Shown: positions 1 to 64,000 of the stretch, piece after piece
Layout of the letters: every line of letters starts with the position of its first letter
Numbering within the stretch: the first letter of the stretch is position 1
From: a candidate division WWE3 bacterium
GTDB taxonomy: Bacteria > Patescibacteriota > 4484-211 > GCA-002791395
Assembly: GCA_013335095.1 (NCBI GenBank)
Contig: JAAXWF010000004.1
Span: forward strand, 74,740 to 138,739
Direction of reading: 5' to 3'
Length of the DNA stretch: 64,000 nt
The notes under the pieces: model-generated
Told to the model about the DNA's origin: nothing
What the model saw: only the letters and a program-made list of their open reading frames with translations
Database searches by the model: none
Program-made: the position numbers and the translations under genes

Positions 1-45
1 ACGTCCCGCCTGAAGACTGGCCAGATGAATACTGAGCTACGGACG

Positions 46-702
46 TTATTTAGAAAGTCTTGTACCTTCGAGGTGTTTATAAGAGAAATAAGAGTACACA
101 ATAATTGAGACAACACACACTGGTAGAAAACCCATAAATACATAAAAACCAATCCGAGGCCACAAAGACACGCTCATAGTAAGTACCCCGAAAAGAATAA
201 ACAACTTGCCGCCTAACGCATGAGTTTTATCCCACACGACCTCATTTGAGATTGTCCAAGGCGTTCGTAAACCAAAAAACCAATTCTGTTTTATTTTCGG
301 CAAAATAAATCCAATTAGAACAAATAATGAACCAATCCCGATCATTATCAATGGACCAACAGCTACCATTTGAGGAAAAATATTTGCAGCAAGGGTAATT
401 CCATGAACGTACAACAAAAAGACCATAAATCCGATAATGAATGTATCATAGCTTTGTTTAAACAGCTTCCAATTTTCCTTTAACGGATCGGCTTTGGGAA
501 TAATCGCGAATAAAGTTCCTAATCCGATCATTAGGAGCGGAACAAAAGAGATGCCAAACAATTTACTCCCATACCCATTTGCAGATCCATCAATTCCCCA
601 ATGTACTACGATTGAGTTCGGTAACATAGAATATGCGAGGAGCGACAGAACCAAGGAAATTGCAACCAAAATAATAATTGCGAATAAAGTTGAACGAGAC
701 AT
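46..702 (-). CDS. Multi-pass membrane protein, SdpI/DUF1648-like
   Basis: 218 aa ORF with several hydrophobic helices. Family assignment is from overall sequence pattern and is weak. Confidence 0.45.
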   Translation of the reverse strand: MSRSTLFAIIILVAISLVLSLLAYSMLPNSIVVHWGIDGSANGYGSKLFGISFVPLLMIGLGTLFAIIPKADPLKENWKLFKQSYDTFIIGFMVFLLYVHGITLAANIFPQMVAVGPLIMIGIGSLFVLIGFILPKIKQNWFFGLRTPWTISNEVVWDKTHALGGKLFILFGVLTMSVSLWPRIGFYVFMGFLPVCVVSIIVYSYFSYKHLEGTRLSK

Positions 703-725
703 GAACTTATTATACTGCTAAATCC

Positions 726-1244
726 TTATCTTTTCTTCTTTGATACAGGGATCAATCGGGGGCGGAGTGAATATAACAGTAACACAAAGCCCAAGGGAAT
801 CATGACATAATTTACGACACCTCCTGGCACAATATGCGTAGAGAGCGCTGGTTTAAGCATCCCCACAACGAGCCGTAAAGAATATTCAATTATTATGGTT
901 AAATACATCGCCGGAATCAGACTTCGATATCGAAAAAGAACCACCGCGTAAATTATCCCGACTAATAATTGTGATATCCCCCATAAAGCAAACGTGAGTA
1001 TCACCAAATGACGAGCTTCAATTGAATAAGACCACAAAGGAAATCCGGCAATCGATTGGGCTCCCCCATCGGCCGAGACAAGGTGAATAAAACTCCGACC
1101 GATCGTAACAATCGTGATGGCAATAAATGCAAACAGTGAAACGGTACTTCCAGAATAGGTATTTGTAATCGTCTTGGGAAATAGATAATTTCGCCTCGTT
1201 TTACCCACGAATTTAGTGTACCGCGAGTTACTACGGATTAACAA
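726..1244 (-). CDS. Integral membrane protein, function unknown
   Basis: 172 aa ORF, largely hydrophobic with multiple predicted TM segments. Confidence 0.4.
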   Translation of the reverse strand: MLIRSNSRYTKFVGKTRRNYLFPKTITNTYSGSTVSLFAFIAITIVTIGRSFIHLVSADGGAQSIAGFPLWSYSIEARHLVILTFALWGISQLLVGIIYAVVLFRYRSLIPAMYLTIIIEYSLRLVVGMLKPALSTHIVPGGVVNYVMIPLGFVLLLYSLRPRLIPVSKKKR

Positions 1245-1561
1245 CTTGTGTTTTTTATTTCTTCATCAACCAGCACGAAATAAGATATGCAATAAAAGGA
1301 GATGTCCAACCCCATTGAAATAGAACAGAGGTAAGCCAGACCTCCCAAATCACACAACAAGGACCCAGAGAACCGTTCGCCATACAATCGGCCAAAAAAC
1401 ACTTTGTTACTAAGTAAAAAGATGTTACCCCAATTATTAATTCGAGCGCAATTGCAACACTGACTCGCTTTATTGTTGGCTTTAGAAATGTTGAAACATG
1501 TTGCATGTATTTCATATGCAGCATACAAGAAGGACCATATGCGTTACGGTATTATTACTAT

Positions 1562-1954
1562 CTATTCGCTTATGATACCGTTAAATTGATCTTCCTCTTC
1601 GTCAGCTTTGGTCGGCTGTATCGTATCTTTTAGGTGGGCTGGAGGTGAATAGAGTGTATACAGCTTTAAGGTTTCGGTTCCGGTGTTTATGACGTTATGG
1701 TAGGTCCCCGCTGGTATGATTATTGCCCAGTCATCGGCAACTTCATATTCAGTTTCTCCATTATTCAAGATGACTTTAGCATTTCCTTGTTCAATGCGTA
1801 AGAATTGATCGAGTCCATGGATTTCGTTTCCGATCTCATCACCAGGCTGAATGCTCATGTATACAAGTTGCGTGTAATGAGACGTATAGATTACCCGGCG
1901 ATAATCGGTATTTTCGAGTGTTTGTTGTTGGATGTTTCCGACAAATCCTTTCAT
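1562..1954 (-). CDS. Cupin domain protein
   Basis: 130 aa. Cupin-like beta-barrel motifs (G-x5-H...E...PAGTYHNVINTG). Confidence 0.6.
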   Translation of the reverse strand: MKGFVGNIQQQTLENTDYRRVIYTSHYTQLVYMSIQPGDEIGNEIHGLDQFLRIEQGNAKVILNNGETEYEVADDWAIIIPAGTYHNVINTGTETLKLYTLYSPPAHLKDTIQPTKADEEEDQFNGIISE

Positions 1955-2000
1955 GTAATTACTATATCATGAAGTTATAAAGAATGTTAAAATTTGTTGT

Positions 2001-2429
2001 ATGGCTGAGTTAAAAACGAAAGTCAATGATGGGAGTGTTGCCGATTTTATTAATGCCGTTTCGGATGATAAAAAACGCGCCGATAGTTTTGAGCTTCTAA
2101 CTCTTTTTGAAAAAGTTACTCATGAAAAACCCAAGATGTGGGGTTCAAGTATTATCGGATTTGGTTCGTATCATTATAAATCTGAGCGAAGCACTCAGGA
2201 GGGAGATTGGCCGCTGGTTGCCTTTTCTCCACGGAAACAAAACATCTCGCTATACTTGATGATACAAACCTTCAATGCCCAATCACTACTTGAAAAACTC
2301 GGAAAATATAAAGCTGGAAAAGGTTGCATCTACATAAATAAACTTACCGATGTAGATAAAAAAGTACTCGAACAACTCATCGAAAGATCGTTTGAGGAAA
2401 TGAAGAAAAGGTATTTGGCCGTTAGTTAA
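2001..2429 (+). CDS. DUF1801 (YdhG-like) domain protein
   Basis: 142 aa. N-terminal MAELKTKVNDGSVADFI... and central GFGSYHYKS... pattern typical of DUF1801 family. Confidence 0.5.
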   Translation: MAELKTKVNDGSVADFINAVSDDKKRADSFELLTLFEKVTHEKPKMWGSSIIGFGSYHYKSERSTQEGDWPLVAFSPRKQNISLYLMIQTFNAQSLLEKLGKYKAGKGCIYINKLTDVDKKVLEQLIERSFEEMKKRYLAVS

Positions 2430-2496
2430 TCACCGTCTGTTTTTAATACTCGTTAAATAGTTGGTTTTCGTTATTTCTTAAGTCGGATTTACCTAA

Positions 2497-3306
2497 TCAA
2501 TCGCAGATATCGTCAATGATTTCTTGGTCGCTGGTTACTGTTGGGTCATAGTATTTTTGATATTCTTGCAGTTTCTCGGCGTTATAGAGGTTGAACGGAC
2601 ACACTGCAAAACGATATTTTTTCGAAGTTTTTACGATTTCATCGTCTTTATATTGGGGATTAGTTGTTAATGATGTCTGCGGTGCCTTTAGATTTACAAC
2701 CCCAAAATCAAACCGAGCCCGACCGTCTTGATTACTATATCCAACGAGCTCACCTGCTTTTATATCGATGGACTGAACCGCAACACTTTTGGTGTCGTTG
2801 CTTGGTTCGGCAGGAAATGCTAACCGGATTTTTTCGGGTACATCGACTAGATGATCAAGCCAAAAACTGACATCGCATCCATCATTAAAAGAAAGGATGT
2901 ATTGAACTTTTGTAACTGGGTTTGGGCCGTAGGTTTCAAGGTAATTTGATCCACCGGTTAAGGTTGCGTCCATTGGTGCATAGACTGGCGATTTTTGTTT
3001 TACTTCAATATATGAGTGTGTTTTTATGTTTTTTCCACCGACTAGCCGAATCGGGTTTTGAATCAAATTAACCGCGCTCATATCTGTTACATCCGAGGTA
3101 AACAAACCCGGGTCCCCTGGTTTACAGCTACCAGATGGTACATCCTGATTATTATTTGCAATTGAATACATTGGTTTGGGCGGATCATTTTTGGTTCCCG
3201 TCTCTCTAACAATTAGAAAATTGAGAAAAAATGCTCCGACTCCAATAAGAACAACAGCGCCGACTAAAATAACTAATTCAACAAAGCCAGACTCAGATTT
3301 ATACAT
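2497..3306 (-). CDS. Membrane-anchored extracellular protein, weakly prepilin-like N-terminus
   Basis: 269 aa with single N-terminal hydrophobic helix (SGFVELVILVGAVVLIG) followed by a soluble domain. Not a canonical G/FTLIE pilin motif. Confidence 0.4.
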   Translation of the reverse strand: MYKSESGFVELVILVGAVVLIGVGAFFLNFLIVRETGTKNDPPKPMYSIANNNQDVPSGSCKPGDPGLFTSDVTDMSAVNLIQNPIRLVGGKNIKTHSYIEVKQKSPVYAPMDATLTGGSNYLETYGPNPVTKVQYILSFNDGCDVSFWLDHLVDVPEKIRLAFPAEPSNDTKSVAVQSIDIKAGELVGYSNQDGRARFDFGVVNLKAPQTSLTTNPQYKDDEIVKTSKKYRFAVCPFNLYNAEKLQEYQKYYDPTVTSDQEIIDDICD

Positions 3307-3368
3307 GAATTTATGATAAGTAAAAACGTTACGTTTAACAACATGTTGGGGTTAAAGAGAAATAGATT

Positions 3369-3710
3369 TCAAGACATCGGATACGTTGAATTAGAATTCG
3401 GCTCGCCAGTTTTTTTATCATGAGCATTCTCATGCTGTGGGAGGGGAAATATTCGAGTAAGAATCGCTGAAGAAATTGCATAAAAAATAAGTCCATAAAT
3501 CAAATATCCATCTACAGGAAATAGAACCCAGAAAGCGTAATAAATAACCTTCGTGTATCCTTCCAAGAAGTTATTGATATTAGGAATCTCCAAAAGAGCT
3601 AGAATACTCCCTAATATATATAAACCTATGAAGCCCATTGCAGTAGATATAATAAATAATAGTACCCAATGTGCCACCTTTCTACTAATTCTCATAATTT
3701 TTTCATACAT
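3369..3710 (-). CDS. Small membrane protein
   Basis: 113 aa with three hydrophobic segments. Confidence 0.35.
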   Translation of the reverse strand: MYEKIMRISRKVAHWVLLFIISTAMGFIGLYILGSILALLEIPNINNFLEGYTKVIYYAFWVLFPVDGYLIYGLIFYAISSAILTRIFPLPQHENAHDKKTGEPNSNSTYPMS

Positions 3711-4227
3711 ATCGTAAGTTAAGAATAAAGCAAAAAAATATATAATTCAAATTATGGCTTAAAAATTGATACAATACCGAACAATGCACGAATTTCGTTA
3801 TGGAAATATATTTGAGAAAGAAACGATCAAAGACGCAATAGAGTTATTGCCTATAATATGAATCAATGACGGCACATTCAATGATCCAATCACTCAAATT
3901 AAATTAGTACATGACAAATTACAACGATTAGAACAATACTTACAAGGGTCAGTTCTTATATGTCCAATAGACTACGCGACCGGTGTTCAGTTCTTCGATT
4001 TTTTTGTCAATAACGATAAACAGGAACCTCGACAATATGATTCGCCGACAAGACTTCCTAATGATATCCTGCAACTTTGGAAAAAATATCAGGATCGCGC
4101 GGGATACTGCGTAATTAATAATATTTCATATGGACAATCAAAAGAGGAGGGTTATTGGATTAGTGAAGATACAATCTTAAACGAAATTGAACAGAGCTTT
4201 TTATCAATCGTTCCCCAACGATACCAG

Positions 4228-4629
4228 ATGCTTGTGGAGGTAATGAACACAAGTAATGACGAAACACACAGAGGCGCGGCTGCATACTTGATACATTGGC
4301 AGCCCAATCATCAATGCGCCGTAAATGACCTACTCATTCATCTCGAAAATGAAACCCGTGATGGCGTACAGAATTACGCCTTGCGAGGGCTAATCGCACT
4401 GGTAGAAAAGGCAGATATACCTAAAGATAAGCTATCCATTATCAACGCACGACTCTACGCAAACGCAACCGCACCCATCAATAAAACACTGGCACTACTA
4501 TACTTACTTTTGGATAAGCATAAAATTGAAAAAAGTGATTTAAATAACCAAGTGGAGCGAATTGCTCAACTGGCAACAGTAAAACGACCTAATATCAAAA
4601 CATATGCAGAAAAGATCATAGGGATTTAA
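4228..4629 (+). CDS. Hypothetical protein; likely the C-terminal part of a longer reading frame
   Basis: First ATG of a frame that is open without stops from 3862. An upstream in-frame ATG at 3784 is separated from it by a single TGA at 3859-3861 (see findings). Confidence 0.4.
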   Translation: MLVEVMNTSNDETHRGAAAYLIHWQPNHQCAVNDLLIHLENETRDGVQNYALRGLIALVEKADIPKDKLSIINARLYANATAPINKTLALLYLLLDKHKIEKSDLNNQVERIAQLATVKRPNIKTYAEKIIGI

Positions 4630-4875
4630 GTATTCAACAAGTTGAGGTGATTATGGGGTCAAGCTATATTTGACAGAACTATTCCCTTAGATGAAGACCA
4701 TTTTTGATAGTCGTTATATTATTTTCCTCGCAGCAAGAATGCTTGATATTCAGGCTACCAAACTCCTCCTAACGCAACTTGAATATAATTCAGGTACCGA
4801 TTTTATCATCGGATGAACTTTAATTTCACATACAAACAGTTGAAAAGCACCCAACCATTCCAACAATTTTTACTT

Positions 4876-4948
4876 GGCTGCGGGACTAGGACTCGAACCT
4901 AGATACCAGCTTTCAGAGAGCTGTGTCCTACCATTAGACGATCCCGCA
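4876..4948 (-). tRNA. tRNA-Gln (anticodon CUG)
   Basis: Reverse complement reads UGCGGGA...UCCCGCA acceptor stem (7 bp) ending GCCA. GGTTCGAGTCC T-loop. Anticodon loop CUCUGAA gives anticodon CUG. Confidence 0.8.
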
Positions 4949-5032
4949 CCGTGTGTATCACCCGATATTATAGCATTATAGCCCGGTAAGATTAATAATT
5001 CTGGCATTGTTTTTGCTATAGTTAAATACAGG

Positions 5033-6610
5033 ATGGATCAAATACCACACAAGAGTAAAACACCGGTAATACTCATCTCTACCAGCCTTGCGATTATCAG
5101 TATCATTTTTCTAATTGCAACAATCATCACCTCAGATCGCCCTATCTTATCTCGGTGGCAAAACACAACAAAAAGCAGCGCAGCATCACAACTCCCCATA
5201 AAAATCAGTACTAATGGACGGTTTTTAGCAACAGCCGACAACCAGCCTTTCTTCATGCAAGCCGACACAGCATGGAGAATCCCACGACTCACACAATCTG
5301 AAGTAAACACATATCTGGCAGACCGCGCAGCAAAAGGATTCAATACAATCTTAGGACCAGTTGTAACCGCAGATGTAGCGGACTACGCAAATCGCCAAAA
5401 CAACGACCCGACCAACCCCAACCTTCAATTCTTTGAACACATTGATTACATCGTAAATAAAGCTGCAGAATACAATATTAATGTAGCAATCGTCGTGGTA
5501 TGGGGAGACAAATCGAACTTATTCAGCTCAACAACCGACGCAAAAAACTACGGAAAGTTCCTAGGCCAACGATACAAAAACAATAATAATGTCATGTGGA
5601 TAATAGCAGGTGAGCATACTATCTCTGGTACATCATCATCTATCCTAACAATCTGGAACGCGCTAGCAGAAGGGATTGAAGAATCCACCAATAACACCCA
5701 ATTGATCACAATCCATGGTAATTGGCGTCAACCTGGACAATCATCATCTGAATTTTTTCACTCGGCATCCTGGCTTGACTTCAATACCATACAATCCAGT
5801 CAAGGCGGCGGGTATGGTAACTGGAATCTAGTCACAACAGACTACTCAAAGACTCCGATAAAACCAACATTTGATGGAGAACCAACATACGAAGGACATA
5901 ATGGATGGGATGCCAATGGTGTACGTCGGCATGCGTACTGGAACATATTTGCGGGAGGTTTCGGTATCGGATATGGCGCAGACGGAGTGTGGGATTTTAA
6001 TGGATGGCAAAATGCCCTAAATACAACCGGAAGTACACAAATAAAATACCTAAAAAAATTAATGTTGTCACGCCCATTCTTCACACGGATACCAGATCAA
6101 TCAATAATAAGTTCTGTTGTTTCAGATGGAAACACCCACCCTCAAGCAACAAGAAGCAGTGATGGCAGCTACGCTATGGTCTATATCCCAACCGCACAAA
6201 CCATAACAATAAACATGACCAAAATATCCGGAACAACTGTAAAAACATACTGGTATAATCCCCGAACCGGAGCATCAACTGTTATAGCTGAATACCCGGC
6301 TGGTGGAACAAGACAATTCACCACACCCACAGAGGGACCCGATTGGGTATTAGTACTGGATGATGCTTCAAAAAACTTTCCAGCTCCCGGGTCAGAAAAT
6401 ACACAGCCGACACCGACTTCAGTGCACCAATCAGCAGACATAAATCGAGACGGAATAGTCAATATATTCGACCTTGGAATACTTACTGGTTATTACGGAC
6501 AATCAGTCACTTCAGCTAGTCCAACAAACCATCGGAATAGTGACATTAACACAGATAACACGGTAAATGTATTTGATTTATCGTTACTGATCGCACAATA
6601 CAATCTTTAA
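5033..6610 (+). CDS. Glycoside hydrolase (GH140/DUF4038-like) with C-terminal tandem dockerin-type repeats
   Basis: 525 aa. N-terminal TM/signal anchor, catalytic-domain-like core, and two Ca-binding dockerin-like repeats DINRDGIVNIFDL / DINTDNTVNVFDL at the C-terminus. Confidence 0.55.
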   Translation: MDQIPHKSKTPVILISTSLAIISIIFLIATIITSDRPILSRWQNTTKSSAASQLPIKISTNGRFLATADNQPFFMQADTAWRIPRLTQSEVNTYLADRAAKGFNTILGPVVTADVADYANRQNNDPTNPNLQFFEHIDYIVNKAAEYNINVAIVVVWGDKSNLFSSTTDAKNYGKFLGQRYKNNNNVMWIIAGEHTISGTSSSILTIWNALAEGIEESTNNTQLITIHGNWRQPGQSSSEFFHSASWLDFNTIQSSQGGGYGNWNLVTTDYSKTPIKPTFDGEPTYEGHNGWDANGVRRHAYWNIFAGGFGIGYGADGVWDFNGWQNALNTTGSTQIKYLKKLMLSRPFFTRIPDQSIISSVVSDGNTHPQATRSSDGSYAMVYIPTAQTITINMTKISGTTVKTYWYNPRTGASTVIAEYPAGGTRQFTTPTEGPDWVLVLDDASKNFPAPGSENTQPTPTSVHQSADINRDGIVNIFDLGILTGYYGQSVTSASPTNHRNSDINTDNTVNVFDLSLLIAQYNL

Positions 6611-6619
6611 CTTTTAACA

Positions 6620-7399
6620 ATGCGTTATGATAGAAGTACCATGGACGCAACCGCACAACAAACCATGCCTGCATCAAAGACACCTGTATCATCGGCAGCA
6701 CTACGAGACCTAAAAAAATCCAACAAACTAAAAGACGAATTCATCGCCATCACCGTCCATAACCAAAAAACCCCACTAATCATCATCCAAGGATACGTAG
6801 ACCTCGTCCAAAAAGAAACCAAAAACTTATCCGACATGCAAAAACATGCACTCGAAGAAATCGAAAAACAATCCAAACGCCTCATCGAAATAAATTCACG
6901 ACTCCTATCGGTAACCAAACTGCATGGTGATGTCATCGCCCTTAAAAAAGAAACCGTAGATTTAGCCGAACTAACCCGCGACGTAGCCGCATCATTTGTT
7001 GTTAAATTGCAAAATAAACGAATCCGACTGGTCATAGACACCCCTGAACAACTCACAGCGAAAATAGACTGCGAATGGATTAGGGAAGTATGGGAAAACC
7101 TCCTCTCAAATGCCCTAAAGTTCACACCCGAAGGAGGAAAAATAACCATCTCAGTAAAACCTAAAGGACAAACAATCATGTGCCAAATAACCGACACCGG
7201 AATCGGAATAGACAAACAAGAAATACAAAACATCTTCGCCCCGTTCTATCGAACCCAAGATGCACTAACCGGTGGATATGATGGCATCGGGCTTGGCCTA
7301 TACATTGTAAAGTTGATCATTAAGGGGCATAATGGGAAAATCAGGATCGTCCCAAGTCATAAAGGAGCGCGAATCCAGTTTCTGCTGCCTAAAAATTAA
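6620..7399 (+). CDS. Sensor histidine kinase (HisKA + HATPase_c), soluble
   Basis: 259 aa. H-box region AITVHNQKTPL and ATP-binding N, G1 (DTGIGI) and G2 (GGYDGIGLGL) boxes. No TM segments. Confidence 0.7.
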   Translation: MRYDRSTMDATAQQTMPASKTPVSSAALRDLKKSNKLKDEFIAITVHNQKTPLIIIQGYVDLVQKETKNLSDMQKHALEEIEKQSKRLIEINSRLLSVTKLHGDVIALKKETVDLAELTRDVAASFVVKLQNKRIRLVIDTPEQLTAKIDCEWIREVWENLLSNALKFTPEGGKITISVKPKGQTIMCQITDTGIGIDKQEIQNIFAPFYRTQDALTGGYDGIGLGLYIVKLIIKGHNGKIRIVPSHKGARIQFLLPKN

Positions 7400-7402
7400 C
7401 CT

Positions 7403-7795
7403 ATGGCCACGATATTACTGATCGAAGATACACAACCTTTATCCGAACTCTACTCGTATAGTATTGGAAGTGCGGGTTATACGGTTGTCACGGCATCATC
7501 CGGCGTAGAAGGACTTGAAATAATCAAACGCCAACCCGTTGATTTGGTTCTACTCGACATCATGCTCCCGGGGGTAAACGGTCTCAACGTACTCAAACAA
7601 ATCAAGGAAAATCCAGAAACGAATCATATCCCCGTCATTATGGTTTCGGTGCTCGAACAAGACGCAATCTTAAAACAAGCTAGGGATGCTGGAGCCAATG
7701 GATATCTATTCAAGGATCACATCACCCCGGACGTGCTTGTCGAAGAAGTACAAAAATATTTAAAAACGGACCAACCGGTACCAAGCACTCCCTAA
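7403..7795 (+). CDS. Single-domain response regulator (REC only)
   Basis: 130 aa. Acidic pocket, phospho-acceptor D in LVLLDIMLPG, conserved K near the C-terminus. Confidence 0.7.
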   Translation: MATILLIEDTQPLSELYSYSIGSAGYTVVTASSGVEGLEIIKRQPVDLVLLDIMLPGVNGLNVLKQIKENPETNHIPVIMVSVLEQDAILKQARDAGANGYLFKDHITPDVLVEEVQKYLKTDQPVPSTP

Positions 7796-7801
7796 CAACA
7801 T

Positions 7802-8179
7802 ATGGCAAAAAAAATACTTGTAGTCGAAGACAATTTAGAAATTGCTGAGGTATACGAAATCGTATTAGCTGACGAAGGATACGAAGTAACGATTCGTTTA
7901 ACCGGAGAAACAGGACTCAACGAAGCCTTGGCAAGCCAATATGATCTAATTCTCTTAGATGTTATGCTGCCTGGAATGAATGGAATATCAATACTCAAAG
8001 AGTTGCGCAAAAACCCTCAGACAGCTCAGACACCAGTGTATATGCTCACTGCACTCGGGCAAGATACGATCAAAAAACAAGCCCATGATGCTGGTGCAAT
8101 CGAAGTCCTGGTTAAATCAACTTTCACCCCTGATCAAATAGTTGAAAAAGTTAATGCAGTACTTGGATCAGCACAATAA
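7802..8179 (+). CDS. Single-domain response regulator (REC only)
   Basis: 125 aa. KILVVEDN...LILLDVMLPGMNG receiver motifs. Paralog of the preceding gene. Confidence 0.7.
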   Translation: MAKKILVVEDNLEIAEVYEIVLADEGYEVTIRLTGETGLNEALASQYDLILLDVMLPGMNGISILKELRKNPQTAQTPVYMLTALGQDTIKKQAHDAGAIEVLVKSTFTPDQIVEKVNAVLGSAQ

Positions 8180-8190
8180 TTTGTAAAGAT

Positions 8191-9603
8191 TTGTCACGTG
8201 GTACAATAAGCCCATACAAAAACCCAAAAGGCATGAATATTGATAACACATCACCAAAAGTAAATGAATCCAATTTCCGCAATTACGATGTTCGTGGTGA
8301 ATACTTAAAAGAGATTGATGAAACCACCGCATATCATATTGGTCGAGCATTTGTAGAATTCACAAAAGCAACAAATATTATTGTCGGTGGGGATATGCGA
8401 ACATCCACACCATCGTTAAAAGAAGCATTAATTCAGGGTATTTTAGAACAAGGTGCTAACGTATCCGATATCGGACTTTCAACAACTGACGGAGTATATT
8501 TTGCCACTCATCATTATCCGGATTTTGACGGCGGGATAATGGTAACCGCTTCTCATATGCCTCAACAATTTAATGGATTTAAATTTTTAAATAAAAACTT
8601 AGAACCAATCGGCAAAGGTTTTGGCATGGAAGAACTCTACCAAATAGCTCATACCCAAAACTACTCGCCTGTATCAGAACCAGGAACACGATCAAATAAG
8701 GATATTTGGAGTGATTACAAAGAATTTGTATTAGGATTTGCCAACATTCAATCGATCCGCCCGATGAAGGTTGTCATGGATGCAGGAAATGGTTTGGCCG
8801 GTTTTATTGTTAACAAGATTTATTTGGATCTTCACTTAGATATTATCCCGCTATATTTTGAGCCGGATGGAACATTCCCCAACCATGATGCTAACCCGAT
8901 CCTACCGGAAAACCGGATCGATATTATAAATAAAGTAAAAGAGACAGACGCTGACTTAGGTATTGCGTGGGATGCGGACTGTGACCGAGTTTATTTTATC
9001 GACGAAAAAGGTAACTACATTGACGGTGACTTTACTACGGTACTGCTTGGTCTACATATTCTTGAGCGCAAACCTGGTGCTGGAATCGTCTACGACATTC
9101 GAGCCAGTCACGCCGTAAAAGATTTAATTGAGAAAGCCGGAGGAAAAGCATATGCCGAACGAGTAGGCCACTCCTACATCAAAAGAAGAATGCGCCAAGA
9201 AGATGCCGAATTTGGCGGTGAGGTGAGCGGACACTATTACTTTAAACGCAATGCATATGCAGAAAACGGATTTATCGCTCCGCTGATGATTATGGAACGA
9301 ATATGCCGTTCAGGAAAATCAATCTCAGAGTTGATTAAATCCTTTGGCGATTACTTTATTTCGGGAGAAATAAACTCAGAGGTTCACGATCAGAACATGG
9401 TTATTCAGGCGATCGCAGGGAAATACGCTGATGCCGTTCACATCGATTATCGCGATGGTATTACCGTCGAATATGAGAATTGGCATTTTAATGTTCGCCC
9501 GTCCGCAAATGATCCGGTAATGCGCCTAAATCTTGAGGCAAATTCTAAAGAATTAATGGAACAAAAGCGCGACGAACTTTTATCCCTTATCCGAAGTTAT
9601 TAA
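8191..9603 (+). CDS. Phosphomannomutase/phosphoglucomutase (alpha-D-phosphohexomutase family)
   Basis: 470 aa. Catalytic serine loop TASHMP, Mg-binding DADCDR loop and sugar-binding GEVSGH motif. Confidence 0.75.
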   Translation: MSRGTISPYKNPKGMNIDNTSPKVNESNFRNYDVRGEYLKEIDETTAYHIGRAFVEFTKATNIIVGGDMRTSTPSLKEALIQGILEQGANVSDIGLSTTDGVYFATHHYPDFDGGIMVTASHMPQQFNGFKFLNKNLEPIGKGFGMEELYQIAHTQNYSPVSEPGTRSNKDIWSDYKEFVLGFANIQSIRPMKVVMDAGNGLAGFIVNKIYLDLHLDIIPLYFEPDGTFPNHDANPILPENRIDIINKVKETDADLGIAWDADCDRVYFIDEKGNYIDGDFTTVLLGLHILERKPGAGIVYDIRASHAVKDLIEKAGGKAYAERVGHSYIKRRMRQEDAEFGGEVSGHYYFKRNAYAENGFIAPLMIMERICRSGKSISELIKSFGDYFISGEINSEVHDQNMVIQAIAGKYADAVHIDYRDGITVEYENWHFNVRPSANDPVMRLNLEANSKELMEQKRDELLSLIRSY

Positions 9604-9650
9604 AAAGAAAGCCACCCGGGACAGATACGTCCGAGGTGGCCTGAGAGTTT

Positions 9651-10082
9651 TTACACCATATTGATGGTAACGTAGTACCACCACACCGAGAAAACCGTAC
9701 ACCCGATCGACATGAAGAATGTATCGGCGTGCTGGATGCTAAGCCCACCGAGCTTGATGTGGGGATGATACTCAGAGTTCATCACCCCGATCACGGTCGC
9801 CACATAAAATGGCATAAGAAATGCCAGGAAGCCATCGGTCGTGAGGCTCCATATGGCAACCACAAAGCCGATACCAGCAGCAGCGGTACAGACCATAAAA
9901 TAGGTCATCTCCCATGCGGCAGCCAGAATGAGGATACGACGCGAACCGCGCATAAACAGACCGATGACCATATGCGGGTCGCGGTGAGCTTCGCGGACCT
10001 GTTCGGCCGCAGTATAACACTCGCCAACCCACATTATTGCAGAGATAGCCCCTACAGCCATGTACACCAGTACGAGGATCAT
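9651..10082 (-). CDS. Integral membrane protein
   Basis: 143 aa, four hydrophobic helices. Confidence 0.4.
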   Translation of the reverse strand: MILVLVYMAVGAISAIMWVGECYTAAEQVREAHRDPHMVIGLFMRGSRRILILAAAWEMTYFMVCTAAAGIGFVVAIWSLTTDGFLAFLMPFYVATVIGVMNSEYHPHIKLGGLSIQHADTFFMSIGCTVFSVWWYYVTINMV

Positions 10083-10145
10083 TGATCCCTCCTGCTAAAC
10101 GACTCAGATTCTAACCAGGTAATTATATCAGTTATAGGACACTTT

Positions 10146-11072
10146 TCACGAACACATAGTTTCAGAAAGACTTTCGTTACTTGCTTTTACCTCCATAAAT
10201 CGTTCCCACACCGACGAGACTTGATTCAAAAACACTTGGGATTCGCGGGTATACCCAAATATTAAAATCAAATCAGAGATCTGCTTGGTACCATGAAATA
10301 CATCCATGGCTAGAAATAACACAATCACAAACTGAAAAAAAACCACCACGTTTTGCAACGAAATCCACCCAATAAAGGTAACGTTACTGACCTCTTTTAT
10401 ATACTTTAGTACCCGATTTACGTACTTTTGGTTCTTTTTGATCGAAAATAGTTCGGCAAAATAAGCTTCACGAGCTAGAGTATACCGCTCAAACGTTCGT
10501 TCATATGATTTTGAAAAAGGATAGTTGACCAGGAAATAAAATAAAATCATCAAACACAACAAAACGAACATTTTTTTATCCTGGCAGAACATAATTATTG
10601 GAATGGTTATAAATGAGATAATCCCATTCATTCCATTTTGGCGGATATCATCGATAAGTAATCCCACCGATTGAGTAATGTTAAGAATTCCTTGAACCTG
10701 CTCTTTTGCATTTGATGAATTCGGCTTAATTACTTTTATAAGCCTTTGCTGAATATTCATTTGAATCGATTCAGTAAGATATATTAGACGCGTCTTCGAT
10801 AATAATCTAACGATATTTTCAACCAGCCCAACAACAAACATTAGAAAAAATATTTGAAGAGTATGATCAATAGATTGATGGTTTTCGAGAGACCGTATCC
10901 CTTCGGAAAATAGATAGGTCACAACGATTGGTCCGAAAGCCGACAGCGAACGAATCAGCATCCAGGTAATAAATCGAGGATTTTGCAAAGAGTCTACAAC
11001 GGAATGATGGATTATATCTTTATTCACGAGGGGTTCCGGCAAGCCATTCTTCGCTGGCAGATTTGTAATCAT
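10146..11072 (-). CDS. Polytopic membrane protein, function unknown
   Basis: 308 aa, about six predicted TM helices. Start probably downstream of the first ATG because of overlap with the next gene. Confidence 0.4.
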   Translation of the reverse strand: MITNLPAKNGLPEPLVNKDIIHHSVVDSLQNPRFITWMLIRSLSAFGPIVVTYLFSEGIRSLENHQSIDHTLQIFFLMFVVGLVENIVRLLSKTRLIYLTESIQMNIQQRLIKVIKPNSSNAKEQVQGILNITQSVGLLIDDIRQNGMNGIISFITIPIIMFCQDKKMFVLLCLMILFYFLVNYPFSKSYERTFERYTLAREAYFAELFSIKKNQKYVNRVLKYIKEVSNVTFIGWISLQNVVVFFQFVIVLFLAMDVFHGTKQISDLILIFGYTRESQVFLNQVSSVWERFMEVKASNESLSETMCS

Positions 11073-11388
11073 GTAACGATTCGATAAAGTCTGCCTTTAC
11101 CCGAGAGATTAAAAGCGTAACCTTTTCTTCAAAGTCATCAATCGTTCGATTTAGAAATACTAATAAGCCATGGTCATGGGGTCGTTCGGTTAAATGGAGA
11201 AGGAAATCTTCATGGTGAACACTATCCAATTCATTTAAGATCAAATGAGTCAGCTCTATGTGGATTGTTTTTAACACGATCTCGAGTAGTTCAACGCGGT
11301 CTTCCTCAGTAAGATCAAGCTCATTAAGCTTTTTTCGAACATCCGATAAATCGATTAGATGATGGTAAAAAATATTGGCTGTTTTCAT
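11020..11388 (-). CDS. Hypothetical acidic protein
   Basis: 122 aa ORF in an operon-like arrangement with flanking minus-strand genes. Confidence 0.35.
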   Translation of the reverse strand: MKTANIFYHHLIDLSDVRKKLNELDLTEEDRVELLEIVLKTIHIELTHLILNELDSVHHEDFLLHLTERPHDHGLLVFLNRTIDDFEEKVTLLISRVKADFIESLHDYKSASEEWLAGTPRE

Positions 11389-12386
11389 TCGGTTAATGTC
11401 ATTGGTCCGAGAGGAATTTTATTCTCTGGATCATCAACAAAGAATAATATCACTTCTCCGTTTCGCATACCTTTATCTAAGTGTAAATCACGCATAGCCT
11501 CAGGACTACCTCCAAAACTTTTACCAGTCCACACCGCAGGACCAGCATCACCAACAACACCGACAACGACGTCACCAGTTTTTGGATTAACCGCGATCAT
11601 TTTACGGAATTTAAACCAGTCTTTCATCTGGTAAATGTTATCTCGCCAACCTGGAGCAAGAAACGTTTGTACCGCAAAATAGTATTCTTCACTCTTTTCT
11701 ACTTCTGGGGTAAGCGCAGTTTTACTGGGGGTAAAATACCCAAATGCGCCTCTTTTGGGAGCAATACCCGCCGATTGAACGGACTTATGTTGACTTAATG
11801 AATCGCCTGGGTATCTTAGTAAATGTTGTTCATATCCCATCTTTCCATACGATGTATTAAGTCGATTACCACTCAACTCGGCTTGCGCGTTAACAGAAAG
11901 CTCGGTTTGTAAAATTCGGGCAACGGATTGTTCTTCATCTTTGGTTAAGGTTCTTGCCTTCGACGGTACAACTTGCATTAATTGCTCGGATAACTGCTTT
12001 TTCGACGGGGTTTTAGGAGCTTCAGTGGGAGTTGGCGTGGGAGAGCTATCTTCATCGCTTGATTCGGTCGGTGTGGGTGGTTTCGCCGCTTGGGCAACAG
12101 CATTCACATCGAATTTCCCAGGCCCTATAAATAACGCACTCGACACAAGTCCGGCACTCAACATTCTCAGAGAAGTTTGACGAATTTGTTCACCGCTGAT
12201 CTCGATCTCTTTAATTCGTCCGGTAACCTTTTTATGTGCTTCGGTAATATTTTGAATCGCCCGCTGATGTCGATCACGGAATGCACTTTTTAGTTTATGC
12301 ACATGATGCTGACGATGCTTTTTCCCTGCAGGAGCTATAGGTTCAACAACTTTCTTATTTCGAGGAGGCAGTATTTTATCAAACAT
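11385..12386 (-). CDS. RlpA-like/3D double-psi beta-barrel domain protein with PT-rich linker
   Basis: 333 aa. C-terminal KTGDVVVGVVGDAGP resembles the NDRGP motif of RlpA/3D domains. N-terminal basic region and PTPTPT linker. Confidence 0.4.
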   Translation of the reverse strand: MFDKILPPRNKKVVEPIAPAGKKHRQHHVHKLKSAFRDRHQRAIQNITEAHKKVTGRIKEIEISGEQIRQTSLRMLSAGLVSSALFIGPGKFDVNAVAQAAKPPTPTESSDEDSSPTPTPTEAPKTPSKKQLSEQLMQVVPSKARTLTKDEEQSVARILQTELSVNAQAELSGNRLNTSYGKMGYEQHLLRYPGDSLSQHKSVQSAGIAPKRGAFGYFTPSKTALTPEVEKSEEYYFAVQTFLAPGWRDNIYQMKDWFKFRKMIAVNPKTGDVVVGVVGDAGPAVWTGKSFGGSPEAMRDLHLDKGMRNGEVILFFVDDPENKIPLGPMTLTE

Positions 12387-12395
12387 ACAATGTAA

Positions 12396-13790
12396 TTATG
12401 GAAGATACGCTTGTATACGCCCAAGTACGGTATCTTTCCCAAGTACTTCAAGTGTATCAAATAATGGAGGCGTTGCCGACTCCCCGGTAACAATCAGTCG
12501 CAACGTCATAAATGCCTGCTTAGGTGTTAAACCATAAGACGATTGGAGTTGATGGAGTTTTGCATCGAGCTCATCTTTCTCCCACGCGAGTGAAGCATCT
12601 GATAAAAGAGCGATTACAGCGTCGCGATATTGTAGTAACACCGCATCGTCACTAATAAATTTAGCTACAGATTCTTTTGTTGGGACCTGATATTCATTGT
12701 AAAAATATTTATTTTGTGGCCAAAAATCTTTAAGTGTTTGTAATCGTTCTTTAGCCAACCCAACGACACGAATACTATACTGCGGATTCGCACTAATTTG
12801 TTGATACGCATTTTGGTCGTATTCTTGATAATAAGAACTTAAGGTATTAAAGAGTTGCTCGTTATCCATTTCACGAATCTTAACCCCGTTTAACCATCTC
12901 AATTTATCAAGGTCAAAAATAGGCGCACGTGAACGGAATTTTTCAAACGTAAAGTGAGTAATAAATTCATCCTCTGAAAAAACTTCTTTTTGTTCAGGGT
13001 GTGACCATCCCATTAATGAGAAGAAATTCTTTAATGCGTCGGGTAAGATACCCTCATCTTTGTACCATTGCAAACTAACGTGTCCCTGACGTTTACTGAG
13101 CTTTGATTCGTCAGTGTTACGAAGTAATGGCATGTGAGCATACATTGGTGGTGTTCCGCCAAGAGCGGTGATGGCCAGAACATGAAACGCAGTGTTAGAA
13201 AGATGGTCTTCACCACGAATAACATGAGTAATCTTATGGTCGATCTCGTCGACACAGGTAGCAAATTGATACGTCGGAAAACCATTGCTTTTAAGGATAA
13301 CAAAATCCTTTAGATTTTTGCGTTCAAACACAACTTCACCACGGATAAGATCATGAACAACAATTGGATCACCAGGCTGAATCTTAAAATAAATCGCCCC
13401 ATCAAGATGATACGCAAGTCCTTTATCAACAAGCTCATTGGCCTTTTCCTTGTATCGATCAATTTTTTCTGATTGGCGATAGGGAGGATACGGAGAGCCA
13501 TCGATTGTGGCACCTTCCTGCCAGACCAAGCCAAGCCATTCAAACAATCGATAAATGACCCGTTCGGCATCGGCAACATGGCGAGCTTGATCGGTATCAT
13601 CAATACGAACAATAAAAGTTCCATTATGCTGCTTGGCAAAAATATAGTTGTAATATGCAATATACGTATTTCCGACATGGACATAACCGGTTGGACTCGG
13701 AGCAATTCGCACGCGCACAGGTGAATTCATGGGAATATTGTATACCATCCTACCAAAATAAATCTGGGGAAAGAGATTGGGCCAAGGCAT
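12396..13790 (-). CDS. gltX: Glutamate--tRNA ligase
   Basis: 464 aa. Class I HIGH motif (PTGYVHVGN) and KMSKS variant (KLSKR). Confidence 0.85.
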   Translation of the reverse strand: MPWPNLFPQIYFGRMVYNIPMNSPVRVRIAPSPTGYVHVGNTYIAYYNYIFAKQHNGTFIVRIDDTDQARHVADAERVIYRLFEWLGLVWQEGATIDGSPYPPYRQSEKIDRYKEKANELVDKGLAYHLDGAIYFKIQPGDPIVVHDLIRGEVVFERKNLKDFVILKSNGFPTYQFATCVDEIDHKITHVIRGEDHLSNTAFHVLAITALGGTPPMYAHMPLLRNTDESKLSKRQGHVSLQWYKDEGILPDALKNFFSLMGWSHPEQKEVFSEDEFITHFTFEKFRSRAPIFDLDKLRWLNGVKIREMDNEQLFNTLSSYYQEYDQNAYQQISANPQYSIRVVGLAKERLQTLKDFWPQNKYFYNEYQVPTKESVAKFISDDAVLLQYRDAVIALLSDASLAWEKDELDAKLHQLQSSYGLTPKQAFMTLRLIVTGESATPPLFDTLEVLGKDTVLGRIQAYLP

Positions 13791-13885
13791 CAGACTCCGA
13801 TTCTATATTGATACACCAATGTCAAAAGCATATTGGTCCAATGCTTCTCATGACCAAACGAACGCGTTATACTACATAGTAAGGT

Positions 13886-15076
13886 ATGTCACTAACCCAA
13901 GCTGCACATAAATTTAAAGCCGCCATAAGAATAGTTGGTGTTGTGGTTGCCATAATAGTCATATTTCGAATTATCGTATTAGTATATGGATTGACCATTA
14001 AGCTCCCCGAAGGAGCCGAAGCGTTACCAAAAATAACGACAAAATATGGACAAATTCCGCCTTTAGTTATAGACCGGGTGCCGATTAATTTACCGACAAA
14101 CTTTAGTACTTCACTGGATCTAGTTGAACCTGAGTTACCAGCCGATCCGACGGTAGCAAACGTATATCCTGTATTAAAAGCACCGTATGGATTTTTAAGT
14201 GAAGATCGGGCCAAAGAGATAGCCCAGACGTTTAATATGACTCAACAACCGATTAAAACGAGCCCACTTGAAAGCTTATGGAATGCGCCAAATATTAGTT
14301 TAGTAATTAACGATCAAAACTTAAACTTTCATTACGAGTATAATTACACTGCCGATCCAACAATATTTGTACCAGGAACATTTGCCAGTCAGACCGATAC
14401 AATTAGAAGAGCGCTCTTAGTTCTTAAACGCCATAAAATAGCAACAGACGAAGAAGTCGACTCAAATACCGGTGATTTTATCACCGAGCAGCCCCCAGTA
14501 TATTTGTTGAAATATGAAAACCAACGACTTCAACCGACGCTACGAATAGTCGAGTCATCTGCCGCTCGAGTTGATTTTAAACGCCAAAACGCCAAATATA
14601 AGCTGAGTAATGGAAAAGCCCAAGATATTCCATTTGTTTCACCACATTATGTTGAAGCATTAACATATGTGTTGTTAGCGCCAATCCCGGCAAAAAGCAC
14701 CATTGAAAAACCTGATATCCTCGTTGTAAATCGAACACTTTGGCGATATCGCAGTGATGATGGCTCGACCTACCCACTCATTTCCAGTAAAGACGCGTGG
14801 GAAAATATACAAAAAGATCCGAGCCTATTTACTACGTATGTAGGCAATCTTAAACTCGGACCGATCGATAAATTGACCGAAACACCTCTAATACAAGGGA
14901 TTACTGCCCGTAATGTTTATCTGGCTTATTACGATACAAAAGATCAGCAAGATTATCTTCAACCGGTATGGGTTTTTAGCGGAAAAGCTAAGCTAGCCCA
15001 GGGTGGCGAATTAGACTGGGCAGGATACGTTCCGGCGGTACATCCAAAATACATTAAGTCCACGACAGGTCAATAA
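13886..15076 (+). CDS. Membrane-anchored extracellular hypothetical protein
   Basis: 396 aa, single N-terminal TM helix then a large soluble domain. Confidence 0.45.
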   Translation: MSLTQAAHKFKAAIRIVGVVVAIIVIFRIIVLVYGLTIKLPEGAEALPKITTKYGQIPPLVIDRVPINLPTNFSTSLDLVEPELPADPTVANVYPVLKAPYGFLSEDRAKEIAQTFNMTQQPIKTSPLESLWNAPNISLVINDQNLNFHYEYNYTADPTIFVPGTFASQTDTIRRALLVLKRHKIATDEEVDSNTGDFITEQPPVYLLKYENQRLQPTLRIVESSAARVDFKRQNAKYKLSNGKAQDIPFVSPHYVEALTYVLLAPIPAKSTIEKPDILVVNRTLWRYRSDDGSTYPLISSKDAWENIQKDPSLFTTYVGNLKLGPIDKLTETPLIQGITARNVYLAYYDTKDQQDYLQPVWVFSGKAKLAQGGELDWAGYVPAVHPKYIKSTTGQ

Positions 15077-15106
15077 GTTGTTCTGATTTTGAAATTGAAA
15101 CCTACC

Positions 15107-16090
15107 CTATTCCCCTAAAAAGATCGAAGTCCCAATGTATTTATTGTATTCAGTAAACGTTGGAGTAATACCATCAAGCGCGGGCATTGCTTTAGCATTA
15201 CGCATCATCGAAGCGGCAATATTAAGATCCATTGATAAGACGTCGGCATGATACACCGCAATCGCCTCTCGGGTCGAAGGGATAGTCACACTCCCCTGTT
15301 CCAATTTTCCCTGGTGACTCAAGATTATATGAATCAAGTGTTTGGCAAAGTTATCGGGAAAATCGTTTGGCATGCGTTCATTAATCATCTGGGTCCCAAG
15401 ATAAATATGCCCCATCAATCGACCAATTACCGTACGTTCAACAATTCCGGTTGAGGTTACCGTACATTCACGAATTTTACCGATATCATGCAAAAGTGCG
15501 CCTGCGGTCATAATATCGTGATCAAGATCTGGATACAGTTTGAGAACTCCATCCAGAATAGACAGCATCTCAAGCGTATGCTGGAGCAAACCATGACGAT
15601 ATGCATGGTGAACTTTTTCCCCGGCAGGTATCGTGGTAAAGTGTTGATAAAATTCAGGATCGTCAAAAAAGGCATCAATTAATTTACGGACATGGAAATC
15701 ACGAATCGAATCAATCCGCTTGGCTAATTCGCGTTTCAGCTCTTCGGGATTTAAGTGATCGGGGGCACTCACAAAGTCATCAAGTTCGTATTCGGTTACT
15801 TTACGGATTTGCCGAATCACCATTTCGGTTCGACCTTGATACGTTTGAATCTCAAAATCAATGAGCACAATATCTCCATTTGCGATCGATTGAGTTTGAT
15901 TCACTCCTTCGGACCATATCTTTCCGCTCATTTCTCCGGTCCGATCGGAAAGGGTTAAATCGGCAAACGGTTTATTTGCCCTAGTCGTTTTGATTTCTTT
16001 ATGGTTGAGCAACAATAATGTAGAACCAACAAGGCCAGGTGATTTTATTAGATCTGATACGTAAAACTGTTTTGCCATTACAGTATTCAT
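15107..16090 (-). CDS. YhaM-like 3'-5' exoribonuclease (OB-fold + HD domain)
   Basis: 327 aa. N-terminal OB-fold region, HD phosphohydrolase motifs (H...HD...LLHDIGK). Confidence 0.6.
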   Translation of the reverse strand: MNTVMAKQFYVSDLIKSPGLVGSTLLLLNHKEIKTTRANKPFADLTLSDRTGEMSGKIWSEGVNQTQSIANGDIVLIDFEIQTYQGRTEMVIRQIRKVTEYELDDFVSAPDHLNPEELKRELAKRIDSIRDFHVRKLIDAFFDDPEFYQHFTTIPAGEKVHHAYRHGLLQHTLEMLSILDGVLKLYPDLDHDIMTAGALLHDIGKIRECTVTSTGIVERTVIGRLMGHIYLGTQMINERMPNDFPDNFAKHLIHIILSHQGKLEQGSVTIPSTREAIAVYHADVLSMDLNIAASMMRNAKAMPALDGITPTFTEYNKYIGTSIFLGE

Positions 16091-16220
16091 TGTACTTCAT
16101 ATGTCATCCATTAATTTCATGATATGGATAAATGCGTATTACCCACTACGCAAATATCATTGTCGTATCGCGGTAAAGTGTTCTATGTTTTTACCCGATC
16201 CATGTATATAATGAGTTCAA

Positions 16221-17126
16221 ATGAAGCCATTTTTGATACGTTTATTAGTTATTTGTATTTTTAGTTTTGGGTTACTTTTTACTTCACGATCTCTAGTTAA
16301 GGCAGAAACAGTTATTCGGATTCATACCGTGTATGTTAATCGAGGAGTAGAACAAGCTACGGTTAGTTGGCAAACGGATCCAGAATCAAAGGGGCAAGTC
16401 GAGTATGCTGATCCATCAGGAAAATGGACACAAACACCTTGGACAAACGACGCTTTATCGAAGCATTCAATTACACTGTTTAACCTAATTCCGAATACGA
16501 CGTATGTAGTTAAAATCAATGCACAGGGATCAGATCAAAAAATAATCACCAAGACCGATACCTTCACAACACTTAATGGCGAAGTGCTCGGTGCACCGAT
16601 GTCCGAAACCACACCAGACAGCGCTTCAGGATTTCAAAGTTTATTACCGACAGCAACCCCAGCTCCAACGATTACAAATAATTCAGGAACCTATTATCCT
16701 CAAGTCCTTGGCCAACAGGTTGTACCAGTAGTACCAATGTATGGTGTCCCGTACCAGATGGGAATGCAACCTGCCGTAACTATCATCGTCGCCACACCAA
16801 CGATGGCGCCTCCGACACCGACACCAAGCCCATCCCCAACGATGGTTAGTATGGTTTCGGAACTATTACAAAGTAATATTTCAAACCTTAGTCTCGGTTT
16901 AGTTGTTGGAGTAACTGCGGCAGCAATCCTTCACATACTCACCTCCCGTTCACCCAAGACTCAAGTTAAGCCAGAAAAGAAAAAAACTCATACAATAATA
17001 GAAAAACTAGAACCCAAAGAAGAACTAGCGCCAGATGAAGTTGAAGAATCAAAGCCCCCAATTCCGGAACCTCCGAAGAAAAAGAAACGGCCGACTAAAA
17101 AGTTTCATTTCTCAGTTAATTCATAA
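16221..17126 (+). CDS. Cell-surface protein with fibronectin-III-like N-domain, PT-rich linker, C-terminal TM and lysine-rich tail
   Basis: 301 aa. Signal peptide, beta-rich domain, PTPTPSPSPT linker, a hydrophobic segment, then a KKKKRPTKK tail. Confidence 0.5.
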   Translation: MKPFLIRLLVICIFSFGLLFTSRSLVKAETVIRIHTVYVNRGVEQATVSWQTDPESKGQVEYADPSGKWTQTPWTNDALSKHSITLFNLIPNTTYVVKINAQGSDQKIITKTDTFTTLNGEVLGAPMSETTPDSASGFQSLLPTATPAPTITNNSGTYYPQVLGQQVVPVVPMYGVPYQMGMQPAVTIIVATPTMAPPTPTPSPSPTMVSMVSELLQSNISNLSLGLVVGVTAAAILHILTSRSPKTQVKPEKKKTHTIIEKLEPKEELAPDEVEESKPPIPEPPKKKKRPTKKFHFSVNS

Positions 17127-17147
17127 TTCTGTTGGTACAATAACATC

Positions 17148-18974
17148 ATGAGTGATGTGGCAAAACAAATAAAAGAACGAATCGATATCGTCGAATACAT
17201 CAATAGGACAACAAAGTTACAACGAACCGGTAAAAACTTTAAAGGAATCTGTCCCTTTCATAAAGAAGTTACTGGTAGTTTTTTTGTATCACCCGATCGC
17301 CAAATGTGGCATTGCTTTGGATGTAATCGGGGCGGAGATTTATTTACCTTTGTCACCGAAAAAGAAGGCATTGACTTCAAATCGGTATTAGAGCTACTTG
17401 CACCAGAGGCTGGCGTAGATTTATCTCAATTTCGCCAAGGAGACTTGGCAAATGAGCACAAAGCATATGATGCACTTCAGGCCGTCACGCACTTCTATCA
17501 GCACGCATTATTTGAACCCAAAGCTAAAAGTGCCCTTGAATATATCCTTACTCAACGTCAAATTCCTCGGGAACTCATTGAGAGATTTCAGATTGGATAT
17601 GCTCCGGATTCATGGTCTATTACCGGAGAGTACTTGATTACTAAAGGCTTCAAAGTATCCGAACTTATCGCCAGCGGTATTATCATCGAGAAACCGGACT
17701 CAGATCAACGTCGAAATTGGTATGATCGATTTCGTAATCGAATTATGTTTCCCATCCACGACCGATTAGGCCGAGTGGTTGGATTCACCGCACGTTCACT
17801 TGAAGCAAAACCAACGGGAGGAAAATATATCAATACGCCCGAAACGGAATACTACAAAAAGAGTTCGCTCTTATATGGACTTGAATTAGCCAAGGATTCG
17901 ATCAAACGGCTTGATTACACCATCGTTACCGAGGGAACGCTCGATGTCATTGCTTTTCATAAGATTGGTATCCAAAACGTTGTTGCACCTCTAGGAACAG
18001 CATTAACGATGCAACATATCGAGATATTAAAAAGAATATCATCGCGAATAGTCCTATTTTTTGATGCGGATCAAGCGGGATATCAAGCGACACTAAGAGC
18101 ACTTCTTTCGTGTTTGGCGAGCGAAATGGAAGTTAAAGTAGCAATAATCGAAGGAGGGAAAGATCCCGATGAGCTGGTTAAATCAAAACCGAACCAACTT
18201 AAATCATGCTTACAAAGTGCTAAAAGTTTCTATGACTTTTTACTCATCAAAGCCAAAGAGCAATTGCCGAATACTCACCCCAATTTTGCCGTGCATACCT
18301 CTCAATTGATCCTGCCCTTTATTAAAATTGTACCGAATACGATTCATCAAGAGAGTTTGATTCAGCGCCTTTCCCGTGACGTTAATATCACAATAAATAG
18401 CCTCACACAGCAACTTAGTAAAATAAACCCCAACGATATTGTGAATACGGTGGATCGAATCAGTACCACTTCGGTTCAATCCACCCCGATACGACCGCCA
18501 AAACAGACACGCCTCCAGGCCTTATGGCGAGAACTAAATGCGATGATGCTTCAGATACCGGCAAGCTTAGAAAATGATGCACAACTCATGGAGATTGTAT
18601 CGGAGATACCCGAGCCAGATACTGAGCATATAGTTACCTCACTTAACCAAAAGCTGAAACAATTTATTGCCGAAACTGGTACAATAAATCATGAAGAACT
18701 TGATAAACAACTCACCCCAGAAGAGCTCGAACTCACTAACTTGTTAGCTCTTCATAATCTTGGTACAATATCCGCGGATGAAGAGGCGTTTTTATCCAAT
18801 CTTAGTCAAATCACCCGAGACATCATCATCTCACAAACCAAACGTCGCATTACGCAGGTTAGTAAAATTATTGCCGCTGGAGATAGCTCAGCTGAATTGT
18901 TAAACGAGATGCGTGGGCTTACTCACAAGCTCAGAGAGCAGCAACTCGCTTCACAACAAGCTACAGAGGGTTGA
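17148..18974 (+). CDS. dnaG: DNA primase
   Basis: 608 aa. CHC2 zinc finger (CPFHKE...CFGC) and TOPRIM domain (EGTLDV, FFDAD). Followed 21 nt later by rpoD. Ends with TGA. Confidence 0.85.
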   Translation: MSDVAKQIKERIDIVEYINRTTKLQRTGKNFKGICPFHKEVTGSFFVSPDRQMWHCFGCNRGGDLFTFVTEKEGIDFKSVLELLAPEAGVDLSQFRQGDLANEHKAYDALQAVTHFYQHALFEPKAKSALEYILTQRQIPRELIERFQIGYAPDSWSITGEYLITKGFKVSELIASGIIIEKPDSDQRRNWYDRFRNRIMFPIHDRLGRVVGFTARSLEAKPTGGKYINTPETEYYKKSSLLYGLELAKDSIKRLDYTIVTEGTLDVIAFHKIGIQNVVAPLGTALTMQHIEILKRISSRIVLFFDADQAGYQATLRALLSCLASEMEVKVAIIEGGKDPDELVKSKPNQLKSCLQSAKSFYDFLLIKAKEQLPNTHPNFAVHTSQLILPFIKIVPNTIHQESLIQRLSRDVNITINSLTQQLSKINPNDIVNTVDRISTTSVQSTPIRPPKQTRLQALWRELNAMMLQIPASLENDAQLMEIVSEIPEPDTEHIVTSLNQKLKQFIAETGTINHEELDKQLTPEELELTNLLALHNLGTISADEEAFLSNLSQITRDIIISQTKRRITQVSKIIAAGDSSAELLNEMRGLTHKLREQQLASQQATEG

Positions 18975-18995
18975 CATAGTTAGTATAGTTAAACC

Positions 18996-20081
18996 ATGGC
19001 TGCACAGACACAACAAGACCAACTTAATGATCTAGTCAAAAAAGGGAAAAAACAAGGTTTTGTCCTTATTGAAGAGATATTAGGCATTTATCCCGACGCA
19101 GAAAAAAAACTTGAAGAGCTCGATAAGCTGTATGGAGTATTCCTCGATAATGGTGTTGAGGTATTAGAAACCCAGCAAAAAGACGAGGCTGTAGGTGCGA
19201 AAAAAATTGATATCCATAAGCAACTCGATGAACTTGCAAGTAAAATCCACAAAAAAGCATCCGATCCTGTTCGTATGTACCTTACCGAAATTGGTAAAGT
19301 ATCCCTTTTAACTAAAGATGAAGAAGTTTCACTCGCAAAACGCGTAGAGCAAGGCGATCAAGAAGCGGTAGAAATGCTTATCCGTTCAAACCTCCGGTTA
19401 GTGGTCTCTATTGCTAAAAAATACCTCGGACGAGGACTATCCATGCTGGATTTAATCCAGGAAGGTAACATGGGTCTTATGAAAGCAATAAAGAAATATG
19501 ATTGGCGACGAGGATTCAAATTTTCGACCTATGCAACATGGTGGATTCGCCAAGCAATTACCCGTGCAATCGCCGATCAAGCACGAACGATTCGCGTTCC
19601 AGTCCACATGGTCGAAACGATTAATAAATTCCACCGAATATCGCGTCGGATGGCACAGGAACTTGGACATGAACCAGAACCAGAACAAGTCGCAAAAGAG
19701 ATGGGATTAGAACCCGAAAAAGGTCGCGAAATACTTAAAATTGCTCAAGAACCAACCAGTTTACAACGTAAAGTTGGAGATGATGATGAGTCATCACTTG
19801 GAGACTTTATCGAAGACGAAATGGTGATGTCACCCGATGAAGCCGCAAGCGCAGAACTCCTCAAAGAGCAAATGCGCGAGGTTTTAGAGTCATTAACTCC
19901 CCGCGAACGCAAGGTCTTGGAGCTGCGATTTGGACTTGAAGATGGCCGTAGCCGAACACTCGAAGAGGTTGGAAAAGAGTTTGGCGTAACTCGAGAACGT
20001 ATTCGCCAGATCGAAGCGAAGGCGCTACGAAAACTTAAACACCCAACACGAGCACGTAAATTGAAAGATTATTTGGAATAA
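18996..20081 (+). CDS. rpoD: RNA polymerase sigma factor RpoD (sigma-70, compact)
   Basis: 361 aa. Region 2 ([28 protein letters not shown]), region 3, region 4 ([29 protein letters not shown]). Confidence 0.9.
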
Positions 20082-20177
20082 TTTATCCGTTATTAGGTAC
20101 ATATTTCATTTTCTATTTGAACCAATTCGTTATAATGTGATCGTTATTTTCATCCGGATACATTTCACCCAAGGAGG

Positions 20178-20711
20178 ATGACCGTGGGCTGTCGTCCACA
20201 TTTAAAGCCGCTCGTGGTTGCGGATGCTGATCTTGCCGAGATTGACCGAATTCTTTGCGAAGATCAACTTCCACCCAGGCTTCAGAAGAGGGCATTATGC
20301 CTATTGTTACTCAGTCGTGAAGAACCGATCGACGAGATCTGTCGGCAAACAGGACTAGTCAAAGGTTCTGTGTACTCGATCCGTCATCGGTATGAAGACA
20401 GAGGGATGAAGGTACTCGAGAAACCGGCACAGCCCCCTACCACGGCAGATTCGGATCGGTGGTCTGCGCAGCACCTCAAAACCCGGGGAAGCCGTTTGCG
20501 CCGAATACAATCCGATGAGTTAACCGCTCTGATCGAGATCTCTGCCCAAGATGATGCAGGTGAGCCCAAACGAAGGGCTCAAATCATTATCGATATTCAC
20601 TCGGGAATCAAGGCGATAATAGTAGCGCAAAGACTCGGAGTATCCCGTCAAGCAATCAGCGAGAAGGTCAGTAAGTTCAATCTATTTGGGTTGAGCTGGG
20701 TTCTCGCATAG
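20178..20711 (+). CDS. Tandem HTH protein with transposase-type (paired-like) helix-turn-helix modules; no catalytic domain
   Basis: 177 aa, GC-rich. Two modules matching the R-A-x-I-L-L-...-G-x-S-...-I-A-...-G-V-S pattern (RALCLLLLSREEPIDEICRQTGLVKGSVYSI... and RRAQIIIDIHSGIKAIIVAQRLGVSRQAISE...). Start may be the GTG at 20184, which gives better RBS spacing. Confidence 0.5.
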   Translation: MTVGCRPHLKPLVVADADLAEIDRILCEDQLPPRLQKRALCLLLLSREEPIDEICRQTGLVKGSVYSIRHRYEDRGMKVLEKPAQPPTTADSDRWSAQHLKTRGSRLRRIQSDELTALIEISAQDDAGEPKRRAQIIIDIHSGIKAIIVAQRLGVSRQAISEKVSKFNLFGLSWVLA

Positions 20712-20724
20712 GGTTTAACCCCAA

Positions 20725-20753
20725 GGGCAGGTCTAAACCACCTGCCCATTTAT
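20725..20753 (+). terminator. Hairpin terminator candidate (GGGCAGGT...ACCTGCCC)
   Basis: 8-bp perfect inverted repeat with 7-nt loop directly after the stop of the HTH gene, followed by ATTTATT. Confidence 0.4.
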
Positions 20754-20800
20754 TACGTTACCTGTTGATCCGATTATAATTATCAGCTACTCTAAAGAAA

Positions 20801-21412
20801 GTGAACGACTCCACCCACCCCGAAAAAATTACCGATAGATATTTAAGGAGATTACGTTTTGACCAGAGTATTCGTTATTTAACTGATAAAAAGATTGGTA
20901 CGATAGTCGATATTGGCTGCGGGTCGGTGGGTTATTATCTTAACTATTTAATTGATAAACGCTATAGTGTAAACGAGTACATCGGTATTGATCCCCTATT
21001 AAATCCTGATATTGATCAGCTGCATCAACCGATTAAAAATACTCGTTTCATAAGCAGCATGCTCGATTCCACATTAGAACTTGAATCAAACAGTGCGGAT
21101 CTCGTCGTTGGTTTCTCGGTTCTTGAACACATACAATATCCCGATAAGATCATGAAAGAAGTCATCCGCATAATGAAACCAGGGGGTCGAGCAATATTTT
21201 CTGCACCTACGCCATCGGCTAAAAGCATATTAGAAATCATGGCTAATCAGTTACAACTGATTTCACCCCATACCGTTAAGAGGCAACCGCAATACTTCAC
21301 GAAAGAAACAATGCTGCGATTAATACCACCACAATTAACCGAAGAAGTTGTCATAATGCATCATTATTTTGAGTTCGGATTAAATAATTTATTTGTTCTG
21401 TATAAAAAATGA
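20801..21412 (+). CDS. Class I SAM-dependent methyltransferase
   Basis: 203 aa. Motif I VDIGCGSVGY, motif post-I/II LVVGFSVLEH, motif III MKPGGRAIFS. Confidence 0.65.
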   Translation: MNDSTHPEKITDRYLRRLRFDQSIRYLTDKKIGTIVDIGCGSVGYYLNYLIDKRYSVNEYIGIDPLLNPDIDQLHQPIKNTRFISSMLDSTLELESNSADLVVGFSVLEHIQYPDKIMKEVIRIMKPGGRAIFSAPTPSAKSILEIMANQLQLISPHTVKRQPQYFTKETMLRLIPPQLTEEVVIMHHYFEFGLNNLFVLYKK

Positions 21413-21458
21413 CCCTCAGTGTTTTTATTCCTAAGGGTCTATTGGAGTTTCCACAATA

Positions 21459-21980
21459 TTAAATGGCAACAGATTCGGTTAAGTTGATCCTGCCAGCAAT
21501 AACGTCACGGAGGAACCGAGTCCATGGGTCCGTACCGTTTACTGTAAGCGGCCACATATGCACGGCCCATTCAATGATCCAATCCAAGCAGGGCTGTGTT
21601 CGACTGGGTCCATACAATCTTACCGCCATGGGTATCACCAGAAGGGTTGCCCCAAGATCAACGGTATGAAATCCCACTTCCACATACAGGGAAAGTCGTT
21701 GTCCAGCGGCATCAATCACCTTAACGACACCGTTGTAGATCGTAATTTGGATCGGATTGTCGTCGGCAAAGACAACCGAATCTTCGCCAATGTCGGATAC
21801 CGAAACATCGGTAATCTGACATTGATGCACCTGGGCTGCTATTTGAACAGCCTCTAGAACGCGTAGGGCGTTCTGTCCGATACGAACTGTCGGAGAATCC
21901 ATCACGAGCCTCCATCCATACAAGCTATATGGGTAAGATAACGACCGAATCATTGTAGTGACCATGCTTGATTCGGACAA
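21459..21980 (-). CDS. Hypothetical protein (GC-rich island)
   Basis: 173 aa ORF in a 55-60% GC segment. No recognisable motifs. Confidence 0.4.
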   Translation of the reverse strand: MSESSMVTTMIRSLSYPYSLYGWRLVMDSPTVRIGQNALRVLEAVQIAAQVHQCQITDVSVSDIGEDSVVFADDNPIQITIYNGVVKVIDAAGQRLSLYVEVGFHTVDLGATLLVIPMAVRLYGPSRTQPCLDWIIEWAVHMWPLTVNGTDPWTRFLRDVIAGRINLTESVAI

Positions 21981-22105
21981 CTAGATTAATTTCGTATACG
22001 GCTAACCAATACAAGAGTGAGGCGGTTTTGAATTGATACAAAGGAAGAAACCCGACAAGTATATAACTTGCCGGGCAAAGTTGCTTAGACGCCCCTTCTA
22101 GAGGG

Positions 22106-22657
22106 TCACACAGTGTAGGTATCGACGGCAAAGACATGTTCGGCTAAACCAGCACCCACCGTCCATATGACGGCTTTACTGAGGGTATCGATCCCCCACT
22201 CATATCGGGAAACGACAATGCGCTGTAGCGCGCCCTCAATAAGAGATGGTGAAAGTGCCCGAATCATCGGTAGCACGTCTGGGGCTGGTATTGTCCAACC
22301 GCTCAGTTTAGCGAGTAGGACAAATTCAGATACTCCCCGTAGGGCGGCCGATATTGTCCTTAAATCGACCTCGGTGGGTACGGTAACAGTAATTGCACCG
22401 AAGGGTGGGAGATGTACGGTGCCGTGAAGACAGACCCGAGCATCAGCCGAAAAAGTAACCGATACAGGAGCACGTTCAAACATGTCGCCATATCGATACT
22501 CAGCAAGCCCGGTGATCCGTGTGAGCTCATGGTCATGTAAAGGATCATGCCACCAAAGATCCTCAACCACACCACCAAAAACATGTACTAGATCGGCGAT
22601 TAGTTCGCCGGCCCTTTCCGCCAATGAAAGCGGTTCCGTCAGCGTGGATAGATCCAC
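22106..22657 (-). CDS. Hypothetical protein (GC-rich island)
   Basis: 183 aa ORF in a GC-rich segment. No recognisable motifs. Confidence 0.4.
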   Translation of the reverse strand: MDLSTLTEPLSLAERAGELIADLVHVFGGVVEDLWWHDPLHDHELTRITGLAEYRYGDMFERAPVSVTFSADARVCLHGTVHLPPFGAITVTVPTEVDLRTISAALRGVSEFVLLAKLSGWTIPAPDVLPMIRALSPSLIEGALQRIVVSRYEWGIDTLSKAVIWTVGAGLAEHVFAVDTYTV

Positions 22658-22758
22658 TGTAGACCTCCAGTCAGATTACATGTAGCTTGTTTTTTGATTA
22701 TACGGCAAAGAATAAAGAGCAACTTATCATTACGAAGTTATTCATGTACAATCGCTAG

Positions 22759-23601
22759 ATGAATATTGGCGGATTTGTTTCGGCGTCAGGTGGGATTGAC
22801 CAGGCCTTTCATCGAGCATACACAAACGAATTCTTAGTACCAATGTTTTTCATCGGTAGTCCTCAAAGTTGGAATTTACCAGTACTAAATGATGTTCAAA
22901 TTGGTCAGATCCAAAAAGCTAAAAAGGAAACTGGTATAACCCAATCCTATGCTCATGCACTCTATTTAGCTAATCTAGCTTCACCAGAAAAATCTATTAC
23001 CGATAAGGCCGTGAAAGCATTAACAACGACGATGCAAAATGGAGAAAAGATTGGACTTTCTGGCGTTATTTTCCATTTAGGAAGCCATAAAGGAACATCG
23101 ACCGAAGAAGGACTAAAGCGCGTCGCACAAGGTATGCGTCTGGTGCTTAATGCATCGCCCGGCCAAACCCATTTGATTATGGAGAACAGTGTCGCGCAAA
23201 AAGATAAAGTCGGTGGTAATTTTCAAGAGATTGGATATGTTCTAGACCTTCTTGACCACGATCCTCGAGCAACAGTTTGCCTGGATACCTGCCATACATT
23301 TGCGTCAGGCTACGATTATAAAGATAGTGATTCGTTGTCTATGTTGTTAACCGAGGTCGATAAATATATCGGCTTTGATCGACTAGAATGCTTACACGTT
23401 AATGATTCTCAGGGAGCGCTCGATAGCCATATTGATCGTCACGCTAATTTTGGTGAGGGTAATATAACCCCCGAAGGATTTAGAGCATTACTTCTTCACC
23501 CGAACATCATAGACAAACCAATGATTATGGAGATTCCTGGAGTAAATGGAGAAGGTCCGAGTATTGAAGACAAAAAGATTCTTCTTAGCATTTTGAAATA
23601 A
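22759..23601 (+). CDS. nfo: Endonuclease IV (AP endonuclease family 2)
   Basis: 280 aa. N-terminal GxHVSASGG-like motif (GGFVSASGGIDQA) and metal-binding H/D/E residues of the xylose-isomerase-like TIM barrel. Confidence 0.7.
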   Translation: MNIGGFVSASGGIDQAFHRAYTNEFLVPMFFIGSPQSWNLPVLNDVQIGQIQKAKKETGITQSYAHALYLANLASPEKSITDKAVKALTTTMQNGEKIGLSGVIFHLGSHKGTSTEEGLKRVAQGMRLVLNASPGQTHLIMENSVAQKDKVGGNFQEIGYVLDLLDHDPRATVCLDTCHTFASGYDYKDSDSLSMLLTEVDKYIGFDRLECLHVNDSQGALDSHIDRHANFGEGNITPEGFRALLLHPNIIDKPMIMEIPGVNGEGPSIEDKKILLSILK

Positions 23602-24120
23602 GGTTTTATTAACATAAATCAGTGTTGTTGCATAACCTGATAAAATGACTGCTAAATCAAATTAATAATGGCAAAAGAGGGAATACTTACTAAAATAATT
23701 TCAAAGGGGATGTCCGAATTTTATCCAAAAGTCGAAGATATAGGCGAGATACGCATACCAATGCCCAAAATTAACGGGGTAAAATCAGTCGACAAAGCGG
23801 CAATCGCGGCGCTAAAAGACATGGCCAAAGCCGTACCGTGGTCAGATAAATAAATCCTCTTTATTGAATTTAACTATTTCCAGGAATACTTTTTGATATA
23901 TCTTTGAGAACCAATTTTGATGCTTCACTAAATGACCGCACCGGCTTTAAATCTGGCATTCGTATAATATTTAAACTTGGAAATTTAACAACAGGCCCGA
24001 TTGCTTCCGGTAAAGACTTAATAGTGAGTGGTCCTATTTTAGTCGCCATATGGCATTTTAGTACCGTAAAACGGATACGTCAATGTATTTAAAAGCTAGT
24101 TAATAAAAACAATTGAAGAA

Positions 24121-24711
24121 TCACAATCCCAGCAGATCAGAATCTTTTTGCATTGCGGTGAGGACAATTTCAATGTGCTTCTCAAGCGGCACATCAATCT
24201 CTGCCGCTCCGCGTTCGATATCGGAACGATTAACGCCGCGGGCAAAACCAGCATTTTTCCACTTTTTTAACACACCTTCAACCGTAACATCAGCTAATTT
24301 TTTACTTTCCCGAACCAATGCACATGCAACAATAAGGCCAGTTAACTCATCAACCGCACGAAGTGTACGTGCCATACGAGTATTAGCTTCTACACCAAGT
24401 TCAAACCCATGCGACGCAATCGCATTAATTAAATCAACATCCTCACCTTCTTGTTCGAGCCATGCCGTTAAAACAGTTGGATGCTTATCGGGGTAGGCTT
24501 CATAATCAGCATCATGCAACAAACCCGCAACAGCCCAAAGCTCACTTTCAGATTCAGGAACATCAAAATATATTGCATATCCTTTCATCGCAGATTCAAC
24601 CGCTAAACAATGTTTTATTAAATTTGGATTTTTAATCATCTGGGTTACTTTTTCCCAGGCTTTTTCACGCGTCATATTAGAAATAAATCGCACACGAGGG
24701 TGATCACTCAA
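24121..24711 (-). CDS. HD-domain phosphohydrolase (5'-deoxynucleotidase-like)
   Basis: 196 aa. H...HD (LLHDADY)...D metal-binding pattern. Confidence 0.55.
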   Translation of the reverse strand: MSDHPRVRFISNMTREKAWEKVTQMIKNPNLIKHCLAVESAMKGYAIYFDVPESESELWAVAGLLHDADYEAYPDKHPTVLTAWLEQEGEDVDLINAIASHGFELGVEANTRMARTLRAVDELTGLIVACALVRESKKLADVTVEGVLKKWKNAGFARGVNRSDIERGAAEIDVPLEKHIEIVLTAMQKDSDLLGL

Positions 24712-24755
24712 AGTTATGAGTAGATCACCCGTCGCGCTTCACGAACGGGCGAACA

Positions 24756-25337
24756 CTAACGGTTCTGATAACCTTCGTCGTTTAACATCTCACGTTTCAC
24801 CAGGTCGCGAATAAACACTGATTTTGGAATCCGACGGCTCTTTGATACCCATTCCAAGTAATCAACCATTGTCGGTGGAATCAAAAAGTTAAATCGAATA
24901 TCTTCTCCTTCTTTTACCGATTCAATCTCATCCTCAAGTTGTGACAGCAACTGATCCAAACCTTTGTATTCGAGAAAATAAATATTGTGATCTTGTAAGG
25001 CCTTAAAAATTTGTGGAATACCCGATTCTGAAGCGATGATCACTGGTTTATTTTTCTCCAAAGCAATAGTAACTTCGTGACCAATGCTGGCGCTCGATAC
25101 GCTCATTTCGGCAAATACTAAATCTGCCTTATTAATTTTATTGAGCATATCTCGATAAAACTTAACTCGATAGTCGTCTTCGGCATTCAAGACCTGATCA
25201 TAATCCGCTTGCAGGACATGATCCGATAACACTTCATGACCTAAACTTCGAAGCTTATCGACTATTGATTTATAACGTTCCATTATTTCCGGGTGGTCTC
25301 GTTTTCCAGCGATAGATGCAGTGAAGTATATTGTCAT
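24756..25337 (-). CDS. Nucleoside 2-deoxyribosyltransferase-like protein
   Basis: 193 aa. N-terminal MTIYFTASIAG... flavodoxin-like fold signature of the NDT/DNPH1 family. Overlaps the upstream methyltransferase by 4 nt. Confidence 0.4.
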   Translation of the reverse strand: MTIYFTASIAGKRDHPEIMERYKSIVDKLRSLGHEVLSDHVLQADYDQVLNAEDDYRVKFYRDMLNKINKADLVFAEMSVSSASIGHEVTIALEKNKPVIIASESGIPQIFKALQDHNIYFLEYKGLDQLLSQLEDEIESVKEGEDIRFNFLIPPTMVDYLEWVSKSRRIPKSVFIRDLVKREMLNDEGYQNR

Positions 25338-26152
25338 TGTTTTTCACCTCCTAAAATTAAAAAGCGGGGCAAATAATATGCCGCAACTTCGTCGTTTTTT
25401 ACTGCTGTATCATAGTCTAACGTTGGTTCAGTAAAACCAATTAATTTATAGTTTCGCGTTAAGAACAAGTTAACATATTTACTAACTGGGCGAAAGTAGT
25501 AAGCCACCAAACCTTCGGTAAAACCAGCTTGACGTTCATAGCGCACTTCATAATTATATGGAGCCGAAAGTTCATATTTCATCATAATTTGCTTCTTTGA
25601 CTCCGAACTTATACGTGAACGAGCCAGTCTTTGTGAGGTATTCATATCAAAAGCAGGATGTAAAATTGAAAAAATCATTCGGCCGCCTGGTTTTAAGTAA
25701 GAATGCAAGTTTTCAAACACCTGATCGACTTCTTCAATCTCATGTAAGACCATGTTCGCTAAAATTAAATCAAAGCTTTCTTTGGGGAATAAATTTGGTT
25801 CTTCAAGTTCACACACCGAAAAGTCAGATTTTAGTTTGTTTTTAACCTTTCGCTCTTTTGCCGCCTCAATCATAGTTAAACTGGCATCAATCCCGACTAA
25901 AGAAGCGCCGGACTTCTCAAACATTTCGGTAAATACGCCATCACCACATCCAGCATCGAGCATCCTTTTGCCTTTTAAATTACCTAAATATTTTAATGCG
26001 TAAGGAATTAATAGTTTACGACGTAGTAGATCCCCGTCCTCATGTTGCTCACCAGACTGAACTAAGGCGATGAAGTCCTTAGCAGCTTGTTCCCATAATA
26101 TTTTGTCCCGTTTAGATTCGCCAAGGCCCATTCTTATTAATGATTTTATCAT
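25334..26152 (-). CDS. Class I SAM-dependent methyltransferase
   Basis: 272 aa. Motif I LDAGCGDGVF, motif II DLILANMVLHE, motif III LKPGGRMIFS. Confidence 0.6.
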   Translation of the reverse strand: MIKSLIRMGLGESKRDKILWEQAAKDFIALVQSGEQHEDGDLLRRKLLIPYALKYLGNLKGKRMLDAGCGDGVFTEMFEKSGASLVGIDASLTMIEAAKERKVKNKLKSDFSVCELEEPNLFPKESFDLILANMVLHEIEEVDQVFENLHSYLKPGGRMIFSILHPAFDMNTSQRLARSRISSESKKQIMMKYELSAPYNYEVRYERQAGFTEGLVAYYFRPVSKYVNLFLTRNYKLIGFTEPTLDYDTAVKNDEVAAYYLPRFLILGGEKQ

Positions 26153-26262
26153 GATCGTCGATTCTTAATAAATCGGACCCCATTTTACCACATAGTTCAA
26201 AATATAGGTCGAAAAATCACTCGACGAATACGTTTGAATGATTTATTATGGAATAACCGTAT

Positions 26263-27768
26263 ATGCCCACAAGCCCACTAAATCTCTCAATATCACCCAC
26301 CGAATACGCCAAAGGATCTCGAATGGCGAAAAAAATTAGCCAGAAAGCCAAAACAGGTTCATTCATTATTAGATTTTTAACTGTTGGATTACCAATACTA
26401 CTGATAATTACATTACTTGTAGTTGTAATTGGGGTAACCTACAAACCAGAGTTCTTCTCATTTCTACCGGGGAAAGTACAAGTGTTAGCCACTCAGGCAT
26501 CGTTTTACCTACCCCTACCTAAGACAAAGCATCAAATTTTGAGCACAGCCGCGATTAAAAGTCGTTATCTGCGAAATTATGAACAGAAGTTTTTCGTCGA
26601 AACATTTCTTCAAAAGCCCTCGACTAATGAAATTTTGCCAAGCTTTAAGGGCTTACGGAGTGATGGGGCAATTAACTTAAATAATTCACAGCGTCCCCAG
26701 CTTGAACAAACAATATCAATACTTTCAAATGTTCCCGGAGAACCACAGTATGATCTTACGATAGCAACCACCGTTATTGATGGAAACCTGTACTTTAAAA
26801 TCGACACCATACCTGATGCAATCCGGGCAAAAGTTGATTCCAGAATACAATCTGGAGAGTGGTACAAATCAGAGGCAACAAATATAGGAATTTACCAAAA
26901 ACTTCGGCAATTAACATTTGACCAAGTATTATCATCTTGGCTTAAAATCCTTACCATATCAAGTTATGAATCGCTGGTCGAACAAATCGGCCAAGAGCAG
27001 ATCAACGACCAACTCACCTATCATTTCCGGATGCAAAATCCTGGAGCAAAAGCTGCCGCCCTATTCACTGACGCCTATAAAGCGTTCATCAATCAAAACC
27101 AACCCTTAGGACCCGAGGTTAATAATCAACTTCGAGAATTAGCCCAAAATATTCAATCGTTTCAGTTTGATACCTGGATTGATGCTCGTTACGGCTTTCC
27201 TGTAAGAAATGCGGTTACCATATCATTTAACTCTCCGGTAATGCTCAGTCAAAACCTTAAGATACCGCTTGGTGAAGAATTAAGTAAAACGCCACTGACT
27301 AAACTAAATATCGGATGGGATGCGACCGACATAAATGAACCATTTGTATTCACGCCACCCAAGCAATCTTCACCTCTAACCTTCTCGATCGACAACTCAA
27401 GCTCAAATGATCAATCCACCGATGAATCACGGCTTGATAAAGCGGTGCTTGATCAGCTTCATTCAATCGGAACAGCCCTCGAAGCATCATACTTGGTGAA
27501 CGGCGAAAAATATCCAGGGGGTTTAAACGATCTTATTCGTGAAAGTTTTATTAAAGTACTACCACAATTTTTCGTAGATCAAACACGCGTTCAGTATGTA
27601 TCAACAGGAGATAAAGCAGCAATATTCTTCAAATCGCCCGATACGGTTAGCCTGCAGGATCAACTTTGGTACTATGCGATACATGACGATGCGATCCTTA
27701 TCCTGTCTACCGATGAGTATAAAGAATTTGTCTCTCGATTTAATCAATCCCCGGTTCTTACCCAATAG
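26263..27768 (+). CDS. Membrane-anchored extracellular hypothetical protein
   Basis: 501 aa. Single N-terminal TM helix (IIRFLTVGLPILLIITLLVVVIGV) then a large soluble domain. Confidence 0.45.
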   Translation: MPTSPLNLSISPTEYAKGSRMAKKISQKAKTGSFIIRFLTVGLPILLIITLLVVVIGVTYKPEFFSFLPGKVQVLATQASFYLPLPKTKHQILSTAAIKSRYLRNYEQKFFVETFLQKPSTNEILPSFKGLRSDGAINLNNSQRPQLEQTISILSNVPGEPQYDLTIATTVIDGNLYFKIDTIPDAIRAKVDSRIQSGEWYKSEATNIGIYQKLRQLTFDQVLSSWLKILTISSYESLVEQIGQEQINDQLTYHFRMQNPGAKAAALFTDAYKAFINQNQPLGPEVNNQLRELAQNIQSFQFDTWIDARYGFPVRNAVTISFNSPVMLSQNLKIPLGEELSKTPLTKLNIGWDATDINEPFVFTPPKQSSPLTFSIDNSSSNDQSTDESRLDKAVLDQLHSIGTALEASYLVNGEKYPGGLNDLIRESFIKVLPQFFVDQTRVQYVSTGDKAAIFFKSPDTVSLQDQLWYYAIHDDAILILSTDEYKEFVSRFNQSPVLTQ

Positions 27769-27830
27769 TCACGATAAAAAACGATTCGCGATAAGGTAAA
27801 CAACCCTACATATGAAAATTTCTGAAACTT

Positions 27831-28382
27831 TTATGGGCAAGATGACGGGCAACTGCACGAAGAGGTCTGGAAATTTGATCCAGTAATTCGACCGGAAACA
27901 TCAACAGTAACGGTATGTTGTCCAACACCCTGATAACAGACAGACAAAGTAGTCGATGATCCAGATAAACCAACTACCCTACCACTTGGAACGGTATAAT
28001 CAATCTGACTTACCGGTGAAGAAATACACACATTACATGATATGGTTTGCTCATCAACTGGCTCCTCAATCACATTCCCGGCTTCATTCAACCGTTGTAT
28101 TTGATACCCACCATAATAAGAGCCTCGAGTTACCAACTTAAATCGATACCTAGTTACGAATGCATTTCCTGTTTGCACTCCTGCAAGTGCTAAACTTTGA
28201 GTCTGCTCGATGCCGTTTAATAACTGAGTCGCGCCTTGCTTTAATATCTCTCGCCGATTAAATGATAAAAAGCTCGGAGTAATGAATGTGATTAACATTC
28301 CCATCAGTAATACCACGACCAACATTTCGATCAAGGTAAAACCTTTTTGGGAATTTAAAGATAGGCAGTTTCGTCGTCGCAT
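27831..28382 (-). CDS. Type IV pilin-like protein (prepilin-type N-terminal cleavage/methylation domain)
   Basis: 183 aa. KGFTLIEMLVVVLLMGML class III signal peptide motif. Cys pairs in the C-terminal domain. Confidence 0.65.
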   Translation of the reverse strand: MRRRNCLSLNSQKGFTLIEMLVVVLLMGMLITFITPSFLSFNRREILKQGATQLLNGIEQTQSLALAGVQTGNAFVTRYRFKLVTRGSYYGGYQIQRLNEAGNVIEEPVDEQTISCNVCISSPVSQIDYTVPSGRVVGLSGSSTTLSVCYQGVGQHTVTVDVSGRITGSNFQTSSCSCPSSCP

Positions 28383-28392
28383 GCTGTTTTAA

Positions 28393-30420
28393 TTAAAATG
28401 GCTGATCGGTACTCCAGAGCGGTCCGGCAGGATTACCACCAAACTGTAAAGTACCTGGACTTGTGCCCTTCTCATCAATAATAGCACTTCCATTACCTTC
28501 ATTAAAGCGATACAACGCAATCGTATTGCCATCGTTAGCAAGCGCAGTATTTGGTCGGGTAAATGAACCCGTATAACGCCTTGTTTTTGATAACCGGATA
28601 TCGTCTAAAAATCCAGCATACGAAGGATATGACGCACCCGCATCATGCTTCTCTGCACCAATAACTAAAAATGGGTCACTATTTGGATATGATGAATTTC
28701 GACCATTAGTATAGCGGATGTCTCCGGTAGGTCCCGTGGCCTCGGCATCCATCTGTCCATCGACATAAAGTTGTAAAAGCCCATTAGTATACCGACGGGT
28801 GACGGCAACGTGGTGCCAGCTGTTATCAGCAATCATTCGCGATCCACACAAAGTCACGCCAGACGTACCTTTTGCTACACCATATGCAATCCGTCCGTTC
28901 ATCAAAGAAATTCCATAATCACCTACATCGCCCTGTCCATAGGTATCGCGATCAAGGATCACGTTTCCATAAATCCAAGAATCGTTGTCTTGAGAACAAC
29001 TCGCCATGCCATTATCGGTTAACACGGCTTTCATCCAAAACTCAATCGTTGTGTCTGTAGATCCGATATCAGCCGGAGATGAAGGACCGTCAATACGAAT
29101 CTTGACCCGGTCAATATCGTTTTCGCCATTGCCATAGAATCGTAATGAATAATTTCCACCAGCAGCTAACGTCGGAGATGGAATAAGCGTAGGTGTCGGA
29201 GTTGGGATAACCGGATTATTATAAGTAATGACTAACGATGGTGCAGTAGTCGAAGAAGACTCAAAGGAATAAATTCTTCGGTTAATAGAAGCACTCCCCG
29301 ATCCTTTAATTATAATACCCACACTATTTCCACTCACCCAGCCAGGTCGGTTTACGATCTCCTGAATTATTGATTTAAGATTGCCAAGTTGGTACTGATT
29401 TGCATCACTCCATGGTTCACTAATAGTCAAATCAACAAATGACGATGTTAAGGAACGAGTGGATGGCCGCGAGGTGGTAGAAAATAAAGCACTATTGTCC
29501 GAAGCATCTCCAGATATTCTTAACGAGATTGAATTTGTACTACCTCCACTCGCCCGCACATCTAAGTATGCATTGGTAATCACAGCATGCGATGGTATAG
29601 TGACAGCCCCAAATCGTAACCCGGTATAACTCGCGTTTGCCGTAGTATTTGTACCCAGCCACAGCGTTGTGCCGGTTCGGTTTAGAGTTGTTCCGTTTTC
29701 ATTAACATCATTAGAACCAGACGTTATTTGCCGCGTAAACGTTACCCCGACCGCAGGAGTTGGCGCCACTGTTGGAGTCGGAGAAGGAGTAGGTGTAGAA
29801 CCGCCTGGAATCGTCGGCTGAGGGGTTGGCGTATATGTAGGAGGCAATGTGCACGTCGAGGGGCAAGAGCATCCTGTTGAAGACTTCACTAATGGTCCTT
29901 TACTCACCTTCCCATAGATGTCGACTGTAACATCATAATACCCATAGTTTAAATCGCATACACGGAATACAGCTTGACGGCTGGTAATGTCGGTTGCCTG
30001 GCCAGTAGGGATATCAAATGATATTTTATTAGTCGTCGATTGAATACTGTATCCGCAGGCTAAATCAACCGAATCAAGCGGTTCTCCAGTGACACTACCA
30101 CTTTCCGCTATCCGATCGATTTGGTAGCCACGATAACATCCGCCCGAACCGCTTAAGGTAACCCGGTATTCTTTAAGCGGCATGTCAGGCTGTACCGCAG
30201 CTTGAGCCAGGTTATATGCTTTTTCAAATCCTCGTATTAATGACATCGAGGTATCATCTAGCTTCGAAACCTTTGTCATTTGGGTAAATGCCGGAACAGA
30301 AATTACAAGCATGAAGGAGAGTAAACTAACTGCAATAAGTACTTCGATTAGCGTAAACCCTTTGTTTATTACATTACGAGGCATTACTTTTATAATCGCG
30401 CATATACATATCTTTTGCAA
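28393..30420 (-). CDS. Pilin-like protein with large C-terminal LamG/concanavalin-like domain
   Basis: 675 aa. Prepilin motif KGFTLIEVLIAVSLLSF (true start probably the Met near 30381), PT-rich linker, C-terminal laminin-G-like region. Confidence 0.6.
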   Translation of the reverse strand: MQKICICAIIKVMPRNVINKGFTLIEVLIAVSLLSFMLVISVPAFTQMTKVSKLDDTSMSLIRGFEKAYNLAQAAVQPDMPLKEYRVTLSGSGGCYRGYQIDRIAESGSVTGEPLDSVDLACGYSIQSTTNKISFDIPTGQATDITSRQAVFRVCDLNYGYYDVTVDIYGKVSKGPLVKSSTGCSCPSTCTLPPTYTPTPQPTIPGGSTPTPSPTPTVAPTPAVGVTFTRQITSGSNDVNENGTTLNRTGTTLWLGTNTTANASYTGLRFGAVTIPSHAVITNAYLDVRASGGSTNSISLRISGDASDNSALFSTTSRPSTRSLTSSFVDLTISEPWSDANQYQLGNLKSIIQEIVNRPGWVSGNSVGIIIKGSGSASINRRIYSFESSSTTAPSLVITYNNPVIPTPTPTLIPSPTLAAGGNYSLRFYGNGENDIDRVKIRIDGPSSPADIGSTDTTIEFWMKAVLTDNGMASCSQDNDSWIYGNVILDRDTYGQGDVGDYGISLMNGRIAYGVAKGTSGVTLCGSRMIADNSWHHVAVTRRYTNGLLQLYVDGQMDAEATGPTGDIRYTNGRNSSYPNSDPFLVIGAEKHDAGASYPSYAGFLDDIRLSKTRRYTGSFTRPNTALANDGNTIALYRFNEGNGSAIIDEKGTSPGTLQFGGNPAGPLWSTDQPF

Positions 30421-30440
30421 CCGCCGTACAATACAGATAC

Positions 30441-31313
30441 ATGAACAAAATTATTCCGGAGTTTCCCGAAGCTATTCCATTAAATCTACAGATGCAGCCG
30501 ATTTTCGATGAGTTTCATCAGCAATTTAATTTGGCGACAACAGCGACATCACTGTCTAACTTGTTCCTGCTTGATAGTGAAAATAAAACAACCGTGAGTA
30601 CCCTACTCGGCAATCTGTTAATTCAGCGTAAGGAGGATTCATATCCACGGCCAAGCACGTTTGTCATTGGTAATCTGCATATCGACGAAGTCCTAAATCA
30701 GTTAGCCCAGCATGGCATTGGTTATATTGATCAATATCCGTGGGAATTACCGAATGCTCAGGTTGATCTAGATAATTCCGAATATCTATACTCTGTTGCC
30801 GAGATGAAAGCAATGAATGGACATACATATAGCGGAATGAGAAGAAAAATCAGACTGTTTGAACGTTATCCATCAATAGAATGTATTCCTGTAAAAACCA
30901 ATAATTTGTTCGAGGTTACCGAGTTTGATGAGTTATGGCGTGATCAATACCAAAAACGCCATACAATTGACGATGCGCTACACGAAGAAAAAGCCGCATT
31001 TGAAAAATCACTGTTATTTTATACCCCTCTTCATCTTCAAACCCATGCACTGTATGTTCAAAATACACTAGTCGGCTATTGTATTGGAGAAATACTATTT
31101 TCGCATGTGTATGCAATTCACTTCTTCAAAACCAATACCGCATATACCGGTGCCGGAGAATTTCTTTTTCATGCAATCGCGCAAATGTTACCGTCACAGG
31201 TTGATCTAATAAACTTTCAACAAGATTTAGGAATAAAAGGGTTACGACAATTTAAGCAAAGCTTATCGCCAATGAAAAAAATAACCGTCTACACCGTACC
31301 AACAACTCATTAA
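30441..31313 (+). CDS. DUF2156-like (lysyl-PG synthase C-terminal-like) protein
   Basis: 290 aa. Acetyltransferase-like fold signatures. Weak assignment. Confidence 0.35.
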   Translation: MNKIIPEFPEAIPLNLQMQPIFDEFHQQFNLATTATSLSNLFLLDSENKTTVSTLLGNLLIQRKEDSYPRPSTFVIGNLHIDEVLNQLAQHGIGYIDQYPWELPNAQVDLDNSEYLYSVAEMKAMNGHTYSGMRRKIRLFERYPSIECIPVKTNNLFEVTEFDELWRDQYQKRHTIDDALHEEKAAFEKSLLFYTPLHLQTHALYVQNTLVGYCIGEILFSHVYAIHFFKTNTAYTGAGEFLFHAIAQMLPSQVDLINFQQDLGIKGLRQFKQSLSPMKKITVYTVPTTH

Positions 31314-31314
31314 T

Positions 31315-32730
31315 CTATTGAAAGATTCCCCGAAGCGTTAAAAAACTAAAGGTCCCAAAAAAGACAAATGCTACAACTAATACAAATGTACGGAAAAAGC
31401 TTGGTCTAAGCTCTGTGGGGAGTTGAGTTTTGTTTAAAAACAGCATTAATCCGATAAGGACAAACATCGCCACGGCGTTAAATACCGCCCCTAAGGTTAT
31501 GAGTGTACGAGGCTCAGCAAACCCAGTAAACATCACCACAATACCAAATAAGAGTTGTATCCACAGAACTGAATAGTACATCTTAGAAATATGAACCGAT
31601 GAGTTTGACCGAAGTAATAAGATATTTTCGGTAATAATTCGGCTGGTTGAATCAAGCACCGTCAATTGAGTCGCAAGAAGCATGACACCGGTAACCAATA
31701 AAAACAGTACGCCAAAGAAGGGAAGTGTCGATTTACCAATAACCATTGCCTCATTTATTACAAAGTTAATCCCCTGACTATTATCGAGTCCATACACCGT
31801 GGTATATGACAACAGCGCGAGCATGAGCATGGTTAATAACCCGAGTCCCCAAAATACAACTAAATGTTCGATATTGATTCGCTTCCACCATACGGTAAAT
31901 CGTTCCATATTGGTGGGGTTAACTTTAAATGTAGTTCCACTTAATCGAATTGATTGATTGGCTCCCGAACTAGTAAAAAGACTCTTTATTTTGTCGGCAT
32001 ATGCACCCATTCCATACCCTTTGTCACGAATATAAAAAGATTGAGCGAGGTTCAAATTCCCACCAGCCCCAGAATATCCTAACGCACCGAAAAATGATGT
32101 TAGGGCAATGCCAGCAGGTAACCAGTGATAATCGTTACCAATACCAATAAGTCCTTGAGCCAATGCTTGAAAATCCATCCGTTCAGATAAATATAGTGTA
32201 AGGAATAAGATAAACGGGACCCCAATACTAATAAGTACTTTTTGCAGACGTTCTACGGTTTGGTACAGGACTTTTCCAAGAGTCAGCACCGCGCCGATGA
32301 ATAGAAACATGAGTACCGCAAGTATTCGTGGGTTCATGATGGGCTGGCCTCCGCCAAGGGCATTTGCCAATAAAGTTGCACCAGAAAGACCAATCCCTGG
32401 CCATCCGAACCCAATAAAAGTCGATACGATAAACCATACCGGAAGCCATTTGAACATTCTGACAAATCCGACAAAGACGCTTTCGCCATTAATAAGCGCG
32501 TAGCGTTCCACTTCCATATTGATAAAGAATTGAAATGTTATTCCGACTAGCATTCCCCAGACGATTCCGAGTCCATAATTACTCGCCAAATACGGCCAGA
32601 GGATTACTTCACCACTGCCCAGACCAAGGCCAAGCAAGATAAAACTTGGTCCAAGAAGTTTTTTTATTGGCAACGGTTCCGGTAATGGCTTTACCGACAA
32701 CTGGAGGTGTGCAGGTACTGGCATATGCAT
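31315..32730 (-). CDS. NRAMP-like polytopic membrane transporter
   Basis: 471 aa, 10-11 TM helices. N-terminal LGPSF...GSGE motif resembles the NRAMP GPGF/DPGN region. Confidence 0.45.
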   Translation of the reverse strand: MHMPVPAHLQLSVKPLPEPLPIKKLLGPSFILLGLGLGSGEVILWPYLASNYGLGIVWGMLVGITFQFFINMEVERYALINGESVFVGFVRMFKWLPVWFIVSTFIGFGWPGIGLSGATLLANALGGGQPIMNPRILAVLMFLFIGAVLTLGKVLYQTVERLQKVLISIGVPFILFLTLYLSERMDFQALAQGLIGIGNDYHWLPAGIALTSFFGALGYSGAGGNLNLAQSFYIRDKGYGMGAYADKIKSLFTSSGANQSIRLSGTTFKVNPTNMERFTVWWKRINIEHLVVFWGLGLLTMLMLALLSYTTVYGLDNSQGINFVINEAMVIGKSTLPFFGVLFLLVTGVMLLATQLTVLDSTSRIITENILLLRSNSSVHISKMYYSVLWIQLLFGIVVMFTGFAEPRTLITLGAVFNAVAMFVLIGLMLFLNKTQLPTELRPSFFRTFVLVVAFVFFGTFSFLTLRGIFQ

Positions 32731-32806
32731 ATCCTACCATTTTTTACTTAGTGAATAAAATAACTGCAAAGGCAAGGATTATCCGGTATGATGAAAATAA
32801 TTTTAT

Positions 32807-33547
32807 ATGGAAACTCGTTTCACGATTAACAGATCTCAATTAATCACGATTATCGGACTTGTGTTTTTGATTGTAATTGGACTATGCGCCGTGTTTATTC
32901 AACAAGGGCATTTGTCAGTTGCGGGCTTAACGACTGAGCCAACCGCGACGATTCCACCAAGAACAGTTAGCCCCCTTATAGGATCAATTACACCTGCAAT
33001 AACGGTGCTTCCAACAAAAGGTTTGAAATCAGCGCCGACACCAACGCCGTATGTCGGAACAAAGATTACTCCAAAACCAACTAGTAAATCAAAGATAACG
33101 CCTTCGGCCTCGCCCGCTGGTCCAACCGTTCCTTCAGACAATACAAGTATAGACGTGATTTTAGCGAACGAATCATTGAATTTAGGGCGCCTGATCTGTG
33201 GGCCGAGTCAACAAACTGCGGTGAATAATAAAATTAAACAGCTCGATTCAGACATTTCCACATCAGCAAAGACATATATTGCTTGTAACAATACAGCAAA
33301 GACAAAAGGAGATGCGTGTATAAATGCATGTGGAACAAGTATTAGTTGCCTAGAGGGATGCGGTATGACGTGTGAATCAGAATCGAAATCATGCAACGAT
33401 GTGTATGTTTCTATTGCGATACCTCTTATAAGTCAATTTATTCAAGATGTTTCGGGAATTTGCTACAACTCCGAAGATATAAACCCGAATAAGAAACCAA
33501 CGCTAACGATAACCGCCTGTTATACTGACCCATACGACAAGCAATAG
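32807..33547 (+). CDS. Secreted/membrane-anchored cysteine-rich protein
   Basis: 246 aa. N-terminal TM helix, PT-rich linker, C-terminal domain with more than 10 Cys. Confidence 0.4.
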   Translation: METRFTINRSQLITIIGLVFLIVIGLCAVFIQQGHLSVAGLTTEPTATIPPRTVSPLIGSITPAITVLPTKGLKSAPTPTPYVGTKITPKPTSKSKITPSASPAGPTVPSDNTSIDVILANESLNLGRLICGPSQQTAVNNKIKQLDSDISTSAKTYIACNNTAKTKGDACINACGTSISCLEGCGMTCESESKSCNDVYVSIAIPLISQFIQDVSGICYNSEDINPNKKPTLTITACYTDPYDKQ

Positions 33548-33550
33548 ATC

Positions 33551-34078
33551 ATGATTCGTCGAAAATTAACCCGCAAACAAATTAAACTGATTACAACTCT
33601 TATTGCTGGTGCAATTTTAACCGTCATTGGGATTCTTTACCCAAACGCAAATAAGCCACAATCGACAAGTGGCCAAAATGAATTCGTGGTAACACGAGTT
33701 ATTGATGGTGATACCTTTGTTATCGATACGGGTCAAAAGATTCGCCTAATTGGTGTGGATACCCCTGAAATTGCAAAAAAGACGCCCCCCGCCGAATGTT
33801 ATGCCAACGAAGCGATGCTTTTCACTCAAAAGCAGCTCGAAAATAAAACAATCCGCTTAGAAAAAGATGTGTCCGAAACCGATAAGTATGGCCGCCTGCT
33901 TCGCTATGCGTATCTCAATGATGAGCTTTTTAACCAAACGCTGGTAGAACATGGCTATGCACTAGCCCGCTCGTATCCACCGGATGTAGCTAAACAAGAC
34001 GTACTTCAAGAAAGTGAACAATCTGCACGGACAAATAACCAAGGACTGTGGAACCCAGCTGTGTGCCCGAAACAATAG
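33551..34078 (+). CDS. Thermonuclease (SNase-like) family nuclease, membrane-anchored
   Basis: 175 aa. RVIDGDTFVI...RLIGVDTPE Ca-binding/catalytic motif and downstream R/E/Y residues. Confidence 0.7.
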   Translation: MIRRKLTRKQIKLITTLIAGAILTVIGILYPNANKPQSTSGQNEFVVTRVIDGDTFVIDTGQKIRLIGVDTPEIAKKTPPAECYANEAMLFTQKQLENKTIRLEKDVSETDKYGRLLRYAYLNDELFNQTLVEHGYALARSYPPDVAKQDVLQESEQSARTNNQGLWNPAVCPKQ

Positions 34079-34377
34079 CCTCAAGTAGCCTATAATCATT
34101 GCATTAACCCCCTAAACATCCTATAATTAAAGTGCGTACAGCTACGCAAGTAGTTTTACGTACTTTGGTAATACCAAAGATGCACTTTTTTATACGCATG
34201 AATTTGAACTAATGTAACGTTCACGTTGCTCCTGCGCCTTATCCAGGCCGTTGAGGATATAATAGTTATGTCTTCTACGGCCCGGATAAGAGTGTCGGCC
34301 TTACAAGCCGACTCGGACAACCCCGCGCAATCGGGGTTTATTGGTGGCGGTTCTACCGCCCAGATGAGGAGATCGCA

Positions 34378-34683
34378 ATGGATACCGATCTGCTATGGAG
34401 CCGAATCGAGGAGCGGGCGGCGGTTATGGCGATAGTTGCGAGTGCGATACTGGACGAGGGGGGCACTTTCCCCGTCCGTTTTAATCGAGCACTCAAAATG
34501 GTCGCTGAAAATGAGATCGAACTTACGGTGAGGGAGTGGATACAGGTCCTTCGGGGCCTTGGCATCTACGACTTCAACCAGTACTTCGGGCTCATTGGAA
34601 ACGTCCGTGTACCTGGCGGAACGCTCCCGTACTACGATAAGTTCGATCGGGAGATGTCTGCTATCGATTGGCACGGTTTCTAA
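34378..34683 (+). CDS. Hypothetical small protein (island cassette gene 1)
   Basis: 101 aa, about 58% GC. Preceded by hairpin GGTGGCGGTTCTACCGCCCA and a GAGGAG RBS. Confidence 0.45.
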   Translation: MDTDLLWSRIEERAAVMAIVASAILDEGGTFPVRFNRALKMVAENEIELTVREWIQVLRGLGIYDFNQYFGLIGNVRVPGGTLPYYDKFDREMSAIDWHGF

Positions 34684-34721
34684 AAAGGTGGCGGTTCTAC
34701 CGCCCACAAGGAGAGGTACCA

Positions 34722-35126
34722 ATGGCGACCTCAGCAGGCAGCCGTGCGCAGCTCAAGTCCGTGATCGAGGCCCTCGGCGAAGTCTACACAGTCGCTCTGG
34801 ACCTGGGGTACAATCCCCAGCCGGGGCTTGACCGTAGAATCTTCGCCCGGATGGCTAGTGCCGCCCATAACGGCACGCACATCGTGATCGGAATACAGCG
34901 GGCCGCCAAGAGGGCTAAGGAGCTGGGTATCGAGATGAATCCCACCGATTGGCTCCCCTATCTGGGGGCCTTTGGGATCAACTCGTACGAGCTTCTGCTG
35001 CTGGCGATCGGGGACTACACGTTCCAGATCGTCGGCGATGACCTTACCAGCGCGATTGTCGCCGGCCTCAAGCCCTGGGACTTCCCCGGGTATGAGGGTT
35101 GGCGGCCGGAGGAATCCGGCAAATAG
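34722..35126 (+). CDS. Hypothetical small protein (island cassette gene 2)
   Basis: 134 aa. Start chosen at the ATG 7 nt after AAGGAGAGG, which follows a second copy of the GGTGGCGGTTCTACCGCCCA hairpin. Confidence 0.45.
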   Translation: MATSAGSRAQLKSVIEALGEVYTVALDLGYNPQPGLDRRIFARMASAAHNGTHIVIGIQRAAKRAKELGIEMNPTDWLPYLGAFGINSYELLLLAIGDYTFQIVGDDLTSAIVAGLKPWDFPGYEGWRPEESGK

Positions 35127-35286
35127 GTTCCGATTCGGCGTTTGCCGGGGCTGAGGGGGAGCAATCCACCCAAAGTCCCGGCCTTTTTTGTTATATCTCT
35201 TTTATTTCAATTTTTATTTGACGACCTACAATAATTAACCTATAATAATTTCGTCTTTTTCATCCGGATAACAAGGAGGTGGCTCA

Positions 35287-35868
35287 ATGAGCCAGAACCA
35301 AGGAACGCTACCAACCATTCTGGTAGACCTGTCGTTCAGGTATGCAGGAACGCTCCTGCATGCTACTCACATTGATGCCGATGGTAATGCCCAGGTTGAG
35401 TTCCCGATCAGCTTCGGCGGAGGACGACTCCGAAGTGGTCGACGCAAGAGTGAGTACTTCATCCTCACCCTAGAACTTTCTGAGCTAGTAAGAATCATGG
35501 CTCTCTTCCAGAACCTGATTCACCGGATCCCTGAGGTCCAGGCGATGGCCGAAAACGCCATCACGGTGATCTCGCAGCAGGGGACGAAACTAAACCGGGA
35601 GGTCACGATCAAGCCGATCGTACGCACCCTCGTGGTTGCGACATCCCTCCCATCACGGGATGAGTCAGAGGCCGAAGTTGTTCTGGCGGCGGGAACGCAG
35701 GTGAGCATCTGGGGAGTATGTGACCCAACTCACCCGTACTTCTACGCCACTATCGGGGGAAACCGTTCGGCGCTTATTCCGGCAACCAATGTCGAAAACG
35801 GCGCGGATCTGGCGACCCGAATCTTCAAGCAGGCGGCGGAGCTATTCCGCCCGCTGGGAGGTGAGTAA
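35287..35868 (+). CDS. Hypothetical protein (island cassette gene 3)
   Basis: 193 aa. Preceded by the conserved TATAAT-N10-TTTTCATCCGGATA-AAGGAGG leader. C-terminal half resembles the next ORF (GTQV..G motif). Confidence 0.45.
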   Translation: MSQNQGTLPTILVDLSFRYAGTLLHATHIDADGNAQVEFPISFGGGRLRSGRRKSEYFILTLELSELVRIMALFQNLIHRIPEVQAMAENAITVISQQGTKLNREVTIKPIVRTLVVATSLPSRDESEAEVVLAAGTQVSIWGVCDPTHPYFYATIGGNRSALIPATNVENGADLATRIFKQAAELFRPLGGE

Positions 35869-36173
35869 TGAGCAACCCCGGTCTTGACGAGCTCCCGCTT
35901 CGTATAACTGAGCGGGTTCATGACATGGTGAGAACGGAACCTGCCATAGTGGCTTACACCACGGTAGGGCTCCAACTGACCTCAGAAACCGCTGGTGCCC
36001 AAATTCTACCGATAGGCACACAAGTGCTCGTCGTCGGCATATTTGGGTACAATCCGCCACGACTAATCGTCATCTGGCCGGATGGATCTGAAAGTGGTGT
36101 GGAGAAGTCCATCATTGAAGATGGAGAGGCATTGATTACGAGGATCACTAAGCTCCGTGATCCATCGGCCTAG
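35868..36173 (+). CDS. Hypothetical small protein (island cassette gene 4)
   Basis: 101 aa. TAATG stop/start overlap with gene 3 (translational coupling). Followed by a strong terminator. Confidence 0.45.
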   Translation: MSNPGLDELPLRITERVHDMVRTEPAIVAYTTVGLQLTSETAGAQILPIGTQVLVVGIFGYNPPRLIVIWPDGSESGVEKSIIEDGEALITRITKLRDPSA

Positions 36174-36194
36174 CCATTTGAAGTGACAAAACCA

Positions 36195-36227
36195 CCCCAG
36201 GGACTAAAAAACCTGGGGCTTTTTTTA
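36195..36227 (+). terminator. Rho-independent terminator (CCCCAGG-loop-CCTGGGG + T8)
   Basis: 7-bp GC-rich stem, 10-nt loop, followed by TTTTTTT. Lies between the convergent island cassette and pgk. Confidence 0.6.
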
Positions 36228-36239
36228 TTTTAGGGAATA

Positions 36240-37463
36240 TTATTCTTCACGGAGCATTTCTAACGCAGGGAGTTTTTTACCGGCAATAAATTCTAACGTC
36301 GCACCACCGGCTAAACTAATGTGAGTAAACTGAGTAGGATTACTAAATCGATTGATTACTGCAATCGTATCTCCTCCGCCAACAATCGAATCATTCTTAG
36401 AATTGGCCATAGCTTGAGCAACTATTTTTGAGCCATTTGCAAAACGATCATCTTCAAACTTTCCCATCGGACCATTCCAAAATACTGTACCCGATTTATG
36501 GATAATATCTGCATACATTTGCGCAGTAGCCGGACCAATATCGAATGCAGCCCAACCCGGTGCGACAGCTTGTTTCCCATCGACATACATAACTTGAGTT
36601 AAAAACGAATAATCCGAACTCTCTCCTACCACAACATCAACTGGCATTACAATCTTGTCACTTTTCTGAGCTTTTTCTAATAACTCTTTTGCATATTCAA
36701 CCCAATCTTTTTTTACCTTCTTTTGAGCATCCACAAAAACATCCTCGACATATGAATCAGCCATATCATGACCGGCAGCTTTCAAGAAAACATTTGCCAC
36801 GCCACCACCAACCAAAAACTGATCTGCGACGTTAAATAAATTATTAATGGCATCGACCTTATCCGAAACTTTTGCACCGCCGATAATTACGGTAAATGGC
36901 CGTTTTGGCGATTCGAGAATTCCCGACAAACTAGACGCCTCTTTTATGCAGTAAAATCCGGCATAACTCGGAAGATGACGCATGATACCAGTTACAGAAG
37001 CATGAGCTCGATGTGCTTGAGGAAAAGCATCGAAAACAACAACCTCACCATTTTTAGCAAGTTCCAATGCAAAAGAGTCATCATCGGTCATCTCTTCTGG
37101 ATGAAAACGGGTATTTTCGAGCATAACAATCTCACCAGGATGCATACGGTGTATAAAGGATTGGACTTCGTCTCCAATGCATTCATCTAATTTTTGTACT
37201 GGGTGATTTAATAATCGAGCTAAAACTTCGGCGTGAGGTGTCGTACGAAGAGATTCAACAACTTTACCATCAGGTCGCCCAACAAAGGTTAAGATAACAA
37301 TTTTGCATTGTTTTTCTAGAAGGTATTGTAACGTTGGAAGAGTTGCTTCTATTCGGCTTTCATCGGTAAGAGTACCGTCATCTTCGACATTTATATCGTA
37401 TGGGGAACGATATAAAACAGTCTTATCAGTAAGATCAGCAGTTTCGAGTGAACGCAAACGCAT
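36240..37463 (-). CDS. pgk: Phosphoglycerate kinase
   Basis: 407 aa. N-domain substrate-binding residues, hinge and C-terminal nucleotide-binding GGGA motif region (IIGGAKVSDK, GGGVAN). Confidence 0.85.
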   Translation of the reverse strand: MRLRSLETADLTDKTVLYRSPYDINVEDDGTLTDESRIEATLPTLQYLLEKQCKIVILTFVGRPDGKVVESLRTTPHAEVLARLLNHPVQKLDECIGDEVQSFIHRMHPGEIVMLENTRFHPEEMTDDDSFALELAKNGEVVVFDAFPQAHRAHASVTGIMRHLPSYAGFYCIKEASSLSGILESPKRPFTVIIGGAKVSDKVDAINNLFNVADQFLVGGGVANVFLKAAGHDMADSYVEDVFVDAQKKVKKDWVEYAKELLEKAQKSDKIVMPVDVVVGESSDYSFLTQVMYVDGKQAVAPGWAAFDIGPATAQMYADIIHKSGTVFWNGPMGKFEDDRFANGSKIVAQAMANSKNDSIVGGGDTIAVINRFSNPTQFTHISLAGGATLEFIAGKKLPALEMLREE

Positions 37464-37466
37464 TAT

Positions 37467-38933
37467 TTATAAAACCTCTTGTATTGTTATTGTATTCGTT
37501 GAACCCGGAACACGCCAGCGGCGACCGTGAACAATTAATAAACGATTACCTGGATGAGCGATACCTTGAGCCTTTAAGGCATCGACGGCTTCTTCAAGTG
37601 ATACGTCAGTCTCTTCGGGGAACGGTAGGTTAACCGGTTCAATACCATACGATAACTGGAGTTGACCGCGAATTGTTTCATCAACGGTAATTGCAAAGAT
37701 CGGAATATCAAGACGGAATCGCGATAATGAATACGCAGTGCGGCCAGTTTCACTAAAAACGATAATCGCATCGATATCAAAATTTTTGCGAGTTGAAACG
37801 ATCTTGTTTACCGCATAGGTTAAAATGTCGGTTTGATCCAAAGCTTTTTCCATAGATAAATCAGGAACATACATGTGGGCCTTTGTTTCATTGAACTCGG
37901 CGATTTTTGCCATAGTACGTACGGCTTCAACCGGATATTTACCCTGGGCACTTTCACCAGAAAGCATAATTGCATCGGTTCCATCAAACACAGCATTAGC
38001 AACGTCGGTTACTTCGGCACGTGTAGGCATCCGTTCGGTAATCATAGATTGGAGCATTTGAGTTGCAGTAATAACCGGCTTTCCAACAATACGGCAGGTA
38101 TTAATGATTTCATTTTGCCAATAAGCGATCTCTTCGAGCGGAGTCTCAATACCAAGATCACCACGAGCAATCATTATTGCATCTGATAAAGTTATGATTT
38201 CGCCTAAATGATGCAATGCCAAACTGGTTTCGATCTTTGAAACGATTTTGGCTGGCATTTTATATTCATCCAGTTTATTTTTCAAAACATTAATGTCTTC
38301 ACCGGTACGAATAAATGATAACGCTACGTAAGCGATTTCTAAATCTTTAAATGCATCTAGAAACATAACATCTCGTTCGGTAAGTGATGGGACATCAACA
38401 TACACTGTGGGTAAATTGACTCCTTTACGATTGCCAACGGTATAATTGTCTAGCGCGGTCGCAACAACAGAATCGCCTTCTTTACGAACAACTTCAAAAT
38501 GGATAAATCCATCATCGATTAAAATAATTGTTCCGATATTTAGTTCATTGATAATTTGTTGATTAGGAATAACAAACTCTTTTTCTTTACCGGTAAAATC
38601 TGCCGAAAAATATGCTTCTTCACCAGATTTAACTTCGACAGGTTGTTTGTTTGGTGTAGCAATACGGATTTCTGGACCTTGAAGGTCTACAAGAATACCA
38701 ACCGGCTTGTTCATGCGTTTGCTAATCGAAAGAACTGATTCGATTCGTTCACGATGCCACTCCGGCTCATTATGTTTTAGATTGAAACGAAATACATCAA
38801 CGCCCGCATCAATCATTTTTTCGATAGTATCAGGAGATTCCGACGCAGGTCCGAGCGTCGCAACTATTTTTGTTCTGCGCACGTTCATTATTCTAGTCGA
38901 TGATCCCGAATAATCAACCCCCAATACATACAA
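37467..38933 (-). CDS. pyk: Pyruvate kinase
   Basis: 488 aa ORF. Real start likely the internal Met (MNVRRTKIVATLGP, near 38888). K+/Mg-binding and MIARGDLG active-site motifs. Confidence 0.85.
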   Translation of the reverse strand: MYVLGVDYSGSSTRIMNVRRTKIVATLGPASESPDTIEKMIDAGVDVFRFNLKHNEPEWHRERIESVLSISKRMNKPVGILVDLQGPEIRIATPNKQPVEVKSGEEAYFSADFTGKEKEFVIPNQQIINELNIGTIILIDDGFIHFEVVRKEGDSVVATALDNYTVGNRKGVNLPTVYVDVPSLTERDVMFLDAFKDLEIAYVALSFIRTGEDINVLKNKLDEYKMPAKIVSKIETSLALHHLGEIITLSDAIMIARGDLGIETPLEEIAYWQNEIINTCRIVGKPVITATQMLQSMITERMPTRAEVTDVANAVFDGTDAIMLSGESAQGKYPVEAVRTMAKIAEFNETKAHMYVPDLSMEKALDQTDILTYAVNKIVSTRKNFDIDAIIVFSETGRTAYSLSRFRLDIPIFAITVDETIRGQLQLSYGIEPVNLPFPEETDVSLEEAVDALKAQGIAHPGNRLLIVHGRRWRVPGSTNTITIQEVL

Positions 38934-39040
38934 AAGACATACAAATTACCAACAATATTCACATTTTATTTGATGTAGCTATGGTATTTTGCTATCATCG
39001 TGGCGTTCACACTAGGCAAGGAATAATTAAGGAGGTGGCA

Positions 39041-39910
39041 ATGCCACGGCTACATGAGCTGGAAATCACCATTACGTTAAATGGTGAAAAGTCGGTGACA
39101 AATCTCGGACGAATAGCATTACACGATGCTGTTCGAAAAATAGTCGAGATGAACCCGACGGTTGGCCCGGCAAACATGTCGGTTCGTCAAGTCGATATAG
39201 ATCGGATCCTGCCGAATATAACCTTTCGCCAGCAGACGAACAGTCTATTTTCCCAACTGCTGGCAGAGCGAGTAGAAGCAGATCCGCAGCCACCCCTTCC
39301 CCACCATGTGAATGAAGAGGTATACGCCATCTGCCCCTGGTGCCGTAAAGAGGTTGGTGATGAGGTCTATCGAACTCTCAAGGATTGGAATTACATCCAG
39401 CCCGACTGGACACTGACCGACAAATTCGATGAATTCGAATGTCCACATTGCGGCCAAGTTATTGGTCGGTATTTAAGTGTGTGGCTGACCCAGCCAGTTA
39501 AACTGGGTGCGGCACTCTTTGCTAACCATCCAGTGGTGTACGGTGAACGGCTAGCTCGGTATAAAGAGCTACATTGGCTATTAGTAAATCTATCGGAAGA
39601 ACTAGGCCAATTGACACAAGTCGCGATTTTTGAACGATTTGGATGGCGCTGGAACCAGCTTCCTCCACTGGCTGAAGTGGCTCGATCAAAAGGAATTACG
39701 ATTGATCGGCGACGTAAGCAGGAACAGACGGGTCTTAGGAAATTGCGCAATCGGCGCAATGCCGAACAAATGACAGGAGCAGCCGACCCAACGGGGACCT
39801 TTGAAATATTAAGACTAAAACAGCAGATTGCTGATTTAGAAACACGGCTAAGAATATTAACCGTGGAAAACTCCAATCTGCAGGGACTCTTATTAGCTCT
39901 GCGGAAATAG
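39041..39910 (+). CDS. Zinc-ribbon protein with sigma-70 region-4-like HTH (paralog A)
   Basis: 289 aa from the ATG 7 nt after AAGGAGG. CPWC-x35-CPHC zinc ribbon. C-terminal IFERFGW...LAEVARSKGITIDRRRKQEQTGLRKLR closely parallels rpoD region 4 (LELRFGL...[27 protein letters not shown]). No region 2. Confidence 0.5.
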   Translation: MPRLHELEITITLNGEKSVTNLGRIALHDAVRKIVEMNPTVGPANMSVRQVDIDRILPNITFRQQTNSLFSQLLAERVEADPQPPLPHHVNEEVYAICPWCRKEVGDEVYRTLKDWNYIQPDWTLTDKFDEFECPHCGQVIGRYLSVWLTQPVKLGAALFANHPVVYGERLARYKELHWLLVNLSEELGQLTQVAIFERFGWRWNQLPPLAEVARSKGITIDRRRKQEQTGLRKLRNRRNAEQMTGAADPTGTFEILRLKQQIADLETRLRILTVENSNLQGLLLALRK

Positions 39911-40077
39911 AGCTAGTGTAAATACCGGCTAATGAGGGAATCTCATTGGCCGGTATATTAACGACACATACATTTCCATATCTCTCGACACGCTACCGTT
40001 TGCATAACATTATCGGCTTTGTTATCATTTCCCTGACTACAACCAGTAGTTGTTGGATAACGCAAGGGAGGTGCTCT

Positions 40078-41250
40078 GTGCCAAACCAAGACAGGATTGT
40101 CATCCTGTATGAGGTCAACGGCCATCGAGGTAGTTCTGAATACTTCGATATGACCTTTAATGATGCCCTGGCGATGTTTGTGCGGGAACGGCCGGAAATC
40201 GGTCCCCGACAGATCGCCCAGGTATTCCACGGGTTGGTCAGTAGTGAAAAGACCTACAACGGCTGGAGAGGCCGGGTCGACGCATACTACCTCAACGTTC
40301 CCCTTCCGGACCCAGATCCGATTGCCCCAGAAGTCGAAGACGAACTATCGGCCCAGTGCCCACGGTGCAAGGCCGATATCGGAGGATGGATCGTATCGAG
40401 CCTACCCCGGGACGATCTGTATCTTAACTTTGGGGTACCAAGTTTCGATTTCAGATGTCCAGGGTGTGGAACCGATTTAGAGATGTGGATACATAGCTAT
40501 TTGAACAAGCTTATGGCGGTGTTCAATGTAGTCCATGGAGGAATTGTAGAACGAGATAAGGCAGCACTGCGTTTAGTGCGCTTCTATCGCTCCGTTCAAC
40601 AGGTCCTGGTTGACCTGCATCAGCAGGAACCTGAGGTTTATAACGTCTTGGCTCATATGGTCGGACTCAAAGGAGTCTCGATTACCCAGAAGCAGGTAAT
40701 TATAGAACTGGGCCTGGGATCAGACTCCGTTCTAAGAAAGCTTATGGGTAAGGCAACAACGTTTTTGCGGCGCCACCCGCAAATGCAGGCAGCCTTCCGA
40801 TATCGGGATTTAAGCGACGAGGCAATAAATGCGTTCGTCGCCTCAGCCCAAGGAAGACAAGAAGAGGCGCTGGCAGAACTCGCGGCGCAAGTAGCCACGC
40901 TTTCGACGATGATCAATGAGGTCGCGAATCACCAACATGATGCGATCTTCAACCTCAGAGTCGAAGTGCTACTCCTGAGGGGCCTACCCCTGGCCGAAGC
41001 CCAGATCCTAGCCCTTCTTACCGTCGAGGATCTAGCGCTTACGCCAAGCCTGCGACGCTCGCTTAACATAGCACCCGTTCTCACCGAAATGCGAAACGCT
41101 GCCGGCAGAGTCTTTGCCGGTAATCTTTTGATCTGGCTCAGGTCAAAAGACCGAGAACAGGTAATCAAAAGTATCCCCAGAATGGGTCCATCTGGGATGG
41201 CCAGTATTGAAGGGGCATTCCTCCTTCTTGGGATTCAAGTTTACCCGTAA
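40078..41250 (+). CDS. Zinc-ribbon protein with sigma-70 region-4-like HTH (paralog B)
   Basis: About 390 aa from the GTG after GGGAGG. CPRC-x36-CPGC zinc ribbon. HTH segment VGLKGVSITQKQVIIELGLGSDSVLRKL. N-terminus parallels paralog A (MP..I.I..NG...GP). Confidence 0.5.
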   Translation: MPNQDRIVILYEVNGHRGSSEYFDMTFNDALAMFVRERPEIGPRQIAQVFHGLVSSEKTYNGWRGRVDAYYLNVPLPDPDPIAPEVEDELSAQCPRCKADIGGWIVSSLPRDDLYLNFGVPSFDFRCPGCGTDLEMWIHSYLNKLMAVFNVVHGGIVERDKAALRLVRFYRSVQQVLVDLHQQEPEVYNVLAHMVGLKGVSITQKQVIIELGLGSDSVLRKLMGKATTFLRRHPQMQAAFRYRDLSDEAINAFVASAQGRQEEALAELAAQVATLSTMINEVANHQHDAIFNLRVEVLLLRGLPLAEAQILALLTVEDLALTPSLRRSLNIAPVLTEMRNAAGRVFAGNLLIWLRSKDREQVIKSIPRMGPSGMASIEGAFLLLGIQVYP

Positions 41251-41367
41251 TAAACCAGAGCTGGTCGGCATCGCCGATCAGCTCATCTTTCTACATCCAT
41301 TCGAACTCAACAATCATACTATAGGTGCTATAATTAATCCGTCGCTATTGGCACGTATCGGAGGTCC

Positions 41368-41776
41368 TATGACCAAAGGATTCTTGGACAAGGTTAAACT
41401 GGCCAAGGGGCCAGACATGAGTTTCGCGGCCTTTGAACAAGCATTTTCGGCATTTGACGAATTCAACGCGAATCCCACCAAACGATTCGTCATCGTCTTT
41501 CTGTGGCCTATGGGTGAAACCATGAGTATGCAAGGGCTGAACCGCCCACTCGACTATGCCTTTGCATATGTTGATGGATCTACTCCGATTCCCTATCGAT
41601 TAATGGAGATCGGCCTGGGGTGGAATATCTCGTCCGACCCACATGAGATATCAATCGCAGAATTTATACAGCGTTTGACCGATGAATTCGGCGATCGATT
41701 TGCCGGAATCATTCAGGCATCGGGTGAATTCTGGCGATTGGCCGAGCTGGCGATTGAAGCCAGCAAAGGACCCTAA
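41368..41776 (+). CDS. Hypothetical protein (end of GC-rich island)
   Basis: 136 aa from the ATG after GGAGG. Followed by hairpin CGGGAG-N12-CTCCCG. Confidence 0.35.
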
Positions 41777-41850
41777 GATTAGCAGCTATAACCGACTGAC
41801 GGATCAATCTTATAACTTAGTCGGGAGGTGGTTTTCCATCTCCCGCTTAC

Positions 41851-42621
41851 TTATTTGTATTCTTGCATCCGATGACAATCATTCATCGTGAAATGTCCAT
41901 TCCGGGTGCGAATAATCGAAAAAGTTGTCAGAGGAATTTTAATCAGAGTACCAATATCTCGAACCAGGGTTCGAATATACGTTCGTTTCCCTGTTACCGC
42001 AGAGCAAGACAGAACCACATATTTTTCCACACCGGCCTGCTGGGCTATTCTTAACGATACTGACCACATATCTAGAATTTGCTGCTGGCGAAAGTCTCCT
42101 TGTACAGAATTAATACGCACAGCCAACGTCTCGGATAAATCTGTTAGAGATATCGTATGCGACTTGACATACTCAAGCTTCGAAATGTGTACGGTTTCGG
42201 TTGGTAAACTCATGTCTTCACCATCTCGAGCACGATCAAATGCCGATTTCCCTTGTACCCGTTTTGCCGAAAAAGGGTGTACTTTCTGATTTATAGAACC
42301 AACAAATTGTGGAATAGTATCGGTAATCGAATGTGTAAGATCATTTTCTTCAATTTGATCTTGAGAAACGTCCTGCACCAAGCCGAGTAGATCATCGGAA
42401 TCGGTAGAAAAGCCAGCCAGTATTTCAAATGAATACTCTTTATCAACAGATGCCAGTTGTTGTCTTTTATGACGGTCATCGCCTGTTAATATAACAACAA
42501 CGCCTTCGGCTAACGGATCTAAAGTTCCGGTATGGGTAGCTGGCTCTTTATAAAAATGACCGACTGTTGCGGCTAATTGATGCGTTGAATAACCCAATGG
42601 CTTATAAACAGGTATCACCAT
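41851..42621 (-). CDS. truB: tRNA pseudouridine(55) synthase
   Basis: 256 aa. Catalytic-aspartate motif HTGTLDPLAEGVVVIL. Confidence 0.8.
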   Translation of the reverse strand: MVIPVYKPLGYSTHQLAATVGHFYKEPATHTGTLDPLAEGVVVILTGDDRHKRQQLASVDKEYSFEILAGFSTDSDDLLGLVQDVSQDQIEENDLTHSITDTIPQFVGSINQKVHPFSAKRVQGKSAFDRARDGEDMSLPTETVHISKLEYVKSHTISLTDLSETLAVRINSVQGDFRQQQILDMWSVSLRIAQQAGVEKYVVLSCSAVTGKRTYIRTLVRDIGTLIKIPLTTFSIIRTRNGHFTMNDCHRMQEYK

Positions 42622-42623
42622 TT

Positions 42624-43409
42624 TTATCGATTACGTTCGTTTCGAACAAATAAATATGTGCCAATCATGAAAAATAGTGTAAACATTATCCCGATGACGA
42701 TAATGTTGACCATAGGTGAATATAAAACTGCATGAGCGTATTCAGATTGTCCTGAATAGTAAATGCTGCGCATTAAATCAACCGCATACGTCATAGGTGC
42801 GATTCGGGATAAATAGAATAAGTACCACGGCAAATTCTGGATCGGATTAAATACTCCAGCCAAAAAGTACTGAGGTAATAATAGAAATGGAAATATCTGA
42901 TTAGCCGCGCGCTGATTGCTAAGGTTTGCAAGAACCAAAACGCCGAATGCGCCGCCAAACAAACACGCAATTATCACAAATGGAATTAATTTAATAAGAT
43001 GAAATAGTGAGATTGGAATACCGATTAAAAAGCCGAACGCGATAATTCCAATAACCTGCGCCAGAGCAACCAGAGATTCACCTAATATTTTACCGAAAAT
43101 AATCGAATTTCGAGAAATCGGTGAAATAAATATCTCCTGACTAAAATCGTTTTCACGATCTTCAATTAATGAAATAATTCCAGCAGCAGTTGATTGAAAT
43201 AATGTTTGCCCAATTACGCCAAGAAACGTGTACACCAACAAGTTGTACCCTAATGAATCTCCCAGATTCGCGTTCAAACTACCACCTAATACGGCAATAA
43301 AAATAAATGGGAAAAGAAATGTTGCGATAATTCGTGGACGATCACGCAAAAATTTCACCACATCACGATACGCAATAGTAAGAATGGCATTTAGTTCTCT
43401 TTTAAACAT
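42624..43409 (-). CDS. ABC-2 type transporter permease
   Basis: 261 aa, six TM helices. Overlaps the upstream ATPase gene by 8 nt. Confidence 0.65.
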   Translation of the reverse strand: MFKRELNAILTIAYRDVVKFLRDRPRIIATFLFPFIFIAVLGGSLNANLGDSLGYNLLVYTFLGVIGQTLFQSTAAGIISLIEDRENDFSQEIFISPISRNSIIFGKILGESLVALAQVIGIIAFGFLIGIPISLFHLIKLIPFVIIACLFGGAFGVLVLANLSNQRAANQIFPFLLLPQYFLAGVFNPIQNLPWYLFYLSRIAPMTYAVDLMRSIYYSGQSEYAHAVLYSPMVNIIVIGIMFTLFFMIGTYLFVRNERNR

Positions 43410-44367
43410 GCTCCTCCCGTTGATGCTCAGTTTTTTCGATGATTTTTAAGTAGGCTTCTTCTACGGTAGGGTTGTAGGTCTTTAGTGTCGTGAGGACAGT
43501 TTGAATTTTCTGGATTACTTCCTGGGCATTATGTTTTTGCAAATCGATACGAAGATTACCCTGTTCTAATTGAGTATGCACAAACCCTAAGCGATTAAGC
43601 TCTTCCCGTAACTCATCTTTATTGGTGGCATCAATCTCTAAATATGATTCGGTTAATTGCTGTTTTATGTCGGTTGGTGTACCGAATGATACGATTTTGC
43701 CGTGGTTAATAATGCAAATATGATCAGAATTTTCCGCTTCTTCTAAATAGTGAGTCGTCAAAAAAATTGTCGTACCTTGGTTTTTCTGAATATCGGCTAG
43801 ATATCGCCATAAACTATTTCGACTCACCGGATCAAGCCCTGAGGTCGGTTCATCTAAAAATAAGATCTTAGGATTATGGATTAAACTACGAATGATCTCC
43901 AGTTTTCTTTTCATTCCGCCCGAAAATGTACGAAGCGCTTTAAACATATCCTGATCGATTCCAAGAATTGTGCCGAGTTCATGCACTTTATCCTGGTACT
44001 CTTTTGGCATTAATCGAAATGCCGGACGAAACGGATAGACTCCATACAATATGGCATGAAATCGAATATTTTCCTCTGCGGTCAAATTGAGATCTAAACT
44101 TGGATTCTGAAAAATGATTCCTATTTTCTGACGAATCTGCGATGCTTGAGTATCAAGATCTAGTCCGGCCAGATTAACCCGCCCTGAAGTTTTGGACAAT
44201 GTAGTCGTTAGAATAGATATCGTAGTCGTCTTCCCGGCACCGTTGGGGCCTAAAAGCGAAAAAAACTCTCCCTCTTCAACATTGAACGAAATTGAATCAA
44301 CCGCTTTTTGCTCGGCATTCTTATATGACTTCACTAAGTTTTCAACCGTAATAGCAGATGTAGACAT
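43402..44367 (-). CDS. ABC transporter ATP-binding protein
   Basis: 321 aa. Walker A GPNGAGKTT, signature SGGMKRKL, Walker B ILFLDEPTSGLD. Confidence 0.8.
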   Translation of the reverse strand: MSTSAITVENLVKSYKNAEQKAVDSISFNVEEGEFFSLLGPNGAGKTTTISILTTTLSKTSGRVNLAGLDLDTQASQIRQKIGIIFQNPSLDLNLTAEENIRFHAILYGVYPFRPAFRLMPKEYQDKVHELGTILGIDQDMFKALRTFSGGMKRKLEIIRSLIHNPKILFLDEPTSGLDPVSRNSLWRYLADIQKNQGTTIFLTTHYLEEAENSDHICIINHGKIVSFGTPTDIKQQLTESYLEIDATNKDELREELNRLGFVHTQLEQGNLRIDLQKHNAQEVIQKIQTVLTTLKTYNPTVEEAYLKIIEKTEHQREEHV

Positions 44368-44411
44368 AGTTATCTAAAATTATACCTTCTCTATGTTGTA
44401 AGGTGGATACG

Positions 44412-44864
44412 TTACTTATTGGTAATCTTTTTACTTCGTTTTTCCTTCGCGGAAGCTCTCTCTTCTATTGCAGTCTGCTTTGCAATAACAAGCGTCGTGA
44501 TGAGAACTAGAGTCACAAACGGTACCGCTCGGATAAAGGTATCGCTTACCGAATGGGAATTCAAATCCGACACAATAAAAAGCAAAATCGAAAGGCACCC
44601 GCTCAAAATTAAGATGGCCCATCCTGATGAATTTAATGGAACATATCCCCATCGATTCATCCGAAACCAGTTATATTCAGGACGCTCTTCTTCGAGGAAA
44701 AAATAGACCAATGCACTCGAAACGACCAACACAACGATTGGATATAGTAATGTCCAATCAAATCCAATGCCCAGGTACATAATATAAAGCATGGTAACGA
44801 CCATCATGATGATCGCAAGCAGTTCACGCATAAATCTATTGTATAGTTTTGAAAAATTAAACAC
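44412..44864 (-). CDS. Small membrane protein
   Basis: 150 aa, four hydrophobic segments, C-terminal basic tail. Confidence 0.4.
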   Translation of the reverse strand: MFNFSKLYNRFMRELLAIIMMVVTMLYIMYLGIGFDWTLLYPIVVLVVSSALVYFFLEEERPEYNWFRMNRWGYVPLNSSGWAILILSGCLSILLFIVSDLNSHSVSDTFIRAVPFVTLVLITTLVIAKQTAIEERASAKEKRSKKITNK

Positions 44865-44909
44865 AATAAAATAATGTCCAGAAGATACAAGATCCTCTGG
44901 ACGAAAGCA

Positions 44910-45734
44910 TTAATAAACGACGATTTGAGTTCCAAGAGGGGCAAACGAGTACACAAATTCGGCATCATCGGCCGACATGTTGATACACCCGTGGGATACG
45001 CCGCCAGAATATCCAAACGATGAATGCCAATATGCTTCGTGGATCGCCATGCCCCGATCATATCCGCCATTGCGGTTAAGCCGTTCGACTAAATCAAAAT
45101 ACGTCACGAAATGGATATCGGGCAAGAAATAGTAATCTCCATCTGCCTCATATCCTTCCATAGTACGCGTGGCCAACTGACGGGTTGTTCGATGCAAGCC
45201 CAAAGGAGTTGGGGTTACATCACGTGCATCAGGTGCGTTCATTCTCCCAGTAGAAATCCAGGTTGCCCGAATTATCGTACAGCTATTCCCGCTACACCGA
45301 ACAAAAAACGCAGCTTGCTGGTTCCGGTCAACCAACAAACAATGATCCGCAGAGTCGGGGCAACCCAACGTGCCGAAGAAAACAGGATCGTCGAGCAATT
45401 TGACAAAACCCAGATGGACAAACCCATATGCAGTTCGCCCCCACAGGCACTGATCATTGACGCATCCCGATGGTGACGTGGCTGCCACAACTTCGAGAAC
45501 TTTTATCCGTCCGCCTTGACGAACCCTACTAATTTGCCGAGGACGATCGACACTCACTGAAATGTCGCAGCGAACATCCGGGCAAGTGCGAATATTTAAA
45601 GGTCCGTCGGTAACTTCGACCCAGAATACCTCATTTACAGGCCACTCTTCCGCTGCCCGTGCTAACCGAGGTGATGCCACTATGGTCATCGCTAGAAGCT
45701 CACAAAACCATATTGCTCCGATAAGGTAACGCAT
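44910..45734 (-). CDS. L,D-transpeptidase (YkuD domain) with N-terminal SH3-like domain
   Basis: 274 aa. C-terminal catalytic H...GVSHGCINM motif. Signal peptide. Gene is GC-richer than its flanks. Confidence 0.65.
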   Translation of the reverse strand: MRYLIGAIWFCELLAMTIVASPRLARAAEEWPVNEVFWVEVTDGPLNIRTCPDVRCDISVSVDRPRQISRVRQGGRIKVLEVVAATSPSGCVNDQCLWGRTAYGFVHLGFVKLLDDPVFFGTLGCPDSADHCLLVDRNQQAAFFVRCSGNSCTIIRATWISTGRMNAPDARDVTPTPLGLHRTTRQLATRTMEGYEADGDYYFLPDIHFVTYFDLVERLNRNGGYDRGMAIHEAYWHSSFGYSGGVSHGCINMSADDAEFVYSFAPLGTQIVVY

Positions 45735-45911
45735 AATAGCTACTCCTTTCTGACTCAGCCGTAACGAATTTGGTGATAATTATTGTATCAGCTGTATTAA
45801 AGAGAACGATAATAACGCATCAGTATGCTTAATGACTATTCACCCTTGTCTCCACTACTACACATTTATTACCCACGAGAATTAACTGTTGTATCAACCC
45901 ATATTAAAAGT

Positions 45912-45946
45912 TATTGACAATACATTTTATTGTCACATATAGTAAG
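45912..45946 (+). promoter_or_regulatory. Candidate promoter with palindromic operator (TTGACAAT-N8-ATTGTCA) overlapping the -35
   Basis: TTGACA, 18-nt spacer, then TATAGT. The -35 is embedded in a 7/8-bp inverted repeat. Upstream of the small secreted protein gene at 46103. Confidence 0.3.
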
Positions 45947-46102
45947 TAAATCTTTTGCTCACCGCAATCGGAGGCATATGATAAAGAAAGTTATACACAC
46001 CCCTAATTCGATCTGTGCATGCACGTATTTAATTTCCCTGAGAATATCTGGTTATATATATCATTTTAATAACAATTTACTGAAAGGAGGTGAAGATAAA
46101 CA

Positions 46103-46423
46103 ATGCGAAAAGTATTACTTGGAGTGATAACAGGACTCTTCTTACTTACCGTAGTAGTCACCGGAGTACATGCAGCTAACGATAACAACCGCTGCGAAAA
46201 TACTGGTAATGGTCGAAACAGTAAAAATCGTTGTCGAATAACGGCTACCTATAATTGGACCAAAGTGCAGCAAAACAACACTGCGATTATGAACTCGGTT
46301 AACGTAAATGCGAATACGGGCGGTAATAAGGTAAAAGATAATATTGATGGTGATTCAAAGGCAAATACCGGAGACATCAATACAACAGTAAGCATAACGA
46401 ATACAGTTACAAACTCAAACTAA
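46103..46423 (+). CDS. Small secreted Asn/Thr-rich protein
   Basis: 106 aa. Sec signal peptide (cleavage after VHA), two Cys, N/T/G-rich low-complexity mature region. AGGAGG RBS. Confidence 0.45.
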   Translation: MRKVLLGVITGLFLLTVVVTGVHAANDNNRCENTGNGRNSKNRCRITATYNWTKVQQNNTAIMNSVNVNANTGGNKVKDNIDGDSKANTGDINTTVSITNTVTNSN

Positions 46424-46453
46424 TTACAGTTTGTAGAAAACTTACTTCAAAAA

Positions 46454-46481
46454 GACCCATCAGATCGGATGGGTCTTTTTT
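46454..46481 (+). terminator. Rho-independent terminator (GACCCATC-loop-GATGGGTC + T6)
   Basis: Perfect 8-bp stem, 6-nt loop, T-run. 30 nt after the stop of the small secreted protein gene. Confidence 0.6.
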
Positions 46482-46781
46482 GTATGATGTCTCCTTAATT
46501 GATTATACCGTCCTTTTCCCTATTGACGCAATAACTATGGGATGATAATGTAATTCGCAATGAAAAATTTAATCTGTCAATTGAGCTTTAATCAATTACG
46601 CAAAGTGGCGACACCAGCGGGCCATATCGTGCCCAAAGCAGGCTCAGATAATGGGCTTGTTTTCGCCGCAGTCCTTGTACGCAAGAAAAGACCTCACTAA
46701 CTCCCCTCTTGTAATAAGCACTGTGGTGAAAACCACAGTCGCTAAAGGCGCGACAAGCGCATACACCAAGAGGAGGATTCG

Positions 46782-48524
46782 ATGCATCTACGTCTCTGGA
46801 AGCTCCTTGAGCCGTTCCACCGGATTTTCGCCTGGTACGCCGTGTTAATCATCGTCTTTGAAGGCCTTCAGATTATTGAAGGTTATGTCATGAGCGGTGT
46901 TATTACCCTGTTCAACAGCGGTATTACGCCTTTCATGTGGATGATGCTATTCACGGCAATCGTCATTTTCGACGAAGCATTCATGCGATTAGGGAATCGG
47001 ATCGACTGGTACGTCATTGTCAAACAAGACTACCCAATCTTCCGGTATCTCAAAACAAAGGCCACACAAAAGTTTCTAGCAATGGAAATGGCCTGGCATC
47101 AGCGTATGAACTCAGGTACGCTGTCCGGGAAGGTGAACCAGGGCGTATCGAAGGTAAATGACATGGTCGATGCATTGAGCTGGGAGTTTCTCCCAACGAT
47201 CATCCAAACCATACTTTCGATCATTCCGCTGCTTATCTTAAGCCCAGTAGTGGTGCCGATCGCAATCGTTGGGTTGGGTCTGTTTCTATGGATTAGCGCA
47301 CTCAGCTATCTTGAGCGTCGCCCATTAAGAACAGAACGACATGATGCTTACGAGGAAGATTGGAGATTGGCAACGGAGATCGTCCGAGCGACCGAAACGC
47401 TGCGGATGTTTGGCCAGGAAGACCGGTTCTACCAGGAGTATGAAGAACTCCATGAGCGGATCATGGAGCGCGGTAAGATCGAAGCCCATATGGGCGTTTT
47501 TCGGCATAATCGCTGGCGAATTACGGTGATGAACATCACCCGCCGCGCGATTTTGGCGGTATGGATCTGGCAGTTGTATCAGGGTACCCTTGATATCGCC
47601 GGACTCATCTTCGTCAATGTGTTGATGGAAAAGCTTTTTCATGCCTGCTGGCGGCTAGCCCGTCTATGGGAAAAAGCCGTCGAGGCAAACGAAAGCGTTG
47701 ACCGGTTGTACAACCTCCTCTCGGAGGAGCCGCGGCCACATACCGGGACAAAAACCCTGACAGAGTGTGGGGTTCCGGCAATCAACCTGGATGGAGTGTG
47801 TTTTTCGTATGATGAGGAATACGCTCAAGATTCAGGGGCGTTGCATGATCTTAGCCTAGACATCAATCCGGGTGAGATTATTGCCGTTGTTGGCCCATCC
47901 GGTGCAGGGAAAACGACACTGCGCAAGATCGTGACCGGGCTCTGGCCGATTCAGTCGGGTACCATTACCGTAGCCGGCATTGAGCTATCGGATTGGTCAT
48001 TGCAGCATCTGCGCCGGCTATACTCGTATGTCCCTCAGGGAGATGACGTGTATGTGTTCGACAACACGGTTGCGTTCAATATCAGGGTTTCAAAACCCGA
48101 CGCATCCGACGAAGAAGTAGTTCGGGCGGCTGAGCTGGCTGGAATCAGCGAGTTCATTGAAACGCTTGAGGAAAAGTACGAGACCAAGGTAGGTGAGCGA
48201 GGTATTCGCCTATCCGGTGGTCAAAAGCAGCGAATCGCCCTGGCCCGCGCGATTCTAGCCGATCGACCGATCCTAATTCTCGATGAGGCAACGAGTGCAA
48301 TCGATGCCATTACCGAGAGAAAGATTCAGTCGCTAATGAGCACGATCCTATCAGGCAAGACTGCGATCATCATCGCTCATCGTCTTTCAACGGTGTGGGA
48401 TATCGCTGATCGGATCATCGTAATGGAAAACGGCCGGAAAGTGGCCGAGGGAACGCACGAACAACTGGTACTTCAAGGTGGATTGTATGCTGAGATGGTC
48501 AGCCTCCAAACCCACCACGAGTAA
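46782..48524 (+). CDS. ABC exporter, fused permease/ATPase (MsbA/LmrA-like)
   Basis: 580 aa. Six N-terminal TM helices, Walker A GPSGAGKTT, signature LSGGQKQRIALARA, Walker B ILILDEATSAID. Gene is about 55-58% GC. Confidence 0.8.
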   Translation: MHLRLWKLLEPFHRIFAWYAVLIIVFEGLQIIEGYVMSGVITLFNSGITPFMWMMLFTAIVIFDEAFMRLGNRIDWYVIVKQDYPIFRYLKTKATQKFLAMEMAWHQRMNSGTLSGKVNQGVSKVNDMVDALSWEFLPTIIQTILSIIPLLILSPVVVPIAIVGLGLFLWISALSYLERRPLRTERHDAYEEDWRLATEIVRATETLRMFGQEDRFYQEYEELHERIMERGKIEAHMGVFRHNRWRITVMNITRRAILAVWIWQLYQGTLDIAGLIFVNVLMEKLFHACWRLARLWEKAVEANESVDRLYNLLSEEPRPHTGTKTLTECGVPAINLDGVCFSYDEEYAQDSGALHDLSLDINPGEIIAVVGPSGAGKTTLRKIVTGLWPIQSGTITVAGIELSDWSLQHLRRLYSYVPQGDDVYVFDNTVAFNIRVSKPDASDEEVVRAAELAGISEFIETLEEKYETKVGERGIRLSGGQKQRIALARAILADRPILILDEATSAIDAITERKIQSLMSTILSGKTAIIIAHRLSTVWDIADRIIVMENGRKVAEGTHEQLVLQGGLYAEMVSLQTHHE

Positions 48525-48584
48525 ATAACGTATGGGTAGTAGTGAATAACTACTACCCAATTTTTTTCCTGCTATCATTGAAAA

Positions 48585-48899
48585 ATGTACTTCGTATATA
48601 TACTAAAGTGCGCTGATAATTCCCTGTATACCGGGATTACCAACAATATTCAAAAACGACTCTCGGCCCATTTGTGTGGTAACGGCTCTCGATTCGTTCG
48701 TTCGCGATTGCCGGCACAACTGGCTGCGGTAATTGAGGTAACCACCAAAAATGAAGCGCTGAAATGGGAATATTTAATCAAATCGTGGTCAAAAAATGAG
48801 AAGGAAGAATTTATAAAACAACAAAATCAGGTTGAGTTAGTCAGCAAACTGCAACAGGAAGTTACGATAAATATCCTTGGTCGTGACGATACCAATTAA
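48585..48899 (+). CDS. GIY-YIG nuclease superfamily protein (UPF0213-like)
   Basis: 104 aa. N-terminal YFVYILKCADNSLYTGITNNIQKRLSAH GIY-YIG motif. Confidence 0.7.
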   Translation: MYFVYILKCADNSLYTGITNNIQKRLSAHLCGNGSRFVRSRLPAQLAAVIEVTTKNEALKWEYLIKSWSKNEKEEFIKQQNQVELVSKLQQEVTINILGRDDTN

Positions 48900-49283
48900 C
48901 TCGCCATTATCCATCACCGGAAGACGCCGAATATCATTTATCATCATTAATGAGCACGCTTTTAATATATGATCGTTCGGTTTGACTGAAACGATTTTCT
49001 TTGACATTAAATTTTTCGCTTTCAATTTTGTAATCTCTTTAGCTTCTTTTTCAATTCGCTCGTGATCGAAATAATATGATGGATCCTCACAACAATCAGC
49101 TTCACTGGGAAATACATGGTCTAATAAGTCTTTTTCTGAAATAATCCCGATAACTTTGCCCTTTTCATTTACCACCGGAGCACCGGAGATATGATGATCC
49201 TCCAATAGATGGACGATTTCCTTAAAGCTAGTGCTATCCTTAATTGTTAATACATTGGTCGACATGACCTCTTTTACGAGCAT
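48837..49283 (-). CDS. CBS-pair domain protein
   Basis: 148 aa with two CBS repeats (HHISGAPVVNEKGKVIGIISEKDL / RRLPVMDNGELIGIVTTKDI). Confidence 0.6.
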   Translation of the reverse strand: MLVKEVMSTNVLTIKDSTSFKEIVHLLEDHHISGAPVVNEKGKVIGIISEKDLLDHVFPSEADCCEDPSYYFDHERIEKEAKEITKLKAKNLMSKKIVSVKPNDHILKACSLMMINDIRRLPVMDNGELIGIVTTKDIYRNFLLQFAD

Positions 49284-49437
49284 AGTATGCTAATGGGTAA
49301 TTTATTAATTATAGACCTATTGTCCATGAATAATTAATACATATTTGGAACTCATCACAAAACGAATTGCCCAAGAACCAATACAAAATGCTCCGTCACA
49401 AATATATACCAACATGCGTTATATATAATGTCGGGTA

Positions 49438-50013
49438 ATGATTAAGTGGATTAAATCTCGAATGTATCCATTGTCTGATAAATCCGACGCAGAATTAATC
49501 GCAGCGGCAAAACGCGGCGATAGGGATGCTTTTGGGCAATTATATTTGCGCCACCTTGATGCGATGTTTCGATATATTTACTTTCGGACGGGTGATTCAC
49601 TAACCGCCGAACAGATAGCTGCTGATGTGTTTGTGAAAGCATGGAAAAAGCTTGAATCGTACCATCCAAAGGCTGGAAGTTCATTTACATCGTGGATTTA
49701 TCGAATCGCCCGCAACCGGATTATTGATTATTATCGGACTCGCAATACTCGTAATCAATCACTCTCAATACAGATGGAAGATGCCCATCAACTAACATTC
49801 GATGAGCGGTTAGCAAAAATCGATAATGAACGAATGATTGAACAGTCGTTGCAGATTCTGACTGAAGAGCAGCGCGAGGTGATCATGCTTAAATATATCG
49901 AACGACTCGATTACAAGGAGATCTGTTCAATAACCGGTAAATCGAATATGGCAGTGAGGGCATTAGTATCAAGAGGTTTAAAAATATTACAAAAAAACAT
50001 TACAAAAAAATGA
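49438..50013 (+). CDS. ECF-type RNA polymerase sigma factor
   Basis: 191 aa. Region 2 (FRYIYFRTGD...AEQIAADVFVKAWKK, SWIYRIARNRIIDYYR) and region 4 (EQREVIMLKYIERLDYKEICSITGKSNMAVRALVSRGLKIL). Confidence 0.75.
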   Translation: MIKWIKSRMYPLSDKSDAELIAAAKRGDRDAFGQLYLRHLDAMFRYIYFRTGDSLTAEQIAADVFVKAWKKLESYHPKAGSSFTSWIYRIARNRIIDYYRTRNTRNQSLSIQMEDAHQLTFDERLAKIDNERMIEQSLQILTEEQREVIMLKYIERLDYKEICSITGKSNMAVRALVSRGLKILQKNITKK

Positions 50014-50822
50014 AATCGACACAATTAAAAACATCATTTGAGGAATTAAAGTCACTGACTGCTCCAGCAAGATTGCGCTTACGGATAGAAAAGCTATCGC
50101 AACAACTACCTCATAAAAATCAAAATTGGAACCGATTTAGTCGGTTTACACCCCTCAATTTAGCCCTGGCTCTATTAGTCGTAATGGCAGTGGGGGGGCC
50201 AGGGCTCGCATGGGCATCGGAAACTAGTCACTCAGGCGAAATATTATATCCAATAAAAAAACTTACACAAACTTTGCAGTTATCATTAACAGATTCTCCA
50301 AAGGAACAAGTTGATATTCATGTAGAATATGCCGAAAAGGAGATTGAACAAATCAGAGGTTCATTAGCAAATAATGAAATTGTAGCGATACCAACGGTAT
50401 CAGCAGAATATGAACACGAAATCAATGATGCAGTTCAAGTAATTCAGGAAACCCAAAGCGATACCAGTGATGTCATAGAAAAAGCGACTGAGACACTCGA
50501 TAAACACAGTCAAAAACTAGAGGAACTACTCGATCAAGCCCCTTCCCCTGCTCAAGAAACGATTGCTCAAACAATTATCTCGGTTCAAAAGACAAAACAA
50601 ATTTTGGCCGATCAGCAAGAGGAAATTCAAAAAAGAATTATTGTCCCTACAGTGCCCGCAATACCGACCGTTCCTTCAGTGCCAACCGCAATTCCGATAC
50701 CTACGATAGCAAGAACCATACCAACCATCGCATTAACGACATCACCTACTCCGACTAATATGCTAATCGAGCTACTAACTCCAACAGCAACACCCATAGA
50801 AAAACAACCCGAAGGGAGGTGA
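50010..50822 (+). CDS. DUF5667-like membrane protein, putative anti-sigma partner
   Basis: 270 aa. Gene overlaps the ECF sigma stop by 4 nt. Single TM helix, helical extracellular region, Pro/Thr/Ile-rich repeats near the C-terminus. Confidence 0.45.
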   Translation: MKSTQLKTSFEELKSLTAPARLRLRIEKLSQQLPHKNQNWNRFSRFTPLNLALALLVVMAVGGPGLAWASETSHSGEILYPIKKLTQTLQLSLTDSPKEQVDIHVEYAEKEIEQIRGSLANNEIVAIPTVSAEYEHEINDAVQVIQETQSDTSDVIEKATETLDKHSQKLEELLDQAPSPAQETIAQTIISVQKTKQILADQQEEIQKRIIVPTVPAIPTVPSVPTAIPIPTIARTIPTIALTTSPTPTNMLIELLTPTATPIEKQPEGR

Positions 50823-50826
50823 TTAC

Positions 50827-51324
50827 GTGAATACCTTATTATTATTTTTAGCAGGAATCGCCATGACATTGGCTACACCAACCGTGCATCCGATTGATTC
50901 ATTTGTATTACCTGAAATCACTCCGGTATTACTACAACAAGATTTTGAAGAGCCGCTCCCTTCTGATCCTGAAAATATGATAAGTCAGGTTCAAGTAACA
51001 AACGATTTACCAGAGATCGTTTCTGAAAGTAATGAGCCTAGCGTAGAACAAGCGCTTGTACAGGAAGAGCATCAAATACCGGATTCAAACGTTGTAGAGA
51101 GTCAGGACACAATGGTTACCGTACACATCGATGCTGATGAACCAATGGTAATTGACCAGAACAACGAAGGTACGGTTATTTCAAAACAAGAGGTTCGTAG
51201 CGATGGATTATCAAAACTACAGATAAAACTTCCGACATCAACAAGTTCGATTAAGTTTGATTCAACGGGAGAATCCATTACTACTCATAAGGTTACGATC
51301 AAAGTTACTGGCGTTGGATCATAA
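50827..51324 (+). CDS. Secreted acidic hypothetical protein
   Basis: 165 aa. Signal peptide, acidic low-complexity region. Followed by inverted repeat AAGTCCC-N10-GGGGACTT. Confidence 0.4.
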   Translation: MNTLLLFLAGIAMTLATPTVHPIDSFVLPEITPVLLQQDFEEPLPSDPENMISQVQVTNDLPEIVSESNEPSVEQALVQEEHQIPDSNVVESQDTMVTVHIDADEPMVIDQNNEGTVISKQEVRSDGLSKLQIKLPTSTSSIKFDSTGESITTHKVTIKVTGVGS

Positions 51325-51361
51325 CGTTGTCCACGGGAAGTCCCTCTAAAACGCGGGGACT

Positions 51362-52360
51362 TTACCGCTGAACATCACTAAATACCTGCGTAAACATTTT
51401 TCCATAATACCCATTATCAATTACCCCGATACCCATGCTTCGAAACTCAGGTCGAAGTATGTTTTCACGATGTCCGGTTGAATTCATTAGTCCTAAGTGC
51501 GCGGTTTTTACGGTCGGAGCAAGAGCTAGGTTTTCCCCTGCAAGAGTATAGACATAATCGACCTGTTCGAGACGATCAGCAATATTAAATCCATCGGGAG
51601 AATAGTGGGAGAAGTATTTTCGTTCCCACATATCTTTTGAATGATTTCTCGCGACCTCAGAGAGTCGATCATCATATACTAATGCGGGCAAATTACGACT
51701 AATACGCTCATCATTTACCAGTTCAAATAGCTCCCTTTCCGCATTGGTATCAACTGATAAGTTAAACGAATCGATTTCGAGAGGAACCGACTCTGTCGAA
51801 CCTGGCTTGGTGATTTTGTATGTTAACGATTCCTCTATAGCCTCTCCAAAAATTGCTTCGATCGTTTGCTCCAAACCAGATGTTTGGGAAATCATCCATC
51901 CACCAATCGCCGACTGTACAATTTGGGTTTTAATCGAAGGAGTTATTGGCAAGGTAATGATTAACATCAATACAAAACTAATTAGTATAAGTCCCTGTCC
52001 AATCGACGGAATAAGACTTAGGATTCGAAAATGAGGATGACTTTCATCATGTTTATTGAAGCGAGCGATTGCGTAACTTAGCAACGAACCAACAATAATT
52101 TCGATCAACAATGAGACGGCCAAAAAACCTAATGCTTTCGAAGTGGCTTCACTCCAGTGGAATACCTCAACGAATAAGTTGCCCATATACCGGTAAAAAA
52201 CAAATGATCCAATAAGTGCTAGTAGAAAGGTAAAAAAGTTAGCAATACTAGTCCATACCCCGACAATCCATGCCTGGAAAATAAACCACGAGAGTACAAC
52301 AATAATTATAGTATCCACCCAATTCCAAGAGCCCCAAATATACTGGAATAATGTAATCAT
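51362..52360 (-). CDS. CvpA-like membrane domain fused to CAP (SCP/PR-1) domain
   Basis: 332 aa. N-terminal four TM helices (CvpA-like). C-terminal CAP signatures (HYSPDGFN...GENLA...TGHRENIL). Confidence 0.55.
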   Translation of the reverse strand: MITLFQYIWGSWNWVDTIIIVVLSWFIFQAWIVGVWTSIANFFTFLLALIGSFVFYRYMGNLFVEVFHWSEATSKALGFLAVSLLIEIIVGSLLSYAIARFNKHDESHPHFRILSLIPSIGQGLILISFVLMLIITLPITPSIKTQIVQSAIGGWMISQTSGLEQTIEAIFGEAIEESLTYKITKPGSTESVPLEIDSFNLSVDTNAERELFELVNDERISRNLPALVYDDRLSEVARNHSKDMWERKYFSHYSPDGFNIADRLEQVDYVYTLAGENLALAPTVKTAHLGLMNSTGHRENILRPEFRSMGIGVIDNGYYGKMFTQVFSDVQR

Positions 52361-52457
52361 ACGATCATTGTACTGTGATGTAACACGGACTATCCAGTAT
52401 TGCGGTATAATCCAGCTAGACAGAGCCCCACGTTTAACATTAGATTGCTAGAACATC

Positions 52458-53165
52458 ATGCTTACCCACATTCGCCGGAATCAAACACTACTCATATTTA
52501 TAATTGGATCTATCGGCACGATAGCTGCGTATGTACTCTTTGTGCAATCGACCTATTTTATTATATTTACCACATGGGCCAAAGATCACCCAATTATTCT
52601 ATTCTTTGCTCTAGTGTCAGTAAAAATACTTTCAATTATTTGGCCACCACTGTCGGGAAGTATGCTACTAATCGGAATGATTCCAGCGATTGGATGGCCG
52701 TCAATTTATTTGATTGATTTTGTCGGAAGTATCATAGGATCATCAGTTTCATATTTCATCGGTGAAAAATACGGAATTACCTTCCTAAAAAAACTTTTTG
52801 ATGATGTAACGATTGAAAAGATTCAAAGTATCCATTTAATTCCAACAAGAGAAATTGAAGCAATATTTATACTACGAGTACTGTCAGGCGGAGTATTTTT
52901 TGAAGCAGTGTGTTATGGCGCTGGAATTATCGGGGCAAAATTCTCACATTTTTTTATTGCAAATGTGCTATTCCACCTAACGGTTGGCATTCCGATGTTC
53001 TATTTATTTGGCAATATTATGATTGGATCAAACCGATACCTCAGTATTGGCCTTCTCATAGGTATGGGGCTGCTTATTTATCGCTTGAGAAAGCGTTATT
53101 TCATCGTTAAACCGCGTATTGCAGCTCAAGATGTAACTACATCGTCTCGAAACCCCAAAAGATAG
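52458..53165 (+). CDS. DedA/TVP38 family membrane protein
   Basis: 235 aa. Multiple TM helices and conserved G-rich DedA motif region (FVGSIIGSSVSYFIGEKYG). Confidence 0.55.
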   Translation: MLTHIRRNQTLLIFIIGSIGTIAAYVLFVQSTYFIIFTTWAKDHPIILFFALVSVKILSIIWPPLSGSMLLIGMIPAIGWPSIYLIDFVGSIIGSSVSYFIGEKYGITFLKKLFDDVTIEKIQSIHLIPTREIEAIFILRVLSGGVFFEAVCYGAGIIGAKFSHFFIANVLFHLTVGIPMFYLFGNIMIGSNRYLSIGLLIGMGLLIYRLRKRYFIVKPRIAAQDVTTSSRNPKR

Positions 53166-53421
53166 TCACTTTATTATGTGAGGTTTTTATTATTCCTTTA
53201 CCGATGGTAAACTCGATTGATTTTCCATCCGGCGGCTGAATGACAACTCTATCCTGAATCAAAGAAATAAAGTTTACATGAAAAGGAAGAATATCAAACG
53301 GTCCAGTATCATTTAGACACGTAACCGATGTTGCGGGTCCATCATATAGGACTGCATCAGTACTTCTCACAAAGACTGATAGAATCGGGTTATCGAGTAC
53401 AAGTGGCAGAGGTGTATCCAT
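53137..53421 (-). CDS. atpC: F-type ATP synthase epsilon subunit
   Basis: 94 aa. Beta-sandwich N-domain pattern (GPFDILPFH). Position immediately downstream of atpD. Confidence 0.6.
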   Translation of the reverse strand: MDTPLPLVLDNPILSVFVRSTDAVLYDGPATSVTCLNDTGPFDILPFHVNFISLIQDRVVIQPPDGKSIEFTIGKGIIKTSHNKVTIFWGFETM

Positions 53422-53424
53422 AGA

Positions 53425-55719
<2,295 letters not shown>

Positions 55720-55723
<4 letters not shown>

Positions 55724-57183
55724 AGATTTGCGAATTCGTCTTTTATCTGAGAAACATTCTTCAATAACTGATCAAGAGAAGTCGCTTGAACGACTTTAGT
55801 CATCTTTTTTCGCTTATGCTCATCTAAATAGATATCAATCAGCTTTTTTCGGACTTCAAATAAAGCCTCAGTGTTTTTATCGGATAAAGCGCCGATCCAG
55901 ATCAAAGCAAACAATATAAGTTGAACATCTGGAGGAATAATTAAATTGTAGTGTTGATCAAACAAATCATGAATACGATCACCTAATGCAATCATTTGTT
56001 TAACTTCATCTGTTAATTCGGCTCCAAAGTGCGAATAGGTTTGGGATTTTTCATACGCCGATAAAAATGCCCCGAGTTCCCTATTGATCTCGCGCTTTAA
56101 GTTAGTTTGTGTCTGTCGACCGACACGGGTAACCGAAAGCTGAATGTTAATAGCCGGACGTTTACCGTTATAGTAAGCGTTACTATCGAAAAAGATATGA
56201 CCATCGGTCATTCCCATCAAATTGGTTGGGATGTACCCTGAAATATCACCGTCAACAGTTTCTATAACCGGCAAACAGGTAATCGAAACCTCACCCTTTT
56301 CTGGATGTCTAAAGTTACCTGCACGTTCAATCAATTTCGCATGCGTGTAAAAGATATCTCCCGGATATGAATCTCGTCCAGGGAATCGCCTGGCAAGCAA
56401 TGAAATCTCACGATAAAACTTAGCATGCTGCGACAAATCATCCAAAATCAATAAAACATCTTGGCCAAGGTCTCGAAAATATTCGGCAATGGTCATTGCG
56501 GAATACGGCGTTAAATACACAAGGCTGGGAGAATCATTTGAACTAGTGACGACCATCACCATATTTTTATCGATCCGCTCACGTCGGAAATGCTCCTGAA
56601 GCCGTTTAATCTCGGCCTTCTTTGCACCGATACATGCGTACACAACTAAAGAGTCTTCGTGGACCTGATTCTTTATTGCAGATAGCAAAAATGAAGTTTT
56701 ACCGGTTTTCCGATCACCCAAAATGAGCTCTCGTTGTCCTTTACCCAATGGAACCATCATATCGACAACGGTAACGCCAGTCGTAAAAGGCCGCTTAATC
56801 CGAGACCGGGTTTGTATTGCACCGATTTCATGATCAATCGGACGATATTCAGTTGGTTTCTCGTACATGTCTTCGGTGGATAACAAATTCCCCAGAGGAT
56901 CAAACACGTATCCAAGCAATTCTTTTCCGACCGGAACAGTTATAAAGGTATCACTGCGTACGACTTGAGTTCCGACACGAATAGGATCCTGGGAAAAGAC
57001 CAAAATTTCGACAACATCATGATTAATCGTAAATACTTCACCTATCTTTCCATCATCAAACACAACGACTTCATATAAGCGAACATTCGGTAAGCCGACA
57101 ACGACTACAATCGGATGACGAACTTCTTTTACATATCCGAACTCACCTATAGAATCAAAATATTCTGCGAATGTTTTTACCAT
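55720..57183 (-). CDS. atpA: F-type ATP synthase alpha subunit
   Basis: 487 aa. P-loop GDRKTGKTS, conserved ILDDLSQHA and arginine-finger region. Confidence 0.9.
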
Positions 57184-57184
57184 A

Positions 57185-57682
57185 TTATTTTAATGTTGTT
57201 GCGATTATTGACGATACTGAAACTTCACTCAGTGCCTTACGAAGTGAATAATCTTTATAGTACCCACCCGCCTGGATTAGTGCGCCACCAATGATATCCG
57301 TATCAACACTTATATCCAATAAGATTTTACGATTAAAATTTTGCGCTAACCAACTATTGAGTTGTTTCATCTGAAATCCTTTTGGTTCATACGCAATCGT
57401 TATTTTTAATGTAGGAATTGAAGAAAGTTCTTTTTTGAGTAACGTTAATTCGCGTTGTACCGAGACCCGATCTTGAATATCTACCCCCGATTCGCGGACC
57501 CATTGCATAACTTGGAGTTTATAGTTTATTGAGACACACCGATCGAACTTATCATCCATCGACTCCTTGAACTTAAACAATGATTCGATGAGCTCATCTA
57601 TTTGACTGATCAAATTATGCAACTCAGCCGCCGTGTTCAGATCTTCAAATAACTGGATAATAGAAAGTCGCCGCTTAATCAT
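57185..57682 (-). CDS. atpH: F-type ATP synthase delta subunit
   Basis: 165 aa helical protein located between atpF and atpA. Assignment is mainly positional. Confidence 0.5.
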   Translation of the reverse strand: MIKRRLSIIQLFEDLNTAAELHNLISQIDELIESLFKFKESMDDKFDRCVSINYKLQVMQWVRESGVDIQDRVSVQRELTLLKKELSSIPTLKITIAYEPKGFQMKQLNSWLAQNFNRKILLDISVDTDIIGGALIQAGGYYKDYSLRKALSEVSVSSIIATTLK

Positions 57683-58376
57683 ATTTTAGAAGTCCATCTT
57701 CCTTAGCTTGGCTCAAGGCCTTTATAACAAGTGTTTCATGATCATTGATTGATATGGCATCTGGTAATATCTCCTGGGCTAGGTGCAAAATAATATCATC
57801 GAGAGATTCCTCCATCTCCTGAATACGGTATTTTTTATAATTGGCGATTTCTTGCTGAGCATTATTAAATTCTTGATCAACCTTTTTCTCTAAATATTCC
57901 TGCAAAGAAAGGCTCTTACTCTGTAAGGCTTCTTGAATATGACCTAATTCCTGATCACCTAATGTACGAACTTTGTTCATAGTTTCTTCCACCGCATTCG
58001 CATAATCAGTCTTTAAGATGTTGAAGGTCTCATCATATTGTTTACTGAGTTGGTCTAGTTTTTGGCTTAATTCAGTCGAAAATTGTTCTACCGCGCCATT
58101 TAAATCATGGTTGACCTTATCTTTCATCCGATCGGTAAAAAAGTCGGTTTGTTTTAATATTTCAGTTGATTTATCAATAGCCTCGGCGATCATCATTTTT
58201 TCCTTTTGATGAGCCTGGTCTAGTATATCGTCGCTGTTGGAAGTCAACTTATGTTCATGATTCTCATATGATTTTTTCTTATCCATTAAGTAAAACAGCG
58301 TTAGACCAAGCAAGATCATCAATAACGTATTACCTAATAGAGAGATAAAAATTAACAGATTAGTGAACATGGGCAA
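57675..58376 (-). CDS. atpF: F-type ATP synthase b subunit
   Basis: 233 aa. Single N-terminal TM helix followed by long charged coiled-coil. First gene of the atp cluster. Confidence 0.5.
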   Translation of the reverse strand: MPMFTNLLIFISLLGNTLLMILLGLTLFYLMDKKKSYENHEHKLTSNSDDILDQAHQKEKMMIAEAIDKSTEILKQTDFFTDRMKDKVNHDLNGAVEQFSTELSQKLDQLSKQYDETFNILKTDYANAVEETMNKVRTLGDQELGHIQEALQSKSLSLQEYLEKKVDQEFNNAQQEIANYKKYRIQEMEESLDDIILHLAQEILPDAISINDHETLVIKALSQAKEDGLLKYD

Positions 58377-58457
58377 TGATTCGCTAAATTTATCTTATAC
58401 TATTACATCTAAAAGAGGAATTACTACAACAGAAGCCCTGTTGTATAAGCCAGCGGA

Positions 58458-61400
58458 CTACCAGATTGCGCTCCAATATATGGTTGCATCAGTAGCAGAA
58501 GCGGATTCTACATAAATAACAAATCCATCTTTGGTGATCGATTCAACCCAGACCTTCGTATTATATGAAGGAGTTGTATTGATACTCTTTGGAGCCTCTT
58601 TCCAATCTTTAACCACAGGGATTCGGACTTGTCCGGCCGGTAGCGCAATTGAGCCACGGATCGAATCATTGGCATAGATCAAACCTTCTTTAATCTTGAG
58701 GTTTCCATCGATATCTACTTCGACTGCGCCGCCCATTATATCGAGGCTAGCCGCTCGAGTTGGTTGCAGTTTCAACGAAGATGCAACTGTTTCTAAGGAA
58801 CCGTTTTCACCATTAATCGTCAACATTCCGTTAGTTATATTCTTATTTACGACCAATTCTCCAACCGTTGCCTTTCCAAGAACAGTTAATGAATCCGAAA
58901 TTGCAGCATTTGTTAACTCGACTGAATTCATCTTCAATGTAGCACTTGTTTCTAATAGGGTGGCTAAATCATTGGCCGCTCCGCTAAAGGCACTCGGCTG
59001 ATACCAACCAGCTTGAATCATGACCAAAATTTGAGCACATCGAGATCCCGACGGCGCACCCTTAGGACATGCTATTGGCTCACCAACGCCATTATTCGGA
59101 TCAAATGGAGAAAGGGCTCGGCCAATTACCCAACCTGCATCAATTGCTTTTTGTCCAAATCCAATAACATCACTACCCGAGATTGGATCTCCAACTTCGA
59201 TATTTCCCGCTGTTGAGACTACATTAACCGGGATACGTCCGTTCAACGCAACGGCAACTTCTTTCTTGCTGCGTGGATCATTGCTTTGTCCAAACCCACC
59301 AAGTAAGACACCTGGTTTTTCAGATATTGCTCCGAGTACAGCACTTCGACTATTAGCTTTCTTTACGAATTCAGTTTCATAATCACCACTCTGAAATGCG
59401 CCAGGTACTGCATCTGGAACAGTTTGTGGATCAATCGAAACAAGGTCGCCAGCCTGTATAGATTCATCCAGTGTTGGGAAGTTTTCCGCTATATCATCAA
59501 TAGCAAAACTCGAAGAAATACCATATACAGTACCAGCCGCACGTGAAGCATCAATACAATCATCAGCGGTATCTAAACTATCGTCAGCACAAATAGCACC
59601 ATAGGCTAAGATTCCACTACCACCAATATTGGTTGAGGTTAAGGTCTGATCGCTACTTAATACAAGATCGTTGTTAATAGACACGTTACCAGCAGCTTCT
59701 AGAATAATTCCACCACTGTTGAATGTTCGCATTGTTAAGTCATTGCTTTCAAAGCTCTCACCCGCTTCGATGGTAAATGGACCATTCGATTTAATATAGG
59801 CGGCGGTTTGATTACTGAATAACATATCATACGCAATGGCAACGTCACCGGCAGCATTAAAGGAGTGTGGTAATTCCGAGGTAATTGCAGTTTCGGTAAT
59901 AGAGAACAACGATGAAGTACCGTCACGGGCAATAAATACATTACCAACGTTACCGTTAGAACCGACAGTGACCGCAAAAACATCACCCGTTGCAGTGGTC
60001 GCTGATCCAGGTGTCCAGTTAACGTTCATGACCGTACCGGTAGTTAATGCGGTTGATGATGACCCAAAGGTATATGCCGTACCGGTTGTTAATGAATTGG
60101 AGGCATACGTTAATCCGTTAGTTGTAGTACCAGTGAAGTTTTGTGTCCAAGTATTCGAGCCTTGGTTCACAACGAGCGCTGCGTCTAAGTCCAACGTGTC
60201 CTCAAGCTCAGCGAAGTCGAGACAATCGGTACAAGCAAAATCAGTCGCGTTAACCGTATCACCACTAAATGTAACGCTAGAGCCGGTCGTTGATACGGTA
60301 AGATTTCCTGATGAGTCAGTCTGAAATTCACTATAAACAGATCCATCAGTATATGTTAACCGAAGTTGCGCGGCAGATGCATCTAATACATCAAGTCGAC
60401 GATCGGGTCCGGAAGTACCAATACCTACATTAGCCGAAAAATAGTTTGAATCTTCGCCAGTTGAATAAATACCCCAGGCAGTGGCGGCAGCATCTGTTTG
60501 GGTAAATGCGGAATAATATCCATATACGTTATCGTTACCGGTGGCGTTTGCATCAATGGTGATATCATTTCGGATTGCATACATTGTTCGGGTTGAACCT
60601 GTATTTGTATCTTCAAAGTCAACCGAAAAACCAATCGCATTGCCAGTCGAAGAATCGATATTTACATCAATGACACCTGCCGTAGTGGTTGTATCAGTAG
60701 CCGCTGCATCAATTTGGAGATAGTTTGCGGCAGGTAAACTCCATACAGTGTTTCCTGAATCATTAACTGTTAAAACCGTGGTTCCGTTATCCTGAACGAT
60801 AAAATCACCAGTCGATGACAAGTTCGTGGTAACATTACCCGCACCGCTCGCAGTAAAGGTTAAATTATTAGCACCCATTGTGATACCCGTTGAAGCATCA
60901 AGGGTCATGGCATCAATAAGTTCAGTAAAATCGAGACAATCAGTACACACAAAGTCAGACGCCGTAATCGTACTACTGCTAGCCAAAATGTTTCCACCAC
61001 TAAATGACCACTCATCATTTGTAGTGTACGTAATCGTTCCGGTATCTCCATCTGACGCAAACATTGAAAGTACGGCATTAGCGGTTGCTCCAGTGCCGAT
61101 ACGTGCGGTGTTAGCCGAGACGTCAACGCTAAATGCGGACGCCAGAGTCGATCCACCAACCGCAAAATCCTCAGCTGTATCAGTTAAATACGTAATACCA
61201 GTGCCATCGGTCCATGGACTTGAAGCACCGCCACATGTCTGCCATTCAAATGTAGAGCCCGTTGATTCATAAGTTAGACATTCTTCATCAGCCTCTGAAT
61301 CAACCGAAGCCATATCTACGGGTAAAAGAGTATCATCTAAGATCTCACCAGCACTAATTGATCCAGTAGGCAGCACAACCTCACTGTCGCCGGTACCATT

Positions 61401-64000
61401 AGTTGTGACAGTAACCGAAGTCACATCGGCCGACCCGATGGTTAATGCACTCGCACCAACGGCATCAAAAGTTGAGGCAAATACACTGTTTGATCCTGCC
61501 GAAATATTACCTGAGACATTTACATCCCCACCACTTGGGGCAATTGTTAGATCTCCCCCACTGTTAACGGTGAAAGAGTTATAAACGGAACCATCGGTGT
61601 AAGTTAATCGTAGTTGTTCAGTAGTTGCTAAGATATCGGCCTTTGCGTCGGCTCCAGTTGTACCAATACCAATACGTGAATTTGTCGTATCAGCAACCAG
61701 TAATCCATTTTCTACATTTAAGGATGTAGTACTGCTATCAGCAAGGTCCCAAGCCTGTGCTTGCAATAATGTTACGCCACCGGGTGCATCAAAAACGACA
61801 TCACCACTATTGTATGTTTTAAGTGTTAAATTGTTGCTCTCAAAGTTATCGCCGACCTCTAAATACAATGGTGATTTGGTTTTGATCGTACTACTCGTCT
61901 GATTGGTAAATTGTAGATCATATGCCATTGACACATCACCCGCGGCAGTGAAGGAATGCGGCAAATTCGATGTTATGCCAGTTTCAGAAATGGCAAATAG
62001 TGGAGTTGTACCATCCCGAACAACAAAGAGGTTACCGCTCGTTGTTCCATTTGATCCAATGGTTATTCCAAACAAATCGCCAGTAGCAGTAGTCGCGGAT
62101 CCAGGTGTCCAGTTTACATCCATAATTGATCCCGAGGTTAAAGCAGTAGAAGTTGAACCAAAGGTATATGCAGTTCCCGTTGTTAAGGAGTTCGAGGCAT
62201 AGGTTAACCCATTGGTTGTTGTTCCGGTAAAGTTTTGTGTCCAAGTATTTGTTCCTTGATTTACCACAAGCGCGGCATCTAAGTCCAACGTATCTTCAAG
62301 CTCAGAGAAATCAATACAATCGGTACAAATAAAGTCAGATGCCGTCACCGTACTGCTGCTGGCCAAAATGTTTCCACCAGTAAATGACCACTCGTCATTC
62401 GTTGTATACGTGATATTGCCCGTATCGCCATCAGATGCAAACATTGAAAGAACGGCATTGGCGGTGGCTCCAGTTCCAAATCGTACGGTATTTGCGGAAA
62501 CGTCGACACTAAATGGAGAGGCTAAGGTTGATCCTCCGATCGCCAGGTCTTCAGCCGTGTCGGTTAGGTAACTAATACCAGTACCATCAGTCCAGATATT
62601 GGCTGCATTTGAACAGGGTTGCCATTCAAAATCTCCAGTGGTGGTCTCGCGCGTCAAACACTCTTCATCAGCGGCGGTGTCAACTGATTTAAGATCGGTT
62701 GCTAAGATGGTTGCATCCAAAATCTCGGTTGAATCGATTGATCCAGCTGGTAACACTACTTCGGCCGTACCAGTTCCATCGGTTGTAACGGTTACCGAAG
62801 TAACATCAGCAGAACCGATGGTTAAGGCACTTGCACCAACAGCGTCAAACGTTGAAGCAAACACGCTGTTTGATCCAGCCGAAATATTACCTGAGACATT
62901 TACGTCCCCACCACTTGGCGCAATCGTTAAATCTCCACCACTGTTAACCGTAAATGAGTTGTACACGGAACCATCGGTATACGTTAATCTCAGTTGTTCA
63001 GTTGTTGAAAGAACGTCTAATTTTGCATCAGGTCCGGTTGTACCAATGCCAACAGTTCCAGACATATAGTTTCGATCTTCGCCGGTAACATAAAATCCAT
63101 ACGCGGTTGCATTTGCATCATTTTGGGTCAGGCCGAGGTAATTTCCATACACGGTATCATCACCCGTAGCATTCGCATCAATCGTTACATCGGTGCGGAA
63201 TGCGTAGAACGTCTTGGCAGTACCGGTATTTGTGTCTTGGTAATCGAGAGCTATTCCTATGTTTCCTGTAGTACTGGAATCGACATCCATATCGATAACT
63301 CCAGCGGTCGTTGTTGAATCATTGGTCGCACCATCAATCTGGAGATAATTCGCTACAGGTAAACTCCATACCGTATTTCCTGAATCATTAACTGTTAGCA
63401 CAGTTGTTCCGTTATCCTGAACGATAAAGTCACCAGTTGATGACAAGTTCGTGGTAATATTACCCGCACCGCTCGCCGTAAAGGTTAAATTATTAGCACC
63501 CATAGTTATACCAGTTGAAGCATCTAGAGTCATCGCATCAATCAGTTCGGTGAAATCGAGACAATCAGTACAAATAAAGTCAGACGCCGTAATCGTGCTA
63601 CTGCTGGCTAAGATATTTCCACCGCTAAATGACCACTCATCATTAGTCGTGTACGTAATCGTTCCGGTATCTCCATCCGATGCATACATTGAAAGAATCG
63701 CATTTGCTGTTGCTCCCGTACCAAGTCTGGCTGTATTCGCCGAAACATCAACGCTAAAGGCTGATGCGAGCGTCGAACCACCTACTGCGAGATCTTCGGC
63801 AGTATCAGTCAAGTACGTAATGCCACTACCATCAGTCCAAGGACCAACCCCATCTCCACACGTCTGCCATTCAAAATCTCCAGTGGTGGTCTCGCGCGTC
63901 AAACACTCTTCATCAGCGGCTGTGTCTACTGATTTAAGATCAGTGGCTAAGATTGTTGCATCCAAAATCTCGGTTGAATCGATTGATCCAGCTGGTAATA
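58458..64000 (-). CDS. Giant tandem-repeat cell-surface protein, 5' end beyond window
   Basis: Open frame to the window edge. At least three about 420-460 aa repeat units (each beginning ILDATILATDLKSVDTAADEECL...FEWQTCG) with near-identical DNA copies (e.g. 62.70-62.76 kb vs 63.95-64.0 kb). Unique about 550-aa C-terminal domain. Confidence 0.7.
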   Translation of the reverse strand, partial: LPAGSIDSTEILDATILATDLKSVDTAADEECLTRETTTGDFEWQTCGDGVGPWTDGSGITYLTDTAEDLAVGGSTLASAFSVDVSANTARLGTGATANAILSMYASDGDTGTITYTTNDEWSFSGGNILASSSTITASDFICTDCLDFTELIDAMTLDASTGITMGANNLTFTASGAGNITTNLSSTGDFIVQDNGTTVLTVNDSGNTVWSLPVANYLQIDGATNDSTTTAGVIDMDVDSSTTGNIGIALDYQDTNTGTAKTFYAFRTDVTIDANATGDDTVYGNYLGLTQNDANATAYGFYVTGEDRNYMSGTVGIGTTGPDAKLDVLSTTEQLRLTYTDGSVYNSFTVNSGGDLTIAPSGGDVNVSGNISAGSNSVFASTFDAVGASALTIGSADVTSVTVTTDGTGTAEVVLPAGSIDSTEILDATILATDLKSVDTAADEECLTRETTTGDFEWQPCSNAANIWTDGTGISYLTDTAEDLAIGGSTLASPFSVDVSANTVRFGTGATANAVLSMFASDGDTGNITYTTNDEWSFTGGNILASSSTVTASDFICTDCIDFSELEDTLDLDAALVVNQGTNTWTQNFTGTTTNGLTYASNSLTTGTAYTFGSTSTALTSGSIMDVNWTPGSATTATGDLFGITIGSNGTTSGNLFVVRDGTTPLFAISETGITSNLPHSFTAAGDVSMAYDLQFTNQTSSTIKTKSPLYLEVGDNFESNNLTLKTYNSGDVVFDAPGGVTLLQAQAWDLADSSTTSLNVENGLLVADTTNSRIGIGTTGADAKADILATTEQLRLTYTDGSVYNSFTVNSGGDLTIAPSGGDVNVSGNISAGSNSVFASTFDAVGASALTIGSADVTSVTVTTNGTGDSEVVLPTGSISAGEILDDTLLPVDMASVDSEADEECLTYESTGSTFEWQTCGGASSPWTDGTGITYLTDTAEDFAVGGSTLASAFSVDVSANTARIGTGATANAVLSMFASDGDTGTITYTTNDEWSFSGGNILASSSTITASDFVCTDCLDFTELIDAMTLDASTGITMGANNLTFTASGAGNVTTNLSSTGDFIVQDNGTTVLTVNDSGNTVWSLPAANYLQIDAAATDTTTTAGVIDVNIDSSTGNAIGFSVDFEDTNTGSTRTMYAIRNDITIDANATGNDNVYGYYSAFTQTDAAATAWGIYSTGEDSNYFSANVGIGTSGPDRRLDVLDASAAQLRLTYTDGSVYSEFQTDSSGNLTVSTTGSSVTFSGDTVNATDFACTDCLDFAELEDTLDLDAALVVNQGSNTWTQNFTGTTTNGLTYASNSLTTGTAYTFGSSSTALTTGTVMNVNWTPGSATTATGDVFAVTVGSNGNVGNVFIARDGTSSLFSITETAITSELPHSFNAAGDVAIAYDMLFSNQTAAYIKSNGPFTIEAGESFESNDLTMRTFNSGGIILEAAGNVSINNDLVLSSDQTLTSTNIGGSGILAYGAICADDSLDTADDCIDASRAAGTVYGISSSFAIDDIAENFPTLDESIQAGDLVSIDPQTVPDAVPGAFQSGDYETEFVKKANSRSAVLGAISEKPGVLLGGFGQSNDPRSKKEVAVALNGRIPVNVVSTAGNIEVGDPISGSDVIGFGQKAIDAGWVIGRALSPFDPNNGVGEPIACPKGAPSGSRCAQILVMIQAGWYQPSAFSGAANDLATLLETSATLKMNSVELTNAAISDSLTVLGKATVGELVVNKNITNGMLTINGENGSLETVASSLKLQPTRAASLDIMGGAVEVDIDGNLKIKEGLIYANDSIRGSIALPAGQVRIPVVKDWKEAPKSINTTPSYNTKVWVESITKDGFVIYVESASATDATIYWSAIW

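What the first reader, a model, noticed from the sequence alone, without database searches (positions are those of the whole stretch)
58458..64000. Giant (>1835 aa) surface protein built from near-identical roughly 1.3-kb tandem repeats, sitting where atpB/atpE should be
The minus-strand ORF runs off the window. It contains at least three 420-460 aa repeat units, each beginning with a two-Cys motif (DEECL...FEWQTCG). At DNA level the copies are almost identical; for example 62.70-62.76 kb matches 63.95-64.0 kb. This implies recent expansion, or ongoing recombination and phase variation. It is also a likely assembly-collapse hazard.

The unique C-terminal 550 aa is Gly/Ser/Thr-rich and beta-type, reminiscent of phage tail-fibre/adhesin tips.

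The gene occupies the slot immediately upstream of atpF, where atpB/atpE normally lie, and the atp cluster here lacks the a and c subunits.
Basis: seen in the sequence. Interest (0 to 1): 0.6.

Follow-up and report, generated by a model that had tools for sequence, protein, structure and literature searches.

The report
Giant phage-tail-fibre-like surface fibre gene
This is the 3' half of a gene for a very long (over 3,384 residues) cell-surface fibre of an ultrasmall candidate-phyla-radiation bacterium, assembled from shuffled phage-tail-fibre-type modules and ending in a phage phi29-type self-cleaving folding domain, most likely used to grip a host cell; it has not displaced normal ATP synthase a/c genes, because relatives do not keep those genes at this position either.

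Summary
The ORF is real. It is open on the minus strand from 58458 to the window edge (1,846 codons) and matches residues 1539-3384 of NCBI NTV31613.1, a partial protein from a candidate division WWE3 MAG.

It is not a simple tandem array. It is a mosaic of four module types (H, A, B, T) followed by about 406 unique C-terminal residues. Copies inside the window are only 67-80% identical at DNA level, with mostly synonymous differences, so they are old. Upstream of the window, two 689-residue super-units are 100% identical in protein sequence, and both available assemblies break inside the gene.

The C-terminal region holds a beta-barrel domain homologous to the autocleaving intramolecular chaperone of phage phi29 gp12, with a conserved D-x-A-E motif, and it ends in a tailspike/lectin-like beta-sandwich. 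Homologues are 1,000-5,000-residue CPR proteins. They are anchored by an N-terminal signal/TM segment, or by a MerR-type HTH followed by a TM segment. The closest characterised analogues are the Bdellovibrio MAT fibres.

No a or c subunit gene lies in the window. In 67 of 80 relatives, the slot upstream of atpF holds a c-subunit-like protein fused to the same beta-barrel domain, often next to a giant fibre gene.

Verdict: new variant of a known kind; moderately interesting.

The parts
58458..63998 (-). 3' 55% of the giant fibre gene: 1,846 codons plus the stop. Equals aa 1539-3384 of NTV31613.1 (P0096). The gene continues at least 4.6 kb beyond the window and off the source contig.
63504..63998 (-). 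Module H1 (aa 1-165). Sequence LPAGSID...DEECL..FEWQTCG...TASDFICTDC, with two Cys pairs.
   Evidence: The roughly 45-aa Cys cassette is shared with IMG/VR phage tail fibres.
63039..63503 (-). Module A1 (aa 166-320), insert type A.
   Evidence: 75% aa and 74% nt identity to A3. Found in about 15 of 92 homologues.
62754..63038 (-). Module T1 (aa 321-415). Starts with VGIGTTGPDAKLDVL, the same loop motif that aligns with Bdellovibrio MAT fibre Bd2133.
62259..62753 (-). Module H2 (aa 416-580).
   Evidence: 82% aa and 78% nt identity to H1
61674..62258 (-). Module B2 (aa 581-775), insert type B.
61374..61673 (-). Module T2 (aa 776-875).
   Evidence: 93% aa but only 80% nt identity to T1
60879..61373 (-). 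Module H3 (aa 876-1040).
60414..60878 (-). Module A3 (aa 1041-1195).
60228..60413 (-). Truncated module T3' (aa 1196-1257). It runs straight into a CTDC junction.
59679..60227 (-). Module B3 (aa 1258-1440).
59496..59678 (-). Unique linker before the chaperone-like domain (aa 1441-1501). It contains Cys1470 and Cys1481 and ends ...SSSFAID.
59484..59495 (-). D1502-I-A1504-E1505. Aligns with D692-F-A-E695 of phi29 gp12. Inferred autocleavage site between D1501 and D1502.
58989..59495 (-). Beta-barrel domain of the phi29 gp12 / Peptidase_G2 intramolecular-chaperone type (aa 1502-1670).
   Evidence: Profile against PDB: 3gqh E 1.1e-5. AF2 pLDDT above 90. Foldseek top hit 3suc, E 5e-4. Pfam PF11962 hit in 10 of 30 family members.
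58662..58988 (-). Low-confidence helical and beta connector (aa 1671-1779).
   Evidence: pLDDT 43-65
58461..58661 (-). Terminal beta-sandwich (aa 1780-1846), resembling tailspike tips and H-type lectins.
   Evidence: AF2 pLDDT above 90. Matches to 7eea, 2ccv, pyocin fibre tips and pectate-lyase tailspike C-termini.
57675..58376 (-). atpF-like gene (233 aa: one N-terminal TM segment plus coiled coil), 81 nt downstream of the giant gene. Assigned by position and architecture only.
53137..57682 (-). atpH, atpA, atpG, atpD and atpC.

Best explanation
The region encodes the C-terminal 1,846 residues of a surface fibre of at least 3,384 residues. The organism is a Patescibacteria (CPR) bacterium, labelled candidate division WWE3 in the source record.

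Shown:
- The protein is a mosaic of four module types that also occur, in other numbers and orders, in dozens of 1,000-5,000-residue CPR proteins.
- One module starts with the loop motif of Bdellovibrio MAT and S74-type trimeric beta-helix fibres.
- Another module carries a two-Cys cassette that is also found in phage tail fibres.
- The unique C-terminus contains a beta-barrel domain homologous to the autocleaving intramolecular chaperone of phage phi29 appendage protein gp12. The D-x-A-E motif is conserved at the position of the gp12 cleavage site.
- The protein ends in a tailspike/lectin-like beta-sandwich.

Inferred:
- The chain is held in the membrane by its missing N-terminus (signal/TM anchor, or MerR-type HTH plus TM), with the C-terminus pointing outward.
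- Three chains are zipped together from the C-terminal chaperone-like domain.
- That domain then cuts the chain between D1501 and D1502.
- The fibre serves to recognise and hold the surface of the host cell on which this episymbiont lives.
- Exchange and duplication of modules alters fibre length and specificity. This includes a perfect 689-residue duplication just outside the window.
For: ORF and identity:
- establish the ORF.
- It equals NTV31613.1 residues 1539-3384.

Mosaic structure:
- Among 92 homologues, H, T and B modules occur in 40-58, in varying numbers and orders.

Anchoring:
- Homologue N-termini are a signal/TM segment, or an HTH followed by a single TM segment.

Chaperone-like domain:
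- The family profile hits the phi29 gp12 autochaperone. 3gqh scores E 1.1e-5 and begins exactly at the aligned Asp; 6qz9 scores E 3e-5.
- The uncleaved crystal form 3suc carries Q at the aligned Glu.
- D and E are each present in 66 of 70 fibre copies of the domain. They are present in 1 and 0 of 67 non-fibre copies.
- AF2 gives pLDDT above 90 for the domain, and the best PDB fold match is 3suc.
- 37 viral models match at E<=1e-3, many of them tail fibres or tailspikes.

Other fibre links:
- The repeat profile weakly hits Bdellovibrio MAT fibres 8ond and 8ojn through the GnvGiGTtaPtakL motif. MAT biology is described in PMC10769870.
- The Cys cassette is 66% identical to IMG/VR tail-fibre ORFs, one with a PHROG tail-fibre E-value of 3e-85.

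Context:
- The surrounding genes are cellular, not prophage.
Against: - The N-terminus of this particular protein is not available, so anchoring and topology rest on homologues.
- The window protein itself scores below the Pfam Peptidase_G2 threshold (13.4 against 25 bits).
- The chaperone-like domain is not terminal. 176 residues follow it, including a well-folded sandwich that would be lost on cleavage.
- Several homologues have two such domains in tandem. The domain may therefore be a permanent structural or binding domain rather than a released chaperone.
- The monomer AF2 model of the repeats is poor (pLDDT 57), so the trimeric beta-helix architecture is not shown.
- MAT similarity is weak (E about 1e-3).
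- No experimental data exist for any member of this CPR family.
Confidence: 0.65

Rival explanations
1. It is a structural tail fibre of a prophage, or of a phage-tail-like particle, integrated next to the atp operon. It would not be a cellular surface protein.
For: - Phage-type modules are present: the gp12-type chaperone domain, a tailspike-like tip and a Cys cassette shared with viral tail fibres.
Against: - No phage genes lie in the neighbouring 15 kb, which holds a sigma factor, an ABC transporter, a DedA/VTT protein and atp genes.
- tblastn finds no match for the repeats or the C-terminus in 50,697 phage genomes, and there are no PHROG hits.
- Homologues carry N-terminal membrane anchors or an HTH plus TM segment.
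- Homologues sit in cellular contexts and next to atp operons across many CPR lineages.
- At more than 3,384 aa, it is far beyond usual tail fibres.
Confidence: 0.04
2. It is a general envelope or coat protein (an S-layer-like or spacer fibre), or a nutrient- or particle-binding protein. It would not be a host-recognition adhesin, and the beta-barrel would be a permanent domain that does not cleave.
For: - The same beta-barrel occurs without D/E as a stable extracytoplasmic domain on c-like membrane proteins.
- The domain is internal here and is duplicated in some homologues.
- The composition is Thr/Ser/Gly/Asp-rich, which is typical of many envelope proteins.
- The CPR literature notes fibrous coats made of giant proteins (PMC8080830).
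Against: - D-x-A-E is conserved specifically in the fibre-embedded copies. That is hard to explain without catalysis.
- Module shuffling between homologues and a lectin/tailspike-like tip are hallmarks of receptor-binding fibres.
Confidence: 0.2
3. The repeat structure is largely an assembly artefact, with collapsed or looped repeats.
For: - Two assemblies end inside the gene.
- In NTV31613.1, aa 1-689 equal aa 690-1378 exactly, and the partial protein starts exactly on a repeat boundary. A contig that walked around a repeat loop would look like this.
Against: - Inside the window the copies differ at 20-33% of nucleotides and in insert type. They cannot be collapsed or duplicated reads.
- The Logan contig reproduces the 3' 876 codons and the junction with atpF independently.
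Confidence: 0.1

Closest known systems
Bdellovibrio bacteriovorus MAT (mosaic adhesive trimer) fibres, e.g. Bd2133, Bd3182 (PMC10769870; PDB 8ond, 8ojn)
   Same: - They are cellular, not viral, phage-tail-fibre-like surface fibres of a bacterium that must attach to other bacteria.
- They have a mosaic build, with a conserved proximal part and swapped distal parts.
- They carry a repeated GxVGIGTxxPxxxL loop motif.
- Some members end in an autocleaving intramolecular chaperone.
- Their tips have lectin-like or beta-sandwich folds.
   Different: - MAT proteins are about 600-1,300 aa, whereas this one exceeds 3,384 aa.
- MAT chaperones are of the S74 type; here the domain is the phi29 gp12 (G2) beta-barrel type and is followed by more domains.
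- MATs have a signal peptide plus a conserved 130-aa N-terminal domain. Relatives of this protein use TM anchors or a MerR-type HTH plus TM segment.
- Sequence similarity is only marginal (E about 1e-3).
- The host organism is a monoderm-like CPR bacterium.
Phage phi29 pre-neck appendage protein gp12 and its C-terminal autochaperone (Pfam Peptidase_G2; PDB 3gqh, 3suc, 6qz9)
   Same: - The beta-stranded chaperone-domain fold is shared.
- A profile match starts exactly at the post-cleavage Asp.
- D-x-A-E is conserved.
- The domain follows a long beta-rich shaft.
   Different: - gp12 is 854 aa, and its chaperone is the extreme C-terminus and is discarded.
- Here 176 more residues follow, including a folded tip.
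- Some relatives have two copies.
- The window protein is below the Pfam threshold.
- The ATP dependence reported for gp12 release could not operate outside a cell.
Giant surface proteins of other CPR bacteria (e.g. Vampirococcus lugosii, PMC8080830) and predicted Saccharibacteria adhesins (PMC11665869)
   Same: - They are very large membrane-associated proteins in ultrasmall episymbionts or predators.
- They are proposed to mediate host recognition and a fibrous cell surface.
   Different: - Those proteins are described with WD40, TPR, PKD and similar domains.
- The phage-fibre modules, the gp12-type domain and the link to the atp operon are not described there, as far as the searchable library shows.

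Membership tests
Peptidase_G2 / phi29 gp12-type intramolecular chaperone | Sequence match to Pfam PF11962 at or above the gathering score | tested here: not met
   The window C-terminus scores 13.4 bits against a cut-off of 25 (E 0.05). Ten of 30 aligned family members match at E<=1, best 9.4e-7. Homologue P0008 scores E 0.001.
Peptidase_G2 / phi29 gp12-type intramolecular chaperone | Homology to the solved gp12 autochaperone, starting at the cleavage-site Asp, with the Asp and Glu conserved | tested here: met
   Profile A1 against PDB gives 3gqh_A E 1.1e-5 (chain residue 1 = the aligned Asp), 6qz9 E 3.1e-5 and 3suc E 1.1e-3. D1502, A1504 and E1505 are invariant in A1. D and E are each present in 66 of 70 fibre copies.
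Peptidase_G2 / phi29 gp12-type intramolecular chaperone | Beta-stranded chaperone fold | tested here: met
   AF2 gives pLDDT above 90 over aa 1501-1670. Foldseek against PDB ranks 3suc first (E 5e-4, probability 1.0, 207 columns).
Peptidase_G2 / phi29 gp12-type intramolecular chaperone | Domain forms the extreme C-terminus | tested here: not met
   176 residues follow the domain (aa 1671-1846), including a confident beta-sandwich. Homologues have 300-600 aa after it, or two copies.
Peptidase_G2 / phi29 gp12-type intramolecular chaperone | Autoproteolytic release after trimerisation | not testable with these tools
   Needs expression of wild type against D1502N/E1505Q.
MAT (mosaic adhesive trimer) superfamily | Signal peptide followed by the conserved roughly 130-aa N-terminal beta-rich domain | not testable with these tools
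   The N-terminus lies beyond the window and beyond the source contig.
MAT (mosaic adhesive trimer) superfamily | Capping-loop motif of the trimeric beta-helix | tested here: met
   VGIGTTGPDAKL, IGIGTTGADAKA and VGIGTSGPDRRL occur at the start of T1-T3 (eight T-module starts of this kind in NTV31613.1). They align to Bd2133 GNVGIGATAPTAKL and related loops. The consensus is described in PMC10769870.
MAT (mosaic adhesive trimer) superfamily | Intertwined homotrimeric fibre | tested here: inconclusive
   Only a monomer could be modelled, with pLDDT 57. No multimer tool was available.
MAT (mosaic adhesive trimer) superfamily | Significant sequence homology to Bdellovibrio MATs | tested here: inconclusive
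   8ond E 1.1e-3 and 8ojn E 3.6e-3, carried mainly by the loop motif.
   No hit in the window protein, even at E<=10 on the C-terminus. S74 is present in some homologues (P0016, P0050).
   No Pfam hit. Matches to pectate-lyase-superfamily tailspikes cover only the 69-72-residue terminal sandwich. The AF2 model of the repeats gives no confident beta-helix (pLDDT 57), so a beta-helix is not excluded structurally.
H-type lectin domain | Fold and sequence match to Helix pomatia agglutinin-type domains | tested here: inconclusive
   Foldseek gives 2ccv E 0.015, probability 1.0 and TM (target) 0.47. A BFVD 'H-type lectin domain' model scores E 7e-4. There is no Pfam hit.
F-type ATP synthase a and c subunits at this position | atpB/atpE homologues adjacent to atpF | tested here: not met
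   - Window: no motif, phmmer or six-frame profile hit anywhere.
- Relatives: the slot holds a c-like fusion protein, and no a subunit is within about 10 kb.

The most novel reading that the evidence does not exclude
The giant fibre and the adjacent 'ATP synthase' operon may form one functional unit.

Observations behind this reading:
- In this CPR clade the operon has no a subunit nearby.
- Its c-like subunit lacks the ion-binding carboxylate.
- That c-like subunit carries, on the outside of the membrane, the same beta-barrel domain that ends the fibre.
- A giant fibre gene sits beside the operon in 31 related loci, usually divergently transcribed.
- 19 of those giant ORFs start with a cytoplasmic MerR-type DNA-binding domain.

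Two versions are possible:
- The fibre docks on the c-like ring through homotypic barrel contacts.
- The fibre acts as a membrane-tethered contact sensor whose HTH controls the divergent atp promoter, coupling host attachment to energy metabolism.

In the window organism an inversion would have placed the fibre gene head-to-tail with atpF.
Probability: 0.1. Interest if true: 0.85.

Novelty: new variant of a known kind. Interest (0 to 1): 0.55.

Why it matters
How ultrasmall CPR/Patescibacteria recognise and hold on to their host cells is largely unknown beyond type IV pili.

This gene gives a concrete, testable candidate. It belongs to a widespread family: 3,834 cluster representatives carry the barrel domain at E<=1e-3. 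The family consists of very long fibres built from phage receptor-binding parts, parallel to the MAT fibres of the predator Bdellovibrio. It has a predicted self-cleavage site that can be mutated, and a tip domain that can be screened for ligands.

The work also corrects an apparent anomaly. The atp cluster is not 'missing' a and c because of this gene. The whole clade has an unusual operon with a c-like fusion protein, which deserves study of its own.

Tried and rejected
- **Extending the window.** An exact 67-mer from 63822-63888 is absent from genome contigs and metagenome contigs. Exact-product look-up of the atpF-like protein and of P0096 found nothing. The atpH look-up gave a Logan contig that itself starts inside the gene.
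- **Direct family scans.** Pfam, PHROGs and PDB sequence searches of the whole protein gave no hits.
- **Second homologue search.** Using the C-terminus alone returned only 3 proteins.
- **Monomer AF2 of the repeat region.** The model was poor (pLDDT 57), so I did not use it for fold search.
- **Fusion hypothesis.** I considered whether the giant's barrel domain came from fusion with the c-like gene, and rejected it. The domain is closest to the barrels of other giant fibres and keeps D-x-A-E.
- **Prophage origin.** Rejected.
- **Promoter and terminator scan.** The 81-nt gap to atpF gave nothing on the coding strand.
- **Literature.** Searches found no description of this CPR fibre family or of the c-like fusion.
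Full report
**1. The observation**

A minus-strand reading frame has its stop codon at 58458-58460 and stays open to the last in-frame codon of the window at 63998. That is 1,846 codons.

Direct repeats with start-to-start spacings of 1,380 and 1,245 nt are present. Their identity is 76-93%, and Tandem Repeats Finder reports no array.

Chunk-wise self-comparison of the protein shows a mosaic, not a uniform tandem repeat. There are four module types:
- H, about 165 aa. It reads LPAGSID...DEECL..FEWQ.C...DF.CTDC. Copies start at aa 1, 416 and 876.
- A, about 155 aa, at aa 166 and 1041.
- B, about 190 aa, at aa 581 and 1258.
- T, about 95 aa, starting VGIGTTGPDAKLDVL. Copies are at aa 321 and 776, with a truncated copy at 1196.

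The order in the window is H-A-T, H-B-T, H-A-T'-B, followed by about 406 unique residues (aa 1441-1846).

Codon-aligned comparison gives 67-80% nucleotide identity between copies, and about 51% for T3'. The longest exact run is 56 nt. There is a clear excess of synonymous differences. T1 and T2, for example, are 93% identical in protein but 80% in DNA, with 42 synonymous and 7 non-synonymous codon differences.

The copies inside the window are therefore old paralogues kept by purifying selection. They are not recent duplicates, and they are too different to be assembly artefacts.

**2. The rest of the gene**

An exhaustive HMMER search with the C-terminal domain found a 3,384-residue protein (P0096) that is 100% identical to the query.
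- Its last 1,846 residues equal the window product exactly.
- It is NCBI NTV31613.1, 'hypothetical protein HGA91_06575, partial [candidate division WWE3 bacterium]', on a 143,351-nt contig.
- It has no start codon, so the gene runs off that contig. The true protein is longer than 3,384 residues.
- In the extra 1,538 residues, aa 1-689 and aa 690-1378 are identical. A third copy begins at 1379, with 3 differences in 160 residues.
- The known part contains 8 T modules, 7 H modules (five with DEECL, two with an NGQCL variant), at least 4 B modules and 2 A modules.

An independent Logan contig from run SRR11449211 starts inside module H3. It reproduces the last 876 codons and the junction with the atp genes.

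They do not hold for the part that was read. Whether the two perfect units are real cannot be decided without long reads.

**3. Relatives**

A word-indexed search found 92 homologues of 1,000-3,200 residues. Almost all named ones are from Patescibacteria: Dojkabacteria, Roizmanbacteria, Microgenomates, WWE3, Uhrbacteria, Collierbacteria and Moranbacteria.
- Modules H, T and B each occur in 40-58 of these proteins, and A in about 15. They appear in different copy numbers and orders. This is a shuffled, mosaic superfamily.
- N-termini fall into two classes. One is a signal/TM segment within the first 30 residues. The other is one or two MerR-type HTH domains, or phage-integrase SAM-like domains, followed by a single TM helix at residues 80-290. 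That implies an N-in, C-out membrane-anchored fibre.
- Two homologues examined in their genomes lie among ordinary cellular genes and next to other giant Laminin_G-rich proteins.
- Nothing similar is found by tblastn in 50,697 phage genomes.
- The window flank holds no phage genes.

**4. The C-terminal region**

The whole protein has no Pfam, PHROG or PDB sequence hit.

An alignment of the conserved region from 30 family members (A1) has invariant D, A and E at its start. In the window protein these are D1502, A1504 and E1505. The profile from this alignment hits the autochaperone of phage phi29 appendage protein gp12:
- 3gqh scores E 1.1e-5.
- 6qz9 scores E 3.1e-5.
- 3suc scores E 1.1e-3.

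Chain 3gqh is the released fragment, and it begins at the aligned Asp (DFAEYF). The 'pre-mature' crystal form 3suc carries Gln at the aligned Glu. This is consistent with that Glu being needed for cleavage (an inference from the deposited sequences and the entry title).

Pfam Peptidase_G2 is matched by 10 of the 30 members, best E 9.4e-7. The window protein itself scores below threshold.

AlphaFold2 with a 32-sequence alignment gives pLDDT above 90 for two regions: aa 1501-1670, a beta-barrel, and aa 1780-1846, a beta-sandwich. The connector between them has low confidence.

Foldseek against the PDB gives these matches:
- 3suc ranks first, with E 5e-4 over 207 columns.
- The barrel also resembles phage capsid decoration proteins.
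- The terminal sandwich matches the cyanophage Pam1 tailspike tip, Helix pomatia agglutinin, and the tips of R-pyocin and phage AP22 fibres.

Against predicted viral structures, 37 models match at E<=1e-3. They include tail fibres, an Mtd-N-domain protein, the C-termini of pectate-lyase-type tailspikes and an H-type lectin protein.

The chaperone type is G2, not S74.

**5. The repeats**

The monomer AF2 model of H3-A3-T3'-B3 is poor (pLDDT 57), as expected if the fold needs three chains. I did not use it further.

The profile of that alignment gives weak hits to two Bdellovibrio bacteriovorus MAT fibres, Bd2133 (8ond, E 1.1e-3) and 8ojn (E 3.6e-3). The hits are carried by the GnvGiGTtaPtakL motif that begins each T module.

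The MAT paper describes this capping-loop motif. It also describes mosaic trimeric fibres on the predator's surface, with S74 or other tips, used for prey recognition (PMC10769870).

The two-Cys cassette of module H (LK.VD.A.DEECLT.E.TTGDFEWQ.C) is 39-66% identical to segments of large ORFs in four IMG/VR viral contigs. One of these ORFs is a clear tail fibre (PHROG E 3e-85) that follows a J-like central fibre gene.

**6. The atp question**

Downstream of the giant gene lie an atpF-like gene, then atpH, atpA, atpG, atpD and atpC. The atpF-like gene has one TM segment plus a coiled coil but no Pfam hit.

No a or c subunit is detectable anywhere in the window by four methods:
- motif search;
- a six-frame profile search;
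- inspection of all multi-TM ORFs.

Eighty related loci were fetched using AtpA. They share at most 59% identity and come from Roizman-, Levy-, Woese-, Ames-, Shapirobacteria and others.

In 67 of them, the gene directly upstream of atpF encodes a 240-330-residue protein with three parts:
- a signal peptide;
- the same beta-barrel domain as in the giant (hmmsearch with A1, E 1e-20 to 1e-34);
- a C-terminal two-helix hairpin.

A profile of that hairpin (A4) hits ATP synthase c subunits as its seven best PDB matches, with E 2.5e-3 to 0.1 over the whole hairpin. The GRNP loop aligns to ARQPE, and a hydrophobic residue sits at the position of the ion-binding carboxylate. Pfam ATP-synt_C is only marginal. 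One JGI annotation calls a member 'F0F1-type ATP synthase membrane subunit c', and the rest are 'hypothetical'.

These barrels lack the Asp and Glu of D-x-A-E (1 and 0 of 67). The barrels in giant proteins keep them (66 of 70 each).

No a subunit was detected in any of the loci.

In 31 of the 67 loci, an ORF of at least 700 aa lies within 1.5 kb upstream of the c-like gene. Of the 32 such ORFs, 28 are divergently oriented. Nineteen begin with a MerR-type HTH like that of the fibre family. About ten show module similarity to this protein.

The conclusions for the atp question are these:
- The giant gene is a habitual neighbour of this operon in the clade.
- The 'slot' is not an atpB/atpE slot.
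- What is special in the window is that the giant gene is co-oriented with atpF, abuts it directly, and no c-like gene lies between them.
- The window's barrel is closest to those of other giants, not to c-like proteins, so it is not a fusion product.
- An inversion of a [giant + c-like] segment would produce the observed order. It would place the c-like gene beyond the giant's 5' end. This cannot be tested, because the contig ends inside the gene.

**7. Mechanism**

Shown:
- the modular composition;
- homology and fold of the gp12-type domain, with its conserved motif;
- a tailspike-like terminal sandwich;
- membrane anchors in relatives;
- a cellular genomic context.

Inferred:
- The protein is exported with its C-terminus distal.
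- The C-terminal barrel nucleates trimerisation of the beta-rich shaft, as in gp12 and S74 fibres (PMC4690869).
- The barrel then cleaves the chain between D1501 and D1502.
- The mature fibre binds structures on the host cell of this presumed episymbiont, by analogy with MAT fibres.
- Unequal recombination between modules changes length and specificity.

Open points:
- The barrel is followed by 176 residues with a folded tip, which would leave with it on cleavage.
- Some relatives carry two barrels.
- gp12 release is reported to involve ATP, which is not available outside the cell.

A non-cleaving, permanent role for the barrel is therefore a serious alternative.

**8. Verdict**

The finding is a real and fairly unusual gene. 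Its kind, a cellular fibre built from phage receptor-binding parts, is known from Bdellovibrio. The CPR version differs in four ways:
- size;
- chaperone type;
- anchor;
- a conserved neighbourhood with an atypical atp operon.

I rate it as a new variant of a known kind, with interest 0.55. The most novel reading not excluded is functional coupling between the fibre and the a-less operon with its c-like fusion protein. I put that at about 10% probability. It would be of high interest if true.

Noticed in passing
L004-L083 (e.g. L010:6096-6890, L004:15-842, L016:1100-1882), directly upstream of atpF: In 67 of 80 related Patescibacteria loci, the gene before atpF encodes a 240-330-aa protein. 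It has a signal peptide, the same beta-barrel as the giant's chaperone-like domain (without the Asp and Glu), and a C-terminal hairpin. The hairpin matches ATP synthase c subunits by profile, but the ion-binding carboxylate position is hydrophobic. No a subunit was detected within about 10 kb in any locus. Nearly all members are annotated 'hypothetical'.
   Followed up: partly
L010:1-5706(-), L079:3-7805(-), L073:1-5538(-) and 28 further loci: An ORF of at least 700 aa lies within 1.5 kb upstream of the c-like/atp operon in 31 related loci. It is usually divergent. Nineteen of the ORFs start with MerR-type HTH domains, so a DNA-binding domain is fused to a TM segment and a huge extracellular fibre. 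The synteny between fibre gene and atp operon is conserved across several CPR phyla.
   Followed up: partly
P0096 (NTV31613.1) aa 1-1378, i.e. about 0.5-4.6 kb beyond the window's right edge: Two 689-residue super-units (T-H'-T-H-B) are 100% identical in protein sequence, and the partial protein starts exactly on a unit boundary. This is either a very recent 2,067-nt tandem duplication or a contig that walked a repeat loop.
   Followed up: partly
Homologues P0057, P0060, P0006, P0061, P0062, P0066, P0040: These homologues carry two gp12-type barrel domains in tandem, 250-300 residues apart, each with D-x-A-E. That is unexpected for a terminal chaperone that is cleaved off once.
   Followed up: no
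L084:5713-9711 and L087:5650-9267 (IMG/VR viral contigs): Viral tail-fibre ORFs share the roughly 45-residue two-Cys cassette of module H at 39-66% identity. It looks like a small exchangeable element common to phage fibres and CPR cellular fibres.
   Followed up: partly
window 34200-36000: A GC-rich island of 54-61% G+C sits in a roughly 41% G+C background. It contains a few 100-190-aa ORFs and has no Rfam match. It may be foreign DNA.
   Followed up: no
window 57675-58376 (-): The atpF-like gene product (233 aa, one N-terminal TM segment plus a long coiled coil) has no Pfam ATP-synt_B hit. It is assigned only by position and architecture. Relatives have the same unusually long form, about 230-240 aa.
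   Followed up: no
window 40200-41100: A second stretch of raised G+C (50-56%) overlaps the 434-aa ORF at 39946-41250. I did not examine it.
   Followed up: no
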